A model generated the notes under the pieces. It was not told the origin of the DNA. It searched no databases and saw only the letters and a program-made list of their open reading frames with translations. A program made the translations under genes and the position numbers. A stretch of 64,000 bases of DNA, from NCBI GenBank assembly GCA_951406725.2, contig OX597835.1, forward strand, positions 7,378,001 through 7,442,000, written 5' to 3'. Below are positions 1-64,000 of the stretch, in pieces. Source of the stretch: Octopus vulgaris. Its lineage: Eukaryota. Numbering within the stretch: position 1 is the stretch's first letter; the number at the start of each line of letters is the position of its first letter.

Positions 1-520
1 TATGCATATATTCCTACATATACATGTATATATTTGTATGCTCATATTCATGTCTTGTTAAAATATTTTTTTTATTAACGACATGATTTTTACCCTAAGT
101 ATTCATCAATACCAATAATGTGATTGATCTTTGTCCTCGGGGCAGGAGAGACGGTCGTCTACACAGTTATTGCTAATTATATTTTCTTTTGTCATATTAG
201 TAACTTTATCACGATCTACCATTAGCTACGAACTGTTTACACCAGCGAATTTCCATTCGTATTCCATATTGCAAAAACATCGTCGCTGCTTAATGTTACA
301 GATAATCATAGATTGTAATTAGATCTCATGCTGGGTCATGAATATCATAAAATTCATTATGCATTTCTCAGTTCTCGTTTGTAAAAGGGATGTATCTAGG
401 CCAACCAAGGTGAAATCATTTGATCCATTTTATACATATAAAATCACTGAGAACGGGGCAGTTTCTTTCAACGTTGAAATGTTATCAAATACCAAGAGAA
501 AGCGCGGTTTGGATTCCGTT

Positions 521-533
521 TATTATTATTATC

Positions 534-590
<57 letters not shown>
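521..590. repeat. (TAT)n microsatellite
   Basis: Direct trinucleotide repeat. Confidence 0.95.
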
Positions 591-1145
591 GAGTGAGAGA
601 GCAGTTCATGCCATCAAAGTGACACTGGGGTAAAGTATACGAAGCCCAATATACCCATCATGACTACCCGTCTGATAAGGGTACACCAGGCACATGCATC
701 ACAACCATATGTGCGCGACATGGTGATCTCATATCAAGATAAACAGCACATGACCTTGCAGGTGGGGCCCAGTTAGAAATTTCTTCAGGTTGAGTAGCCC
801 ATCCCGCTCAAAAGGTCTCTGAATAAGGGCTGTTTAAGGATGTTGAAAGAACCACCCATGTTTCCAGAGGTGAATTATTCAAACCCCAAATAATTCCTCT
901 CAACACATGGCTATGATGCTCCCACACTACTTCTGCTCGTGATCAGAGATGCACATATCGCCAGCCACTAAGGGACATGCTCAATTGTTTAAGGTCAAAC
1001 AACTGACAAGCAAATCTGTGGTATTGAGCAGAATATTTGCTGTAGCCCATCTTTTATACCAAGACAAAACAATGTACATGATAACACTTCCAATCAGTTC
1101 AGATCAGAAGCCATGAGAGCCACTGCCTGGTACTGCATCAGGGCA

Positions 1146-1146
<1 letters not shown>
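591..1146 (-). mobile_element. ~550-bp non-coding interspersed element embedded in (TAA)n, copy 1
   Basis: High similarity to 52981-53520 (same orientation) and 45555-46030 (opposite orientation); all copies abut TAA/TTA repeats at the gagtgagagagcag end. Confidence 0.85.
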
Positions 1147-1228
<82 letters not shown>

Positions 1229-1281
1229 GTTATTATTATTATTATTATTGTTGTTGTTGTTGTTGTTGTTGTTATTATTAT

Positions 1282-1924
1282 TTTGGTTTGTCTTAGGTTC
1301 GGCCTTATTCCTGGTAAGGATTATGTGTATAGCGGGCTACTACCTGTAACCTGAGGTATCCACAAGTTTTCCACAGCCTTTCAAGTCCTTAGAACCTGCC
1401 TGATAATCCTTACTGTCTTCCAGAGACAAACGTTCTGCAGCCATGTTTTCTTTACCTTGGCTTATTGATCCCAGAGCACCAATTATTATAGACACGATCT
1501 TTACTGTTTGCATCTTCCTATTTCAAATTTTAGGGAATTGCATTTGCTTTTTTCTTCCTCTTTCTTTACGGTCCTGGAATTAAATTGACATGATGGGTCG
1601 ATAAGTAAGTAACTTCGTTTTTCCTTATCTATGATTGTAATATCTGGTCTATTATTTTCTAATTTCTTCTGCGTTTGAATATGTAAGTCCCACAAAAGCT
1701 TACATTTCTCCAGCACCGTTCCTCTTTCGACTTGATGATTCTACCATGTGTTTCCAGCTTTAAATCCACATTTCTGGCACGGTTTGCAGTGTAAAACTTT
1801 TACAATCTGGTCGTGCCTCCATTTCTTATATTCTTCCTGTGCTAACATGAGCTATTCTTCCACAGTCTGTGTCACTGTCACATTCCAAGTGCCACAGGCT
1901 CTACATTTTTCTGACACATTCTCT

Positions 1925-1925
<1 letters not shown>
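1282..1925 (-). mobile_element. R4/Dong-like non-LTR retrotransposon 3' fragment (zinc knuckle + restriction-like endonuclease), degenerate
   Basis: Translates to ...KWRHDQIVKVLH...LLWDLHIQTQKKLENNRPDITIIDKEKRSYLLIDPS (RHD and PD-D RLE motifs); 3' end runs into (TAA/CAA)n. Confidence 0.8.
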
Positions 1926-1983
<58 letters not shown>

Positions 1984-1985
<2 letters not shown>

Positions 1986-2385
1986 TCTTTTACTCTTTTA
2001 CTTGTTTCAGTCATTTGACTGCGGCCATGCTGGAGCACCGCCTTTAGTCGAGCAAATCGACCTCGGGACTTATTCTTTGTAAGCCCAGTACTTATTTTAT
2101 CGGTCTCTTTTGCCGAACCGCTAAGTGACGGGGACGTAAACACACCAGCATCGGTTGTCAAACAATGCTAGGGGGGACAAACACACACATATAAACACAC
2201 ACGCACATATACATATATATACATATATACGACGGGCTTCTTTCAGTTTTCGTCTACCAAATTCACTCACAAGGCTTTGGTCAGCTATAGTAGAAGACAC
2301 TTGCCCAAGGTGTCACGCAGTGGGACGGAACCCGGAACCATATGGTTGGTAAGCAAGCTACTTACCACACAGCCATTCCTGCGCC
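1984..2385 (-). mobile_element. tRNA-derived SINE family A (~400 bp; octopus OK-like)
   Basis: tRNA-like head ggcgcagga.tggctgtgtggtaag...gggttc, internal microsatellite, tail ggcggtgctccagcatggccgcagtcaaatgactgaaacaagtaaaagag; about 20 full or partial copies in the window. Confidence 0.85.
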
Positions 2386-3115
2386 TATATATATATATAA
2401 GTTGTTTGTTTTTAATCGCTTCATCTTGGGTTGCTACAATTATGCTATGTTTCTTTTATTAATTGCCCCTTTTTTAACCAAGCCCAGGATTTTGTACCAC
2501 ATGTGTCTTCAGTGACTCTCCAAAACTGGCCATACAGAGGTTTCTCTTCGATCTGGATGACTTGCTTTCTTTGTATTTCATTCTCGTCCTTTTCTCTTAT
2601 TATGCGCTTCATCACCTGTTCTGTCTTAACTACCTTTAGTAGTTTTTTTTGTGTGTGTTGCTCTGTAAATACTCTATTAGATTTTTTTTACACCTGTACA
2701 TATTCTTTTACTGCTATTAAACATCTTACATCGTTATCTCTCCTCAAGTACAGCCGGTTGATATCAGCTTTTGGATAGTGGGTTCCATACATCATTAAGA
2801 ACTTAGTTTTTTTTGTTAAGTTTCTTTATTTCGTTCTGACCTGACCCTATTATACCAACTAACCTTTTTGGACGGCTATAGAATGTGCCCCAAATAAATA
2901 ATGACAAAATCCATGCTACCAACACAGTCAAATACCAGGACGAAGACAAGCACAAAAGCAACAGAAACGATCAGAGTCGTAAATGCAACGATGGCAACAA
3001 AGCTACGGCATCTACAGGAAATAAACAAAGAGGACAATAGCTTACAAGATTGGTACTACTACCACCAGCAATACAAGCAAATGATAATAATGCTAATGAT
3101 TACTCCAGGTTAGCT

Positions 3116-3720
3116 GTATTTCGTTTGCCATTACGTTCCGAGTTCAAATTCCGCCGAGGTCGACTTTGCCTTTCATCCTTTTGGCGTCGATTAAATAAGT
3201 ACCAGTTACGCACTGGGGTCGATATAATCGACTTAATCCGTTTGTCTGTCCTTGTTTGTCCCCTCTATGTTTAGCCCGTTGTAGGCAATAAAGAAATAAG
3301 AAACGTTAGCACGCCGGGCGAAATGCTTTGCAGTATTTCGTCTGTCTTTACGTTCTGAGTTCAAATTCCGCCGAGGTCGACTTTGCCTTTCATCCTTTCG
3401 GCGTCGATTAAATAAGTACCAGTTACGCCCTGGGGTCGATATAATCGACTTAATCCGTTTTTTCTGTCCTTGTTTGTCCCCTCTATATTTAGCCCGTTGT
3501 AGGCAATAAAGAAATAAGAAACGTTAGCACGCCGGGCGAAATGTTTTGCAATATTTCGTCTGTCTTTACGTTCTGAGTTCAAATTCCCCCGAGGTCAACT
3601 TTGCCTTTCATCCTTTAGGCATCGATAAATTAAGTACCAGTTGCGGACTGGAGTCGATCTAATCGACTGCCCCCCTCCCCCCAGAATTTTCCGATCTTGT
3701 GCCTAGAGTAGAAAAGAATA
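3116..3720 (+). mobile_element. SINE family B, tandem array of about three partial units
   Basis: Repeated gagttcaaattccgccgaggtcgactttgcctttcatcc...aagtaccagtt with ~220-bp period. Confidence 0.85.
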
Positions 3721-3732
3721 TTGATCAAACAA

Positions 3733-3966
3733 TCTATTTCTTTATTAACCACAAGGGGCTAAACACAGAGGGGACAAACAAGGACAGACATAGGTATTAA
3801 GTCGATTACATCGACCCTAGTTCGTAACTGGTACTTAATTTATCGACCCCGAAAAGATGAAAGGCAAAGTCGACCTCGGCGGAATTTGAACTCAGAACGT
3901 AACGGCAGACGAAATACCATTAAGTGTTTCGCCCGGCGTGCTAACATTTCTGCCAGCTCGCCGCCT
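3733..3966 (-). mobile_element. SINE family B, full copy with probable TSD
   Basis: Reverse complement of family B; flanked by ttgatcaaacaa / ttgttcaaacaa. Confidence 0.8.
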
Positions 3967-5005
3967 TTGTTCAAACAACAGCTGGGTAGACAACACCGTC
4001 ATTCTTCGTGGATGTTGTGTTCCTCATCATTTTCGTTGGTCACTAAGAAGACTTTGCGTTTTAGCAAATATCAATGATTATTGATGTAGTGAAAACTAGT
4101 GAAACATTAGGCACGAGGAGATTCGATACATTAATGCAAGACTATATAATTTAGTAATTGATAAGCATTTAATTAATTTAAGTAGTGGACTTTTATTTTC
4201 ACTTGAGAGAATCTGAGATAGTTTAACGTTTAAACGAAATCTAAAGTTTCTTTCTCCATGAAGATTTACAGCGTTGGACAACGTAGGACGATACACTTTA
4301 CCTCTACCGTGTTTTTGAAATTGCCAATCACATCGTTAGTTGTTGTAATTAAAAAGAGATAAGATATAAAGTTCCGTTTGAATAAACAAGCAGACGATGC
4401 TACTGGCATCTGGAATTCATAATTGGACAGAATAATTACAATGTGGCCTTGTAATTTAATTATTTGTTGATTTGTCCGCGACACATACTAATGGATAATT
4501 AATTTACAAGGCCAACCACATAGTGTAGTGTGTTGTGGCCAATACAGAGTATTTCATCTTCGTGGTGTAGTGTGAGAAGCAAGTCTGCTCATGTGAAATC
4601 AACCCCCCCTCTTCTGTACTGGTTTTACAATTGGCTGTAAGCAATGATTGCTAAGAAAAGCATACATTATTAACAGCACAGTCGACCCTTAATAGTACAT
4701 TTCACGGGGGTAGAACAGTACATGTTTATAGATATATCATAAGAGAAGATCTGCGTTCCATCTTGAATGTAATCAAAATCTCCGTCGGACACAAGATTTA
4801 TTTATAGACAACACGTAATAAGTTTTAATCAGAGACGCAGTTATGATCGTGTGATTAAAATGCTCGCTTTACAGCTATGTGGATTTGAGTTCAATCTCAC
4901 TGCACAGCAACCGGTCTATTTCTTTTCCTGTAGTCTTGAGACGACCAATGCTTTGTGAGTGGATTTGAGGATTTAATAGACTGTTACTGTGCGGAACACA
5001 CACTC

Positions 5006-5070
<65 letters not shown>

Positions 5071-5215
5071 TGATGGATAGATGGATAGACAGATAGATAG
5101 ATAGATAGATAGATAGATAGGTAGATGGATAGATAGATAGACAGAAAGACAGGCAGGCAGACAGACAGACAGGCAGATAGACAGACAGATGGATAGATAG
5201 GTAGATGGATAGATG

Positions 5216-5252
<37 letters not shown>

Positions 5253-5320
5253 GCAGACAGACATACAGATAGGCAGGCAGATAGATAGACAGACAGACAG
5301 GCAGACAGATAGATAGATAG
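5006..5320. repeat. (GATA/GACA)n microsatellite
   Basis: Tetranucleotide repeat. Confidence 0.95.
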
Positions 5321-5383
5321 TTTTCCTCCAACAAGACATAAATATTTATTATGTCTGTGTATATGTCTGTGTATATATGTCTG

Positions 5384-5500
<117 letters not shown>

Positions 5501-5522
5501 GTATGTATGTATGTGTATATAT

Positions 5523-8500
5523 TAGTGTTAAGACTCTTTTAGTTTTGGGGAAGTGAACGATTTCCTGTATCAAAATTCGATGAACAATTACATATAAGTA
5601 AGGAAAATAAATCGTATTTTCAAGTTTTTAAAAGAACACCACCCCCAACTGAAGAAAACATGCAAAATTCTAGGAGGGACGTTCATAAAGCGTACACAAA
5701 CTAAACTTGGTTTAGTGACTTAAGGCAATGCAGAAGACTTATATCACAAATTTCAGCTTTCAAGTTTAGGTGTTATAGAGTTTTTAATTTGTTACTACTT
5801 AGGCCCTACTTTAGGAAATATCCTATTCCATTCCTTTTTATTTCTGTGACTCTAACTATATTGACTGTTTTTCAGAATAGTAAGCTTATTTAAAATAATG
5901 TCTCAAAAGAGAAGTGCTTGTGCCACTCAAGGAAACAGAATAATGTGGACGAAGAATCTCAAGACTGACATAGGAAAAGAAGACAGGTTCCTCTAGAAGA
6001 GCATCCGTTGGAAAACAACTGCAGGATACCAATGAAACTTCAAATTGTCGGTTGCTATCTGTTCCTTGGAGGTACCGTCAAATGAAGGAAAGGAAATTTC
6101 GGAAGGAGTAACATTTTTATGGCAAAAGAAATTAAATTTCCCATATTTATCAATTCAAAATGTACAGAAAAAATTAGAAAAAGTAATGAATATCTACGAT
6201 TATTTTGTGTAAAACGGGGAAAATACGATTCATTGAAATTAATCTTTGACATTACAAAGGAAAACAGCGAATGCCTGTGCAATGAGGATAGAAGGTTATA
6301 TTACCTTCAGATTGAAAGCATGGGACGGGTTGGGTATGCAACTGGAAAGACAAAACTATTCACCCAAAAAACAAAAAAGTGTCCTTAATGCCAACTTCAA
6401 CCAAAGCAACTCCAGTGTTATCGTCCACGTCTGGAGCAGAGACTGAAAGTGAATATCAAGAGTCCGAAAAATCAGATAAAGACTCCACACAAACAAGGAG
6501 GAAGTAGAGCAAAACTGGAACTGCAATCAAGTTAGTAATATCTTCCAAGCTATCAACCCAAAAAGCAGCAAAAGTTTGTTGACGAATATCTCAAGATGGA
6601 ATCTATGTCGAGGGTCCTTCGAAATCTGGTATTTACAGATCAACTATCAAAGAAGCTATTAAACTAAAAAAAAGAAATGAAAAAAAAAACTATATTTAGA
6701 AAACTGGTCATTGCATTTTGATGGTAAACGTATTGATGACCAAGAATACCAAGTGTTAGTTTTCAAGAATGAACAGGGCGATTCCTGAAGTTAAGTTACA
6801 AGCACTCCAATTACCAAAGGGAAAAGCCAATACTGAAAGGAATTACGGCTGTTTTAGATGAATACAATTTATGGAACTGTGCAAAGATGACTGTCGCTGA
6901 TACAACGAGTGTGATCACTGGGAAAAGAAATATCACTGTTATCCAGTTGCAAAGACTATTTGCTCAAAAGGGCTTGAAAGAACCGCAATTTATGGGTTGT
7001 CAGCATCATATCCCAGAGCTTCAAAGTAATTACGAGAAACTCCAGGCTAATTTCAACAATGGTGAAGAAAAAATTACTGAATCAGTAGGATGGCGACATG
7101 ACAGGAAATTCTTATTTCATTTGACCAGAGATTTTCGTTTCTTTGAAGAAACCGGAAAATTTCCTACTGTAAAGTTTCAAAAAAAATACACAACTTAAGT
7201 AATGCAAGATGGAAATCTGTTGCAATACTGGCTCTTTTGGCATTTATTCTTCTACCAGAGAAAAGAGTTTTGCTTCTCAATATTTCTCGATTCATCTCTT
7301 ATAGCTGGACAGATTTTTGGTTTACTGATTAAATGTTAAATGCACATGATTATCAGGAGTTATGTGTTAGTCAGCAAGTTCATAAAAACGCATTGAACTC
7401 AGTAAAAAACTTTTGGAGACGAGCACCTCCCAGAACAAATCAGAGTGCAGAAAGGGCAATCAAGTGCCTTCAAGACCTTTATGATGTTTGTAAAAAGAAG
7501 AAATTTCAGCTCCGATTTATTTTATCTAACAAAACATATTTATTCTATTTATGTTCAAAATTTTGCTAACATTCAGCGCCCTTTTTCTTATAGTTATTCA
7601 AAATTGGAATTATACCTATAAAGTTTAAAATATATATTCTCTTTTACTCTTTTACTTGTTTCAGTCATTTGACTGCGGCCATGCTGGAGCACCGCCTTTA
7701 ATCGAGCAACTTGACCCCGGGTCTTATTCTTTTGTAAGCCCAGTACTTATTCTATCGGTCTCTTTTGCCGAACCGCTAAGTAACGGGGATATAAACACAC
7801 CAGCATCGGTTGTCAAGCAATGCTAGGGGGACAAACACAGACACACAAACACACACACACGCATATATATATATATATATATATACAAATATACGACAGG
7901 CTTCTTTCAGTTTCCGTCTACCAAATAAACTCACAAGGCTTTGGTCGGCCCGAGGCTATAGTAGAAGACACTTGCCCACGGTGCCACGCAGTGGGACTGA
8001 ACCCGGAACCATGTGGTTGGTAAACAAGCTAATTACCACACAGCCACTCCTGCGCCTATTGTTTTTAATTTTGTATATTATAGAATGCTTTTAGTGACCT
8101 CTGTCATAGATTAGCCTAGTTTTTAACCTTTGCATAGAACAATTTCAATTCAGTAATCTTAAAAATGTATGATTACACTTTTATTCTACATCTCTCTTGC
8201 GTTTACAAGGATTTAGGCCTCGGAAATACTGAAGTGTGAATCTCGTGCTACCTAGTAATTATAATTTAAGAAGCCCATAACTCTACTTCAACTAGAAAAC
8301 TGACATTTCAGAGATACTATTTCTGTATTGCATTGCGTCAGCACACCAAGTTTGGTAAAACCTCGAGCAGGGGTTATGAACCCCACTAGAATTTTGCATG
8401 GTTTGGGTCAAAAGTGGTGATTGATGTCTTAAGCTGGGAGAGACGTTTCGTTTTTGCAAATAAAACAAAGTAAAAGTAAATATTAGTTTCCTGACTTATA

Positions 8501-8560
8501 TGAACTTATTCTGCTAATTACAGAAAAGGGTTATTAGGTTGTGCAAAGGTCATAACCTTA
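5523..8560 (+). mobile_element. Degenerate hAT-like (hATm-type) DNA transposon with long imperfect terminal inverted repeats
   Basis: Broken transposase motifs HFDGK, DTTSVITG, GCQHHI, ARW and NQSAERAIK at ~6700-7550; 5580-5765 is an imperfect reverse complement of ~8290-8510 (catgcaaaattctag, aaacttggt, catataagt.aggaaa). Confidence 0.7.
7638..8057 (-). mobile_element. SINE family A inserted in the DNA transposon
   Basis: Full family A copy. Confidence 0.85.
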
Positions 8561-8693
8561 GTATGTATGTATGTATGTATGTATGTATGTATGTATGTAT
8601 GTATGTATGTATTTATATATATACATGTACGTATATATATACATGTATGTATATATACATGTATGTATATATATATATGTATATGTATATATG

Positions 8694-8788
<95 letters not shown>

Positions 8789-9599
8789 AGACCACCATCG
8801 GTCATGAATGCCCGTGGGATTGCACCTAGAATGTTACCCTCCCGTGGCAAAAGGAAAGAAGAAGAAAAACGGGGCATTGCCGGCGATTTGTAACACAGTG
8901 CCGGCAAGTCCCGAAGCCCCGCCGATGGGAATTATGCCACCAACGGAAGAAGCTGTAACCCCTTCATATGTGATAGGCGAGGAATTTGTAATCCTCTTTC
9001 ACAAGGGAGGGGTTTTAGAAAACGCTGTAAAGAAGGTGAAAAAAAAAAAAGGCCTGAGGGAAGGAGTTCTGTCCTGCACAGAAGAACCTGATTGGCCCCC
9101 GCAGGTGGCTGCCGATGTCTTAGGGGAAACCGACTTGTGCAGAATAATTAACTCCTTCCCCGAAAAAATATTGAAATTCATACTAAAGTGTCTCGAGATG
9201 TAAAAAAGGTTAGAGGCTTAGTGCTTCATTTTGTAAGGACGAGGGAGTCCATTTTTGAAAAATGTAAGAGGCTTCTTTTCATTATATGTTTTTGATAAAT
9301 TTTGTTGGGAAGGCTTTGGTCTTGTGCTAAAATTAAAAATCCATCAATCTCTGCTTTGAGTCCTGAGCTTCTTAGCCATTGTTGAGAATTTGCTTTGTTT
9401 ATTTCTTTTGCGTTTAGCTAAACCCAGTATTTGCCATGATTGGGCTTTTCTTGTCATCGCTTCATCATAATCCGTTGCTGTTCCAGTTTTAGTTTGGATT
9501 TCAGTTGTTTTACAGCTTTTGTTGTTTCTTTTTTTTTTCTTCATAGTTGTTAGGTAGTATGACATCTGTTTTTGTATTTGTCATCTTCCTTAAAGACTG

Positions 9600-10265
9600 A
9601 AAATAGTTTTGTTTTGTTTTGTTTGTGTTTTGTGGCTATTTGTATTAGTTTACCTGCTTCTGAATTAGGTATTTTTGCAGTCCTATAGTGGTTATTTTGT
9701 AATAGTTTTCTAGCTGTATAAGGCCTCTACCACCTTCTATACGTTGTATATATATATAACATTTTTATGTCACATTTTGGGTGGTGCATCTTAAATCCTG
9801 TCATTATTTTTCTTGTTTTACTGTCTATTTTGATTTGTTCATTTAGAGTCCTGTTAAGAATACTGTCAATGTAACTTATAACTGGGACAACTAGAGTGTG
9901 GATACCTATTATCTTGTTTTTCGCATTGAGCTCTGTTTTCAGTATTAATCTAAATCGTCTATTGTATTCTTTTCTTATTCTCTCTTTCATTTGTGTATGT
10001 TGTATAGTATCTATTCAATTGATTTCTAAGTATGTGTATGTCTGGCTTTGTTCTAGTTGTCTTACTTCATTTGCTTTATCTTGTGTGATGTTGCTACTCT
10101 TAACAAAAGTTTCCTCTTTTCAAGGTAACTTTGGCACATTTTTCTAAGCCAAATTTCATATTTATTTCTTTGGTAAATCCATGTACTCTTTGTAGTAATG
10201 TGTCCAGCTGTTTATCATTTGTAGTGTACAGTTTTAGGTCTTACATATATAAGAGGTGGCTGAGA
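9600..10265 (-). mobile_element. R4/Dong-like reverse transcriptase fragment
   Basis: HLLYM*DLKLY..., INMKFGLEKCAK, YLEI, KERIRKEYNRRFRLILKTELNAKNKIIGI...HHPKCDI...GGRGL; starts right after a (TAA)n tract. Confidence 0.8.
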
Positions 10266-10269
10266 ACTA

Positions 10270-10361
<92 letters not shown>

Positions 10362-10362
10362 T

Positions 10363-10703
10363 ATAGCCTTTGCACAGCTTCTAATGCTGGAGGTGTACTA
10401 CAGTGTCAACTGTCCACTACCAGTGAACTAAGGTAACACCTCTTATTTTTCGAGCACCTTCCATAGTATTCGAGCGGTTCCAAGCAGTGCTGCTTTCTGC
10501 AAGTGCCCCACCCTTATTGCAGCCCCTATTTGTTCCATGTACTTCTCGAGATTTTTGCTCACTGTTCCCAGGGCTCCGACAATTATTAGTACTACTGCTA
10601 CCTTTTTCATCGACCACAAATGCTTAATTTCCCAAGCTAACCAGTCATATCTGTCGACTTTTCTTTCTTCCTTTACGCATACCTTGTTGTCAGCTGGATA
10701 TGC
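10363..10703 (-). mobile_element. R4/Dong-like 3' end (RLE C-terminus + 3' UTR) between TAA tracts
   Basis: KEERKVDRYDWLAWEIKHLWSMKKVAVVLIIVGALGTV...LQKAALLGTARILWKVLEK*. Confidence 0.8.
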
Positions 10704-10726
10704 TTATTATTATCATCATCATCATC

Positions 10727-10788
<62 letters not shown>

Positions 10789-10797
10789 CATTATTAT

Positions 10798-10832
<35 letters not shown>

Positions 10833-10879
10833 TTTTATTATTATTATTATCATTATTATAATCATTATTATTATTATCA

Positions 10880-10937
<58 letters not shown>

Positions 10938-10957
10938 CATTATTATTATTATTATTG

Positions 10958-11329
10958 ATTCCAAGTGTCACCCAGAGGCTTCAAGTGATATTCATGTCAG
11001 TATTATGACTAGGGTAGCACATTTTTGGTTTTGCACGGAGTATTGTTCAAGAGTGTGTCTGTCAAAACAAAAGAAAATTAAAAGTTTGTTTTCAAAGTAA
11101 CTTGATAAGATGATAGTGTGATCTTAAGCAAATGTTTGCTATTCTGTACCGTTTAAAGTAGTTTTAATAATAATGTTCACAGATTAAAATGTTTGGGTGA
11201 TTACATAGACAGTATTTTTCTTAGAGTATGAACAGTTCCCATGAGCACTAATTTTTTTGTTGGATTTCCTGATATCTAAGATAGGGAACAATCAGCCCCT
11301 TTTGCTATCATTACCAAGACGCCTCCACA
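10958..11329 (-). mobile_element. R4/Dong-like extreme 3' end + 3' UTR between TAA/TGA tracts
   Basis: ...KKLVLMGTVHTLRKILSM* resembles the conserved RLE C-terminal helix; flanked by TAA repeats. Confidence 0.55.
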
Positions 11330-11353
11330 TTATTATTATTATTATTATTATTA

Positions 11354-11414
<61 letters not shown>

Positions 11415-11510
11415 CATCAACATCATCATTATCACCATCATCATCATTACCATCATCGTCATCATCGTCATCATCGTCACCATCATCATCATCATCGTCA
11501 TCATCGTCAC

Positions 11511-11555
<45 letters not shown>

Positions 11556-11616
11556 TATCATTATTATGATTATTATCATCATCAACATCATCATCATCAT
11601 CATCAGCAGCAGCAAG

Positions 11617-11682
<66 letters not shown>

Positions 11683-11698
11683 CATTATTATTATTATT
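11330..11698. repeat. (TAT)/(CAT)n compound microsatellite
   Basis: Trinucleotide repeats. Confidence 0.95.
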
Positions 11699-12514
11699 TG
11701 GCTTAACTAATTTCTGCAAAAGCCTGTTGATTTTCTATGTGTCTAAATAGACAGATGTTTGCGTGTTATTGCCTTTCTTCTCGCCTGCAATAATTAAGAC
11801 GCTCGTTGTTCTTGTCCATATTGTTGCTGTTACCGCTGTTCGAAAGCAATTAGGATAAGTGTATTTACAATTCGGTCTAAACACAATAAATAAATAAATA
11901 AAAGCATCAAAAGAATACGAAAATAAAAATAATGGCGCAAAATTCGTCCATAAAAGACACGAAACGAAATCTAAAAACATAAATAAGACCAAAAAAAAAA
12001 TTCTAATTCATCGAAAAATAATTAACGTGGGAACAATTAAAGATATGACACTTAGAAATAATTCATAGCAGTGTTATTTTTCTTCAAAATGGCGGCTCGT
12101 AAAAGTGAAGTAGTGTCGGGATGTGAAGGCAAACGGAATTTTTCGGTAGCGAGAGAACCTTCAAGAGAGGGAATTTACAGCGGTTTTAGAGAGATTAGAT
12201 GTTAGAGATTGAGATGATGATGAAACTGGTGTTCTGATACACGCGGATCGTGTCAAATCATATATGTATAACGCGTGTTTATGTGTGCGTGGTAGTGTTT
12301 GAATTTGTGTATATATGTATAAGTATGTATACGCGTAAGTATGTATAAGCTAGTATATGTGTGTGTATGTGTGTGTGAGAGAGAGAGAGAGTGAGATGGA
12401 GAGAGTGTGTGTGTGCGTGCATGCGCGTGTGCCTGTGTTACCTATATAGAAGATATATAAACAGGGCTAAATTAGAGCTATCACACCGTAGATGAAAAAT
12501 ATGATGAACATCCT

Positions 12515-12565
<51 letters not shown>

Positions 12566-12982
12566 TGTGTGTGTGTAATTATTGAGAGAGATGGGTAATA
12601 GAAGATACGAGAATCTTTATTAATCACTACAATCGTTTCGACCTACCTAGTATTGATCCATCGCGAGTGGGATATTGTACAACAGGTTTAGGTGTATTCG
12701 TCGGTGTAGATTTGTCTTCTCGGGTGATTTCAAGACGTAATGTTATTATCTGTCCGAATATGCTTGAAGCACGTTCGAACTAGGGAACACGCTACTCACT
12801 GCGTTTTGTCACGGAAAATATATCCCGTTTGTTGACAACGCCACCTAACCAGACTGTGAGATGCTAGCATTTCGGAGTAATTATGTCCTCTTCGATCGCA
12901 GACACTTGGCAAGCGGCGCTACGAGCTGATTGAAGACATTGATTCTGTTATATGCTTTTCCAGTCACCATATGGTGACTGGT

Positions 12983-13375
12983 GGAGGCGCAATGGCCCAG
13001 TGGTTAGGGCAGCGGACTCGCGGTCATAGGATCGCGGTTTCGATTCCCAGACCGGGCGTTGTGAGTGTTTATTGAGCGAAAACACCTAAAACCTCCACGA
13101 GGCTCCGGCAGGGGATGGTGGCGATCCCTGCTGTACTCTTTCACCACAACTTTCTCCCACTCTTACTTCCTGTTTATGTTGTACCTGTATTTCAAAGGGC
13201 CGGCCTTGTCACTCTCTGTGTCACGCTGAATCTCCCCGAGAACTACGTTAAGGGTACACGTGTCTGTGGAGTGCTCAGCCACTTACACGTTAATTTCACG
13301 AGCAGGCTGTTCCGTTGATTCGGATCAACCGCAACCCTCATCGTCGTAACCGACGGAGTGCTTAAGAAGAAGAAG
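12983..13375 (+). mobile_element. tRNA-derived SINE family C, long tail (OR1-like), 14-bp TSD
   Basis: Head ggaggcgcaatggcccagtggttagg...ggtttcgattccc; (aag)n tail; TSD atatggtgactggt at 12969-12982 and 13376-13389. Confidence 0.9.
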
Positions 13376-13744
13376 ATATGGTGACTGGTAGCACTATGCG
13401 GCGGCTTATCGTAAGTGAATTACAGAGGAGGAGCACTTGAGGCACGTTCGAACAGGGGAAGAAGTTATTCACTGCGTTAGGTATATACACACCATTTGTC
13501 AAAAAGCAGCATATATTTTCCTTAACAAAACGTAACGAGTAGCTTGTTACCTAGTTCGAACGTGCGTCAAGTACATTCCAACTAATGATAACATTACAAT
13601 TTTACTCATCACTGCTTAGTGCTCCGCCCGCCGCCTCTGTAATTTACTTACGGTGAGCCGCCGAAAAGCATACGAGAGTCAGTCTCTTCTATCAGCGCCT
13701 CCAGCCTGGTGTCTGTGACCCAAGAGATAACTATTCCGAAATGC

Positions 13745-14275
<531 letters not shown>

Positions 14276-14730
14276 TTGTAATTCCATAGTGAATATGGAA
14301 TTTACACCGTACATAAAACGTTTTAGTCAGTTAAAAACACACCAAAACTGTTATAGGCGCCATATTTATTTCTTTGGGTGTCGAAATTATCGTTGCAATC
14401 TCAACAAATATACTTTTAACACGTCAAGAAATAAGCGAAAAGTGAACATAACAGGTACTTCGCGTTCCGAATGATTATTCTTCGACATAACTGATTCAGT
14501 TTTAGACTGTTATTTGCAACTAAAAGTATTGGCAGAAATATCCGAAATGAGTGGCATCTTGTCCAGTGAAGAGGGAATGACAGGGAATTTCAGAATGAAT
14601 AATCTAGAAATTAGAGTGTAAGAAGCTATGGCCAGAAACACTTGCATACGATTGGGAGATCCTTCTCTGAAGATCTTTTACAGTTCAGAGGTTCTTGCTA
14701 GTGCCGCATAATCAAACACACATACACGCG

Positions 14731-14885
14731 TGTGTTAAGAAGCTTGCTTCCCAACCACATGGTTTCAGGTTCAGTCCCACTGCTGCGTAGCATCTTTGGC
14801 AACTATCTTATCTTCTACTATAGCCTCGGGTCGACCAAAGCCTTGTGATTGGATTCGGAAGACGGAAACTGTAAGAAGCCGGTCA
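14731..14885 (+). mobile_element. SINE family A 5' part, diverged
   Basis: Similarity to the family A head. Confidence 0.7.
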
Positions 14886-14900
14886 TATATAGGTGCGCGC

Positions 14901-14932
<32 letters not shown>

Positions 14933-14950
14933 ATGTATGCATGTATGTAC

Positions 14951-15006
<56 letters not shown>

Positions 15007-15155
15007 CCCAAAATAAGCAACAAGAATGGATCCGGTTACTTGTTGCTTATTTTTGGTTATAATCATCCCGCATAATTTTATGGGTAATACCATAAAAATT
15101 CTAGTGCATCTAAATTAAGTACCATATTCATTTGAATCTAAATTGTTTTGCTGAA

Positions 15156-15217
<62 letters not shown>

Positions 15218-15219
<2 letters not shown>

Positions 15220-15790
15220 AGTAGTTGAATGAATTATCTTATTAAGGATAATTCGAAAGATAACCGATACCTGGGTAGCAAATTCACATCAGAAAGAACA
15301 CGGTTGAAGCTACGTCCCTAGGGCATAGACTACATGTCTTCGTGCGGAAATTTGTATGTTTATTTTAAAATTATAAGTATATGAAAGAATGGAGTTGAAC
15401 GACTAGCTAACAAATATCCTTTATTCTCGACATATGTTTCGAAGGCTGCATATTCCTAATTCCGAAGGAATAAGGAGTACACTTTTTATATGATGAGAAA
15501 ATAGAGAGTTAATTAATAAATTATTATTTATCAACTAAAAAATTGGCAAACATGCCTTACAGCTGTTTCAATTCCAGACCTTCAGAAAATTAATTAATTA
15601 AATAAAAAATTATTTGAAAGCCAATCTCTTCAGAGATAGTTAAAAAAATTCGAAATAGGTGTTCAATTTCTATGTGTTGAGTAAACAGCGGTTAAAAACA
15701 AACGAATGTAAGTTGTACTCAATAGATTTTAATAGGAGTTAAAAGTTCTTATTAATAAATTTACCCAGAACTTTTGATAGGGACAGTAAA
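15218..15790 (-). mobile_element. Penelope-like pLTR remnant in (TA)n
   Basis: Contains an HHR-like motif; first ~110 bp recur at 34676-34825; flanked on both sides by (TA)n. Confidence 0.55.
15554..15637 (-). ncRNA. Type I hammerhead ribozyme-like motif with long AU-rich stem II
   Basis: atct-CTGAAGA-[gattggctttca...tgaaggtctggaatt]-GAAA-c agct g-TA-aggc; palindromic stem III. Confidence 0.5.
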
Positions 15791-15841
<51 letters not shown>

Positions 15842-15843
<2 letters not shown>

Positions 15844-16950
15844 TGGTGTGCAGTCGGGGCATGCAGGCTCATGCACTGCATGCCCGTTTATTTTATATGT
15901 AACTCAAAAGTTAAGTTAAGAAAGTAGTGTATTTATAACCACATTGAAAAGTTGTCCAAATTATTGGAAACTGAGTTAGAAAAGTTACTTTATTTCAAAG
16001 GTAACCCGTCCAGATTCTATACTTTGCTCTATTCCCATTCTGCTTCCTCGAGGCATGCTTAAAGAAAAACGCATATGAAATCTTTTGTTCTCCCCTTCCT
16101 ATCTTTCAGTAACCATAATTTCTCTCCTGTCTATCTGTAAAGTCAATATCTTTATCGACTTTACAGATAGGCAAGAGGGAAATGATGGTTATCTGTAAAG
16201 ACAATGCCTGTAAGGTTCTTTATGTCAATAAAATAAAAACTGAAGTTATGTTTTGAGAAAATCGAATGTTACAGCTTTGGTTCTCCCCCTCCCTTTCTAT
16301 CAGTTTTCCTTTGTCAACAATTCTTTGTAATTGACAGGCGACAGGCTAAATAGTTGAATGTGTTTGACATTTTGACCCGTAAAAATTCTCATAATTCTCA
16401 ATTAGTCAGCTCAAATTTTAGCGTGACCTTGGAATATCTATTTCGTGCTGACATATGTTTTGAAATTATTATCATTGACCATCCTCTGTATTGAACAAAT
16501 TTTCAAAAATTCTGAAATCAGGAATATAATATAGTTAATTAATCTTTTGTTGGTTTGGAAAATTATCTTTCCGATTTGTTGAAACCGATTTAAAATTCAC
16601 GCACACACCCACACACAGTGTATTGCTTTCTTGAGATTTCTTTAGGATTTTCGAAATATTTGTCCAAATAATTGAAATGTGTGTTACAGAAGAAATTTTG
16701 AAAAATAGTTTTTCAAAAAAAGATTTTGAAATGAAACAATTAATTATAAATGGTGGTCGACCAACACCGAAATTACCTGATTTGCGAAGCTACAACAAGA
16801 AATTCACGAGACAATTTCAGGTTAGTTTGCATGAAAAGAAAAAATGGTTAACAGGTAGTGCTACGCTTAATAAGTTATTCTGCTGGCCATGTGTGTTCTT
16901 TTGTTTAGAAAAATCTATTTGGAATGATAAAGGTTATGATGATGTAAATA

Positions 16951-16993
<43 letters not shown>

Positions 16994-18565
16994 TTATTTT
17001 TTTTTTTTTCTTTTTTCTAGTTTCAGCTCAGAGCTGCGGCCATGCTGATGCACCGCCGTTTTGTGCTACACTGTTATTGCGACGAACCTCGTCTAATATG
17101 TGGCACTTGGTGAAGAATGGAGTTTGATACAGCTACTCTCATTTGCACCTCTTGCCGTGAGGTAGGTTCATCTGGGACTCTTGTCAGGAAGATGTCCAGC
17201 TTTGATTTAAAATCCGCTACATCTACTTTGTGCAAGTTCCCCAGACTCTTTGGGAGAATATTAAAAAGCTGTGGGCCCTTGAAACCCAGGCTGTTGCAGA
17301 AGCTGGTCCTGAAGCGTGATGGCATTGCTGAGATCTTTGGCACTATGCAGTGTCGTCCCGTTCTAGCATTGGTGTGGCTTACAATGCCCAAATGTGCCAC
17401 AATTCCTTCCAGGATCTTCCAGACATATATTACTGCATACCTCTCCCGTCTTCTATACATATATTGCTATGCTAAAACATGAACGTTCTGAAAGGCATAT
17501 AAAACTCTTCATAGATCTTAAAATATTCAGGAATTTTTGCATAGACTTAGAATTTGATGCGTGTAAAAACCAGAGCATACAACATCATAATGAGGACGTT
17601 AGACGAAGCAGATCCATTCTGCAACGATTGATCGATGTAGTTATTTTTATTAGGTCATTAGGAATTATCATTTCGGGGTCATTTTGAGTCTGAAAAACCT
17701 AATAATTGTGGAAATAATTGTGAAAGGACTATTATATATTTAATCAGTAAATATGACGAAAACTTGGCAGGCCTTGTAGTTACAGCTTCTGTCTTCTCAG
17801 GTCTCTCAGACAGAATTCAAAATGACTCGATGGATGCAATCTAAAAGGTCATGTTGAATGAAATACAAAATGAACTTAATCAGGCTAAATTCATTGTTGT
17901 TCTTGTTGAGGAAAAATCTGATGTGTCGGCATATTCACAACTGTTAACTGTTTTACGTTATGTTACAGAAGATTGTTACGAAAGAACGATGTATCGGTTT
18001 TAAAGATGTTAGTGCAGATCGATCGGCAGATGTTTTATCTGAAAATGTTTTGAAATGCATTGAAACGTGGAAATGTGAAAACGAATTGATTGCACGAACC
18101 CATTACGGTGCCGCTACAGTGGCAGGACAATAAAATAGGTCACAGTCAAAAGTAAGACAGAAATATGAACGTGCGATCTTTATTCATTGTTGTACTCATA
18201 TCCTAAAACCTTTACCTTACCTTGGTGGTAAAATTTACCAATTTAGTTCGTTCCCAATCATGCTCTGCTATAAAAGAATGCAAGATATATTTTTTCTACA
18301 GTAAATAGATTGAATACATTCTTTTACGAAATCACCGAAAAGGGCTAATGCATTAAATAACGTTGTTAAAAAAAGATCTCCGAAAGCAACAGCAACTAGA
18401 TGGAACTACTCTTCGCGTCTTATTATCACCACAAAAGAAAATAATAATTTCATAATTAGCCTTTCTGAAGACATCATTGAAAATCCTGAAGCATGGGATG
18501 ATACCATCATTAATTCAGAAATTGGATTCTTGCATACTTTTAAAGGGCATTCTTTCGTTTTAAAC
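15842..18565 (+). mobile_element. Degenerate hAT (Tip100/ZMYM1-like) transposon
   Basis: TTF-type zinc finger (RQFQ...KKKWLTGSATLNKLFCWPCVFF...W), KHERSERH, RSILQRLIDVVIF, FRGH, IQND, EKSDVS..QL, FIHCCTHIL, ATRWN; many frameshifts and stops. Confidence 0.85.
17010..17460 (-). mobile_element. CR1-group LINE 3' end (ORF2 C-terminus + 3' UTR) inserted in the hAT element
   Basis: RRRERYAVIYVWKIL...FKGPQLFNILPK...FKSKLDIFLTRVPDEP...SNSILHQ; interrupts the hAT ORF. Confidence 0.85.
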
Positions 18566-19009
18566 CGTCAGGTTGTCAAATAAAAATCAGCTGCTTTATC
18601 AGGCTGCTTGCCAATTTCTGGAAAATAATTGACAATCACTCGAGTTGCCTGAAAGACAATGACGCGGGCACACACAAACATTGAAACATACACACATAAA
18701 TATAAACACACACACCCTGAAACACACACACACACACATTGAAACATACACACATAAATATAAACACACACGCATTGAAAGATGTGTGTGTTTGTGTGTG
18801 TTTATGTATAAACGATTTTGTATAATGTTCTTTTACATTCTTTCAAATTTTCTTCTATCATTAAGCACGTTTCTTCATTTTCTTTTTGCATGTTGCGATA
18901 ATTCACTTCTTTCTTATTCCCAACAAATGAAAAGAGACGCTAAGTTTTTGTTAAGTGTTTTTAAGGCTCTATGCAATGTTGAATTTTCGCTGACTTTGTG
19001 TGTGTGTGT

Positions 19010-19248
19010 CTCTTTTTATGCGTTTCACTCATTAGACTGCGGCCATGCTGGGGCACCTCCTTAAAGAAGATTTAGTCTTATGAAGCGACAGCAGCATTGA
19101 ATTTTTTAAACCTGGTACTTATTCTAACAGACACCTTTTGCCGAAACTCTAGATTATGTGGACGTAAAGACGGCAAAACCGGTTGTCAAGCGCTGATGGA
19201 GGACAAATAAACACACACGCACACACACATTGACACACACACACAAAA

Positions 19249-19284
<36 letters not shown>

Positions 19285-19432
19285 GACGGGTTTGATTAAA
19301 TTTCCACCTACAAATCCGCTCAGAAGTTTTTAGTCGGACCGAAACTATATTAAGAGACACCTGCCCAAGGTGCCACGCAGTGGGACTGAACCTCGAACCA
19401 TGTGGTTGGGAAGCAAGCTTCTTACCACACAG
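19010..19432 (-). mobile_element. SINE family A, diverged
   Basis: Family A head and tail. Confidence 0.8.
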
Positions 19433-19808
19433 TCACACACACACACACACCCACACTCACATACGCACGCACACATATATATTCATATATATGGATGTGT
19501 ATATAAGTATATATATATATATGTATATCTATATATATATATGTATATCTATAGACATATAAGTATATATATATATATATATATATATAACAATAATAAA
19601 TCTCTGAGCGAGATATAAACAGTAACTGCTCTATAACATAAGGGGGATCAGCCATCTGAATGTGGCTAGGGACAGGGCGGGGTGGTGGGGGTGTTACTGA
19701 TGCATTTAGCCCCAGGCGATCATCGACGTCACCAGAAGGGCCGACACCATCTCGGTGTCCTTGCCAGCCTGCAAAGGGAGATCAGCCTCCCGAAGATACG
19801 GATACTAC

Positions 19809-19849
19809 ATACGGACCGATTTCGAGGTATTTGCCTCTTATCAACGCAT
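19809..19849 (-). ncRNA. Type I hammerhead ribozyme, U3-A8 variant (inverted copy)
   Basis: atgcg-TTGATAA-gagg caaata cctc-GAAA-tcgg-TC-cgtat. Confidence 0.7.
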
Positions 19850-19954
19850 GGTAAGCACCGTTCTTCGTTGAGGGACCCCCTCTACAGGCTGGATATATAA
19901 GGATTTTCACAGTAACCACAGTCACTGATGTAGAAAAACCCAACGGTGCTTACC

Positions 19955-19995
19955 ATGCGTTGATAAGAGGCAAATACCTCGAAACCGGTCCGTAT
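19955..19995 (+). ncRNA. Type I hammerhead ribozyme, U3-A8 variant
   Basis: Stem I atgcg/cgtat, core TTGATAA, stem II gagg-caaata-cctc, GAAA, palindromic stem III accggt, predicted GUC cleavage after 19990. Confidence 0.78.
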
Positions 19996-20305
19996 GTAGT
20001 ATCCGTATCTTCGGGGAGGCTGATCTCCCTTTGCAGGCTGGCAAGGACACCGAGATGGTTTCGGCCCTTCTGGTGACGTCGATGATCGCCTGGGGCTAAA
20101 TGCATCAGTAACACCCCCACCACTCCGCCCTGTCCCTAGCCACATTCAGATGGCTGATCCCCCTTATGTTATAGAGCAGTTACTGTTTATATTGTTTTAT
20201 TATTGTTGTCGAACGGTTTTTCTACATCAGTGACTGTGGTTACTGTGAAAATCCTTATATATCCAGCCTGTAGAGGGAGTCCCTCAACGAAGAACGGTGC
20301 TTACC

Positions 20306-20346
20306 ATGCGTTGATAAGAGGCAAATACCTCGAAACCGGTCCGTAT
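20306..20346 (+). ncRNA. Type I hammerhead ribozyme, U3-A8 variant
   Basis: Identical to 19955-19995; nested in a long hairpin 20263-20392; predicted cleavage after 20341. Confidence 0.78.
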
Positions 20347-20549
20347 GTAGTATCCGTATCTTCGGGGAGGCTGATCTCCCTTTGCAGGCTGGCAAGGACA
20401 CCGAGATGGTGTCGGCCCTTCTGCTGACGTCGATGATCGCCTGGGGCTAAATGCATCAGTAACACCCCCACCACCCCGCCCTGTCCTTAGCCACATTCAG
20501 ATGGCTGATCCCCTTATGTTATATATATATCTATCTATCTATCTATCTA

Positions 20550-20592
<43 letters not shown>

Positions 20593-20892
20593 ATATATAT
20601 ATATATATATATACAAAAAGGGTGAAATATAATTAATTTAATAAAATTAATAAATTTCACCTAGTAGACTTTTCGGTATAGAAAAGACCATATTTGGTAA
20701 GAATTATATTAATTATAATAAAGGCTTAATTGCAACAAGTTGCTCAAAACCACATACCGAAGAAAGTTAGAAATAGTAGCCGAACAGATCACTATTTCTC
20801 CTACTAATAAAAAAGTCTCCACAAACAAACAGAATTTGTAACCCGTATATGGTAAAAAGAAAGAAAATAACGAAATCCCAGCCTATTGGATT

Positions 20893-20952
20893 AATTATAG
20901 AGTAATCGTTTCTGGATTAGAACCGAAGGTTCATTTCCTTGTCAATATAATT
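20893..20952 (-). ncRNA. Degenerate hammerhead-like motif (U3-A8 core)
   Basis: aattata-TTGACAA-gga..gaac cttcg gttc..tcc a-GAAA-cgattac-TC-tataatt; 7-bp stem I, but stem III mismatched. Confidence 0.45.
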
Positions 20953-21128
20953 TTTCTTATAAATCTAGAAATGCTAGGAAAAAAACTCACCCATTACACT
21001 AGCTCGACCAGGTGACATCGAACGATCTAACGATCCACTAGCATCTCTACATTTATATAGACAGGCGAATTCGTATCTCCCTCCAAAATTACCACATGAG
21101 TTACAAAATCATTACCAACGAAGCGAAA

Positions 21129-21201
21129 TTTCGCAGATTTATTGTAAGGGAGTAAAAGTATTCAATATATACTTTTACTCCCTTACAATAAATCTGCGAA
21201 A
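21129..21201. repeat. Perfect inverted repeat (~33-bp arms)
   Basis: tttcgcagatttattgtaagggagtaaaagtat / atacttttactcccttacaataaatctgcgaaa. Confidence 0.9.
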
Positions 21202-21216
21202 CCCTTTATTTTTAAT

Positions 21217-21247
<31 letters not shown>

Positions 21248-21287
21248 TGAGCAAGTTGGTGTGTGAAAGCACGTGGTTGGATATATA

Positions 21288-21513
21288 AAAAATAGAAAAG
21301 ACTGAAAAAACTACAGAAGGCTTGTTTTATAAGGTTAAAGAATATATTTAAGTTGTTATGTTAGAAGAATGTTATAAAATTTTGTATATAGTAACATAGT
21401 TTTTGGAGAAATTACCGGTTTCGTGTTAACTTTTCAAAATTCTTCTAACATAACAACTTAAATATATTCTTTAACCTTATAAAACAACCTTCTGTAGTTT
21501 TTTCAGTCTTTTC

Positions 21514-21519
<6 letters not shown>
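21288..21519. repeat. Inverted repeat (~80-bp arms) in (TA)n
   Basis: aaaatagaaaagactg...gttagaagaat vs attcttctaac...cagtcttttctatttt. Confidence 0.9.
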
Positions 21520-21592
<73 letters not shown>

Positions 21593-21712
21593 TATTTATA
21601 TATACACATATATATACGTGTATATGTGTATATAGGGAGAATTCACTTATACATATATAAATGTAAAAGTGTGTGTGTGTCTGTGTATGTGTAGGTGTGT
21701 GTGTGTGTGTAG

Positions 21713-21745
<33 letters not shown>

Positions 21746-22406
21746 TGTGCGTGCGAGCACGCATAGTAACATCGGCACACATTCAAGCAAGTCACATACA
21801 GAACAAAAAAGAGAAGACAGAACCATCGGCGGAATTTTCTTTGCTAAGTGCTTTATTAAATTGTGTTTTTCGTAGGTAAAATACGTCGTCTGGAAAATGA
21901 TAGAAATAAAATAAACAAGCAAACAAAATATATTAAATAAACGAAATAAATAAAATATTTTATTCTGTCGACTAATTTGTGTGGAGTAGAAATTAATGAA
22001 GAATTAGGAAATTACCTAATAAACAGCTTTTTAACAAATCATTCTTTCGCCTGTCTTGATTTTATTTTCTGAAGTTAATTCGTCTGCGATTATTTTTTAT
22101 ATAGACTTTCGTGTGTGTCACTGTGTGTGCGTATGTGAGTATAAATGTATATTTACATATATATGTATATGTATCTGTGTATGTATATATATGTATATAT
22201 ATATATATATGTATACATATGTATATAAAACATATGTACACATATATACACATATGTATGCGTGTATGTGTGTGTGTGTATATATACATATATATACATA
22301 CATATATATATGTATGCATATACTAATATGTATGTACGTATACAGATACACACATATGTATATATATATATATATATATAATATATATATATATATATAC
22401 AGATAC

Positions 22407-22446
<40 letters not shown>

Positions 22447-22471
22447 TACAGATACAGATATATATATATGT

Positions 22472-22596
<125 letters not shown>

Positions 22597-22661
22597 GGAG
22601 TAAACACATAAATCTGAAAGAAGGTGGGAAAAAGAGTACTGAAATACCAGTGGTAGAGTAA

Positions 22662-22766
22662 TATGCTTTATTTAAAGCAGCAGAAAATTCAACAAAACCT
22701 GTTACTCTGATGAACGGGAAACTCAGAGTAACAGGTTTTGTTGAATTTTCTGCTGCTTCAAATAAA

Positions 22767-22771
<5 letters not shown>
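22662..22771. repeat. Inverted repeat (~48-bp arms) with a hammerhead-like centre
   Basis: Arms surround ctgatgaacgggaaac; flanked by (TA)n. Confidence 0.85.
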
Positions 22772-22817
<46 letters not shown>

Positions 22818-22928
22818 CTTGAGGATCCATTTTACTTAATTTCACCATTAATCTGCTTTTAAACATCCACGATCTCACTCTCTATCCACTTTAATGTATC
22901 CTATTTGTTTAGTACCCACAAGAGGCTA

Positions 22929-22959
<31 letters not shown>

Positions 22960-22988
22960 CATATATATACACACAGATACAGTTATAA

Positions 22989-23730
22989 GTATGTATGTAT
23001 GTATGTATGTATGTATGTATGTATGTATGTATGTATGTATGTATGTATGTATGTATGTATGTATGTATGTATGTATGTATGTATGTATGTATGTGTGTGT
23101 ATGTATGTATGTGTGTATGTATGTATGTATGTATGTATGTATGTATGTATGTATGTGTGTGTATGTATGTATGTGTGTATGTATGTATGTATGTATGTGT
23201 GTGTATGTATGTATGTGTGTATGTATGTATGTATGTATGTATGTATGTATGTATGTGTGTGTATGTATGTATGTGTGTATGTATGTATGTATGTATGTGT
23301 GTGTGTGTATGTACGTATGTATGTATGTATGTGTGTATGTATGTATGTATGTATGTATGTATGTGTGTGTATGTATGTATGTGTGTATGTATGTATGTAT
23401 GTATGTATGTATGTATGTATGTATGTATGTATGTATGTATGTGTGTGTATGTATGTATGTGTGTGTATGTATGTATGTATGTATGTATGTATGTATGTAT
23501 GTATGTATGTATGTATGTATGTATGTGTGTGTATGTATGTATGTATGTGTGTGTGTATGTATGTATGTATGTATGTATGTATGTATGTATGTATGTGTAT
23601 GTATGTATGTATGTATGTATGTATGTATGTGTGTGTATGTATGTATGTGTATGCATGTGTGTATGTATGTATGTATGTATGTGTGTGTATGTATGTATGT
23701 ATGTATGTATGTATGTATGTATGTATGTAT
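22989..23730. repeat. (TATG/TG)n microsatellite
   Basis: Direct repeat. Confidence 0.95.
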
Positions 23731-24002
23731 ATTACCGCAGTTGGACATTAATGAACGTTTCGCAGAAGAGGAACGACAGAGACATACCTAGAATTGTAAA
23801 GATTTCTTCCTTCCATTCATCTATTATTTAAACGGTGCTGCCTTAAGGAAACGCAGCGCTACCTTCCTCCTAATAACTTTAGTTCTCGAGTGGTTAATCC
23901 TCGCAAGGTTTGAAACTGCCTTATCGCGATTCAATTATTTACAGATTTATATGCTTCGGGACCTACTAATCCAAATATGTGTATCTGTGTGTATATGCCC
24001 AC

Positions 24003-25692
<1,690 letters not shown>

Positions 25693-26830
25693 TATGTATG
25701 TATGTGTGTATGTATGTGTGTATGTATGTATGTGTGTGTGTATGTATGTATGTATGTATGTATGTATGTATGTATGTGTGTATGTATGTATGTATGTATG
25801 TATGTATGTATGTATGTGTGTATGTATGTATGTATGTATGTATGTATGTGTGTGTATGTATGTATGTATGTATGTATGTATGTATGTATGTATGTGTGTG
25901 TGTGTATTTATGTATGTATGTATGTATGTATGTATGTATGTATGTATGTATGTATGTATGTGTGTATGTGTGTATGTATTTATGTATGTATGTATGTATG
26001 TATGTATGTGTGTATGTATGCATGTTTGTATGTATGTATGTATGTATGTATGTGTGTATGTATTTATGTATGTATGTATGTATGTATGTGTGTATGTATG
26101 TATGTATGTATGTATGTATGTATGTATGTATGTATGTTTGTCTGTGTGTATGTATGTATGTATGTATGTATGTATGTATGTATGTATGTATGTATGTATT
26201 TATGTATGTATGTATGTATGTATGTATGTATGTATGTATGTGTGTATGTATTTATGTATGTATGTATGTATGTATTTATGTATGTATGTATGTATGTATG
26301 TATGTATGTATGTATGTATGTGTATGTATGTATGTATGTGTATGTATTTATGTATGTATGTATGTATGTATGTATGTATGTATGTATGTGTGTATGTATT
26401 TATGTATGTATGTATGTATGTGTGTGTATGTATGTGTGTATGTATGTATGTGTGTATGTATGTATGTATGTGTGTGTGTGTAAATATGTATGTATGCATG
26501 AGTGCATGTATGTATTATATATGTTTGTATTATGTATGTATGCATAGTATGTATGTATGTATGTATGTTATGAATTTATGTATGTTCTGTGTGTATGTAT
26601 ATATAGGTATGTATGTATGTTATATATGTATGTATGCATGTTACGTATGTATATATGTTATGAATGTATGTTCTTTGTGTATGTATATATATGTATGTAA
26701 TGTATGTATTCATGTATGTATGAATATATGTATGTATACATGTATATATGTATTTATGTCTGTCTGTATGTATGTATGAATGCATGTATATTTGTATTTA
26801 TTTATGCCTGTATGTATGTATGTATGTATA
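25693..26830. repeat. (TATG)n microsatellite, degenerating
   Basis: Direct repeat. Confidence 0.95.
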
Positions 26831-27118
26831 TTATCAAACATAGAACTTAACAATTATGATTATATCAAAATCGACTATAATGTTAAATATTAATTTTAAT
26901 TTATAAGGTAGGAAACCCACCCTTAATCTAATATCGGTATTAGTCTATATCTACTTACATAAAAATTAAAAAAATGACTAATATATATAAATTATCAATG
27001 AAAATATATAAATGTATATAAATATTATAATTAAGATCTAAAATAATCTCTATAAATAAATATATATGCACATAAATCTGATTTTTCCCTGTAAGTTTGG
27101 ATTTATTCCCTAATATTT

Positions 27119-27580
<462 letters not shown>

Positions 27581-27786
27581 ACAATACAATATAGGAAATT
27601 ATCGTTAAAGCTGGAAAAAATCAGCCTAGAATATATCTCAGACTTAAGCCTCGAGCATTAGATCTTTTAAGGGAATTCATCTTAAATTGCAGGTTTCAAT
27701 GCAACAGAATAAAGACAAATGATAATATGAAATCATAATTTGATTTCGATTGATATATATACCAAATACTCACCCTGTATTGGTTT

Positions 27787-28120
27787 GGAGAATGGCTCAG
27801 TGGTAAGAGAATCGGGCTCGGAATCACGAGGTAGTGAGTTCGATTCTTGGATCTGGCTTTGTGTTGTGTTAATGAGCAAGACGCTTTATTTCACGTTGCT
27901 TCTGTTTACTCAACTGTGGAAATTTGTTGTGATGTCACTGGTGCCAAGCTGTATCGGCCCCTTTGCCTTTCCCTTGGATTATATCGGTGGCGTGGAGAAG
28001 GGAGGCTGGTATGAATGGGAAACTGCTGGTCTTCCATAAACAATCTTGCCCGGACTTGTGCCTCAGAGGGGAACTTTCTACGTGCAATCCTACGGTCATT
28101 CATGATCGAAGGGGGTCTTT
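27787..28120 (+). mobile_element. tRNA-derived CORE-like SINE (family D), diverged
   Basis: A box tggctcagtgg, B box gagttcgattc, then tgtgttgtgtt..tgagcaagac.ctttatttcacgttgct. Confidence 0.65.
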
Positions 28121-28321
28121 TTTTCTTACTTTATTGCTTTGTGTTACTATGTGTGATGATGAAACTGGTATGTCATAAAGACAAAAGTATTTGTCATTCT
28201 GTCATTTAAATCCCCAACCTGATTACCATACATCATTCTTGAGGATCCATTTTAATTCATATCCCCATTAATCTGCTTTTAAACATCCACGATCTCACTC
28301 TCTATCCACTTTAATGTATCC

Positions 28322-28686
28322 TATTTGTTTACTACCCACAAGAGGCTAAACACAGAGAGGACAAACAAGGACAGACAAACGGATTAAGTCGATTATATCG
28401 ACCTCAGTACGTAACTGGTACTTATTTAATCGATCCCGAAAGGAGGAAAGGCACAGTCGACCTCGGCGGAATTTGAACTCAGAACGTAACGGCAGACGAA
28501 ATACGCCCAGCGTGCTAACGTTTCTGCCAACTCGCCGCCTGTTTTAGAGTACAGCAGGGGTCACCACCACCCCCTACCGGAGCCTCGTGGAACTTTTTGA
28601 TGTTTTCGCTCAATAAACACGCACAACGCCTGATCTGGGAATCGACCGCGAGTCCGCTGCCCTGACCACTGGGCCATTGCGCTTCC
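28322..28686 (-). mobile_element. Chimeric SINE (family C head + family B) within one TSD
   Basis: C head ~28541-28686 joined to B 28322-28540; flanking direct repeat actttaatgtatcc at 28308-28321 and 28687-28700. Confidence 0.8.
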
Positions 28687-28964
28687 ACTTTAATGTATCC
28701 AAGATTACATTATTAATCTGCTTTAAAACTTCTACGGTCACCATGTCTTCTTTACTCTTAAAGAGAGCAGCGCTCGAGATTCGCTCGAGATTCACTCAGA
28801 TATAGAACGGTTCAGTAGGATTGTCTGCTCACACCGAATCTTTACCTCTTACTGACTTCAAATCCTAATCCAGGTAGACTTTTGTTTGCAAGATTAAATG
28901 AGTAAATACACGAATAAATAAATTGGTTAACTAATTCGTTAATTAATACATACTGTTTTACTGT

Positions 28965-29358
28965 TTACTGTTTTACTTGTTTCAGTCATTTGACTGCGGC
29001 CATGCTGGAGCACCGCCTTTAGTCGATCAAATCGACCCGGGACTTATTCTTTGTAAGCCCAGTACTTATTCTATCGGTCTCTTTTGGCGAACCGCTAAGT
29101 GACGGGGACGTAAACACACCAGCATCGGTTGTCAAGCAATGCTAGGGGGACAAACACAGACACACAAATCCACACACACACATATATATATATACATATA
29201 TACGGCAAGCTTCTTTCAGTTTCCGTCTACCAAATCCACTCACAATGCATTGGTCGGCCCGGGGCTATAGCAGAAGACACTTGCCCAAGATGCCACGCAG
29301 TGGGACTGAACCCGGAACCATGTGGTTGGTTAGCAAGCTACTTACCACACAGCCACTC
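28965..29358 (-). mobile_element. SINE family A
   Basis: Near-full copy. Confidence 0.85.
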
Positions 29359-29676
29359 TAAATAAATAAACAAATATTCCTTGGCGTAATTAACTGACCG
29401 CGGAATGTTCACAAAGTGTCGGATTATCGTTGGAGCTTTCTATCGTTCACTTAATTGTCTTCGGCAAGTTTCTCGGTCAATGACCTTCCACTGCAGGCTA
29501 TTAGCGATAGATTCAGTAAAAATGTCTGAGTGACAATTTAACCATTAATCGCGGAACTCTCATTTGTCAATAATTTGTGGTGAAACGTATGAAAATAAAC
29601 AAATATTCTTTGGCGTAATTAACTGAAGTGTTGAATAACTGCAGGAAGTGTTGAATAACGATGAAAGCTTCTGGCA

Positions 29677-30385
29677 AGAGCGATAACACCACAGTTTTAA
29701 TATTTTACGGTATATAATCAAATTACGATGTTATACGCCAGAGTATTTATACTGCCAAATGTGTTATCAAATGAAAGTATATCGTTGAGAATGTGTCGAA
29801 TACCTAAGTATAAAATGAGTAGACTGCAAACAGAGAGCGTATTCCTTTTTCATTTCCACTTTCATCTCACTAGAGGTCGCTGCAAGGCATGTGATGAGAT
29901 GTGTACAAGAATAAGTACTAGGCTTACAAAGAATAAGTCCTGGGAGTAGATCTGCTCGGCTAAAAAAGGCGGTGCTCCAGCATGGCCACAGTCAAAATAC
30001 TGAAACAAGTAAAAGAGTAAAAGAGCAGAGCGATAACACCACAGTTTTAATATTTTACGGTATATAATCAAATTACGATGTTATACGCCAGAGTATTTAT
30101 ACTGCCAAATCTGTTATAAAATGAAAGTATATCGTTGAGAATGTGTCGAATACCAGAGTACAAAATGAGTAGACTGCAAAAAAACTGAGAGCGTATTCCT
30201 TTTTCATTTCCACTTTCATCTCACTAGAGGTCGCTGCAAGGCATGTGATGAGATGTGTACAAGAATAAGTACTAGGCTTACAAAGAATAATTCCTGGGGG
30301 TAGATTTGCTCGACTAAAAAAAGGCGGCGCTCCAGCATGGCCACAGTCAAATGACTGAAACGAGTAAAAGAGTGAAAGAGCAGAG
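29677..30385 (+). repeat. ~350-bp tandem duplication, each unit ending in a SINE A tail
   Basis: agagcgataacaccacag begins at 29677 and 30027. Confidence 0.9.
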
Positions 30386-30658
30386 TGTTATTACAGGCTG
30401 TAAAATGGCGACTCGAACCAGGCTGGAGTTCACAGTTTGCTGGACACCGGTTGTTTATTTATTTAAATGTGGATTTATGTATTGAATATCTAAATGTTGA
30501 AGACGAGTTGTGTTACGAGGATATTCTTTTTTAAAACGAATAACCTCCTGTTTAGAATGTAAATTACAATATCATTAAGCTAAATTGCACATTGTAAATA
30601 TTGTAAACATTGTAAATAACGGAGAAATTAATTATAGGAAAATAATTCGATATATTCT

Positions 30659-30711
<53 letters not shown>

Positions 30712-31051
30712 TATTGTAGTCTTATTGCTTAAATTTGGTTGTATACAATAAACATATAACATGATTAATAGAATGACCTTAACTAAGTTCATCATTCACA
30801 CACACACACACGCGCAAACGCACACACACACACAAACACAAACACAAACACACACACATACGCATACACGTACACATATTCGTGTCTCTCCGTGTGTGTT
30901 TATATTGTACGTGCGTGTGTTTATGTGTTTATGTGTGTGTTTGTATGTGTGTGTGTGTTATTACCATTAGGAATGTTGGGTTAACAATTGTAAACATACT
31001 AATATAGATGATCTTTATGCTATGAAAAACTTATCATAATATATGTATATA

Positions 31052-31183
<132 letters not shown>

Positions 31184-31185
31184 TA

Positions 31186-31218
<33 letters not shown>

Positions 31219-31381
31219 TATACATACAATCTACCATTTGTACTAACTTGTAACGTTTGATTAAATACTGTAAACACTATAAGATGAAATTTCTAGAATG
31301 AAAATAATTGTACTCCATACACACGCACACATACACACAGGCATGCACAGCCAACATGAATACACACACATACGTAGATAC

Positions 31382-31482
<101 letters not shown>

Positions 31483-31611
31483 ATTATCTATAGAAAAGCA
31501 AAAGACGATGACAGGTGTATGAACTGAATAACAAGCAGGTAAATTAGTTTGCCGCTCAGGAAAGTCAATAACATATATGAATGTATGTATGTATGTATGT
31601 ATGTATGTATG

Positions 31612-31725
31612 TCATTATTCAATATATTTCAAGATTTCTTGCCAATAGAGAAAGAACCGGTTTCTAACCTAGATCCAAGGTTTCCTCATTCGAATTACAA
31701 CATCAACAACAAGGTGTTTTTCCTT
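31612..31725 (-). mobile_element. ~110-bp element embedded in (TACA)n
   Basis: Reverse-complement match to 48597-48707; partial copy at ~37716-37760. Confidence 0.7.
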
Positions 31726-31819
31726 GTATGTACGTAAGTATGCATTTAGGTAGGTATGTATGTAGTGTGTATGTATGCATGTATATATATGTATATATAT
31801 GCATGTGTGTGTATATGTT

Positions 31820-32005
31820 TGTGTGTCTGTGTTTCTCCCCCCACCCCCCAACATCGCTTGACAACCGATGGTGGTTTGCGTCCCCGTAACTTAGAGTTTC
31901 GGCAAAAGTCCTAGACTTACGAAGAATAAGTCCTGGGGCGATTTGCTCGACTACAGGCGGTGCTCCAGCATCGCCACAGTCTAATTACTCAAACAAGAAA
32001 AAAGA
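31820..32005 (+). mobile_element. SINE family A 3' half
   Basis: Tail motif. Confidence 0.75.
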
Positions 32006-32032
32006 GTTTGTATGAGTATATATATATATATA

Positions 32033-32315
32033 CTCTTCAATTTCTGCAATTTCAACCAATCAATGACGTCTATTGAAGGTGAAAACATTCTGTGCCGTAT
32101 GAATATGTCCCTCGTTTAAGAAACAGATTGGGTTTATTTACATTTCTGAAGAAAAAAAGATACCCTTCCCACCACCCCTAACCCTAACCCTAACTAACTA
32201 ACCCTAACCCTAAAACAGATTGAAATGTAATAGATCGATACTAGGGTCATAATTATGGGTGACAATTTCGTATGACACCGCTAGAAAAAACTGCCGTTCA
32301 AACCGAAAAGATCCA
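32033..32315. mobile_element. Probable non-autonomous element with internal CCCTAA repeats (Helentron/HINE-like?)
   Basis: ccctaaccctaaccctaactaactaaccctaaccctaa at ~32176-32213; ends ccgaaaagatcc; follows (TA)n. Confidence 0.35.
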
Positions 32316-33426
32316 CAATAAATAGCGAAACTACTTAATAATTTTTTACCCAATACCTATAATGAGTATAAATATATATATATTTCTGTGTGGGGGTGTA
32401 TACCTATATATACATGTATGTGTGTGTGTCCTTGTGTCTGTTTGTCTTCCGCCGCCGCTTCGCAGCTGGTGTCGGTATGCTTTTAAGGTCACAATGTAAG
32501 GGCCTGAAAGTCATGAACTGTTGCAGTCCCTCTTTCATAATTTTACAGTCTTTTTTATTTTCTCTTTCTTTTTTTTCTCTTTCTTTTTTGTTGCCTTCTG
32601 TCATTCTCAATATCTGCCTATGTCTTCCTCGTGTTACGTGAGATATTCTGCTTCAAACATGGTGGCAATGCTAAGAAACAATTCCATTTGCCATTTCTTT
32701 TATTTGTGTTGCTATTTCGCCTAAAGCACTGACATATAAGTGGTGTAAAATCCCTGAATGTCAACAGTAATATAATTAATATCAGATAGTGGCTGCACCA
32801 CTGTGGAAACCCTTCAGAGATAAATAAAGAAATAACACTAAATTTCGTATAGAGCCTTTAGTTCGTGTCATATTTTGTGCTTTCTCTTTTCTACGATATC
32901 CGTTGAAAATTATATTTCGTGGAATGGAAATTATAGCTCTAAGAATGAATATAACTTAGAATTATAATATTAAATTTTGTTTTATGAGATAGAATTACTG
33001 GTACTACATTGGTTACGGCGATGAGTGTTCCATGTGATTTGAACAACGGAACAGCCCAGACCGGTTGGTGTGTTGAGATTTTGAGTAAAACAGTTAATCT
33101 CACATTGCTCTGCGAAAGTTAAATTTCATCGTAAGTTAAATTTAACGTCAGGGTCTTATAAAGCTAGATTTATAAATCCTAAAATTAGAGAAGACTTCGT
33201 TATTGGGCTGTTTAGCTTGAAGGTTAAAGCACTTGACGCGTAATTAGAGGAATGTGTGTTCGAGTATGGTGGCTGGCCGGTAATGATTTTTTTTTCTGCA
33301 ATATTTGAATAGTTTATCCTCTTCATGCTGTTGTATTCGCATCATTCTGTGTTTGAGAATAAATTATTTCTGTATCTTTCAATACATATCAACACTTCTA
33401 TAGCAAACTTTGTTTACTTTCATCTT

Positions 33427-33469
<43 letters not shown>

Positions 33470-34643
33470 GACGAACTTGTTTCAGTTTTCCTATAACAAA
33501 TCCACTCACTAGGGTGTGGTCGCCCCGAGGCTGCAGTAGAAGAACCCTTTCTTACCACGAATTGACGCCAGCATCTATACAAAATTTAAACAATAAAAAA
33601 AAAAAAAAAACGCACTAAAGAATAAAACAGTGCAGATGGGAGCGAAAGATGTGAAATGGTTAGAAGCATTGCAGGAATCGCTCAACAGATTCTTTGAAAG
33701 AAATCTCTGTATTTTTTCTACGGCTTTCAAAAGCCAATGAAATGCATTAGAAGCAAACAATTTTTAGCGCGTAACAATGGATTTATATTTTTAAACTGGT
33801 TGAGTATGTTTTCTATTTGTTTTCCGTTTATTCTCTTTACGTCCTTTACAAATCAATATTTCTCTCACCGTTTCTCGGCAGCATTCTAGCAATTATTTAC
33901 TTTAGCGATTATACAATTTTACATATCCCCAATTGAGTGAGATATCTACGTTAAGAAGCCGGAATTTGATCGATAACACATACTTGAATTCCAAAAGCTT
34001 AGCATGAATGTCAAAGTCATACTTTGATAAAAAGGTAAAGACAGGAAGAAAAAAAAAAAAAAAGAACATACCGCCCGGCCCGTTTGTTGGTTTATTTATA
34101 TTCTATTTGTTTATTTATACATTTATACTTCCACTTCAAGCTGTAATTAAATGTATTAATTTAAGGGATGGATTGACGTATTCGGAACAAATCTGGCGTG
34201 TTGGAAGCTGGGAGTTTATCGCAAAGCTCTCTTTAATAAGAATCAAGCACTGTTTTGTTTTATCTTTATTGCGTCTGTGTTTAACTTCGTTGTATTTTGA
34301 CGTCCTTCAATCCATCTCCAAAACCTATTTAGCAAATACCATTGAACATATCAAGTGTTTGATAAAGAGTTCGAGAAAAAAAGACCGGGTATGACTAGCA
34401 AGTTTCTCGAGGGGGCGTCAGGCGACGCTCATTAAACAAAAATGACGTATATCAAACAGGAATATCTTGAAGTTTTTCCAAAGCAACCAACACATTTAGC
34501 AATTAGCGATAATTTATCAGCTCCTTCATCGCTTAAATTGGTCAAAACACGTTTTAGTTAGATCTCGAAAACGGTACTTTAAATATTTTCCTACACCGTT
34601 TAGAGTTTTTTCTTGGGTTTTCTTTATGAATGTATGTATATAT

Positions 34644-34678
<35 letters not shown>

Positions 34679-34823
34679 TAGGTGAATGAATTATCCTATG
34701 TTTATCGTCAGCATGGAAACTTCGTTTAACCGAAACCTGGGTAGCAAATTTACGTCAGAAAACACGGTTGAAGCGACCTGTCAAGGGTGGAAACTCCGGG
34801 TTCATGTTCGACTCCATTCTTTC

Positions 34824-35020
<197 letters not shown>

Positions 35021-35449
35021 TAGATAGACAGACAGGCAGGCAGACAGACATGCAAATAGATAGAAAGAGAGAGAAAGAAAGTGATATATAATATTGTTTG
35101 GCTAAAAGCTTTCCAAAGCTCCTTTGCGGGCGTCGGCTATCAGATGTTATCATTCAGTAGGATTTCTCCCTTTACGGGATATACATGGGGAAATCCGTGA
35201 GTATCCGTGTAGCTTATACAATTTTGATTGTAATAAAATTCTTTTTTCATGTGTGCGTGTGTGCGTGTGTGTGTGCGTGTGTGCGTGTGTGTGTGTGTGT
35301 GGATAAAGAGAGAGAAAGTGAGAGAGAAAGAGAAGGAGAGAGAGAGGAAGAGAAAGAGAAAATTGAATGGTTGGTGTAACCATGATGTTCTGGTGATCTG
35401 ATGACGTTGATTTCTGTATTTGCATTGATTCGTGAATAGTAAATTGTAT

Positions 35450-35645
35450 GTGTGTGTCTGTGTGTCCTCCACCTGCTTTACAACCGATCTTCAAGTGTTT
35501 ATGACACCATAACTTAGCGGTTCGGCAAGAGATCGGTAGATTAAGTACCAGACTTAACAAATAAATAAGTACTGAGGTCGACTCATTCGACCAAAATTCT
35601 ACAAGGTGGTGCCCCAGCAAGGCCGCAGTCTAATGACTGAAAAGT
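35450..35645 (+). mobile_element. SINE family A 3' half, diverged
   Basis: Tail motif. Confidence 0.7.
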
Positions 35646-35663
35646 TACATTCGTACGTTCATA

Positions 35664-36527
35664 CGAAGTGCATTCCAGATGTTTTGAGACTTTTCTAGGA
35701 AAGACAGTTTATATCTGTCCCGGATTATAGTAATTTTAGTATATCATTGATATACATCTAATAAGCTGACCTGCCAACTTTTGTTAATCCAGAATGAAGG
35801 AGTCGACCATAACAACTGTTTGAACACAACCTACAAAACGCTGTTTGTCACGGCTGACTGGTTTGCAGAATGAAGTCGGTTACTTTAGAAGCTTGCTTTG
35901 CAAAACAGTTGTGTGTTTTAGCTGAGCAAAAACGCTATAGAAACGCATCAAATATTCATGGCTTCTTATAGATTACCTTTTTCGCTGGCAAATGACAAGA
36001 GAGAAAAGGTGAGAGCGGATGAGAGGTTTGGGAGGAGGAGGGACGTCATAATTCCAGAACTAGTTGAGAAAATTAGCAATTTTCTGAATGAAGACCATCG
36101 TATGTTTTTAAAGACAATAAACATATGATTTAGGTGTGACAACTGTACACAGAATTATTCATGAAGATCTGAACGTGAGCAAAATTTCTAAACTACACTA
36201 ACCCATAATTCCATCCAGGTAACCAGTTTCTTGACTGGGGTGGACATCAAAACTGTCCCTCAGCTTCCTTACAGTTCAAACCTCGCGCGCTGTAGATTTT
36301 GCTTGTTTCTTAACCTGACGGAGAATTTCAAGGGCAGTGGTTTTCATGATAGGGGGGGACTGGACACCGTCACTTAGGAGGACTTCTATGGGGCCATTAC
36401 AAAGGGGCCATTAAAAAGCACGTTACAACAACTGGACTTCAGTTAGAGGGAATTCGAGTTTTGTATTTATTGGAAGTTAATAAATATCTCAGCTGAAAAA
36501 TCATAAACACTTCTGGAATGCACCTTT
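35664..36527 (+). mobile_element. Internally deleted mariner transposon
   Basis: TIRs aagtgcattccaga / tctggaatgcacct; PELVEKISNFLNEDHR, TVHRIIHEDLN, IKTVPQLPYSSNLAR (YSPDLAP-like). Confidence 0.8.
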
Positions 36528-37037
36528 TATTAAAAAAAAATCGTACACATAGAAAACATACGTATACTTAAAAGGCACAGTATGAGAAAAAAAACCCTGC
36601 TTCCCTACAACATGGTTTCGGGTTCAGTCCCACTGCGTGGCATCTTGGGCATAAATACATACATACATGCATAAATACATATATACATACATGCATGAAT
36701 ACATATATACACACATGCATACATATATACATGCATACACACGTACATATATAGCTACTATGTATATACATGCATACATACATATATACATACATGGTAA
36801 ACATGTATACATACATACACACGTACATACATACATGCATACATGAAAACACATACGTACATACATATATACATACATATATGCATGCGTAAATACATAG
36901 ATACATGCATACACACATGTAGACATACAAGAATACATACATACACACATAAACGCATACAAACATGCATTCATACATGTATGCATACACACATACATAC
37001 ATACATACATGCATAATTTACATGTATACATACATAC

Positions 37038-37198
37038 ATTATTGGGGCCCTGAGATATGTAACACACTGCTTAAATACTAATCTTGAGAAATTAGGCTTC
37101 TCAAAACCTGAAGGAAGAAAGCTAATTCGAAGACTACAGATCCAAGCCGTCACTGGAACTGTAAAAATCTGTAAACCTTTCCGGAAGATTATCATCTA
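37038..37198 (+). mobile_element. RLE-type non-LTR element extreme 3' fragment following (TACA)n
   Basis: IIGALRYVTHCLNTNLEKLGFS...LIRRLQIQAVTGTVKICKPF. Confidence 0.6.
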
Positions 37199-37281
37199 AA
37201 TATATATATGAGCATGGTTAGATATGCAACTATATGTATGAGAATATATATATATAAAACATACAGATCTTCACATATATA

Positions 37282-37693
37282 GGCGCAGGAGTGGCTGTGT
37301 GGTAAATAGCTTGCTAACCAATCACATGGTTCCGGGTTAAGTCCCACTGCGTGGAATCTTGGGCAAGTGTCTTCTGCTATAGCCCCGGGCCGACCAATGC
37401 CTTGTGAGTGGATTTGGTAGACGGAAACTGAAAGAAGCTCGTCGTATATATGTATATATATATATATATGCGTGTGTGCGTTTGTGCGTCTGTGTTTGTC
37501 CCCCAAGCATTGCTTGACAACCGATGCTGGTGTGTTTACGTCCCCGTCACTTAGCGGTTCGGCAAAAGAGACCGATAGAATAAGTACTGGGCTTACAAAG
37601 AATAAGTCCTGGGGTCGATTTGCTCGACTAAAGGCGGTGCTCCAGCATGGCCGCAGTCAAATGACTGAAACAAGTAAAAGAGTAAAAAGAGTA
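37282..37693 (+). mobile_element. SINE family A, full length
   Basis: Head to gtaaaagag tail. Confidence 0.9.
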
Positions 37694-38067
37694 AGGAGTA
37701 TATATACATACATACAAAAATACACTGTTGTTGATGTTAAAATAAACGGAATAAGGACATGCATACATGCACAGACGCATCTTCAAATGTCCGCATGTGT
37801 GAGTCTGGTTTCCTGTCTGCAGATAAGTATGTTTGTATCGAAACCGATCGAGCAAACATCCTACCGCCAGGAGCGCTCAGTCTGAAGGTGTAACTATATA
37901 TGCAGGCAATATATTAAAAAGGGGGAAAAAAAAAAAAAGAAAAAGAAAAAGAAAATGGTATGCAAATATGTAAGGAATTGAAGCTGAAATTTATAGCCAT
38001 TTGAAGGAGCCAAACATGCATGGCAGAAAATCAAACAAACAAAACAAACACACGTTTTACATATTTA

Positions 38068-39312
38068 TGTGTGTGTATAGGTGTGAGTGTGTGTATGTGT
38101 GTGTATAGGTGTGTATGTGTGTGTATAGGTGTGAGTGTGTGTATGTGTGTGTATAGGTGTGAGTGTGTGTATGTGTGTGTATAGGTGTGAGTGTGTGTAT
38201 GTGTGTGTATAGGTGTGAGTGTGTGTATGTGTGTATAGGTGTGAGTGTGTGTATGTGTGTGTGTATGTGTGTGAGTGTGTGCATGTGTGTGTGTGTATGT
38301 GTGTGTATGTGTGTGTATAGGTGTGAGTGTGTGTATGTGTGTGTATAGGTGTGAGTGTGTGTATGTGTGTGTATGTGTGTGTGAGTGTGTGTATGTGTGT
38401 GTATAGGTGTGAGTGTGTGTATGTGTGTGTGTATAGGTGTGAGTGTGTGTATGTGTGTGTGTATAGGTGTGAGTGTGTGTATGTGTGTGTATAGGTGTGA
38501 GTGTGTGTATGTGTGTGTATAGGTGTGAGTGTGTGTATGTGTGTGTATAGGTGTGAGTGTGTGTATGTGTGTGTATAGGTGTGTATGTGTGTGTGTGTGA
38601 GTGTGTGTATGTGTGTGTATAGGTGTGAGTGTGTGTATGTGTGTGTATAGGTGTGAGTGTGCGTATGTGTGTGTATAGGTGTCAGTGTGTATGTATGTGT
38701 GTGTATAGGTGTGAGTGTGTGTTTGTGTGTGTATAGGTGTGAGTGTGTGTATGTGTGTGTATAGGTGTGAGTGTGTGTATGTGTGTGTATAGGTGTGAGT
38801 GTGTGTATGTGTGTGTATAGGTGTGAGTGTGTGCATGTGTGTATAGGTGTGAGTGTGTGTATGTGTGTGTATAGGTGTGAGTGTGTGTGTGTGTGTGTGT
38901 AGGTGTGTGTGTGTGTATGTGTGTGTATAGGTGTCAGTGTGTATGTATGTGTGTGTATAGGTGTGAGTGTGTGTATGTGTGTGTGTATAGGTGTGAGTGT
39001 GTGTATGTGTGTGTATAGGTGTGAGTGTGTGTATGTGTGTGTATAGGTGTGAGTGTGTGCATGTGTGTATAGGTGTGAGTGTGTGTATGTGTTTGTATAG
39101 GTGTCAGTGTGTGTATGTGTGTGTGTATAGGTGTGAGTGTGTGTATGTGTGTGTGTATAGGTGTGAGTGTGTGTATGTGTGTGTATAGGTGTGAGTGTGT
39201 GTATGTGTGTGTATAGGTGTGAGTGTGTGTATAGGTGTGAGTGTGTGTATGTGTGTGTATAGGTGTGAGTGTGTGTATAGGTGTGAGTGTGTGTATGTGT
39301 GTTTGTGTGTGC
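38068..39312. repeat. ~28-bp TG-derived minisatellite (gtgtgtgtataggtgtgagtgtgtgtat)n
   Basis: Direct tandem repeat. Confidence 0.95.
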
Positions 39313-39519
39313 GTACTTGCTCTAGTTATATGTAATGCTATACCTTCGTACTTTAAGGAGTAGGATAGTGATGGTAGAGCGGTACTTAACACAGATGTAC
39401 GGTTTACAGTAAATATATGTTTTCGAAATCTGCCAGCACTGACAGAACTTTCCCATCCTCTGTCACTGTCACTCTCTCCCTTTCTCTTACACACTCACAC
39501 ACTCACACACTCGCTACAC

Positions 39520-39627
<108 letters not shown>

Positions 39628-39645
39628 ATATTTGTGTATATATAG

Positions 39646-39693
<48 letters not shown>

Positions 39694-39695
39694 TA

Positions 39696-39727
<32 letters not shown>

Positions 39728-39728
39728 C

Positions 39729-39771
<43 letters not shown>

Positions 39772-39856
39772 TATATACACATATACCTATAGATACACAC
39801 AAATATATATATTTATATACACAAATTATATTATATCTACACAAATATATATATAT

Positions 39857-40038
39857 ATTTTTTTTTCTTTCCTAGTTTTCTCCGTATTTCTTTTCTGTGT
39901 ATCTTTCTGTTGAAGAGCGTAGGCTCGAAACGTAAAAAGACTTGTTTTATTTATATTCCTGAGCGCCATACTAATACAATTGTGTTTGTATTCCACCTGC
40001 CTTCGTCTTTTGTTTATTTTCATAAAGCCTCCCGTTAC
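39857..40038 (+). mobile_element. Penelope-like pLTR fragment with a variant hammerhead (copy 1)
   Basis: tcttt-CTGTTGA-a gagc gtag gctc-GAAA-cg-TA-aaaaga at 39902-39940; second copy at 48290-48470. Confidence 0.65.
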
Positions 40039-40081
<43 letters not shown>

Positions 40082-40115
40082 TACACACACATATATATAT
40101 ATATATGTATATATA

Positions 40116-40330
40116 TAGGGTGGTTCAAAAGTAGGTTTACAGTTATTCTACTTTCTCTTTCGCATTCATATGTTAACAGTTTAGATCTTAATTATGAAAA
40201 ACAAATATAAAACCATTGTTCTCTGCTAATTTAGTGAATTGTAAGATAGAAATTTAAATGTAATAAAAAGATTTAAAAGAAATTTAAAGTGCCTACGTGA
40301 TAAGTGTAAACCTACTTTTGGGCCACCTTG
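40116..40330. mobile_element. Tc1/mariner MITE
   Basis: TIRs agggtggttcaaaagtaggtttaca / tgtaaacctacttttgggccacctt, TA-flanked. Confidence 0.85.
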
Positions 40331-40459
40331 TATATAATACACTCAGTACACACGCACAGCACATATAGACATTATCACGCACACACACACACACATATAT
40401 ATATATACATATATATACATAGTCGAATAATAAAAAGAAAGTTCTTGGTACTGTATTTA

Positions 40460-40864
40460 TTTTTTACTTGTTTCAGTCATTTTGACTGCGGCCATGCTGG
40501 AGCACCGCCTTTAATCGAGCAACTCGACCCCCGGGGCTTATTCTTTGTAAGCCGCAGTACTTATTCTATCGGTCTCTTTTGCCGAACCGCCAAGTGACGG
40601 GGACATAAACACACCAGCATCGGTTGTCAAGCAATGCTGGGGGGAGGGGCAAACGCAGACAAACAAACATACACGCACATACATATATATATACATATGC
40701 ACGACGGGCTTCTTTCAGTTTCCGTCTACCAAATCCACTCACAAGGCTTTGGTCGGCCCGAGGCTATAGTAGAAGACACCTGCCCAAGGTGCCACGCAGT
40801 GGGACTGAACCCGGAACCATGTAGTTTGTTAGCAAGCTACTTACCACACAGCCACTCCTGCGCC
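40460..40864 (-). mobile_element. SINE family A, full length
   Basis: Family A. Confidence 0.9.
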
Positions 40865-41134
40865 TACGATATATATTATATATATGTATTATATATTTGA
40901 AAAAATGAACAGAGATGTCTTTTTGGTAGGGATAATATTTATTTTAATCATGTTTACAGTCATTGATTCTGCAATGAGTTTCAAGCTTCAAGTATCCGTT
41001 TTCAAACTGAAAAAATATGATTTATTGGTTGCTTAAATAGCAGAAAATTTAGATAGCAAAGTGAATGTATATATATATATATAAATATATATATACAAGA
41101 GTTATACGTTCTTGTCCATGTTGTATTTTTCTAC

Positions 41135-41305
<171 letters not shown>

Positions 41306-41397
41306 GTATATATATATATACATGTATATATATGCCTGTATGTGAGTATGTAGTTATTTGTGGGTGTGTATATGTGGTGTAGATGGACATATGTATG

Positions 41398-41443
<46 letters not shown>

Positions 41444-41635
41444 TGTGCATATGTGTTTGTATGTATGCATATATGTGTGTGTACATGCAAATGTATAATG
41501 GTTAAGTGCCATGTGCGTATAATAGTATGTGTATGTATGTATAAAGTATGTATGCTCCCTTCTGTAGATATGACATATATGTAATATAACGAGACACATA
41601 ATAGAATGTGTGTCGTTGTGCATCTATATATACAC

Positions 41636-41666
<31 letters not shown>

Positions 41667-41756
41667 TGTATGTATGTATGTATGTATGTATGTGTGTATG
41701 TATGCATGTATGTATGTATGTATGTGTGTGTGTATGTATGTGTGTATATGTGTGTT

Positions 41757-41793
<37 letters not shown>

Positions 41794-41972
41794 ACTGAAG
41801 GAATAGATGACCTGAAATGAGCAGGCTCACCACTGGTCGTCTTCTGACAAGTCAACAATATTGTCCATTTCAAAATATTCCATTTCTTTATCCCTGATGG
41901 ATTTAACCCTCTTTCCCCCTCCGTTCCCAAATACTACCTTTATTTTTACAGTTACTGTTACTTTTAGCTTCA

Positions 41973-41975
<3 letters not shown>

Positions 41976-42005
<30 letters not shown>

Positions 42006-42275
42006 CTTCTTCTTCTTCTTCTTCTTCTTCTTCTTCTTCTTCTTCGTCTTCTTCTTCTTCTTCTTCTTCTTCTTCTTCTTCTTCGTCTTCTTCGTCTTCT
42101 TCTTCTTCGTCTTCTTCTTCTTCTTCTTCTTCTTCGTCTTCTTCTTCTTCTTCTTCGTCTTCTTCGTCTTCTTCTTCTTCGTCTTCTTCTTCGTCTTCTT
42201 CTTCTTCTTCTTCTTCTTCTTCTTCTTCTTCTTCTTCTTCTTCTTCTTCTTCTTCTTCTTCTCCTTCTTCTTCTT
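41976..42275. repeat. (CTT)n microsatellite
   Basis: Direct repeat. Confidence 0.95.
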
Positions 42276-42667
42276 TTACCCACATGCTTTTGAATATTAA
42301 AAAAAAATGTTCTATTTAACCAACCAGTAAAACATACATTTTTCTGTTTGAAAACGGTTATTTGAAGCTTGGAACTCATAACAGAATAACTGAATTGAAA
42401 CATTATTAAGATTAATATTATGCCCCCAAAAAAGCCATCTCTACTCATGTTTTCACACACACACACACACACACATATATGTGTGTATATATATATGCTG
42501 ACGATGGTATTTTTGTTTATGCATGAATGTCTTATTGTATATTAATCATTGTGGGGAAAAAAAACCGATACCTTCATACACCACTGTGAGAGAGAATGCC
42601 ATGTTTCTAGTCCAGCAACTTTCATCTGATGCAAAGGGGCAACATAGATGGATAGAAAGAAAGAAAT

Positions 42668-42720
<53 letters not shown>

Positions 42721-43540
42721 GAGATAGATAGAAAGATAGATAGATACATAGATAGATGGAGAGATGGAGAGAGAGATATCGCATAAACAACACCAACAAA
42801 AACAACTAAAAAAAGCGCCAGTAGGTGCATTTTGTGCAGTATTAGCTTAGAACAGATGCAACTGTACATGTGTGTATAGATATGAGCGCACGTATATTTT
42901 ATGAATGTGTGTTTACAACACGTTGCACAAATGTAAATACATGAGTTCAGTTGCTTATATTTGACGGTGATAAGACGAGACAAATTCTTAGAAAGCAATG
43001 AATTTTTCAAGTATATCGTGTTGTGATTTTCGTTTGCAGATACAGACCGAAATAGCAACCTATTTATAGAGATGACCTAAATTAGTCGAACGCCGTTAAG
43101 AGAAATTAACACTAAAATCATATGAAACTTGACGGGAAAATAAACAATTTTGTTTTTTGAAAGAGTTGAATGTCACGACTTAAAATCTTCACTGTATCAA
43201 ATTTAAACTGAAAAGAAACGAATTGATAAGCAAATACGTGAATAAATACCTCCTTCGAGAAGAACGCCATCTTGAGAGCCGATACTTCAAACCGTTTTCA
43301 CTGAGTGAAGTATATGCGTGACATATTCTTGAAATACCATTTCTTTAGAAATATATACGAAGCAATGAAAACAATGACAGCTGTTCTGTCTCTTCTTGGT
43401 AATCGTACCGTCTTTGAGAAAAACGAATGAGATTCCAAAATGGCTTTAGTTTAGAAAAACTGCAAAATACCAAGATTAAATTTGAACTCAGTACCCTGCG
43501 ACTATTAGTGTCAGATTTTATTATTACTGGTGAACAGTAT

Positions 43541-43760
43541 CGGCGGGCTGGCAGAATCGTTTGCATCCTGGACAAAATGCTTAGCAGCGTTTCGTTCGTG
43601 TTTACGTTCTGAGTTCAAATTCCGCCGAGGTCGACTTTCCTTTTCATCGTTTCGGGGTCGATAAAATGAGTACCAGTTGAACACTGTGGTCGATGTGTTC
43701 AACTAGTCCCCTCCCCATAAATTCCAGGCCTTGTGCATATAGGAGAAAGGATTATTACTG
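43541..43760 (+). mobile_element. SINE family B, diverged
   Basis: ggcgggctggcagaatcgtt...gagttcaaattccgccgaggtcgac. Confidence 0.8.
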
Positions 43761-43799
43761 ATGAGCAGAAGGTGGCAAGCTGGCAGAATCGCTAGTCAT

Positions 43800-44940
43800 A
43801 TTACCCACCTCTAATTTCTAAAAATATAGATGACACAACCCCCTAAACCACCGCAAAAAGTGGTGGACGCTATATTCTATGATATACACCGCCCTTCTCA
43901 CTAAACGTAAGAACTTAGCTAAATCATTGTTTAATATACTGGACTCCAACTTCTCTCGTCGACATAAATATTACTCTATCTTTAATAGATCTACCCTAAA
44001 GCTATCCTACTCCTTCCCGCCCAAATTTGAGTCTATTATAACAGCCACTGATAAACGGAAACTTTCTCTCTATTATCAAAACTTACACTGTAACGAGCGC
44101 CCAACAGATACATACTCCTAATATCGAACTCCATACATTGAATAGACCACAACGGAAACCATACCGATCCCACTAACACTAACCAGAATGCTACTACCAC
44201 AACTGCCACCACTTTTACAGACACACCTCACGCATATTCATTACTTACATTCTCATCTCTTCCTACCCCTCCCATACTTCTCTCCCATCTCCCCTCATCA
44301 TATCTTGACCACCAACTAACACTCCTTTCTTCACTTTTTTCACTTTCTTTCACTCTTTTTTCTTGTTTTAATTTTCTCTTCCTCTTTCTTTCTTCTTTCC
44401 TCACCTTTTCCTTTTGACCTTTCTCCTCGCTTCAACGTACACATCTCTTCTCTCCTCTCTATCCACCTAATACTACCACTACATTCTCAAATTTTCATTC
44501 ACACCACAAGACTCGCTTTGACTGAATCGCACATGGAATCTACATCTTCACACTTTCCATTTGTGATGACAAAATATGAACTCCTATTGGAATTTACATA
44601 CCGCAGACAAGAGGAATTTCTACCCCTTCTACACCCCACTTTCCTTGGATAATGGAACTGCAAATTTAACAGCTTTATTTTTATTTTTATTTCTACGTTC
44701 ACTCTCTACTATTTTCGTCTATACTCCTTATTTCCTCTTTTTCCATAATAACTCCTTATATTGAACCCTAATATTTCCCTCTATTTAACAATCTCAATCG
44801 TCTCTGATGAAGGAATATTCATAATATCTCAGAAACAGCTGTAAGACTAACTTTCTCTATAAATATCCTGAAAATTCTACGCAGCCTTGGATTTGTTGTC
44901 TCATTTTATTTAACACGCACACTGTTCTAATGAAAAATTC
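43800..44940 (+). mobile_element. Neptune-type Penelope-like element 3' fragment (degenerate) with pLTR
   Basis: NLAKSLFNILDSNFSRRHKYYSIFNRSTLKLSYSFPPKFESII resembles the conserved PLE linker (KIFNRNTVKVSYS); followed by a hammerhead. Confidence 0.75.
44800..44847 (+). ncRNA. Minimal type I hammerhead ribozyme (Penelope type)
   Basis: gtct-CTGATGA-aggaatattcataatatctca-GAAA-c agct g-TA-agac; palindromic stem III; predicted GUA cleavage after 44843. Confidence 0.75.
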
Positions 44941-45496
44941 AATATATTTAATCTTAATAGCGCAGTTCTGTCTCTACGTTCCATTTAGCCATTTAAATGA
45001 AGTCAAAAGCTTATTTTTATGGCCTTGCAAAGATGGCCGACGCTCTTAATTTGCAATGATGCCTGCGTGTATTTAGATTTAGTATTGGTTAGTAAATTAT
45101 TTACAGTATTATTACAATTATGTAAGTTACGTAAAGCAAGGCATTCGGATAATCTTCTAATGAATGACAAGGCTGGTAATTGCATTAATAATAGTCACCA
45201 TTGAATTGACTGCAAATCTTTGCGTCGTTCTATCGCGTTTTTGAACGGTTCGTTCGCAATTCTGACAGAAACATACGCTGTCCTCTCATTATTAATAGCT
45301 CAAATAAGCTCCAAGATTATGCAGATTTAATAAAAAGACATAAATTCAGAAATAATTGTAGTGTAGGCATGTTTATTTGTCTAAAACTTATGGCAACATA
45401 TATTAATATATTCTTAAAACATATTTTCCTCTTCGTCCGTGTTACAAATATTGTAGCCATCAAAATCACTTTAACTGAAACTGAATCAATATTTTA

Positions 45497-45553
<57 letters not shown>

Positions 45554-45554
45554 T

Positions 45555-46030
45555 TGTCTTGGTATAAAAGATGGGCTACAGCAGATATTCTGTTCAATAC
45601 CACAGATTTGCTTGTCAGTTGTTTGACCGTAACCAGTTGAGCATGTCCCTTACTGGCTGACGATATGTGCATCTCTGATCACGAGCAGAAGTAGTGGGGG
45701 AGCATCATAGCCACGTGTCGTGAGGGATTCTTTGGGGTTTGAATAATTCACCTCTGGAAACATGGGTGGTTCTTTCTACATTCTTAAACAACCCTTATTC
45801 AGGGACCTTTTGAGCGGGATGGGCTACTCAACCTGAAGAAAATTCTAACTGGGCCCCACCTGCAAGGTCATGTGCTCTTTATATTGATATGAGATCACTA
45901 TGTCGTGCATATATGGTTGTGATGCATGTGCCTGGTGTACCCTTATCAGACGGGTAGTCATGATGGGTATATTGGGCTTCGTATATTTTACCCCAGTGTC
46001 ACTTTGATGGCATGAACTGCTCTCTCACTC
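45555..46030 (+). mobile_element. (TAA)n-embedded ~550-bp element, truncated copy
   Basis: Reverse complement of 591-1067; TAA tracts on both sides. Confidence 0.85.
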
Positions 46031-46051
46031 AATAATAATAATAATAATAAT

Positions 46052-46520
46052 ACACGCCATAAAAAGGCACAGAAAATAAGAAAGCAACCAAACTATGGGA
46101 CATGCCATCACACACAGGTAGCGAAATTAAGGCCAATGGGCCAGATATAGTTGTCAGAGACCATGAAGGAAAAAAATGCTTTCTAATTGATGTATCAATA
46201 CCAAAGAAACGGTGAAACTTTGAAAGTACAAAGATTTGGAAATGTGGAGTCTAAAAACAAAAGCAATTCCTATTTTAGTAGGCGCATTATATTTTATAAA
46301 AAAGACATTCAGACAAATACAAAACAAGAACACCAGGACTAACAAATGTATATAACATATAGAAAATAGCACTACTAGGCGCCGCACACATCCTACGTAA
46401 AACACTTTCAATACAGTGAAAGTTGGAGCACCACTACAAACCACTGTACATACCCAAGGCACATAGAGCTGCGCTCGGTAGTGCAGTCTAAGCACGTGAT
46501 AAAAGTAAGACTACTGATTA
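46052..46520 (+). mobile_element. R4/Dong-like 3' fragment (RLE + 3' UTR)
   Basis: LWDMPSHTGSEIKANGPDIVVRDHEGKKCFLIDVSIP...IPILVGAL...IALLGAAHILRKTLSIQ*; starts after (TAA)n. Confidence 0.8.
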
Positions 46521-47254
46521 ATATTAATAATCATATATCCAATGTCTACGAACTAATCACTAATGTTTTGCCGTAAACTTAAGTATTTGGTTCATAATGC
46601 ACAACTGTAGCGAATCATGACATTTGGCCTAGCAACGAGTGTCGAGTTTCGTTATTTTGCATATTTAAACAACTAGTCATGTGATTGTCTAGATATTGTT
46701 TAAGACTTGTTATAAATTAAATGAAAAATTCGTTCGCTTATATGATAGTGATATTTTATTTCATTGTCTGCTATGTGAGGTTTCAATAAAAGAAAAACAC
46801 ATTAGACAATCAAAAATACAAATACAAAGTCAGTAGATTGCCGAGCCGAATGTTTCGTGTTATTTGTTCTGTCTCATCATTGCGGCCTGAGTTCAATTCC
46901 CGCCGAGGTCAACTTTCTTTTTCTTCCTTTTGAGATGGATAAAAAAAAAAAAAGAATTAATCCAAGACTTTGCTTGGCAAAATTGTAAGAATGCTGGAGA
47001 GAATTGTAAAAACGTTGGTTCCTTGCGGTATTTGCTCCGGCTGTTTATGCCATGAGTGCAAATTCCGCCACGGTCAATACTTGACATGTAGACTTAAATC
47101 GCTCAGTTCAACACCCACCTCTGGACACAAATAGTGCATTCCGTTGCAAAGATAAGGAATCAGATTTCTGGTTTGAGGATATAAATTATCCCTTCCTCTT
47201 TCCCAGCAGTCTCGGAGTCCTTGTGATGGATCAAGGGAACTATCTACCCTTCCG

Positions 47255-47670
47255 AAAGCTTGCTTTCCAACCATATGATTCCAGGTTCAGTCCCACCGCG
47301 TGGCACCTTGAGCAAGTGCCTTGTAGTATAGCCTCAGGCTGACTAAATCCTTGAGTGGATTTCATACACAGAAACTAAAAGAAGCCTGTTGTATATATAA
47401 ATATATATATGGGGGGTATGTGTGTGTATCTGAGTGTGTATTTGTGTGTGTGTGCTTGTTTCTGTGTTTGTTCCCCCACCATCGCTTGACAACTGATGTT
47501 GGTGTATTTATGTCCCCATAACTTAGCAGTTCGGCAAAAGACCGATAAAATAAGTATGAGGCTTACAACGAATAAGATCTGCGGTCGATTTCTTCAATTA
47601 AAAACCTTCAAGAGGGTGCTCCAGCATGGCCGCAGTCAAACGACTGAAAAAAGTAAAAGAATAAAAGAAT
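47255..47670 (+). mobile_element. SINE family A, diverged
   Basis: Family A. Confidence 0.8.
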
Positions 47671-48289
47671 AGGTGCAGACGTGACTATTCACAAAGTCAT
47701 ACGTGCGTTGGTAAAGGTTTAGTGGCTAGCGATCTATCATGGCGAATGCCGGACAGAGCTAGGAAGAAGGGGAGATAATAATGTAGTGGTGATCCCAAAA
47801 CGAAGGTGCGCGTGCGTATGTATGTGAGAGCGTGTATGTGCGTGTGGAATGGGGATGGTGACGTTGACGTGTGTGTGTGTGCATGTATAGTTGTGTGGAT
47901 GATGGTGTGGGTTCAGGGAAGTGGTCAGTGCTAGTCTGTGCGAGGTGGTGTGGTGTAGTATGGTAGTGCGTGGTGCGGTGGTGTGTGGTGTGGTGTGGTG
48001 GTGTTGGAGGCCCAGACTTTCGAGTTCTTTTACTGGTCTTCGAAAAATTGATGCAATAATTGATGCAATAATTGTTTGAATCTGAGAGGGGAATATGTTG
48101 AGTAAAATCATAATTAGTTGATCCTCCTGTATTTTACTCGAAACCTAGAACTTTTCAGCGCCCCCTCATGTATACACACATAATACATACATACATACAT
48201 ACATACGTATGTACGTACGTACATACATACATACATACATACATACATACATACAGATCGCCATGTTGATTCGCTAGCTTCTGCACGCA

Positions 48290-48467
48290 TTTTTTTTCTC
48301 TCCTTGTTTCTCTCCGTGTTTCTTTTCTGTGTATCTCTCTGTTGAAGAGCATAGGCACGAAACCTAAAAGACTTGTTTTATTTATATTCCTTAGCGCCAT
48401 ACTAATACAATTGTTTGTTTGTATTCCACCTGCCTTCGTCTTTTGTTTATTTTCATAAAGCTTCCCG

Positions 48468-48470
<3 letters not shown>
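48290..48470 (+). mobile_element. Penelope-like pLTR fragment with a variant hammerhead (copy 2)
   Basis: Matches 39857-40038; ctgttgaagagcataggcacgaaaccta. Confidence 0.6.
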
Positions 48471-48523
<53 letters not shown>

Positions 48524-48545
48524 GTACGTACGTACGTACATACAC

Positions 48546-48578
<33 letters not shown>

Positions 48579-48596
48579 CATACATACAAACAAACA

Positions 48597-48707
48597 AAAA
48601 TACCCTGTTGTTGATGTTGGAATTTTAATGAGGGAATCTTGGATCTAGGTTAGAAACCGGCTTTTTCTCCATTGGCAAGAATCTTTGAAATAAACTGAAT
48701 AGTGACA
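48597..48707 (+). mobile_element. ~110-bp element embedded in (TACA)n
   Basis: Matches 31612-31725 inverted. Confidence 0.7.
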
Positions 48708-48774
48708 TACATACATACATACATACATACATACATACATACATACATACATACATACATACAGATAAACACAC

Positions 48775-48956
48775 AGGTGTGGGTGTAGCTGTATGGGTAA
48801 GAAGTTTATTTCTAATCCATCCGTTATTTCTTGAGTTCAGACCTACTGAACGCCATCTTGGGCAAGTGTCTTCTACTATAACTCGGAGCGTCAAAGGATT
48901 TGGCAGACGAAAACCGAAAGAAGCGAGTTGTGTATTATATGTGTGTATGTGTTTGT

Positions 48957-48996
<40 letters not shown>

Positions 48997-49250
48997 ATCT
49001 GTTTGTGTGCGTGTGTGCATGTGTGTTTGTGTTTGTATTTGTTTTGGTCTCGTGCCTGTCTCCCATCACTGCTTGATAACCGGTTTTTGTTTATTTACAT
49101 ACTCGTAACTTAGCGCTTCGGCAAACAGAGACCAATGGAATTCGTACCAAACTTAAAAAAGTAAGCACTAGTGTTGATACGTTTCACTAAACTCTTCATG
49201 GCCGTGCCCCAGCTAGGCCACAAACTAGTGGGTGAAACATATAAAAGATA
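48775..49250 (+). mobile_element. Old SINE family A-related copy
   Basis: Diverged head (cttgggcaagtgtcttc) and tail. Confidence 0.65.
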
Positions 49251-49990
49251 AAAATTGAAAAAAAAGAATCACCTAAATTTGTCTCCAAGAAAAACACATT
49301 CGTTTTATGTCTTCTTTTTCAAAAGAAAACGTAAAGATAAATAAAAAAATAAAATAGTTCAGATTAGTTTGAATTGGCATCAAAAGCGAAAGTAAACGAG
49401 ACATTTTTGAGAACGAAAATAAAAAAAACTTTAAAAAATTCAAATTCAAATAAAATAAAATAAGATAAATTAATGACACAGAGATAAAGAAAATGACTTC
49501 AAACCATAATTAAACCGAAGCGAAAAGACTTCGTTGAAGAAGATAAAAGAAGGACGTTTTAGTTCCACTTAGAGCCTGGTCTCCATTTGTCATTAAAGAC
49601 TATTCCGTGATTTGGAGAACACTTGCAATATGATATATGTAAGGAAACCTAGTCACGATTTACAATCATTGACTTAGATAAACGCCGTTCGACTGCTTCC
49701 GATAATTATTAGGCCATATTTCATTGTGATAATTCTAGCCAGAACAAAACAAAATTGTATGGTGCAAATATTTTCATTATGGCGTCCATTAAAAATATGT
49801 CTTCCTCCGCCTCAGAGTGACTTTGAATTTGCTCGTAAATTTAATCAGTGTTTCCGGTGGAAGAGTTTAATGTTACCAGAATGACACAGTAACCGAATGC
49901 GCTCTTTTTATTGCTGTGCTATTATTTTACGCTCATCTTCTATATTCTCCTTTATTAGTTTCGATTATTGGAGTGCGACTATGACTGGGT

Positions 49991-50041
<51 letters not shown>

Positions 50042-50158
50042 GAAGATAGATAGGAAGATAGATAGATAGACACGTTGATTTATAGATAGTGCATACATAC
50101 GTGCATAAACACAAACTGATTTTCGTATGTAGTCACGAAATGTATGCGTATATACGTA

Positions 50159-50223
<65 letters not shown>

Positions 50224-50326
50224 ATGTATATTTGTGCATATTATTTAAATTTATACACACACACAAACACACACGCATATATTTCGTGACAACTTTACAC
50301 ATGAAAATAAGTTTACTGTCTATCTT

Positions 50327-50357
<31 letters not shown>

Positions 50358-50547
50358 CCCCCCCTTTTTTAAATCCTCCCCTTTTTTTGTCCTCTTTCTT
50401 TCCTCTTACGATCCCTTTTGATCGAAAACCAACCCCCTCTTTTTTACCCCCAAAAGAAAAGCTCTACCTTGTAATTTGTTCTGTCTGTGTGCAGCTCTGT
50501 GTGGCTAATAAAGAAACATATCTATCTATCTATCTATCTATCTATCC

Positions 50548-50660
<113 letters not shown>

Positions 50661-50672
50661 TCTATCTGTCTG

Positions 50673-50731
<59 letters not shown>

Positions 50732-51134
50732 CTCGACTGACGTGATGTCGCAGCGTCTCCGCAGGCAATCGCTTTTTTCGACCTTTTATTGCATACAAGG
50801 TGCGTAAAGCACCCAGCTTTCATTTGAGTGTTTCCAAGGGAGGGATTTGACGCCTACGTGCAGTTGCAAACCTTTTAACATTGCTTTTTTTTTTTTTTGG
50901 TTTCCTTGCCATATTTCTAAACAAATATGGTGAAGCGAAACCATGAGGCCGACTTTCTGCCTCTACCAATGCTATAGGCGAAGGAAGCTGAAAGCAAAGC
51001 CGTTCCGCGTGAGCGCACACAGGCCTTAGACGGCGTCGTCAGAGCTAGGATGCATGCTCCGATGAACGGAGTTGGAGCTGCCTGAGAATCCCGACTGACG
51101 AGGCGCACTACTGCGGAAGCTGGTGACGATGTTT

Positions 51135-51330
51135 CCCCACCTCAACATTGCTTGACAACCGATGCTGGTGTGTTTACGTCCTCGTAACTTAGCGGTTCGG
51201 CAAAAGCTACCGATAGAATAAGTACTAGGCTTTTCAAAGAATAAGTCCTGGGAGTCGATTTGCCCGACTAAAGGCGGGGCTCCAGCATGGCCACTGATAA
51301 ATGACAGAAACGAGTAAAAGAATGAAAGAA
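51135..51330 (+). mobile_element. SINE family A 3' half
   Basis: Tail motif. Confidence 0.75.
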
Positions 51331-51578
51331 CATATCGAATCCTATTTTTCCTGTTCGTTCTTCGAAACCAATGTGTGTGTGGGAGGGTGGGGTGTTGTTT
51401 TTGGGTGTTTAGGTGTGGGTGTGATTGTGTCTCTGTGTGTGTTTGTGTTTGTGTGTGTGGGTGGCTGGATGAGTGGGTGTGTAAGCATACATTTGTATAT
51501 CACACGAGTGTGTAAATAAACATGTTCTGTAGTGAACACATATAGATCTATCTATATATACATGTGTGCGTACTGTAC

Positions 51579-51640
<62 letters not shown>

Positions 51641-51732
51641 CATACATATATATATATACACATATATATATATACATACATATATATATATATATATATA
51701 CATACACATATACATATATATATACATATATA

Positions 51733-51816
<84 letters not shown>

Positions 51817-51817
51817 C

Positions 51818-51858
<41 letters not shown>

Positions 51859-52882
51859 ACACTCACACTCACACACATGTATCTACCTATCTATACTATT
51901 AATAGATAGAGACATACGCCAACTTCACCACAACCACCACCACCTCCATCATTTAAATACATTTTGCGCAAACGAAACAAAAGATCTCTATACCAACATA
52001 AATATACATTCTTTATGTAAAAAACTTGCCCCAAGGGAAAAACCATGAATTCTGTTTACTGTTTGGAAAGAAGTGAAGAAATATTTTTCCCGAATATAGA
52101 AATGGAATGTGTATACGTACTTATTTAAAGTTTATTTAAAGACTTCTGCTGTAGTTTTAACTAGTTTTTTTTCTAATGAAAAATTTAATTTGTTTTTGTT
52201 TCAATTTCTTTAATTATTTGCTGATTTAAATGTAATGAATCTGAGGCTGTAAATATTCATGAATATTTAATGCTAAATGTTATTAAGTATCTATTGTTTT
52301 GAATTTGTCTGCAGTCAGTTCATGTGTAGTTGAGAAAAACCAGCACACGCATGCGCACAAGCGCAACATACTGCAGAAACATATAAACACATAGGCACGC
52401 GCACACATACACACAAATACACATACGAAAGAGATGCGTAGACGAACAAGAAACATTCATATACACAAATATACACATATATGCACACAGGAGGAGTAAA
52501 TATAAACACACATAAACTTTCGAATCTGGGTATATGGCGCAGTGGTTAAGATACTTCTCTGAAGACCTCCCGTTGTTCAACTATCCCGTGTGTTTACGTA
52601 CGTATTAGAATTTTTGTATTGTTTTTGGTTTTGTATCTTACTCTATATATGCAACCGAAGACAATGGAATAAGCAACTCTCTTTATAACATTAATTTACA
52701 ATTGTTTCATCGGTGGTCGATCTCATGACAATTGCCATATTATGTCAGAAATATATGTAACTGTTGATTCAATATACGTCATTTATAATCCAAGGATAAC
52801 CTCCGAATGAAATCATCAACATCATCATTAGTAGTAGTAGTAGTAGTAGTAGGAGGAGGAGGTGAGGGGGGCAACAGCAGTT

Positions 52883-52913
<31 letters not shown>

Positions 52914-52980
52914 AATCAGCAGCAACAGTATTATTATTATTATTATTATTATTGTTATTATTATTATTATTATTATTATT

Positions 52981-53520
52981 GAGTGAGAGAGCAGTGCATG
53001 CCATCAAAGTGACACTGGGGTAAAATATACGAAGCCCAGTATACCCATCAAGACTACCCGTCTGATAAGGGTACACCAGGCACATGCATCACAACCATAT
53101 GTGCGCGACATGGTGATCTAATGTCAAGATAAACAGCACATGACCTTGCAGGTGGGGCCCAGTTATAATTTTCTTCAGGTTGAGTAGCCCATCCCGCTTA
53201 AAAGGTCACTGAATAAGGGTTGTTTAAGGATGTTGAAAGAACCACCCATGTTTCCAGAGGTGAATTATTCAAACCCCAAAGAATCCCTCTTAACATATGG
53301 CTATGATGCTGCCCCACTACTTCTGCTCGTGATCAGAGATGCACATATCGTCAGCCACTAAGGGACATGCTCAACTGGTTATGGTCAAACAACTGACAAG
53401 CAAATAGAGGTTTTCAGCAGAATATTTGCTGTAGCCCATCTTTTATACCAAGACAAAACAACGTACAACGTCCAATCAGTTAAGATCAGAAGCCATGAGA
53501 GCCACTGCTTGGTACTACAT
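52981..53520 (-). mobile_element. (TAA)n-embedded ~550-bp element, copy 3
   Basis: High similarity to 591-1146. Confidence 0.85.
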
Positions 53521-54326
53521 ATTATTATATTTATGTATGTACGTACGCAGGACTGTATAAATATATGTATGTCATCACCTATGTCTCTATATTAGCTGAA
53601 TTATTTTTTACTTTAACATACTTGATAATGAATGACTATGTGTTACAAGCTATTCCTTTCTCTTCCTTATAATAAACCTAATGAGTATATTTTGGTATCG
53701 ACCATAGCTCAACAATCGTCTGCTTGTTATAGCAAAGTTCAAAATTGCCAGTAACTTTTCTCCAGACACTTGAAGTACTTATTTCAGTTTTTTTCTCAAA
53801 TTTTCTTCATTGGTGAAGTTTTGCATACTAATGATGAAAATCACATTCATTTTTTTTTTTGTTTTTTTCTTGAAATTTATAATAAAAATAGTTACAAGCA
53901 TTTAAAACTCTAATTTTCTGGTGAAATTTTGAATTACTGTAAGTGGTTAGAAGAAATTTAACAAGATTCAATGGCCTGTAAATGAATTGAATAGAAACAC
54001 AGAACATTTTCCTTGTAACTACTCTTTATCATTACCAGATTGCAAATTTAAGTTTACTATTATGGGAGAAATTCAGTCGTGAACGATTAAGAAGATCGTT
54101 TGCTACGCTGCGCTGACGAAACATTTATAGAACTGATTTGCTTCCGGTTGGTCTGAAAATGGTAAATGAAGAGACAGAAAGAAAAAGTAGCAACGCATAA
54201 ATCCATGCGTGTAGTTTGTGAAATACGACTCTCAGAATATTGGCGGGGTGAACCGTCATATATCAGTAAGTAAATTAACGTCCAAGTGCTGCCGCATATA
54301 CTGTGTAGTTACTATATTTCGTATGT

Positions 54327-54518
54327 GGAGACGCAATGGCCCAGTGGTTAGGGCAGCGGATTCGCGGTCGTAGGATCGCGGTTTCGATTCCCAGACCGGG
54401 CGTTGGTCGGTCCGAGGCTACAGCAGAAAACACTTGCCCAAGGTACCATGCAGTAGTAATGAACCCGGAACCATGGGATTGAGAAGCAAGGTCCTTACCA
54501 CACAGCCACGCCGGCGCT
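54327..54518. mobile_element. Fusion of a SINE C head (+) and a SINE A head (-)
   Basis: C head to ...cccagaccgggcg joined directly to the reverse complement of the A head. Confidence 0.75.
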
Positions 54519-55314
54519 AAACCTTATTGTTTCCAGAATATTTCAAATTGTAAACGTAATTTACGAACACCTTGTATTCTAAGAGCTTACACGACCAACA
54601 AATTTAGACACACTCTAGCATCGGCTGAATAGCGACGAATACACTGAACCGATAAACTAGAGAATCTCTTTTTGCTTCGTGTTTCGTATTCTGTAAAAAC
54701 ACATTTCTTATTTCAGGTGAAAAATTTTGTTTCTGGCTAATTTTTGTAATATAAATTATAATGTAGTTACAAAGTCTAAATACTGCAGCTGCATCGAATG
54801 TTAGGAAAAGCTACAACTTTTATCTTAACGAATTAACAAGTTTTACATGAATCATTTGTAGTTAGCTGAGAAGAAATAGGTGTTATATCTATGTTTTTCA
54901 CAGACGAAAGTGTGTTTTGGTTTGTGTTTTAAGGTGGGGAAATGTTTATCTAATTCTTTATTGAAATATATAAAATACAAACATTTGTTTATGGATAAGG
55001 TCACGGTGTTATTGTGTTGTTTTATTTTATTTGTTCACTTAAGTAATTCGTTTATTCTTTCGAAGCATCTTGAAAATAATCCGATGTTCTGAGATTTTGA
55101 AATCAGGCTTTGCTACATTAAACTTTGAGTATCAGTTACCCACCACCTCTAAATATAAACTAGAGGTAAAAAAAAAACCTAGGTAAATTTTACATGTTTG
55201 TTTCTTTTTTATTTCATTGATCTGTCAAAGGCGAAGTAGAGGTGCATGGCCTAATGGTGATGATGTTGCACTTACAATCATGAGATCGTGTGTTCGATTC
55301 CAGGAGAGAGCGGA

Positions 55315-55848
55315 GCGTTTATTTGAGCATGACGAAGTGAAGGCGCATGACTGTATTTAGGCTGTTGAGTTCGCGATTGTAAGCTCGTGATTTCGATTCC
55401 TGGACTGAGCGGTGCACTGTTTTCTTAAGCAAAGCCCTCCGCTTCCCTTTGCCCGGTCCACTCAGAGGTAAATGGGTTCCAGTGATAGACAGGAAGTTAA
55501 TCCTGCATCGAAGAAGCATCCCGCGCAGTGGGGTTTGTGTTGTAACCTGAGTCACTTATAGGCCGTGGAGACAGGGTAAAGCGTTTATTTGAGCATGACG
55601 AAGTGAAGGCGCATGACTGTATTTAGGCTGTTGAGTTCGCGATTGTAAGCTCGTGATTTCGATTCCTGGACTGAGCGGTGCACTGTTTTCTTAAGCAAAG
55701 CCCTCCGCTTCCCTTTGCCCGGTCCACTCAGAGGTAAATGGGTTCCAGTGATAGACAGGAAGTTAACCCTGCATCGAAGAAGCATCCCGCGCAGTGGGGT
55801 TTGTGTTGTAACCTGAGTCACTTATAGGCCGTGGAGACAGGGTAAAGC
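55315..55848 (+). repeat. Near-perfect 266-bp tandem duplication (old tRNA-like SINE content)
   Basis: gcgtttatttgagcatgacg at 55315 and 55581; nearly identical translated ORFs. Confidence 0.95.
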
Positions 55849-55924
55849 TTCAACCATATGATATCTAGGAGTCATGATGAATACGAATCTAAGTGGGGTC
55901 AATATCAGGCCTCCAGAGCCCTAA

Positions 55925-56390
55925 GAGTCATGGCAAACCCAAGTCCAAGTAACATGGAAAAAGAGTTAAGCTCCGGTTTTATGATTCCTGGGAGTGATGA
56001 CAAACCTAAGTCTAAGTAATGTGGAAAAGGCGTTAAGCACTGGCCTTATGAGTTTGAGGAGTCAGGACAAACTCATTTCTAAGTAACATGGATACAGGGT
56101 TAAGCTCCGATTTTATGATTCCTGGGGATCATGACAAAACTAAGTCTACGTAATGTGGAAAAGGCGTTAAGCACCGGCCCTATGAGTTTGAGGAGTCATG
56201 ACAAACTCATTTCTAAGTAACATAGAAACAGGTTAAGCTCCGATTTTATGATTCCTGGGGATCATGACAAAACTAAGTCTAAGTAATGTGGAAAAGGCGT
56301 TAAGCACCGGCCTTATGAGTTTGAGGAGTCAGGACAAACTCATTTCTAAGTAACATGGATGCAGGGTTAAGCTCTCGCCGTATGAGTCAT
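55925..56390 (+). repeat. Tandem repeat: ~67-bp subunits organised as ~134-bp dimers
   Basis: atgattcctggg at 55981, 56115 and 56248, alternating with atgagtttgagg. Confidence 0.85.
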
Positions 56391-56429
56391 AGGACTCGGG
56401 ATGTTTCTAAATGTAAGCCTATTACAGGT

Positions 56430-56596
56430 GCAAGTGTGTCTGCGTAAGCAGCTCGCATTGCAGCCACGTGTTTTCATGTTCAATCTCACTCTACAGCAAC
56501 ATGAACAGGTGTCTTCTACTTTTGTGTGTGTGTGAGTAAGTTTTTGCTTGTTTGTTTGTATATGTGTGTGTGTGTGTGAGTAGGTTTTTGCTTGTT

Positions 56597-56636
<40 letters not shown>

Positions 56637-56880
56637 TAAGTTTTTGCTTGTTTGTTCGTGTGTGTGTGTGTGTGTATGTGTGTGTAAATGTGTGTGTCTC
56701 CACTGGTGTTGGTTTGATCACGTCCTAATAACTGCTGCCCAGCAAAAGAGACCAATAGATTAAGTACCGGATTAAAAAAATAATAAGTCCTCGGTTTGAT
56801 TTACTTGAGTGAACCCTTGATGGCAGTGCCCCAGTATGGCCGCAGTCCACTGACTGGAACAAGTAAAATACAATAAAATA
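56430..56880 (+). mobile_element. Old SINE family A-related copy
   Basis: Diverged head and tail. Confidence 0.6.
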
Positions 56881-56967
56881 CACTGAATCTAAGTACTGAC
56901 GGTAAATACCGGCAAACCCCTACCGGTCACGTATATCCGCCTCAAACACTTTTCAGATTACATCAAT

Positions 56968-57383
56968 AGTCGCAGGAGTGGCTGTGTGGTAAGTAGCTTG
57001 TTAACCAACTACATGGTTCCGGGTTCAGTCCCACTGCGTGGCATCTTGGGCAAGTGTCTTCTGCTATAGCCCCGGGCCGACCAATGCCTTGTGAGTGGAT
57101 TTGGTAGACGGAAACTGAAAGAAGCCTGTCGTATATATGTATATATATATATATATATGTGTATGTGTGTGTTTGTGTGTCTGTGTTTGTCCCCCTAGCA
57201 TTGCTTGACAACCGATGTTGGTGTGTTTACGTCCCCGTCACTTAGCGGTTCGGCAAAAGAGACCGATAGAATAAGTGCTGGGCTTACAAAGAATAAGTCC
57301 CGGGGTCGATTTGTTCGACTAAAGGCGGTGCTTCAGCATGGCCGCAGTCAAAATGACTGAAACAAGTAAAAGAGTAAAAGAGT
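56968..57383 (+). mobile_element. SINE family A, full length
   Basis: Family A. Confidence 0.9.
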
Positions 57384-57720
57384 CTGGGAAGGGTGGGATT
57401 AATGTAAAGAGCTTAACTTAATTCCACAATTCGTAACAGATCTACAAATATTCATAGCTTCTCGGCGGCGCCAGAATATGATACCAGATTGATGTATCTA
57501 AAATATGATTAATGAAGAACTAATGGCCGTTCGTGAATCGTTTATGTAACTGCGACGATTTCTGGTGCTGTAACGCCTTGACCTATTGCGTGCAACAAAT
57601 GGAGCCCAGGCGGAGGTGTTGCGATGTCTCTAATAAAACTTTTGCTTGTTTGCTTGCCTTTTATTTTTGTGCTTCCCCTTGTTTCAGTCATTAAATTTTA
57701 CTGAAAATATATATATATAT

Positions 57721-57973
57721 AAGTTTACGAAGTCTAGACAAATATCTTCAGCTAGCAGGCCTTGCTACTCTAGACTGATGATGGGCAAAACCCTGAAACA
57801 TGCATGTATCTAGATGCAGGCCTAGCTGTTGGGGGTGTTTGTCTCCCCTTCGTAAATATATAAGGACACAGGAAATGTGTCAAGGCCTACAGGAAGCGTC
57901 GATGCTTCCTAGGGCTAAATGGCGGTGATGTAATTCCCTTACGGGACTGTCACGTTAAGTTGACAGTATACAA

Positions 57974-57976
<3 letters not shown>
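57721..57976 (+). mobile_element. Highly structured hammerhead-containing element (retrozyme/pLTR-like)
   Basis: Long hairpin 57724-57856 enclosing an HHR, followed by several hairpins; flanked by (TA)n and (CT)n(TA)n. Confidence 0.75.
57769..57814 (+). ncRNA. Canonical type I hammerhead ribozyme
   Basis: tctaga-CTGATGA-tggg caaaa ccct-GAAA-c atgcat g-TA-tctaga; palindromic stem III acatgcatgt; predicted GUA cleavage after 57808. Confidence 0.85.
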
Positions 57977-58053
<77 letters not shown>

Positions 58054-58674
58054 GCGATAGATAGTTAGATGTATATATATGTATGTTTGTATGTGTGTTT
58101 GTACGTATGCGTGTATGTGTGTATATATATATAGATGTATATGAATATGTTAATTTTATTTATGGAAACGTAACTTTCGATATAACTTCGTGTTGTTGTA
58201 TAACGCAAGGAAGAAGATAATTACTTTTTTTACGTCGCCTCTGAATTATTAACTACAACAACAGCCATCAGAGCCGCCGCAGTGTTTACGTTTCGTTCAG
58301 ATATATTATATGTTTAATTGATGCTGCCATAATGTCAAACTACGTCACCTAGAATTAGCCTAGAACGTTTAGCGATATATACAGCCATGGCAAGAAATGA
58401 ATTTATGACTTTATTCTTTACAAAACGATTTCATCTTAATCAAATTGATGGTTTTCCATGATGCTTTACATAAGTTTTGGAATATTTTAGAGTTAATTGT
58501 TGCCATTCAAATAGAAAATAGGAAAAATTACAAGAAGAGACAGTTCAGCGTCTGTAATATGAAAGTTTTGCTAAATGTTATGCAAATGAGGGCATAATTT
58601 GCTTTAGTGGCGGATATGGGTTTTTGAAATTGCGTAGATTGCTTCAGGGACATTGCTTCTGTCTTTTGTGTTGT

Positions 58675-58900
58675 ACTTGTTTCAGACATGATTCTGCGGC
58701 CGTGCTGGGGCAACGCCTTGAAGAGGTTTCCGGTGTCTATTATGTCTTTAAGCTTGATACTTATTAAGTTGGCTGCTTTTGCCGAACCGTTCAGTTGCAG
58801 AGTTGTGATACCCCAGCACCGGTTGTCAATGGGTGGTGATGGACAAACAAACTCGAAGACACGCACATACATGCACACACACAAACAAACACACACACAC
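58675..58900 (-). mobile_element. SINE family A 3' half, diverged
   Basis: Tail motif in reverse. Confidence 0.7.
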
Positions 58901-58927
58901 GCACACACAAATACAGAGAGAGAAAGA

Positions 58928-58965
<38 letters not shown>

Positions 58966-59369
58966 TAAATTTAAGGATTAACAAGTCAGTGAAGTCTTAA
59001 TACAAAAAATATAAAACACTTTTAATTCAAAAAATGTTCATATGTTTACATATAAAATGGCCCCACTTACACAATAGAAATGGTATCGGGAATTAAGGGG
59101 TTTTACGAGTCCAACAGCTATTTGTGGGGGTTTGGTGGTCCAAAATGATGATTGTAAATTGATTCTATCATCGGATAATATCTGCCTCATCCTTCAGATA
59201 AGAAGTTTTAAATTTGAGACATTGACAAAAAAAAAAGAGATTAAAGATAGAATGATTTCGTAGGGAACTAAGTGTATTATAAGGAGAATTAGGGGCTATT
59301 TAGACAGAGAGTAGTGGAAGTAGCGCCTATGGTAATTGTTCTTCCTATTCTTCCACGTAGTTGACAAAG

Positions 59370-60062
59370 AATGGGTTCCACGAAGGCGCAAAATGCAGTC
59401 ATTGAATTCTTGTCTTTAATGAATTCTTGAAGGTGGAGTGGAAACAGGCCTACACTCACTGAAGGTTGAACCATTGATAAGAGCAGTGTGCACAAATGGA
59501 TGAAGACGTATAAAAAGTGGGAAAACAGTCTTGAAGATAAACCACACAATATGTGACCATCAACTTCGACCGCTGATACGAATTGCCAGAGAGAAGATCA
59601 AATGTTTTTCGCGAACAGACGATTCACACAACGTGTGATAATACGACATTTAGACAGTAGTCGAAGCGCATCAGAGAAGATGGCGGTAAACTTAGGGTAT
59701 GGTGAAATGCGTGAAAAATGGGTTGACACCTGATTAAAAGGAAAGAAGAAGAGTGGTCTGCTGTGGCCTACTCGAAGCGTTTGCAGCGAATGAAGCCAGG
59801 TTTTTTTTCCTTCTCTATCTGGTAAAACAGGTTAAAATGTGTGCGTGTCCTTATGATCTGGAAATATGGAATGTTTTGGCATCTCTTCTCTACAGCCTAA
59901 ACAGTTCAAGAGTCAGCGCACGGTACCGAAAGTCATGTGACTACTGACTTGGTCTACATGGACGTCATTTTCTTTGATTTTCTGAAACATGGCTTTATAG
60001 TGAACAGCCAGCGGCACCGAGACAGAGAAGATGTTTTAAGAGAAGCCATTAAGAGGAAGAGA
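59370..60062 (+). mobile_element. Degenerate mariner transposase fragment
   Basis: QNAVIEFL, IDKSSVHKWMKTYKKWENSLEDKP, LGY..MREKWV, VIFFDFLKHGFIVNSQR...LREAIKRKR. Confidence 0.7.
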
Positions 60063-60139
60063 GCGAAAACGATGAATGCAGAGAGGGGGAGGAGAGGGAA
60101 CGAGAGATGAAAGAAGAGATGACGGAGTGAGGTGAATGA

Positions 60140-60900
60140 ACGAAAGGAAGGAGAGACGGAAGGTGGAAAGGAGGAGGTGGGGGTGGATGGACAGAAGGAA
60201 GGAGAGACGGAAGGTGGAAGGGAGGAGGTGGGGGTGGATGGACAGAAGGAAGGAGAGACGGAAGGTGGAAGGGAGGAGGTGGGGTGGATGGACAGAAGGA
60301 AGGAGAAACGGAAGGTGGAAGGGAGGAGGTGGGGTGGATGGATGGACAGAAGGAAGGAGAGACGGAAGGTGGAAGGGAGGAGGTGGGGTGGATGGACAGA
60401 AGGAAGGAGAGACGGAAGGTGGAAGGGAGGTGGGGTGGATGGACAGAAGGAAGGAGACGGAAGGTGGAAGGGAGGAGGTGGGGTGGATGGACAGAAGGAA
60501 GGAGAGACGGAAGGTGGAAGGGAGGAGGTGGGGTGGATGGACAGAAGGAAGGAGAGACGGAAGGTGGAAGGGAGGAGGTGGGGTGGATGGACAGAAGGAA
60601 GGAGAGACGGAAGGTGGAAGGGAGGAGGTGGGGGTGGATGGACAGAAGGAAGGAGAGACGGAAGGTGGAAGGGAAGGGGTGGGGTGGAAGGAAGAAAGGA
60701 AGGAGAGACGGAAGGTGGAAGGGAGGAGGTGGGGTGGATGGACAGAAAAAAGGAGAGACGGAAGGTGGAAGGGAGGAGGTGGGGGTGGATGGACAGGAGG
60801 AAGGAGAGACGGAAGGTGGAAGGGAGGAGGTGGGGTGGATGGACAGAAGGAAGGAGAGACGGAAGGTGGAAGGGAAGGGGTGGGGTGGAAGGAAGAACGG
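60140..60900. repeat. ~51-bp purine-rich minisatellite
   Basis: (gaaggaaggagagacggaaggtggaagggaggaggtggggtggatggaca)n, about 15 copies. Confidence 0.95.
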
Positions 60901-61119
60901 AGGGATTAAATGAAAGAAAACAAAAGAAACAAAAAAGGAATTTTTTTTTTTAAATAAAAGAATTTAATTGAATGAAAACAAGGATGAAATTATATTTTCA
61001 ACCTGGAAACAACAGCCGAAATGGAACAAAAACACATGGACTGTGAAGAAGAGAAAACAGCAATGAAATAAAATAATAAAACGAAATGTTATGAAATTAA
61101 CGAAATTGAAGAATCTAAT

Positions 61120-61700
61120 GCAATTGCTGTTGAGACAAATGTCTTTCATGCCTGCGGCGTCACAGAAACTCGTTGAGATACGAATCCAATGTAGAACGGT
61201 TAATGCTACAGGGCTGTTTGGCGAATTTTATAAACTCAACGATGTACTTCACCGTTCTATGGAGAAATCGGTACCCTGGTATCTCAAGAATATGTGAGTA
61301 TGTGCGCTACAGGTCACTGTAAATAGCCGTTCTCGGTAGAATTGATTGACGAATGCAATTTGCGAGTGTATCACGATCTCGAGAGGGCACAGCGAAAAGA
61401 ACAAAAAACAAATCTTCTTGTGTTTCGCGACACACTCCACCAAAAACGCACTTTCCGGGTAGCATACAAACCCCGGTTGTTGCAGTTTCTCCTCGAAGTT
61501 ACTGCTTCATCTATTTCAACAATTCTCTCTGAATCATCACCAGTCTCCATTTGATTGCGGAGCAAATCTCCCGTGCAGATCTCCAGTAAATGGTTTTTTA
61601 TAGTGTACTGCGATAGTGATACCAATCCGTAATTCCTCATTATAAAATCAAGTAGCTGTTAATTCTTTCACCCATAGCAATATGAGTAAGCAACGATACT
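61120..61700 (-). mobile_element. Merlin / ISXO2-like DDE transposase fossil
   Basis: IVEIDEAVTSRRNCNNRG, ILPGTAIYSDL.RTY...GYRFLHRTV, LDSYLNEFL*RR; frameshifted. Confidence 0.75.
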
Positions 61701-62414
61701 CTGAAGTTGCCAAGACAACAAACAGTTTCCAGTTCCGCTGTAATGGCACTGGCTTGAAATTCATTGGTGAAAAATATGTAAAATTATATGCTTCTAACTT
61801 CTTAATTATAAATTTTCCAAAATAAGGAATGCAATATTAGTCATCAGCATGCAAAACCATATCAGAAGAACAGTTTTTGAAAATTTTCAGCTGAAAATTT
61901 GTGGCTGGAAGTATACGAAAAAAGATCCTAAAATAAAACTCAATTTGGCTTTTACCAAAGCTGGCACACTAAGTGTGTCAGTGGGTTGGGAATAAAATAA
62001 ATAAATTTACAAATGACTTCATTACATATCAAGCTGTCTCCGGTTTTAATATGTTATTTTAAATATCCTATTACTTTTCCGGCTGTTTGGCTTCAAGTGA
62101 CCTTTATGAACTCCACTGTCCATCATTAAGTACTTCACTGCTGCCTCAGTTTCTTTCGCATAATTTTAAAAATCTATTTTTGCTTTAGCGTTAAATTTTC
62201 ATATCTCACATTATACCTTTCCATCTTCTCACACCTAGATACACACTAATACATCTACATACCCCTATTATCCCAACGTTAAACGTTGGCTGGTCTTTCC
62301 TTACCCAATCAAGGGATGTGTTTATTGCAAAAGATTTTCACTGAAAGTACTGCTAAAATGCACTATCTTCTTTAAGCAGAACTTTCTAGTATAAACCAAG
62401 ATTTTGCTTTAGAT

Positions 62415-62756
62415 TAATGTTTCTTAACGGGTCTTAGGATCCATATAAGGTTTTTGGGGCCCACACAACAAAATAGAAAATCGGGGATCGACAATAGTAT
62501 TTTAAGGGCCCCTGAAAATATTTGGCTTTAGATGTATGTATTGGAATGTATTGCAAGAAACAGCTAGGCTTGTTTATTCTCAAACATATTACATAGTTCA
62601 ACCTACACAAGTTAATGTGTGAAAAAACAAAGGAATATTAAAAGAACTACAAAATTAGTTTTTGAACATTGAATCGCTATGGGAATCCACCAGAAGGAAA
62701 TAGTAATCAAAGAAATTCATAGAAAAAAAAGAGAAAGAACGGTTGAGACCACCTAC
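62415..62756. mobile_element. Possible hAT-type MITE
   Basis: Ends resemble tgtttcttaac / ggttgagacca. Confidence 0.35.
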
Positions 62757-63764
62757 TTTAGATCCTTGGCGTTACATGATTATAATCTGAGTTTTCATAC
62801 TTTTGCGATCCTTTCAATTCACATGCAGACGACAGCTCTGACTTGTTATCGAGATCCATCAGCGAATCTTTCGCGTTTTCAATTTCTTCAGTTTCTGCTC
62901 GAATTGAATGCATAATCAGCATAATGATGTAGTTTTATATGCTAATCAATGGCATGTAATTAATTTCCGCCATGAATCAATAAATAAAGAGTTATCAGCT
63001 TTTAAAGTTTGCAAATTTTGGTTAGTTTAAGGCAATCGTAAGCCATATACAAATGTAAGCCTGTTTACATAGTAACAAGACAAATATGCTTGTGCCCATT
63101 AGTTGAGTGTACTCCTGTCGAGAGATGTGCTAAAAATAACAGCCAAATAGGCCTTAAATCACGCAATCCTACAATTTCTTTTGTTTATTTTTGCATAATC
63201 GTGTGAATTTCCGACTGCAGAATACAAATTCACAAAAATTTTCGGAAAATTTCAAAGAATTAAAAAATTATGAGGGATTATATGTCGTGCGTAAAGCAGA
63301 AGTTAATTGATTTACAGTTTGATGTTAAAACGCGTCACGCACAAAACGACAACTTCCAAATCCTGTTTTCTGACCGGACGAAAATAATCAAACTTTAAAC
63401 CTCTGTAACTTAAAATAAAAAAAAAAATTCCGGAAAAAGTGAAATATCTGCTGAGATTCCTCTCGGAAAACTGCGTCAATGCACCAAATTTTAAAATTTT
63501 CAATAAACTTTGAAATTTTCACAGATGCAGCAAAACACAAAAATCTCGATCCGCTTATCTTACACTAGCAGTAATGCAAAGCTCGGATAAAATGCCGTTA
63601 AGCGCTTGGCTCGCCGTGCTAACGTTTTTACGAGCTTGCAGTCTTGATATAATAAAATATTGGCTTCTAAATTTTTGGCACAACGCCAGCAAGCCCGGGG
63701 AACAGGTACGTCGAATACCAGCTGCCAGCTACCGCCCTTTGGTATATTAAAAATTTGAAAATAT

Positions 63765-63990
63765 TTATTTCTTTATTGTCCACAAGGGGCTAAACATAGA
63801 GTGGACAAACAAGGACAGCCGAAGGAATTAAGTCGATTAGATCGGTCACAGTGCGTAACTGGTACTTATTTAATCGATTCCGAAAGGATGAAAGGCAAAG
63901 TCGACCTCGGCGGATTTGAACTCAGAACGTAAAGACAGACGAAATATTTCGCTAAATATTTCGCTCAGGGTGCTAAATTATCTTATTCCT
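63765..63990 (-). mobile_element. SINE family B
   Basis: Family B reverse complement; additional head fragments at 63585-63740. Confidence 0.8.
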
Positions 63991-64000
63991 TTATTGCCCA

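Follow-up and report, generated by a model that had tools for sequence, protein, structure and literature searches.

An insertion of a large family of non-coding tandem repeats of ~360 nt was identified in the 64,000-nt stretch of Octopus vulgaris DNA analyzed here (the window). Its units carry predicted hammerhead ribozymes, and we consider it probable that the family is mobilized in trans by a Penelope-like element (PLE) from an RNA that is likely circular; the cleavage, ligation, expression, and enzyme in this reading are taken by analogy from known systems.

Self-BLAST and inspection of the sequence resolved positions 19589-20523 of the window as a single back-to-back insertion inside (TA)n-type repeats, whose plus arm (19942-20523) comprises 1.6 units and whose minus arm (19589-19940) comprises about one; the two arms meet 5' to 5'. 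This agrees with a preliminary description of the locus, which had reported a non-coding unit in ~1.6 plus copies and one inverted copy with three hammerheads in (TA)n; self-BLAST and the hammerhead scan confirmed that layout. The copies are 97.8-98.1% identical across their shared parts (self-BLAST), and the inverted one (19589-19940) is circularly permuted relative to the plus copies. The plus arm ends at a short 3' site, while the minus arm has an extra 43-nt tail (19589-19631). Both flanks, inspected for a target site duplication of more than 4 bp, consist of (TA)n. The features of the window are as follows.

About 19475..19589, no strand: (TA)n-type target, left flank (repeat scan and sequence).
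19589..19940, minus strand: inverted arm of about one unit (352 nt), its end being the long 3' site (self-BLAST, hammerhead scan, and end scoring; L001, long plus short).
19589..19631, minus strand: 43-nt PLE-type tail, from the short to the long 3' site (sequence, locus comparison, and end scoring).
19808..19850, minus strand: type I hammerhead with U3-A8 core and stem III AUCGGU, predicted cut after 19814 (hammerhead scan, core start 19844 on the minus strand).
19941..19941, no strand: 5'-to-5' arm junction with one filler base (junction analysis).
19942..20292, plus strand: unit A, 351 nt, in a family with units of 352-362 nt (self-BLAST and unit lengths).
19954..19996, plus strand: type I hammerhead 1, with stem I of 6 bp, UUGAUAA, stem II of 4 bp, GAA, ACCGGU, and C17; predicted cut after 19990 (scan, core start 19960).
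20193..20196, plus strand: private lesion in which 4 nt stand in place of 13 nt of the internal tail hairpin, net -9 (comparison with the inverted arm and other loci).
19991..20341, plus strand: predicted cleavage-to-cleavage monomer (folding).
20293..20523, plus strand: unit B, 231 nt, its end being the short 3' site, running into (TA)n (self-BLAST and end scoring).
20305..20347, plus strand: type I hammerhead 2, predicted cut after 20341 (scan, core start 20311).
About 20520..20613, no strand: (TA)n/(TATC)n right flank (repeat scan).
1914-2396, 7630-8059, 28959-29358, 37275-37722, 40381-40876, and 56964-57383: dispersed SINE-like repeats.
3110-3951, 24730-25452, 28312-28559, and 63759-63998: dispersed SINE-like repeats.

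The plus arm had been read as yielding an exact 351-nt monomer. That length does not represent the family: unit A is a damaged ~360-nt unit, and among 72 distinct full units one is 351 nt long and the other 71 are 352-362 nt, with a mode of 360 nt.

Elsewhere in the window, positions 21207-21592 hold a second small back-to-back (TA)n insertion of a different element that by eye shows the same end pattern, one arm having a ~33-nt extra tail and the other lacking it. A hammerhead-like motif with a UUGAAAA core and a weak stem II lies on the minus strand near 21400-21435 (GAAACCGGUA), and a 73-nt near-perfect palindrome (21129-21201) adjoins the second insertion. The SINE-like dispersed repeats fall into two families (~400 nt and ~190-220 nt) with many copies in the window, and a minus-strand fragment at 17074-17482 resembles what we take to be the C-terminal part of a LINE-type ORF2.

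The three type I hammerheads are the sole matches in a strict scan of both strands of the whole 64 kb. Stem I, given earlier as atgcg/cgtat, is present and actually comprises 6 bp (CAUGCG/CGUAUG), continuing beyond a bulge as a long rod; the palindromic stem III ascribed to every copy is found in the plus copies (ACCGGU) and fails in the inverted one (AUCGGU). Loop 2 (CAAAUA) and the stem I bulge are, we assume, like those of a canonical Schistosoma hammerhead. Across 34 representatives of the family, the type I core positions G5, A6, A9, G12, A13, A14, A15.1, U16.1, and C17 are invariant. The 3-8 column shows CG in 18, UA in 10, UG in 5, and an unpaired state in 1, and with positions 3 and 8 thus paired in 33 of 34, the suggestion that U3-A8 is a real compensation holds. 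The stems are conserved with compensatory changes in the same representatives, as a family consensus had been expected to keep them: 95% of the cells in helices I-III are paired and 12 of 19 pairs have double changes, a covariation score reached by none of 500 shuffles, and slid controls were paired in 23-50%. The repeated restoration of the 3-8 pair and of the stem III palindrome implies, at the level of sequence comparison, selection on the predicted cleavage.

A comparison with Rfam, also proposed in the preliminary description, turned out negative: the hammerhead models gave no match at the gathering threshold or by E-value, and all Rfam matches were AT-repeat or hairpin noise outside the unit. 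As a subfamily with a canonical core likewise had no match, Rfam is insensitive to this form of the hammerhead.

Folding predictions gave the monomer at 19991-20341 an MFE of -122.2 kcal/mol (z -4.1) with its ends joined via stem I, and in the ensemble computed for 19930-20400 each plus copy formed its stems I and II at probability 0.77-1.0. A constrained double hammerhead was 4.5 kcal/mol better than two monomeric ones; since the folding model assigns no energy to the core, both constrained folds are well above the free ensemble. All of 19 representative units folded as circles were better than shuffles (z -2.6 to -6.4), and double changes were seen in 26 of 105 consensus pairs, the structure being taken from the same alignment.

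Genome-wide, the family proves to be both large and old. When the whole assembly (2.8 Gb, 227 contigs) was searched at the DNA level with the unit, 1,738 candidates emerged, 40 of which were scored, and a 26-nt motif and the tail motif occurred 4,405 and 2,029 times, respectively, against 0 for controls. The copy-number check called for earlier, made with four patterns, found at least 4,835 hammerhead motifs, with tandem units present; 68% were C3-G8 (3,283, with U4 or C4) and 17% U3-A8 (824), the rest being U3.G8 (643) and C3.A8 (85), all of which are lower bounds from non-independent copies. The U3-A8 pattern had 3 matches in the reversed control, so the motif is not due to chance, and ~23 of the 85 C3.A8 motifs form a real subfamily. 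Subfamilies diverge to ~70% identity, and those with a measurable period retain the 352-362-nt unit. The element had been called young and likely to be missed by CUGANGA searches: youth applies to the subfamily and not to the whole lineage, and although this branch would escape such searches, the family would not, as 3,283 of 4,835 motifs are C3-G8 under a pattern that also admits C4 cores.

In a tree of 86 units from 53 insertions, a C3.A8 group and a C3-G8 group form a clade with 100/100 support among U3-A8 units, and a U3.G8 unit is sister to a C3(C4)-G8 group. The tree is midpoint-rooted, from which we infer the direction of the 3-8 switches; its topology suggests that the pair switched more than once via single-change states.

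Several loci stood out during the survey. A young and abundant retrozyme subfamily (L161, L106, L115, L178, and L199) has a U4C core (CCGAYGA) and the longest arrays seen; the U4C change is reported to reduce hammerhead activity in vitro (PMC3088659). At L128-L133 (G000:C1:11168449-11169070), the 3' 95 nt of the unit and a (TA)n stretch make up a 119-nt tandem array, an apparent birth of a minisatellite from the element. A different hammerhead-bearing repeat (L069:15-119) with a U3-A8 core and stem III ACAUGU is weakly like the unit profile (E 1.7e-4).

The properties of the unit are those of a retrozyme. Its GC content is 48.7%, below the 50% that bounds the class, its ATG opens a frame of just 30 codons, and the monomer is predicted by folding to be highly self-paired. 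The units fall within the class range of 150-450 nt, each has a complete type I hammerhead, and they stand in tandem in up to 9+3 units. The 30-codon frame over the tail was also considered as an ORF remnant and this was rejected, since no frame longer than 167 aa was found at any of 150 matches scored of 5,267 candidates. In a related subfamily, one looped contig of 364 nt is equally consistent with tandem DNA, and no matching contig is recorded as RNA.

At the same time, partial tandems with an inverted 5'-truncated copy at AT-rich or (TA)n targets are the marks of PLE mobilization. No PLE ORF adjoins the unit in searches of the window and 170 loci, some of them overlapping, with two PLE proteins of this genome. 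PLE ORF matches lie near L007, L008, L023/L029, L031, L102/L103/L124, L144, L169, and L200, and all are separate insertions, past the 3' end of the unit itself or on the opposite strand; the copies examined thus lack the RT plus GIY-YIG ORF between pseudo-LTRs (pLTRs) that defines an autonomous PLE. As no copy examined adjoins such an ORF, we classify the element as a non-LTR retrozyme, i.e. a non-autonomous PLE. The preliminary description had named a retrozyme or a non-autonomous Penelope partner, which is supported, the two having been proposed to be one thing (PMC7229834; bioRxiv 10.64898/2026.07.22.740005), and its concern that the copies could be ordinary pLTRs beside a Penelope ORF is answered. 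A version of that concern, in which truncated pLTRs of an autonomous PLE were expanded locally as a minisatellite, is in our judgment highly implausible. Hammerheads of PLEs in animal genomes do occur mostly in truncated copies (PMC4209133) and PLE ORF fragments are present near some copies, but these are the separate insertions noted above, in all subfamilies examined the sequence upstream of the ribozyme is again the unit, and back-to-back multi-unit arms with fixed ends are unlike a minisatellite.

The genome has many intact RT-GIY-YIG elements. Candidates for a partner were sought with a GIY-YIG query (6,136 candidates) and a divergent endonuclease query (17,019), 150 of each being scored. 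Among the resulting 70 GIY-YIG-bearing loci, all of Neptune-type families as the queries were Neptune-type proteins only, no autonomous PLE shared sequence with the unit apart from separate nearby unit insertions. A 781-aa protein has a C-x4-C-x2-C linker, which points to a putative Neptune type by the linker criterion given in PMC8557442. The intact two-ORF Neptune-type family at L081-L090 combines a 781-aa RT-EN frame with 3' UTR hammerheads whose cores are U3-A8, and that core is thus common among the PLEs of this genome; some autonomous PLEs here bear UUGAUAA hammerheads of their own. A very young autonomous PLE (L211-L242, e.g. G000:C1:27840000-27849900) has ORF1 and a 775-aa RT-GIY-YIG frame in 4.27-kb tandems; the 150 scored matches of 17,019 candidates were all 100% identical over 103 aa, and its minimal hammerhead has a C4 core (CCGAAGA).

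The strongest regularity concerns the ends of the insertions. Arms terminate at either of two fixed 3' sites, 43-46 nt apart, the interval between them being the PLE tail. We took all insertions under the first 100 matches of the 26-nt motif in genome order, a set of 51 on contig C1 restricted to the subfamilies that match this motif. Two arms were present in 32 of the 51, and all 32 paired one short with one long end, an outcome with a chance of 2^-32 if ends were chosen independently; the 19 single-arm insertions had 10 short and 9 long ends. Two further selected sets, one of them found through the tail motif and thereby favoring long ends, had mixed ends in 31 of 33 two-arm insertions. Over all 117 insertions examined, the rule held for 63 of 65 two-arm cases, the exceptions being L016 (short/short) and L045 (long/long). 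Duplicate views (L013, L029, L020, and overlapping loci) and one neighboring arm in L098 were left out of the counts. Mixed ends also characterized six of six back-to-back pairs of the very young autonomous PLE, which had 16 short and 14 long ends over 30 loci.

The lengths of the arms bear on how the inverted arm arises. In a hand count of 27 insertions, the short-ended arm reached further 5' in 17 and the long-ended in 9, and the two were equal in 1; as either arm may be longer, neither is copied from the other and both are probably RNA-templated. The inverted arm could instead arise as has been suggested for the Penelope elements of rotifers, by fold-back or self-priming that uses the first cDNA or an antisense template. 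Self-priming from palindromic junctions is argued for in PMC3846280, one of our 27 junctions (L093) is a perfect palindrome, and a long-site cDNA folding back would likewise yield one long and one short end. The mechanism requires, however, that the long-ended arm contain the short-ended one, contrary to the 17 of 27 insertions, and junctions are mostly blunt with overlaps chiefly of 0-1 nt and no microhomology excess. The arm lengths largely refute fold-back, unless long-ended arms were trimmed afterwards, and we regard it as improbable. Joining of the arms guided by microhomology was rejected for the same lack of excess at the junctions, where negative overlaps are partly alignment artifacts and L098 is mis-paired with an adjoining insertion. 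L100 and L102 are independent insertions whose arms meet at an identical junction (4-nt overlap), the short end of one corresponding to the long end of the other.

These patterns are most simply explained if a PLE protein primes twice at the target, copying a continuous template of identical units, for which a circle is the simplest form. A tandem copy would be transcribed, two hammerheads would cut, probably as a double hammerhead, and the monomer would be ligated to a circle, a step demonstrated for coral, mussel, and axolotl retrozymes (PMC7229834). An RT/GIY-YIG protein, probably a Neptune-type dimer, may then cut both (TA)n strands; reverse transcription would start at the short site from one DNA end and at the long site from the other, and the two resulting cDNAs, of variable length and each running up to nine turns through the ribozyme site, would be joined nearly blunt at their ends. 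With a single successful priming, a one-arm insertion would result. In vitro work on PLEs shows two RT start sites that define the tail and cutting and extension of both strands, with a dimer predicted (PMC11167929). More specifically, and only tentatively, we propose that PLE integration is target-primed twice: one protein dimer would hold the two RT start sites of the same RNA, each serving one of the cut strands, and on the 360-nt circle of this retrozyme each RT would roll for up to nine turns independently of the other. If true, this would explain the tail, the inversion, and the tandem arrays together and make retrozyme circles true templates of PLE transposition. The anole PLE, the one such element assayed in vitro, argues against strand-specific priming, as use of the start sites is equal between strands in vitro, and against the circle, as hammerhead cleavage is dispensable and unprocessed RNA is the main substrate (PMC11167929); in vitro cleavage was seen for one of nine Xenopus retrozyme dimers (bioRxiv 10.64898/2026.07.22.740005).

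Arms read straight through the predicted cleavage site, with arrays of up to 12 near-identical units, and 5' ends do not pile up there (3 of 71 passages end within 5 nt). A linear cleaved monomer as the template was rejected for this lack of excess 5' ends at the predicted cut. The same element and double priming could, however, act on uncleaved linear multimeric RNA, or on a monomer with seamless template jumps, the ribozyme being slow or trimming and no circle forming. The read-through is equally compatible with uncleaved RNA and a circle, unprocessed RNA serves as the chief substrate for the anole PLE (PMC11167929), and weakened hammerhead cores have been amplified: the U3.G8 (643 motifs) and C3.A8 subfamilies imply that fast cleavage is not strictly required. 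Yet 56 of 78 arms reach less than 360 nt from the anchor, so that arms of nine units need regenerating, unit-specific variants in phase between the arms were not seen in the multi-unit loci inspected, and the restored 3-8 pair and stem III palindrome imply selection on cleavage. We find this template rather unlikely.

The arrays themselves are made of single variants. The 10 full units of L161, which lie on both strands, show 0 substitutions among them and are set apart from the nearest locus by 7 fixed differences; the arms of this locus comprise nine and three units, the short-ended one being the longer. In the tree, L161, L184, and L023 each have their units gathered in a starred clade of their own, the arms of an insertion sharing one variant; within-locus distances were computed without one chimeric outer unit of L178. 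No unit-specific variants in phase between the two arms were seen in the multi-unit loci inspected. Two RNAs from one source locus may also have served as templates, and array homogeneity could stem partly from assembly polishing or gene conversion.

Much of this is already in print: U3-A8 cores, mollusc retrozymes of similar size, the link between retrozymes and PLEs, and the tail at one end. Our search of the open-access literature found no paper on a cephalopod retrozyme, and none that states a strict one-each end rule or reports PLE tails on a retrozyme. What is new concerns the mechanism, namely the paired-end rule and the single-variant arrays; the element itself extends a known class, the non-LTR retrozyme or non-autonomous PLE, to another genome, and its value is as a test system. 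Like the retrozymes of coral, mussel, and axolotl (Cervera and de la Pena 2020, PMC7229834; Li et al. 2026, bioRxiv 10.64898/2026.07.22.740005), it consists of tandem non-coding units of a few hundred nucleotides with one type I hammerhead each, GC below 50%, a highly self-paired monomer, and proposed PLE-driven mobility. The mussel retrozymes are 350-390 nt long and form circRNA (PMC7229834), whereas the circle is predicted here, and relative to the accounts of those elements, here the retrozyme itself is seen to have the PLE tail, inverted arms, and (TA)n targeting. While 21 of 57 Xenopus retrozyme families are described as having an autonomous pLTR match, none was found for our unit among the 70 PLE loci.

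With EN+ PLEs of Neptune type (Craig et al. 2021, PMC8557442; Frangieh et al. 2024, PMC11167929; Arkhipova et al. 2013, PMC3846280) the family shares partial tandems, an inverted 5'-truncated copy, a tail at one end, a microsatellite target, and a hammerhead upstream of the RT start sites. It differs in lacking an ORF and in a tail of 43-46 nt compared with the 30-40 nt reported; the tail is there said to be at one end "often" or "optionally", in contrast to one each in 63 of 65 cases here. Non-autonomous Chlamys PLEs such as MRC1 likewise form pLTRs and head-to-tail multicopy insertions, but as described in PMC8557442 they are without canonical hammerheads and their 3' ends are generally similar to those of the autonomous partner, unlike our retrozyme. 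The compensated core is the same as in known U3-A8 hammerheads (Perreault et al. 2011, PMC3088659; the Schistosoma Cercyon PLE, PMC4209133), which have about 1,300 matches in Schistosoma and are called active in vitro in those papers; the helices here have canonical (6/4/short palindrome) and not min-HHR size, and a single family tree contains all four 3-8 states. The family also preserves a record of how a core pair shifted between C-G, U.G, U-A, and C.A, together with copy numbers, which lets cleavage rate be compared with transposition success. The origin of the tandem and inverted structures of PLEs and of their microsatellite bias is named as an open problem in PMC8557442, and the steps after priming are left unvalidated in PMC11167929; to these, the one-each rule, the independent arm lengths, and the single-variant arrays add sharp predictions on PLE integration that are testable with a 360-nt RNA and an intact PLE protein from the same genome.

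Follow-up and report, generated by a model that had tools for sequence, protein, structure and literature searches.

Penelope-type reverse transcriptases (RTs) are the closest retrotransposon relatives of telomerase. The only Penelope-like element (PLE) studied in vitro is Poseidon_Ac (PAc), in which reverse transcription starts at two internal sites 3´ of the hammerhead. The segment bounded by these starts constitutes the tail, nicking and extension take place on both strands, and the RNA that is required is located between the hammerhead and the second start (Frangieh et al. 2024, PMC11167929). In Penelope insertions, the tail is confined to one end (Craig et al. 2021, PMC8557442). Metazoan non-LTR retrozymes, for which cleavage and circles were shown by Cervera and de la Pena (2020, PMC7229834), were proposed there to use a PLE as helper, and retrozymes have also been proposed to be non-autonomous Penelope-like sequences themselves (Li, Clavereau, Pollet 2026, bioRxiv 10.64898/2026.07.22.740005).

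Here we analysed two hammerhead elements in a window of Octopus vulgaris DNA (the whole stretch of 64,000 nucleotides). By anatomy they are metazoan non-LTR retrozymes, a known class, with putative cleavage and circles. They share with the published retrozymes the non-coding tandem units (330–390 nt), the one canonical type I hammerhead and the thousands of copies, as well as a weak palindromic helix III, as in HHR_Amex1, and a U.U at the base of helix II, as in HHR_Amex2 (PMC7229834). The passages of that work describe neither a conserved fold 3´ of the hammerhead nor ends at two sites, nor any family from cephalopods, and in this the octopus elements differ. The Xenopus retrozymes are of the same class and co-occur with Neptune-type PLEs; they are however sisters of the pLTR by sequence (bioRxiv 10.64898/2026.07.22.740005), whereas the octopus units are unlike the sampled autonomous 3´ repeats beyond the core. 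The element class is already known. For the conserved fold that we report downstream of the octopus hammerhead we found no description in print; Repbase, Dfam, subscription journals and bioRxiv supplements may contain the families.

Two retrozymes with a common module

Element 1 consists of an inverted arm (19940–19588, minus strand) and 1.6 tandem units (19942–20523, plus strand). Its features are:

19588–20523, both arms: element 1, a single family A retrozyme insertion with flanking (TA)n tracts (self-BLAST and ends)
19588–19631, minus: the "tail", from end site 1 to end site 2 (putative RT start 2), outer end of the inverted arm
19703–19762, minus: module copy of the inverted arm, H2 intact
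19814–19844, minus: hammerhead copy of the inverted arm
19960–19990, plus: hammerhead copy of the first tandem unit (5´-truncated)
20043–20102, plus: module copy of the first tandem unit, with a mismatch in H1
20228–20245, plus: H0, a short hairpin 5´ of the rod, with an equivalent in every family aligned
20263–20392, plus: rod, a long hairpin tipped by the hammerhead (z −9.3)
20311–20341, plus: type I hammerhead core, U3-A8 variant, palindromic helix III
20394–20453, plus: module (H1 20397–20413, H2 20415–20449)
20457–20463, plus: 5´ arm of the long-range helix P3
20489–20506, plus: hairpin H4 (loop of 8 nt), some 15 nt 5´ of end site 1, conserved in families A–D
20513–20523, plus: 3´ end site 1 (putative RT start 1), abutting (TA)n

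The module copies at 20043–20102 (plus) and 19703–19762 (minus) were overlooked in the initial annotation and belong to the same tandem and inverted insertion. The core at 20311–20341 is composed of UUGAUAA, stem II GAGG/CCUC and GAAA C-CG-GUC, with the cut predicted after C20341. In the module at 20394 a private G>C at 20424 disrupts H2, and its folding z is only −1.55, against −3.26 for its inverted twin at 19703–19762. The 3´ arm of P3, GTTACTG, lies between both 3´-end sites and is present at 20179–20185 and in the inverted arm at 19620–19626. A splice-acceptor role for ctccctttgcag in element 1 was discarded, since the AG is absent from families B, C and D.

Element 2 is a single unit:

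57685–57980, plus: element 2, one family B retrozyme unit, terminating at site 1 before (CT)n(TA)n
57724–57856, plus: rod, a long hairpin tipped by the hammerhead (z −7.1)
57775–57808, plus: type I hammerhead core, with the triplet GUA here and GUC in most family copies
57862–57921, plus: module (H1 57865–57881, H2 57885–57917; z −4.8)
57923–57929, plus: 5´ arm of P3, whose pairing partner is the tail, absent from this copy
57947–57966, plus: hairpin H4

Its core is composed of CUGAUGA, a U.U-closed stem II and GAAA CAUGCAUG UA. Elsewhere in the window, 55314–55848, 55925–56388 and 60144–60905 hold a 266-bp duplication (99% identical), a 67/134-bp satellite and a purine-rich 50-bp satellite.

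The initial annotation had placed both hammerheads at the tip of a hairpin of about 130 nt, followed by a common downstream module, and this architecture was confirmed. The modules are identical in 43 of 61 alignment columns, with a score of 62 that none of 5000 shuffles reached (8.0 ± 5.9, maximum 39); the best unrelated place in the 64-kb window scored 37. Both fold into the hairpin H1 and a two-part hairpin H2. The rods are weakly alike (2/1000 shuffles), chiefly via the core. The reported difference between the cores, UUGAUAA and CUGAUGA, corresponds to the published covariation of U3-A8 for C3-G8, and the U3-A8 variant is common to PLEs and element 1 (PMC4209133). Among the sister subfamilies A1–A4, core positions 3 and 8 occur as CUGAUGA, UUGAUGA, UUGAUAA and CCGAUGA, a series of stepwise compensation via a U.G state. 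The hairpin centred on cgtcgatg is present in both elements, as annotated, but it is not universal: most copies of the element 1 subfamily have GTTGATG, and in families C and D a GGTG/GATG loop is present without cgtcgatg, so that its sharing by the two elements is partly luck.

Families in the octopus genome

The search covered a genome of 2.8 Gb (227 contigs), in which both elements occur as dispersed repeats with 1674 and 3028 first-look candidates, respectively, which are candidates and not copy numbers; the best copies are 91–98% identical (40 scored per element). The motif of the initial annotation has 3598 exact matches in the genome and its reversed control 0, and a skeleton pattern, which fits families B, C, D and E and excludes A, gave 12,231 matches compared with 36 for the control. 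Families C and D were met at Penelope-like loci, and a fifth family, E, was obtained from 2 loci.

Units are 355–362 nt long and can be aligned end to end across families; tandem periods are 359–362 nt in A1, A2, A3 and D, and units are 355–356 nt in C. Among the loci examined no clean tandem of family B was found, and in the scanned loci no ORF for an RT or an endonuclease could be assigned to the units. The hammerhead is of the canonical type I as defined in PMC4209133, with a helix I of 6 bp, a helix II of about 4 bp and a short palindromic helix III; its core is intact and covaries. Rfam 15 yielded no family match to either element (best E 0.9 and 0.17, unrelated families), and its hammerhead models failed to detect the cores of elements 1 and 2.

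Families A and B were found under three organism labels with near-identical DNA, and the module was seen under these labels alone. One metagenome scan with an A/B-specific pattern that is blind to distant relatives gave no match, and a comparison, equally blind to such relatives, revealed no look-alike windows in other genomes. The runs matching families A and B are contigs, none recorded as RNA; contig depth, which measures neither copies nor expression, peaks over the module and H4.

Seven of the first 30 loci picked with a hammerhead-core pattern have the module directly downstream, all of family B (the pattern excludes the cores of A, C and D, and about 15% of its matches are due to chance). 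Other hammerhead-like families lack it. One core family with a GAGCG/GCTC stem and pyrimidine-rich flanks has a degenerate copy without module at 39907–39935 of the window and is also present at loci L193, L201, L203, L204 and L208.

Trees of 28 copies (2 intended ones were left out) separate A, nested within C, from B, D and E in both halves of the unit, with split supports of 98/100 for the rod and hammerhead half and 100/98 for the module half; a tree of the module only does not resolve at depth. An exchanged cassette was rejected, since rod and module trees are congruent at the family level. The units are collinear and the half-trees agree, and the module was therefore inherited together with the ribozyme; because it descends with the hammerhead rod, it marks one clade and not the superfamily that the initial annotation had proposed.

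The module is a conserved RNA structure

The stems of the module covary across families, and the module is a real RNA structure under selection, preserved through compensating changes in at least five related families of this genome. In 16 subfamily copies H1 is paired in 96 of 96 cells, with double changes at 2 of 6 pairs. The inner stem of H2 retains 5–6 of 6 pairs in all 12 subfamily copies, with GC/AU/UG/CG swaps, and in its outer stem a C-G is replaced by U-A in family D; H2 was parsed by hand because MAFFT shifted it between families. The covariation is based on four to five related families and not on lineages independent of one another. At 30 loci picked with a pattern that leaves the stem positions free (some of them arms of one insertion), the H2 inner stem is paired in 29 (shuffles 21%) and H1 in 25 (shuffles 37%). 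Ten of these loci have an intact hammerhead core 96–108 nt upstream; the other 20 are truncated or inverted or have an altered core. Variants present in at least three haplotypes retain stem pairing in 13 of 16 cases and rare ones in 22 of 75 (p 1.7e-4), a within-family signal that may be inflated by CpG decay yielding U-G pairs.

A covariance model built from families A and B detected further homologues in families C and D, which were outside its training set. Family C was found with E values of 3e-12 to 0.3 and family D weakly (E 0.004–0.17; 6 matches in 5 of 19 loci, plus L067), with a copy in L089 missed. Within the window the model recovered the 4 known module copies and nothing else. A kink-turn and a rearranged hammerhead in the module were rejected, since the motifs that their consensus requires are not conserved.

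The compensatory changes indicate pairing of the RNA and thereby argue against the module being an internal promoter or DNA-level signal that drives the next tandem unit. By eye, there is also no family-wide match to the polymerase III B-box consensus. Newt satellite 2 has an snRNA-type promoter, and the RGCTA strand of the module is conserved in sequence. Retrozymes are strongly transcribed (PMC7229834) and need a promoter, but altogether we regard this role of the module as very improbable.

Between families, the module is 0.48–0.64 identical, the catalytic core 0.56–0.66 and the rods 0.30–0.51. These values bear on the suggestion that the module is not specifically recognised but common by descent and retained by a general selection for compact base-paired RNA. 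The whole units are homologous with congruent trees for the two halves, and the rods too retain pairing despite sequence drift, as would be expected. However, the module is nearly as constrained in sequence as the catalytic core and more so than the rods, and the features that are constant across families, namely the helix lengths, a 4–5 by 3 internal loop and the RGCUA strand, exceed what compaction needs. We therefore consider compaction by itself an improbable explanation.

A wider fold and two 3´ end sites

The module is the first part of a conserved fold of about 190 nt, which comprises H1, H2, P3, H4 and a tail hairpin. The order in the unit is H0, the hammerhead rod, H1, H2 and a domain closed by the 7-bp long-range helix P3 and enclosing H4 (8-nt loop), followed by the tail hairpin. 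The 5´ arm of P3 starts 5–7 nt after H2 and the 3´ arm lies between the two end sites. P3 and H4 show 93.9% pairing across 11 copies; 7 of the 12 base pairs have undergone double changes, and slid controls reach at most 55%; a within-family signal is absent for these helices (2/8 vs 16/48). The tail, with 0.45–0.80 identity between families, is conserved like the module. The whole unit including the rods is structurally conserved, and the module is not unique in this respect.

The 3´ ends of the genomic copies fall into two clusters. Of 54 rows of family A, 34 have a terminal end, in every case at one of two sites, about 70 and 112 nt 3´ of the module, and the other 20 rows continue into the next unit. 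The ends of families B, C and D cluster likewise at two sites, with some blurring by (TA)n in the references. Across families the sites lie about 60–75 and 100–125 nt 3´ of the module and about 40–60 nt apart. Where both ends of a two-armed insertion could be resolved (15 insertions), one end was always at the first site and the other at the second; 7 of 22 two-armed insertions were dropped because one "end" fell inside a continuing unit. These two fixed 3´ ends and the tail at one end are hallmarks of Penelope-type insertion. They are arranged as partial tandems with an inverted 5´-truncated arm at AT-rich or microsatellite targets ((TA)n), and PLE insertions likewise show partial tandems, an inverted 5´-truncated arm, the tail at one end and a microsatellite bias (PMC8557442, PMC4209133). 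The tail is about 40–60 nt long in the octopus retrozymes, which have no ORF, and 30–40 nt long in PLEs (PMC8557442, PMC4209133).

Since copies end at two fixed points further 3´, the module is not the priming site that the initial annotation had suggested. A priming site, or else a second ribozyme, is the reading that we consider the most improbable of all. For the ribozyme one might cite the GGCUAA, which resembles the J4/2 strand of HDV-like ribozymes, but no Rfam family was matched and the module has no conserved CUGA/GAAA core. Furthermore, a relaxed descriptor of the HDV-like nested double pseudoknot (run without positive control) matched neither strand of any of the 5 sequences searched.

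Several neighbouring sequences were observed at these loci. At L154:1461-2573, 119-bp units of family C2 that contain just the P3 domain and the tail together with some (TA)n, without hammerhead or module, are repeated in tandem, probably by local duplication following insertion. Next to copies of families B and C, a LINE-like ORF1 with a weak zf-CCHC match is present at L116:2477-3376 (minus), L052:2222-3022 (minus), L141:2409-3233 (minus) and L115. One and the same foreign A-rich 3´ end abuts the rod in L052, L115 and L116, 19–31 nt before the hammerhead core, which fits a LINE targeting these retrozymes. Near a family B insertion, L029:2170-3000 (minus) holds the 3´ terminus of the ORF of a LINE with restriction-like endonuclease (weak zf-RVT match).

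Search for an autonomous helper

The search for GIY-YIG domains yielded 150 scored matches of 6136 candidates, of which 30 loci and 10 longer stretches, mostly of one Neptune-like family, were scanned with a profile and the covariance model. The module was found in the own 3´ repeat of the autonomous element at 0 of these 40 GIY-YIG loci, and the co-occurrence with autonomous Penelope elements that the initial annotation had raised was thus not seen. The sole match, L104, is a family C insertion of its own, on the far side of a (TA)n tract. In the same sample (40 of 6136 candidates) no 3´ repeat resembles the units beyond the hammerhead core, so that no homology to an autonomous pLTR was found.

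Many loci (L101–L103) hold a young element with an intact ORF of 781 amino acids encoding RT and GIY-YIG, which we take to be Neptune-like from the linker zinc finger. With its UUGAUAA core, its (TA)n targets and a distance of 40 nt between its two ends it fits as helper; its region after the hammerhead is AT-rich, folds weakly and lacks the module. If it is the helper, its RT would not require the module-containing fold on its own RNA. Either the helper lies outside our sample, or the fold was invented by the retrozymes, for capturing the RT or for host factors. The hammerhead in L101–L103 has a very weak helix I, and the 3´ region contains, ahead of a TATA-like box, repeats of CCAAT-like and TGACGTC motifs. 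A TAGC/GCTA pair bracketing end site 1 of this element was discounted (4 bp, unsupported by subfamilies). No solved structure related to the Neptune-like ORF was found.

The absence of the module from the sampled autonomous elements, which need RT binding but perhaps no circle, would agree with a module that binds a host factor or shields the RNA (in ligation, stability, export or in keeping the hammerhead off in the circle) and makes no direct contact with the RT. The constant unit length of 355–362 nt points in the same direction, and it has been argued that circles of metazoan retrozymes must be blocked in vivo by means other than self-pairing (PMC7229834). On the other hand, the module lies directly against P3, which brackets the RT start sites, and we consider such a role unlikely, albeit conceivable.

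A possible docking surface for the reverse transcriptase

The module is 60–125 nt away from the start sites in sequence, and H4 is closer than the module to start site 1. P3, however, joins the module to the segment between the sites, and the fold would therefore place it beside both starts. Because of this position, and because the required RNA of PAc spans the region from the hammerhead to the second start, our best guess is that the module is part of a docking surface for the putative Penelope-type RT and endonuclease that copies the retrozymes, a proposal that we put just short of an even chance. Of the two ideas in the initial annotation, position thus favours the recognition site for a Penelope-type RT over the stability structure.

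The comparison with PAc, an element of the Poseidon clade from a lizard, supports the analogy in the two internal starts, the tail between them and the AT-rich target, and the equivalent of its required RNA stretch would be the module-containing 3´ domain of the octopus retrozymes (PMC11167929). In PAc, however, the element lies in the ORF, the starts are 85–92 nt after the cut in an AC-rich stem-loop, and the element was not defined by covariation (PMC11167929). In the octopus retrozymes start 1 is about 180 nt after the cut and the domain is non-coding with several helices.

In the proposed life cycle, tandem transcripts would self-cleave, probably as dimers because helix III is weak and palindromic, and the cleaved RNA may circularise. 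A Penelope-type protein would then bind the structured 3´ domain, nick AT-rich DNA and initiate reverse transcription at two internal sites, each serving one target strand. Copying would run backwards across the module and the hammerhead and, if the template is circular or multimeric, continue into the following unit. Going further, the fold of about 190 nt might be a scaffold that seats a dimeric Penelope-type RT on both starts, one per nicked strand, a platform like telomerase RNA that evolved by parasites out-competing the RNA of the helper; this extension is possible but on balance doubtful.

How Penelope-type RTs select their template and start internally is the question that these families address; in vitro, it has been narrowed to a region of 150 nt, for which no structure was given (PMC11167929). 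A fold that is defined by covariation and tied to two mapped start sites allows single helices to be broken and rescued. If the fold serves stability only, the finding would be a well-described new clade of a known element class. A docking role would also tell what a retrozyme needs beyond its ribozyme, and if the scaffold reading is true, the five natural families would define the minimal cis element for trans-mobilisation by PLEs.

Follow-up and report, generated by a model that had tools for sequence, protein, structure and literature searches.

Metazoan non-LTR retrozymes, as described in the available portions of two reports (PMC7229834; bioRxiv 10.64898/2026.07.22.740005), are non-coding units of 150 to 450 nt carrying one type I hammerhead; they occur in thousands of copies, range from monomers to multimers and reside in genomes that also hold Penelope-like elements (PLEs). 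Mobilization of animal retrozymes by PLEs has hitherto been proposed from this co-occurrence and from homology to the PLE terminal repeat (pLTR). In the parts of the Xenopus study that were available, retrozymes gave 21 PLE matches, and one of nine predicted retrozyme dimers cleaved (bioRxiv 10.64898/2026.07.22.740005). Mapping of insertion ends for metazoan retrozymes was not found in the available portions of either report. For endonuclease-bearing PLEs, the accessible text describes partial tandems, an inverted 5′-truncated arm, a tail of 30 to 40 nt at one end, two internal 3′ ends in an AC-rich context and a U3-A8 hammerhead variant of minimal form (PMC8557442; PMC11167929; PMC4209133). 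PLE insertions show a 5′-truncated arm in inverted orientation and carry the tail on a single side (PMC8557442, in part). In vitro, a PLE protein cuts and extends both strands, and its two internal starting points delimit the tail (PMC11167929, in part).

The element studied here lies in a 64,000-nt stretch of the Octopus vulgaris genome (the window; assembly GCA_951406725.2, contig OX597835.1, positions 7,378,001 to 7,442,000, forward strand) and belongs to a repeat family named F1. We interpret the window copy as a 5′-truncated, non-coding hammerhead repeat of the non-LTR retrozyme kind, likely inserted in trans by a PLE reverse transcriptase-endonuclease; we put the probability of this reading at about 0.8. 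F1 shares with the described retrozymes each of the general properties listed above, and its unit of ∼360 nt compares with 350 to 390 bp in mussels, as far as the available text gives these. It departs from them in consisting mostly of dispersed, truncated copies with few long arrays, and in that no sequence link to a pLTR was found, unlike the Xenopus retrozymes. The partial tandems, inverted arm, one-end tail, two internal 3′ ends and AC-rich context are shared with endonuclease-bearing PLEs, and the U3-A8 hammerhead variant of the latter recurs in a sister family, F2. However, F1 has no reading frame, its tail measures 58 nt, and its hammerhead is canonical, with a 6-bp helix I and an internal loop, whereas the PLE form described in the accessible text is minimal. 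F1 would appear, from its sequence features, to work like a PLE-dependent non-autonomous element while having the family-level sequence properties of the non-LTR retrozymes in the portions of the reports available (PMC7229834; bioRxiv 10.64898/2026.07.22.740005). It adds a family to a known kind of element, the retrozyme, and the RNA itself is not of a new kind. A search of the open literature turned up no description of a retrozyme from octopus, and the main text of an O. vulgaris repeat annotation makes no mention of a ribozyme, hammerhead or retrozyme. Repeat collections such as Repbase and Dfam may already list F1, under the label of a SINE, a Penelope element or an unknown repeat.

Features of the window copy and its 3′ junction (positions are those of the window)
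Feature	Position	Strand	Basis or remark
Whole insertion, 5′-truncated copy of family F1, ∼0.8 unit	57700-57979	+	95% identity to reference unit
Irregular 133-nt hairpin (extended helix I) presenting the hammerhead	57724-57856	+	Folding; covariation
Type I hammerhead	57769-57814	+	Sequence, folding; predicted cut after 57808 (GUA)
Hairpin 1 of 3′ cassette	57865-57881	+	Folding; no two-sided change counted, misaligned between families in alignment A2
Hairpin 2, outer 4-bp and inner 7-bp stem (57891-57910)	57884-57916	+	Two-sided changes in 1/4 and 2/7 pairs
Long-range helix, 5′ strand	57922-57930	+	Circular fold; two-sided changes in 4/8 pairs
Hairpins 3 (57935-57946) and 4 (57947-57966)	57935-57966	+	Two-sided changes in 2/4 and 1/6 pairs
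AC-rich single strand ending at E1	57967-57979	+	E1 is the inferred reverse-transcription start
(TC)14 and (TA)22 microsatellites, 3′ junction	57977-58050	none	

The reference unit used for comparison was built from copies other than the window copy, which differs by 3.5% from the majority sequence of its 29 closest relatives (median, 3.1%). The 3′ edge of the insertion is a fixed end shared by many copies, E1, and the 5′ edge is uncertain between 57684 and 57700; no target-site duplication was evident by eye. Covering ∼280 to 295 of ∼360 nt, the copy carries one hammerhead and lacks the inverted arm, the 58-nt tail and part of the linker. With a single cut site and an incomplete unit, it could not alone release a unit-length RNA or a circle. 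The original prediction of a self-cleaving mobile RNA monomer is thus borne out as to a mobile element, for which a family was found, but not as to a whole monomer. The window copy is ordinary repeat debris, a single arm begun at E1 and most likely an inert passenger.

Folding of positions 57721 to 57976 against shuffled sequences gave −102.4 kcal/mol for the plus strand (z = −6.9; 0/200 shuffles) and −85.1 kcal/mol for the minus strand (z = −5.05), weaker than the plus strand and still strong. The ∼130-nt hairpin described earlier around the hammerhead is real, although calling it G-U-rich overstated its composition, as 5 of its 48 pairs are G-U. The downstream hairpins were likewise recovered, except that aggaagcgtc/gatgcttcct cannot form 10 bp with no room left for a loop; the actual stem of hairpin 2 is ∼7 bp and sits inside an outer GGCC/GGCU stem. 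In the full unit, hairpins 3 and 4 are enclosed by the long-range helix, whose partner strand lies in the 58-nt tail. As the window copy is without that strand, the helix had been missed.

In the window hammerhead, three helices follow the type I order around a conserved core. Sequence and folding confirmed the complete CUGAUGA (57775 to 57781), GAAA (57795 to 57798) and GUA core and the palindromic helix III (57798 to 57807) of the original prediction. Helix I pairs 57769 to 57774 with 57809 to 57814, its internal loop comprises 57766 to 57768 and U57815, and loop 2 spans 57786 to 57790. Helix II is GGG/CCC, closed at 10.1/11.1 by a U.U mismatch in place of an R10.1-Y11.1 pair; among the 74 hammerheads of the window's subfamily, this position is U-A in 39, U.U in 33 and C.A in 2. 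The cleavage triplet is GUA in the window copy versus GUC in 64 of the 74 subfamily motifs, and across the 126 motifs of the family helix I forms five or six of its six pairs in 110. A loose core pattern matched the window eight times against a shuffle mean of 4.2, and 15 of 100 shuffles reached eight; since this alone is not beyond chance, the reality of the hammerhead rests on its helices and its family. The Rfam hammerhead models did not match the element at the gathering score or at an E value of ≤10, and the only Rfam output was microsatellite noise.

Like the full-length Schistosoma mansoni hammerhead in the available part of PMC2632901, the F1 hammerhead has an internal loop 1 that ends in UAC with a U opposite and a loop 2 that begins with C and ends with A; the window hammerhead differs from it in the 3-bp helix II, the non-standard closing pair, the palindromic helix III and the lack of an Rfam match. 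The sequence CAAAUA was seen in 5 of the 126 hammerheads of the family. Most residues forming the contact between loops 1 and 2 of the Schistosoma ribozyme are retained across the family, and by analogy a tertiary contact of this type is inferred for the family hammerheads. In the window copy, helix III had a pairing probability of 0.01 in the monomer, and the hammerhead-competent fold lay 2.6 kcal/mol above the minimum. The helix III palindrome was predicted to form a duplex of −13.3 kcal/mol with a second copy. Because helix III barely forms in the monomer and a U.U closes helix II, cleavage of the window copy, its core being intact, is predicted by these folds to be likely weak or dependent on a second copy.

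F1 is dispersed in its own 2.8-Gb genome, with 3,080 first-look candidates, 40 of which were scored and had identities of 91 to 97%. Exact patterns gave 69 matches (32-nt core), 781 (looser core) and 691 (31-mer in the 3′ part), and reversed-pattern controls gave 0 for each of the three. What lies just beyond the 3′ end of some copies reappears ahead of the 5′ start of others, so that the unit is circularly permuted and measures 353 to 365 nt. A short unit, non-coding and bearing a single type I hammerhead, is repeated in the genome. Multimers arranged head to tail, each unit with its own hammerhead, were found at the level of the family only, as a trimer (L041), a dimer (L191) and an F2-type array (L230), the window copy itself being sub-unit. 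Unlike the arrays that define retrozymes, most F1 loci are sub-unit or 1 to 1.5 units long. Contigs from runs presumed to be RNA sequencing span the unit; their depth profile tracks two larger runs of unrecorded type, and the contigs give no starts, ends or circle junctions.

The sister family F2 has a 360-nt unit and 3,034 candidates (example loci, L100:5939-6298 [G000:C13], L120 to L139 and L195 to L197). It matches F1 along the whole unit at ∼60% by BLAST, or 70% of aligned columns with gaps, and combines a U3-A8 core and a 4-nt helix III palindrome with the same two 3′ ends as F1. Several intermediate subfamilies connect the two. Two F1-type copies (L189 and L190) carry the 4-nt helix III of F2, which suggests that the palindrome grows or shrinks through a 4-nt duplication. 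At L230 (G000:C1:8133000-8136500), five complete F2-type units and one partial unit are 99 to 100% identical to each other and 83% identical to the F2 reference, suggesting a young subfamily. This array ends at the second fixed 3′ end, E2, and starts mid-unit, an arrangement that fits copying of a circle or a homogeneous multimer; it would serve well for assaying cleavage.

Comparison of the aligned sequences suggests that the subfamilies and F2 keep most helices through compensatory changes, including C3-G8 to U3-A8 and the long-range helix. At position 3/8, the 126 hammerheads have C-G in 106 and U-A in 17. For 22 hammerhead regions chosen by hand and aligned, two-sided changes affect 20 of 47 pairs (helix I, 5/6), and 84.7% of cells are paired compared with 77.5% in shuffles and 33 to 44% when the structure is slid. 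In a second alignment (A2), of 13 manually chosen 3′ regions, such changes affect 11 of 49 pairs, most of them at the single F1/F2 split. The fraction of cells paired exceeded all 500 shuffles in both alignments; the controls on pair counts separated less cleanly (8 and 17 of the 500), and further pair types showed no excess (482 and 500 of 500). The structures assessed were derived from folds of family members, and as the rows are related, the changes represent few independent events. RNAalifold on a plain MAFFT alignment found just 20 pairs, 11 of them with two-sided change, in helices I and II and the middle stem, a limit that arises because F2 falls out of register in the outer stems. The earlier claim of selection on the plus-strand RNA structure is supported by this covariation.

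Insertion ends were mapped at 70 loci drawn in genome order from the first 100 matches of the internal 31-mer; second matches of pairs and most previously sampled loci were skipped, and one duplicate was dropped. Among the 75 arms that hold the pattern, 3′ ends fell at E1 in 40, at E2 in 32 and elsewhere in 3, with E2 lying 58 nt beyond E1, whereas 5′ ends were scattered. The 37 head-to-head pairs comprised 29 with one E1 and one E2, 8 with one unclear end and none in which both arms stop at the same end. A previous sample of 96 loci, partly end-biased by its queries and with four duplicates dropped, gave 26, 11 and 0, respectively. F2 insertion ends behave like those of F1. Two fixed 3′ ends, ragged 5′ ends, an inverted 5′ arm and a one-sided tail, the pattern of a PLE insertion, were thus all found, and because the alternate-end pairs match both the inverted arm with its one-sided tail and the two internal starts of PLEs, mobilization by a PLE is favored. 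Many F1 junctions run into TA or TC repeats, although by AT content targeting appears weak (0.66 after E1 versus a background of 0.63; TA run in 7/27).

These ends bear directly on whether F1 is a satellite or a DNA-level repeat of the MITE or rolling-circle type with incidental hairpins. Both strands outfold their shuffles, and tandem arrays and inverted arrangements occur, as such a repeat would allow. However, fixed 3′ ends combined with ragged 5′ ends and the alternate-end rule point to an RNA intermediate, as do the circular fold of the unit, which is stronger on the plus strand (z = −7.9) than on the minus strand (z = −4.5), and covariation specific to the hammerhead. A DNA-level origin is largely refuted by the end mapping, and we consider it highly improbable.

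The position of arms relative to the cut site is informative about the template. Thirty of the 75 arms cross it, and among the remaining 45 a single one begins within 5 nt. Given this run-through and the lack of a pile-up of starts, the usual template is likely an uncut multimer or a circle rather than a cut linear unit. The same figures could indicate that the hammerhead is a fossil and that the family spreads by PLE enzymes, with cleavage and circles playing no part, as could the instability of helix III, the frequency of the U.U mismatch in the window's subfamily and the finding, in the available part of PMC11167929, that a PLE assayed in vitro can dispense with its hammerhead and inserts RNA that is uncut. 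A circular template, however, would also explain cut-site crossing. The core is kept across families that are 30 to 40% apart, with a compensatory change at 3/8 and conserved loop-contact residues, and the axolotl retrozyme hammerhead HHR_Amex2, in which the base of helix II likewise carries the U.U of the window copy, cleaves, and does so better as a dimer (PMC7229834, in part). We regard a fossil hammerhead as unlikely.

Intact 781-amino-acid RT-plus-GIY-YIG frames are numerous in the genome, which also holds at least six additional PLE families; some of these have hammerhead variants of their own. The intact frames were seen in a young family (L091 to L096). Upstream of them, this family has a distinct frame, up to 479 amino acids long and without a Pfam match, and its terminal repeat bears a hammerhead of the U3-A8 variant. 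Loci of other PLE families were noted at L097, L101, L105, L106, L109, L111, L114 and L115, at L200 to L229 and at L241 to L259. Families B and F have two 3′ ends and AC-rich tails of ∼32 and ∼45 nt, family F carries a motif resembling a hammerhead whose 5′ core is unusual, and family G has a long CA/TG-rich 3′ region.

A coding partner was sought with a GIY-YIG family search and two endonuclease-fragment searches of the genome, with 150 of 6,136 to 16,452 candidates scored in each protein search. Within the window, open reading frames and tblastn with two PLE proteins gave no PLE coding partner. F1 and F2 had no match in the flanks of the approximately seven sampled PLE families except for separate F1/F2 insertions and short matches that are probably due to chance (best, 21/23 nt; E value, 3e−4). 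PLE fragments upstream of F1 at L009, L174 and L191 were rejected as partners, as they belong to three different broken families. The shared tail pattern has 2,165 exact matches; the 100 listed, all F2-type in appearance, revealed no partner.

It is unlikely, somewhat more so than a fossil hammerhead, that F1 copies are stumps of the pLTR of an unsampled autonomous PLE. PLEs themselves feature inverted arms, two 3′ ends and hammerheads in their pLTRs, sampled coding families also carry hammerhead variants (A and B) or two 3′ ends (B and F), and the scored candidates are a small part of those found. However, no RT-plus-GIY-YIG frame, the mark of an autonomous PLE, was found joined to F1 at the sampled loci: units adjoin units, and copies that extend beyond one unit continue into another unit and not into a reading frame. 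PLE protein fragments in the vicinity of the ∼140 loci searched amounted to four unrelated, broken pieces. On the preferred reading, insertion in trans, recognition by the partner may proceed via RNA structure.

Under trans-mobilization, the tandem source loci observed in the genome would be transcribed into multimers, and the RNA would fold into the conserved multi-hairpin structure predicted by folding and covariation. By analogy with homologous systems, the hammerhead would cut, probably best as a dimer, and the units may be ligated to circles. A PLE protein, the presumed enzyme, would then bind the structured 3′ region and nick both target strands. Reverse transcription would begin at two internal sites 58 nt apart, corresponding to the observed ends E1 and E2, and copying would run a variable distance, often past the cut site, on what the end mapping suggests is a multimer or circle. 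A more specific version, which we offer tentatively and at somewhat less than even odds, is that F1 represents a minimal Penelope substrate. Here, a conserved three-hairpin domain closed by the long-range helix would set both starts, E1 at the AC-rich strand before the 3′ strand of the helix and E2 just past the last tail hairpin, and a PLE protein dimer copying circular RNA would use exactly one of each per two-armed insertion. If true, it would provide direct genomic evidence for the movement of animal retrozymes, with recognition by structure and not by pLTR homology. To the existing arguments for PLE mobilization, F1 adds a genomic signature, 29 alternate-end pairs against 0 same-end pairs, and a covariation-backed structure around the start sites. 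As both occur in a genome with intact PLE frames, a trans-mobilization assay could be easily designed.

Other repeats were noted in the window and genome. Unrelated type I hammerheads with a helix I of 6 to 10 bp were identified at L109 (near 248, plus strand), L065 (near 189, plus strand) and L174 (near 1320), and probably represent further hammerhead-bearing repeat families. In the window, a 266-bp repeat is present in two copies of 99% identity at 55314 to 55848 and adjoins a 67/134-bp tandem array at 55925 to 56388. SINE-like repeats, some in tandem, lie at 57200 to 57390, 3117 to 3668 and 24990 to 25403, and are presumably octopus tRNA-derived SINEs.
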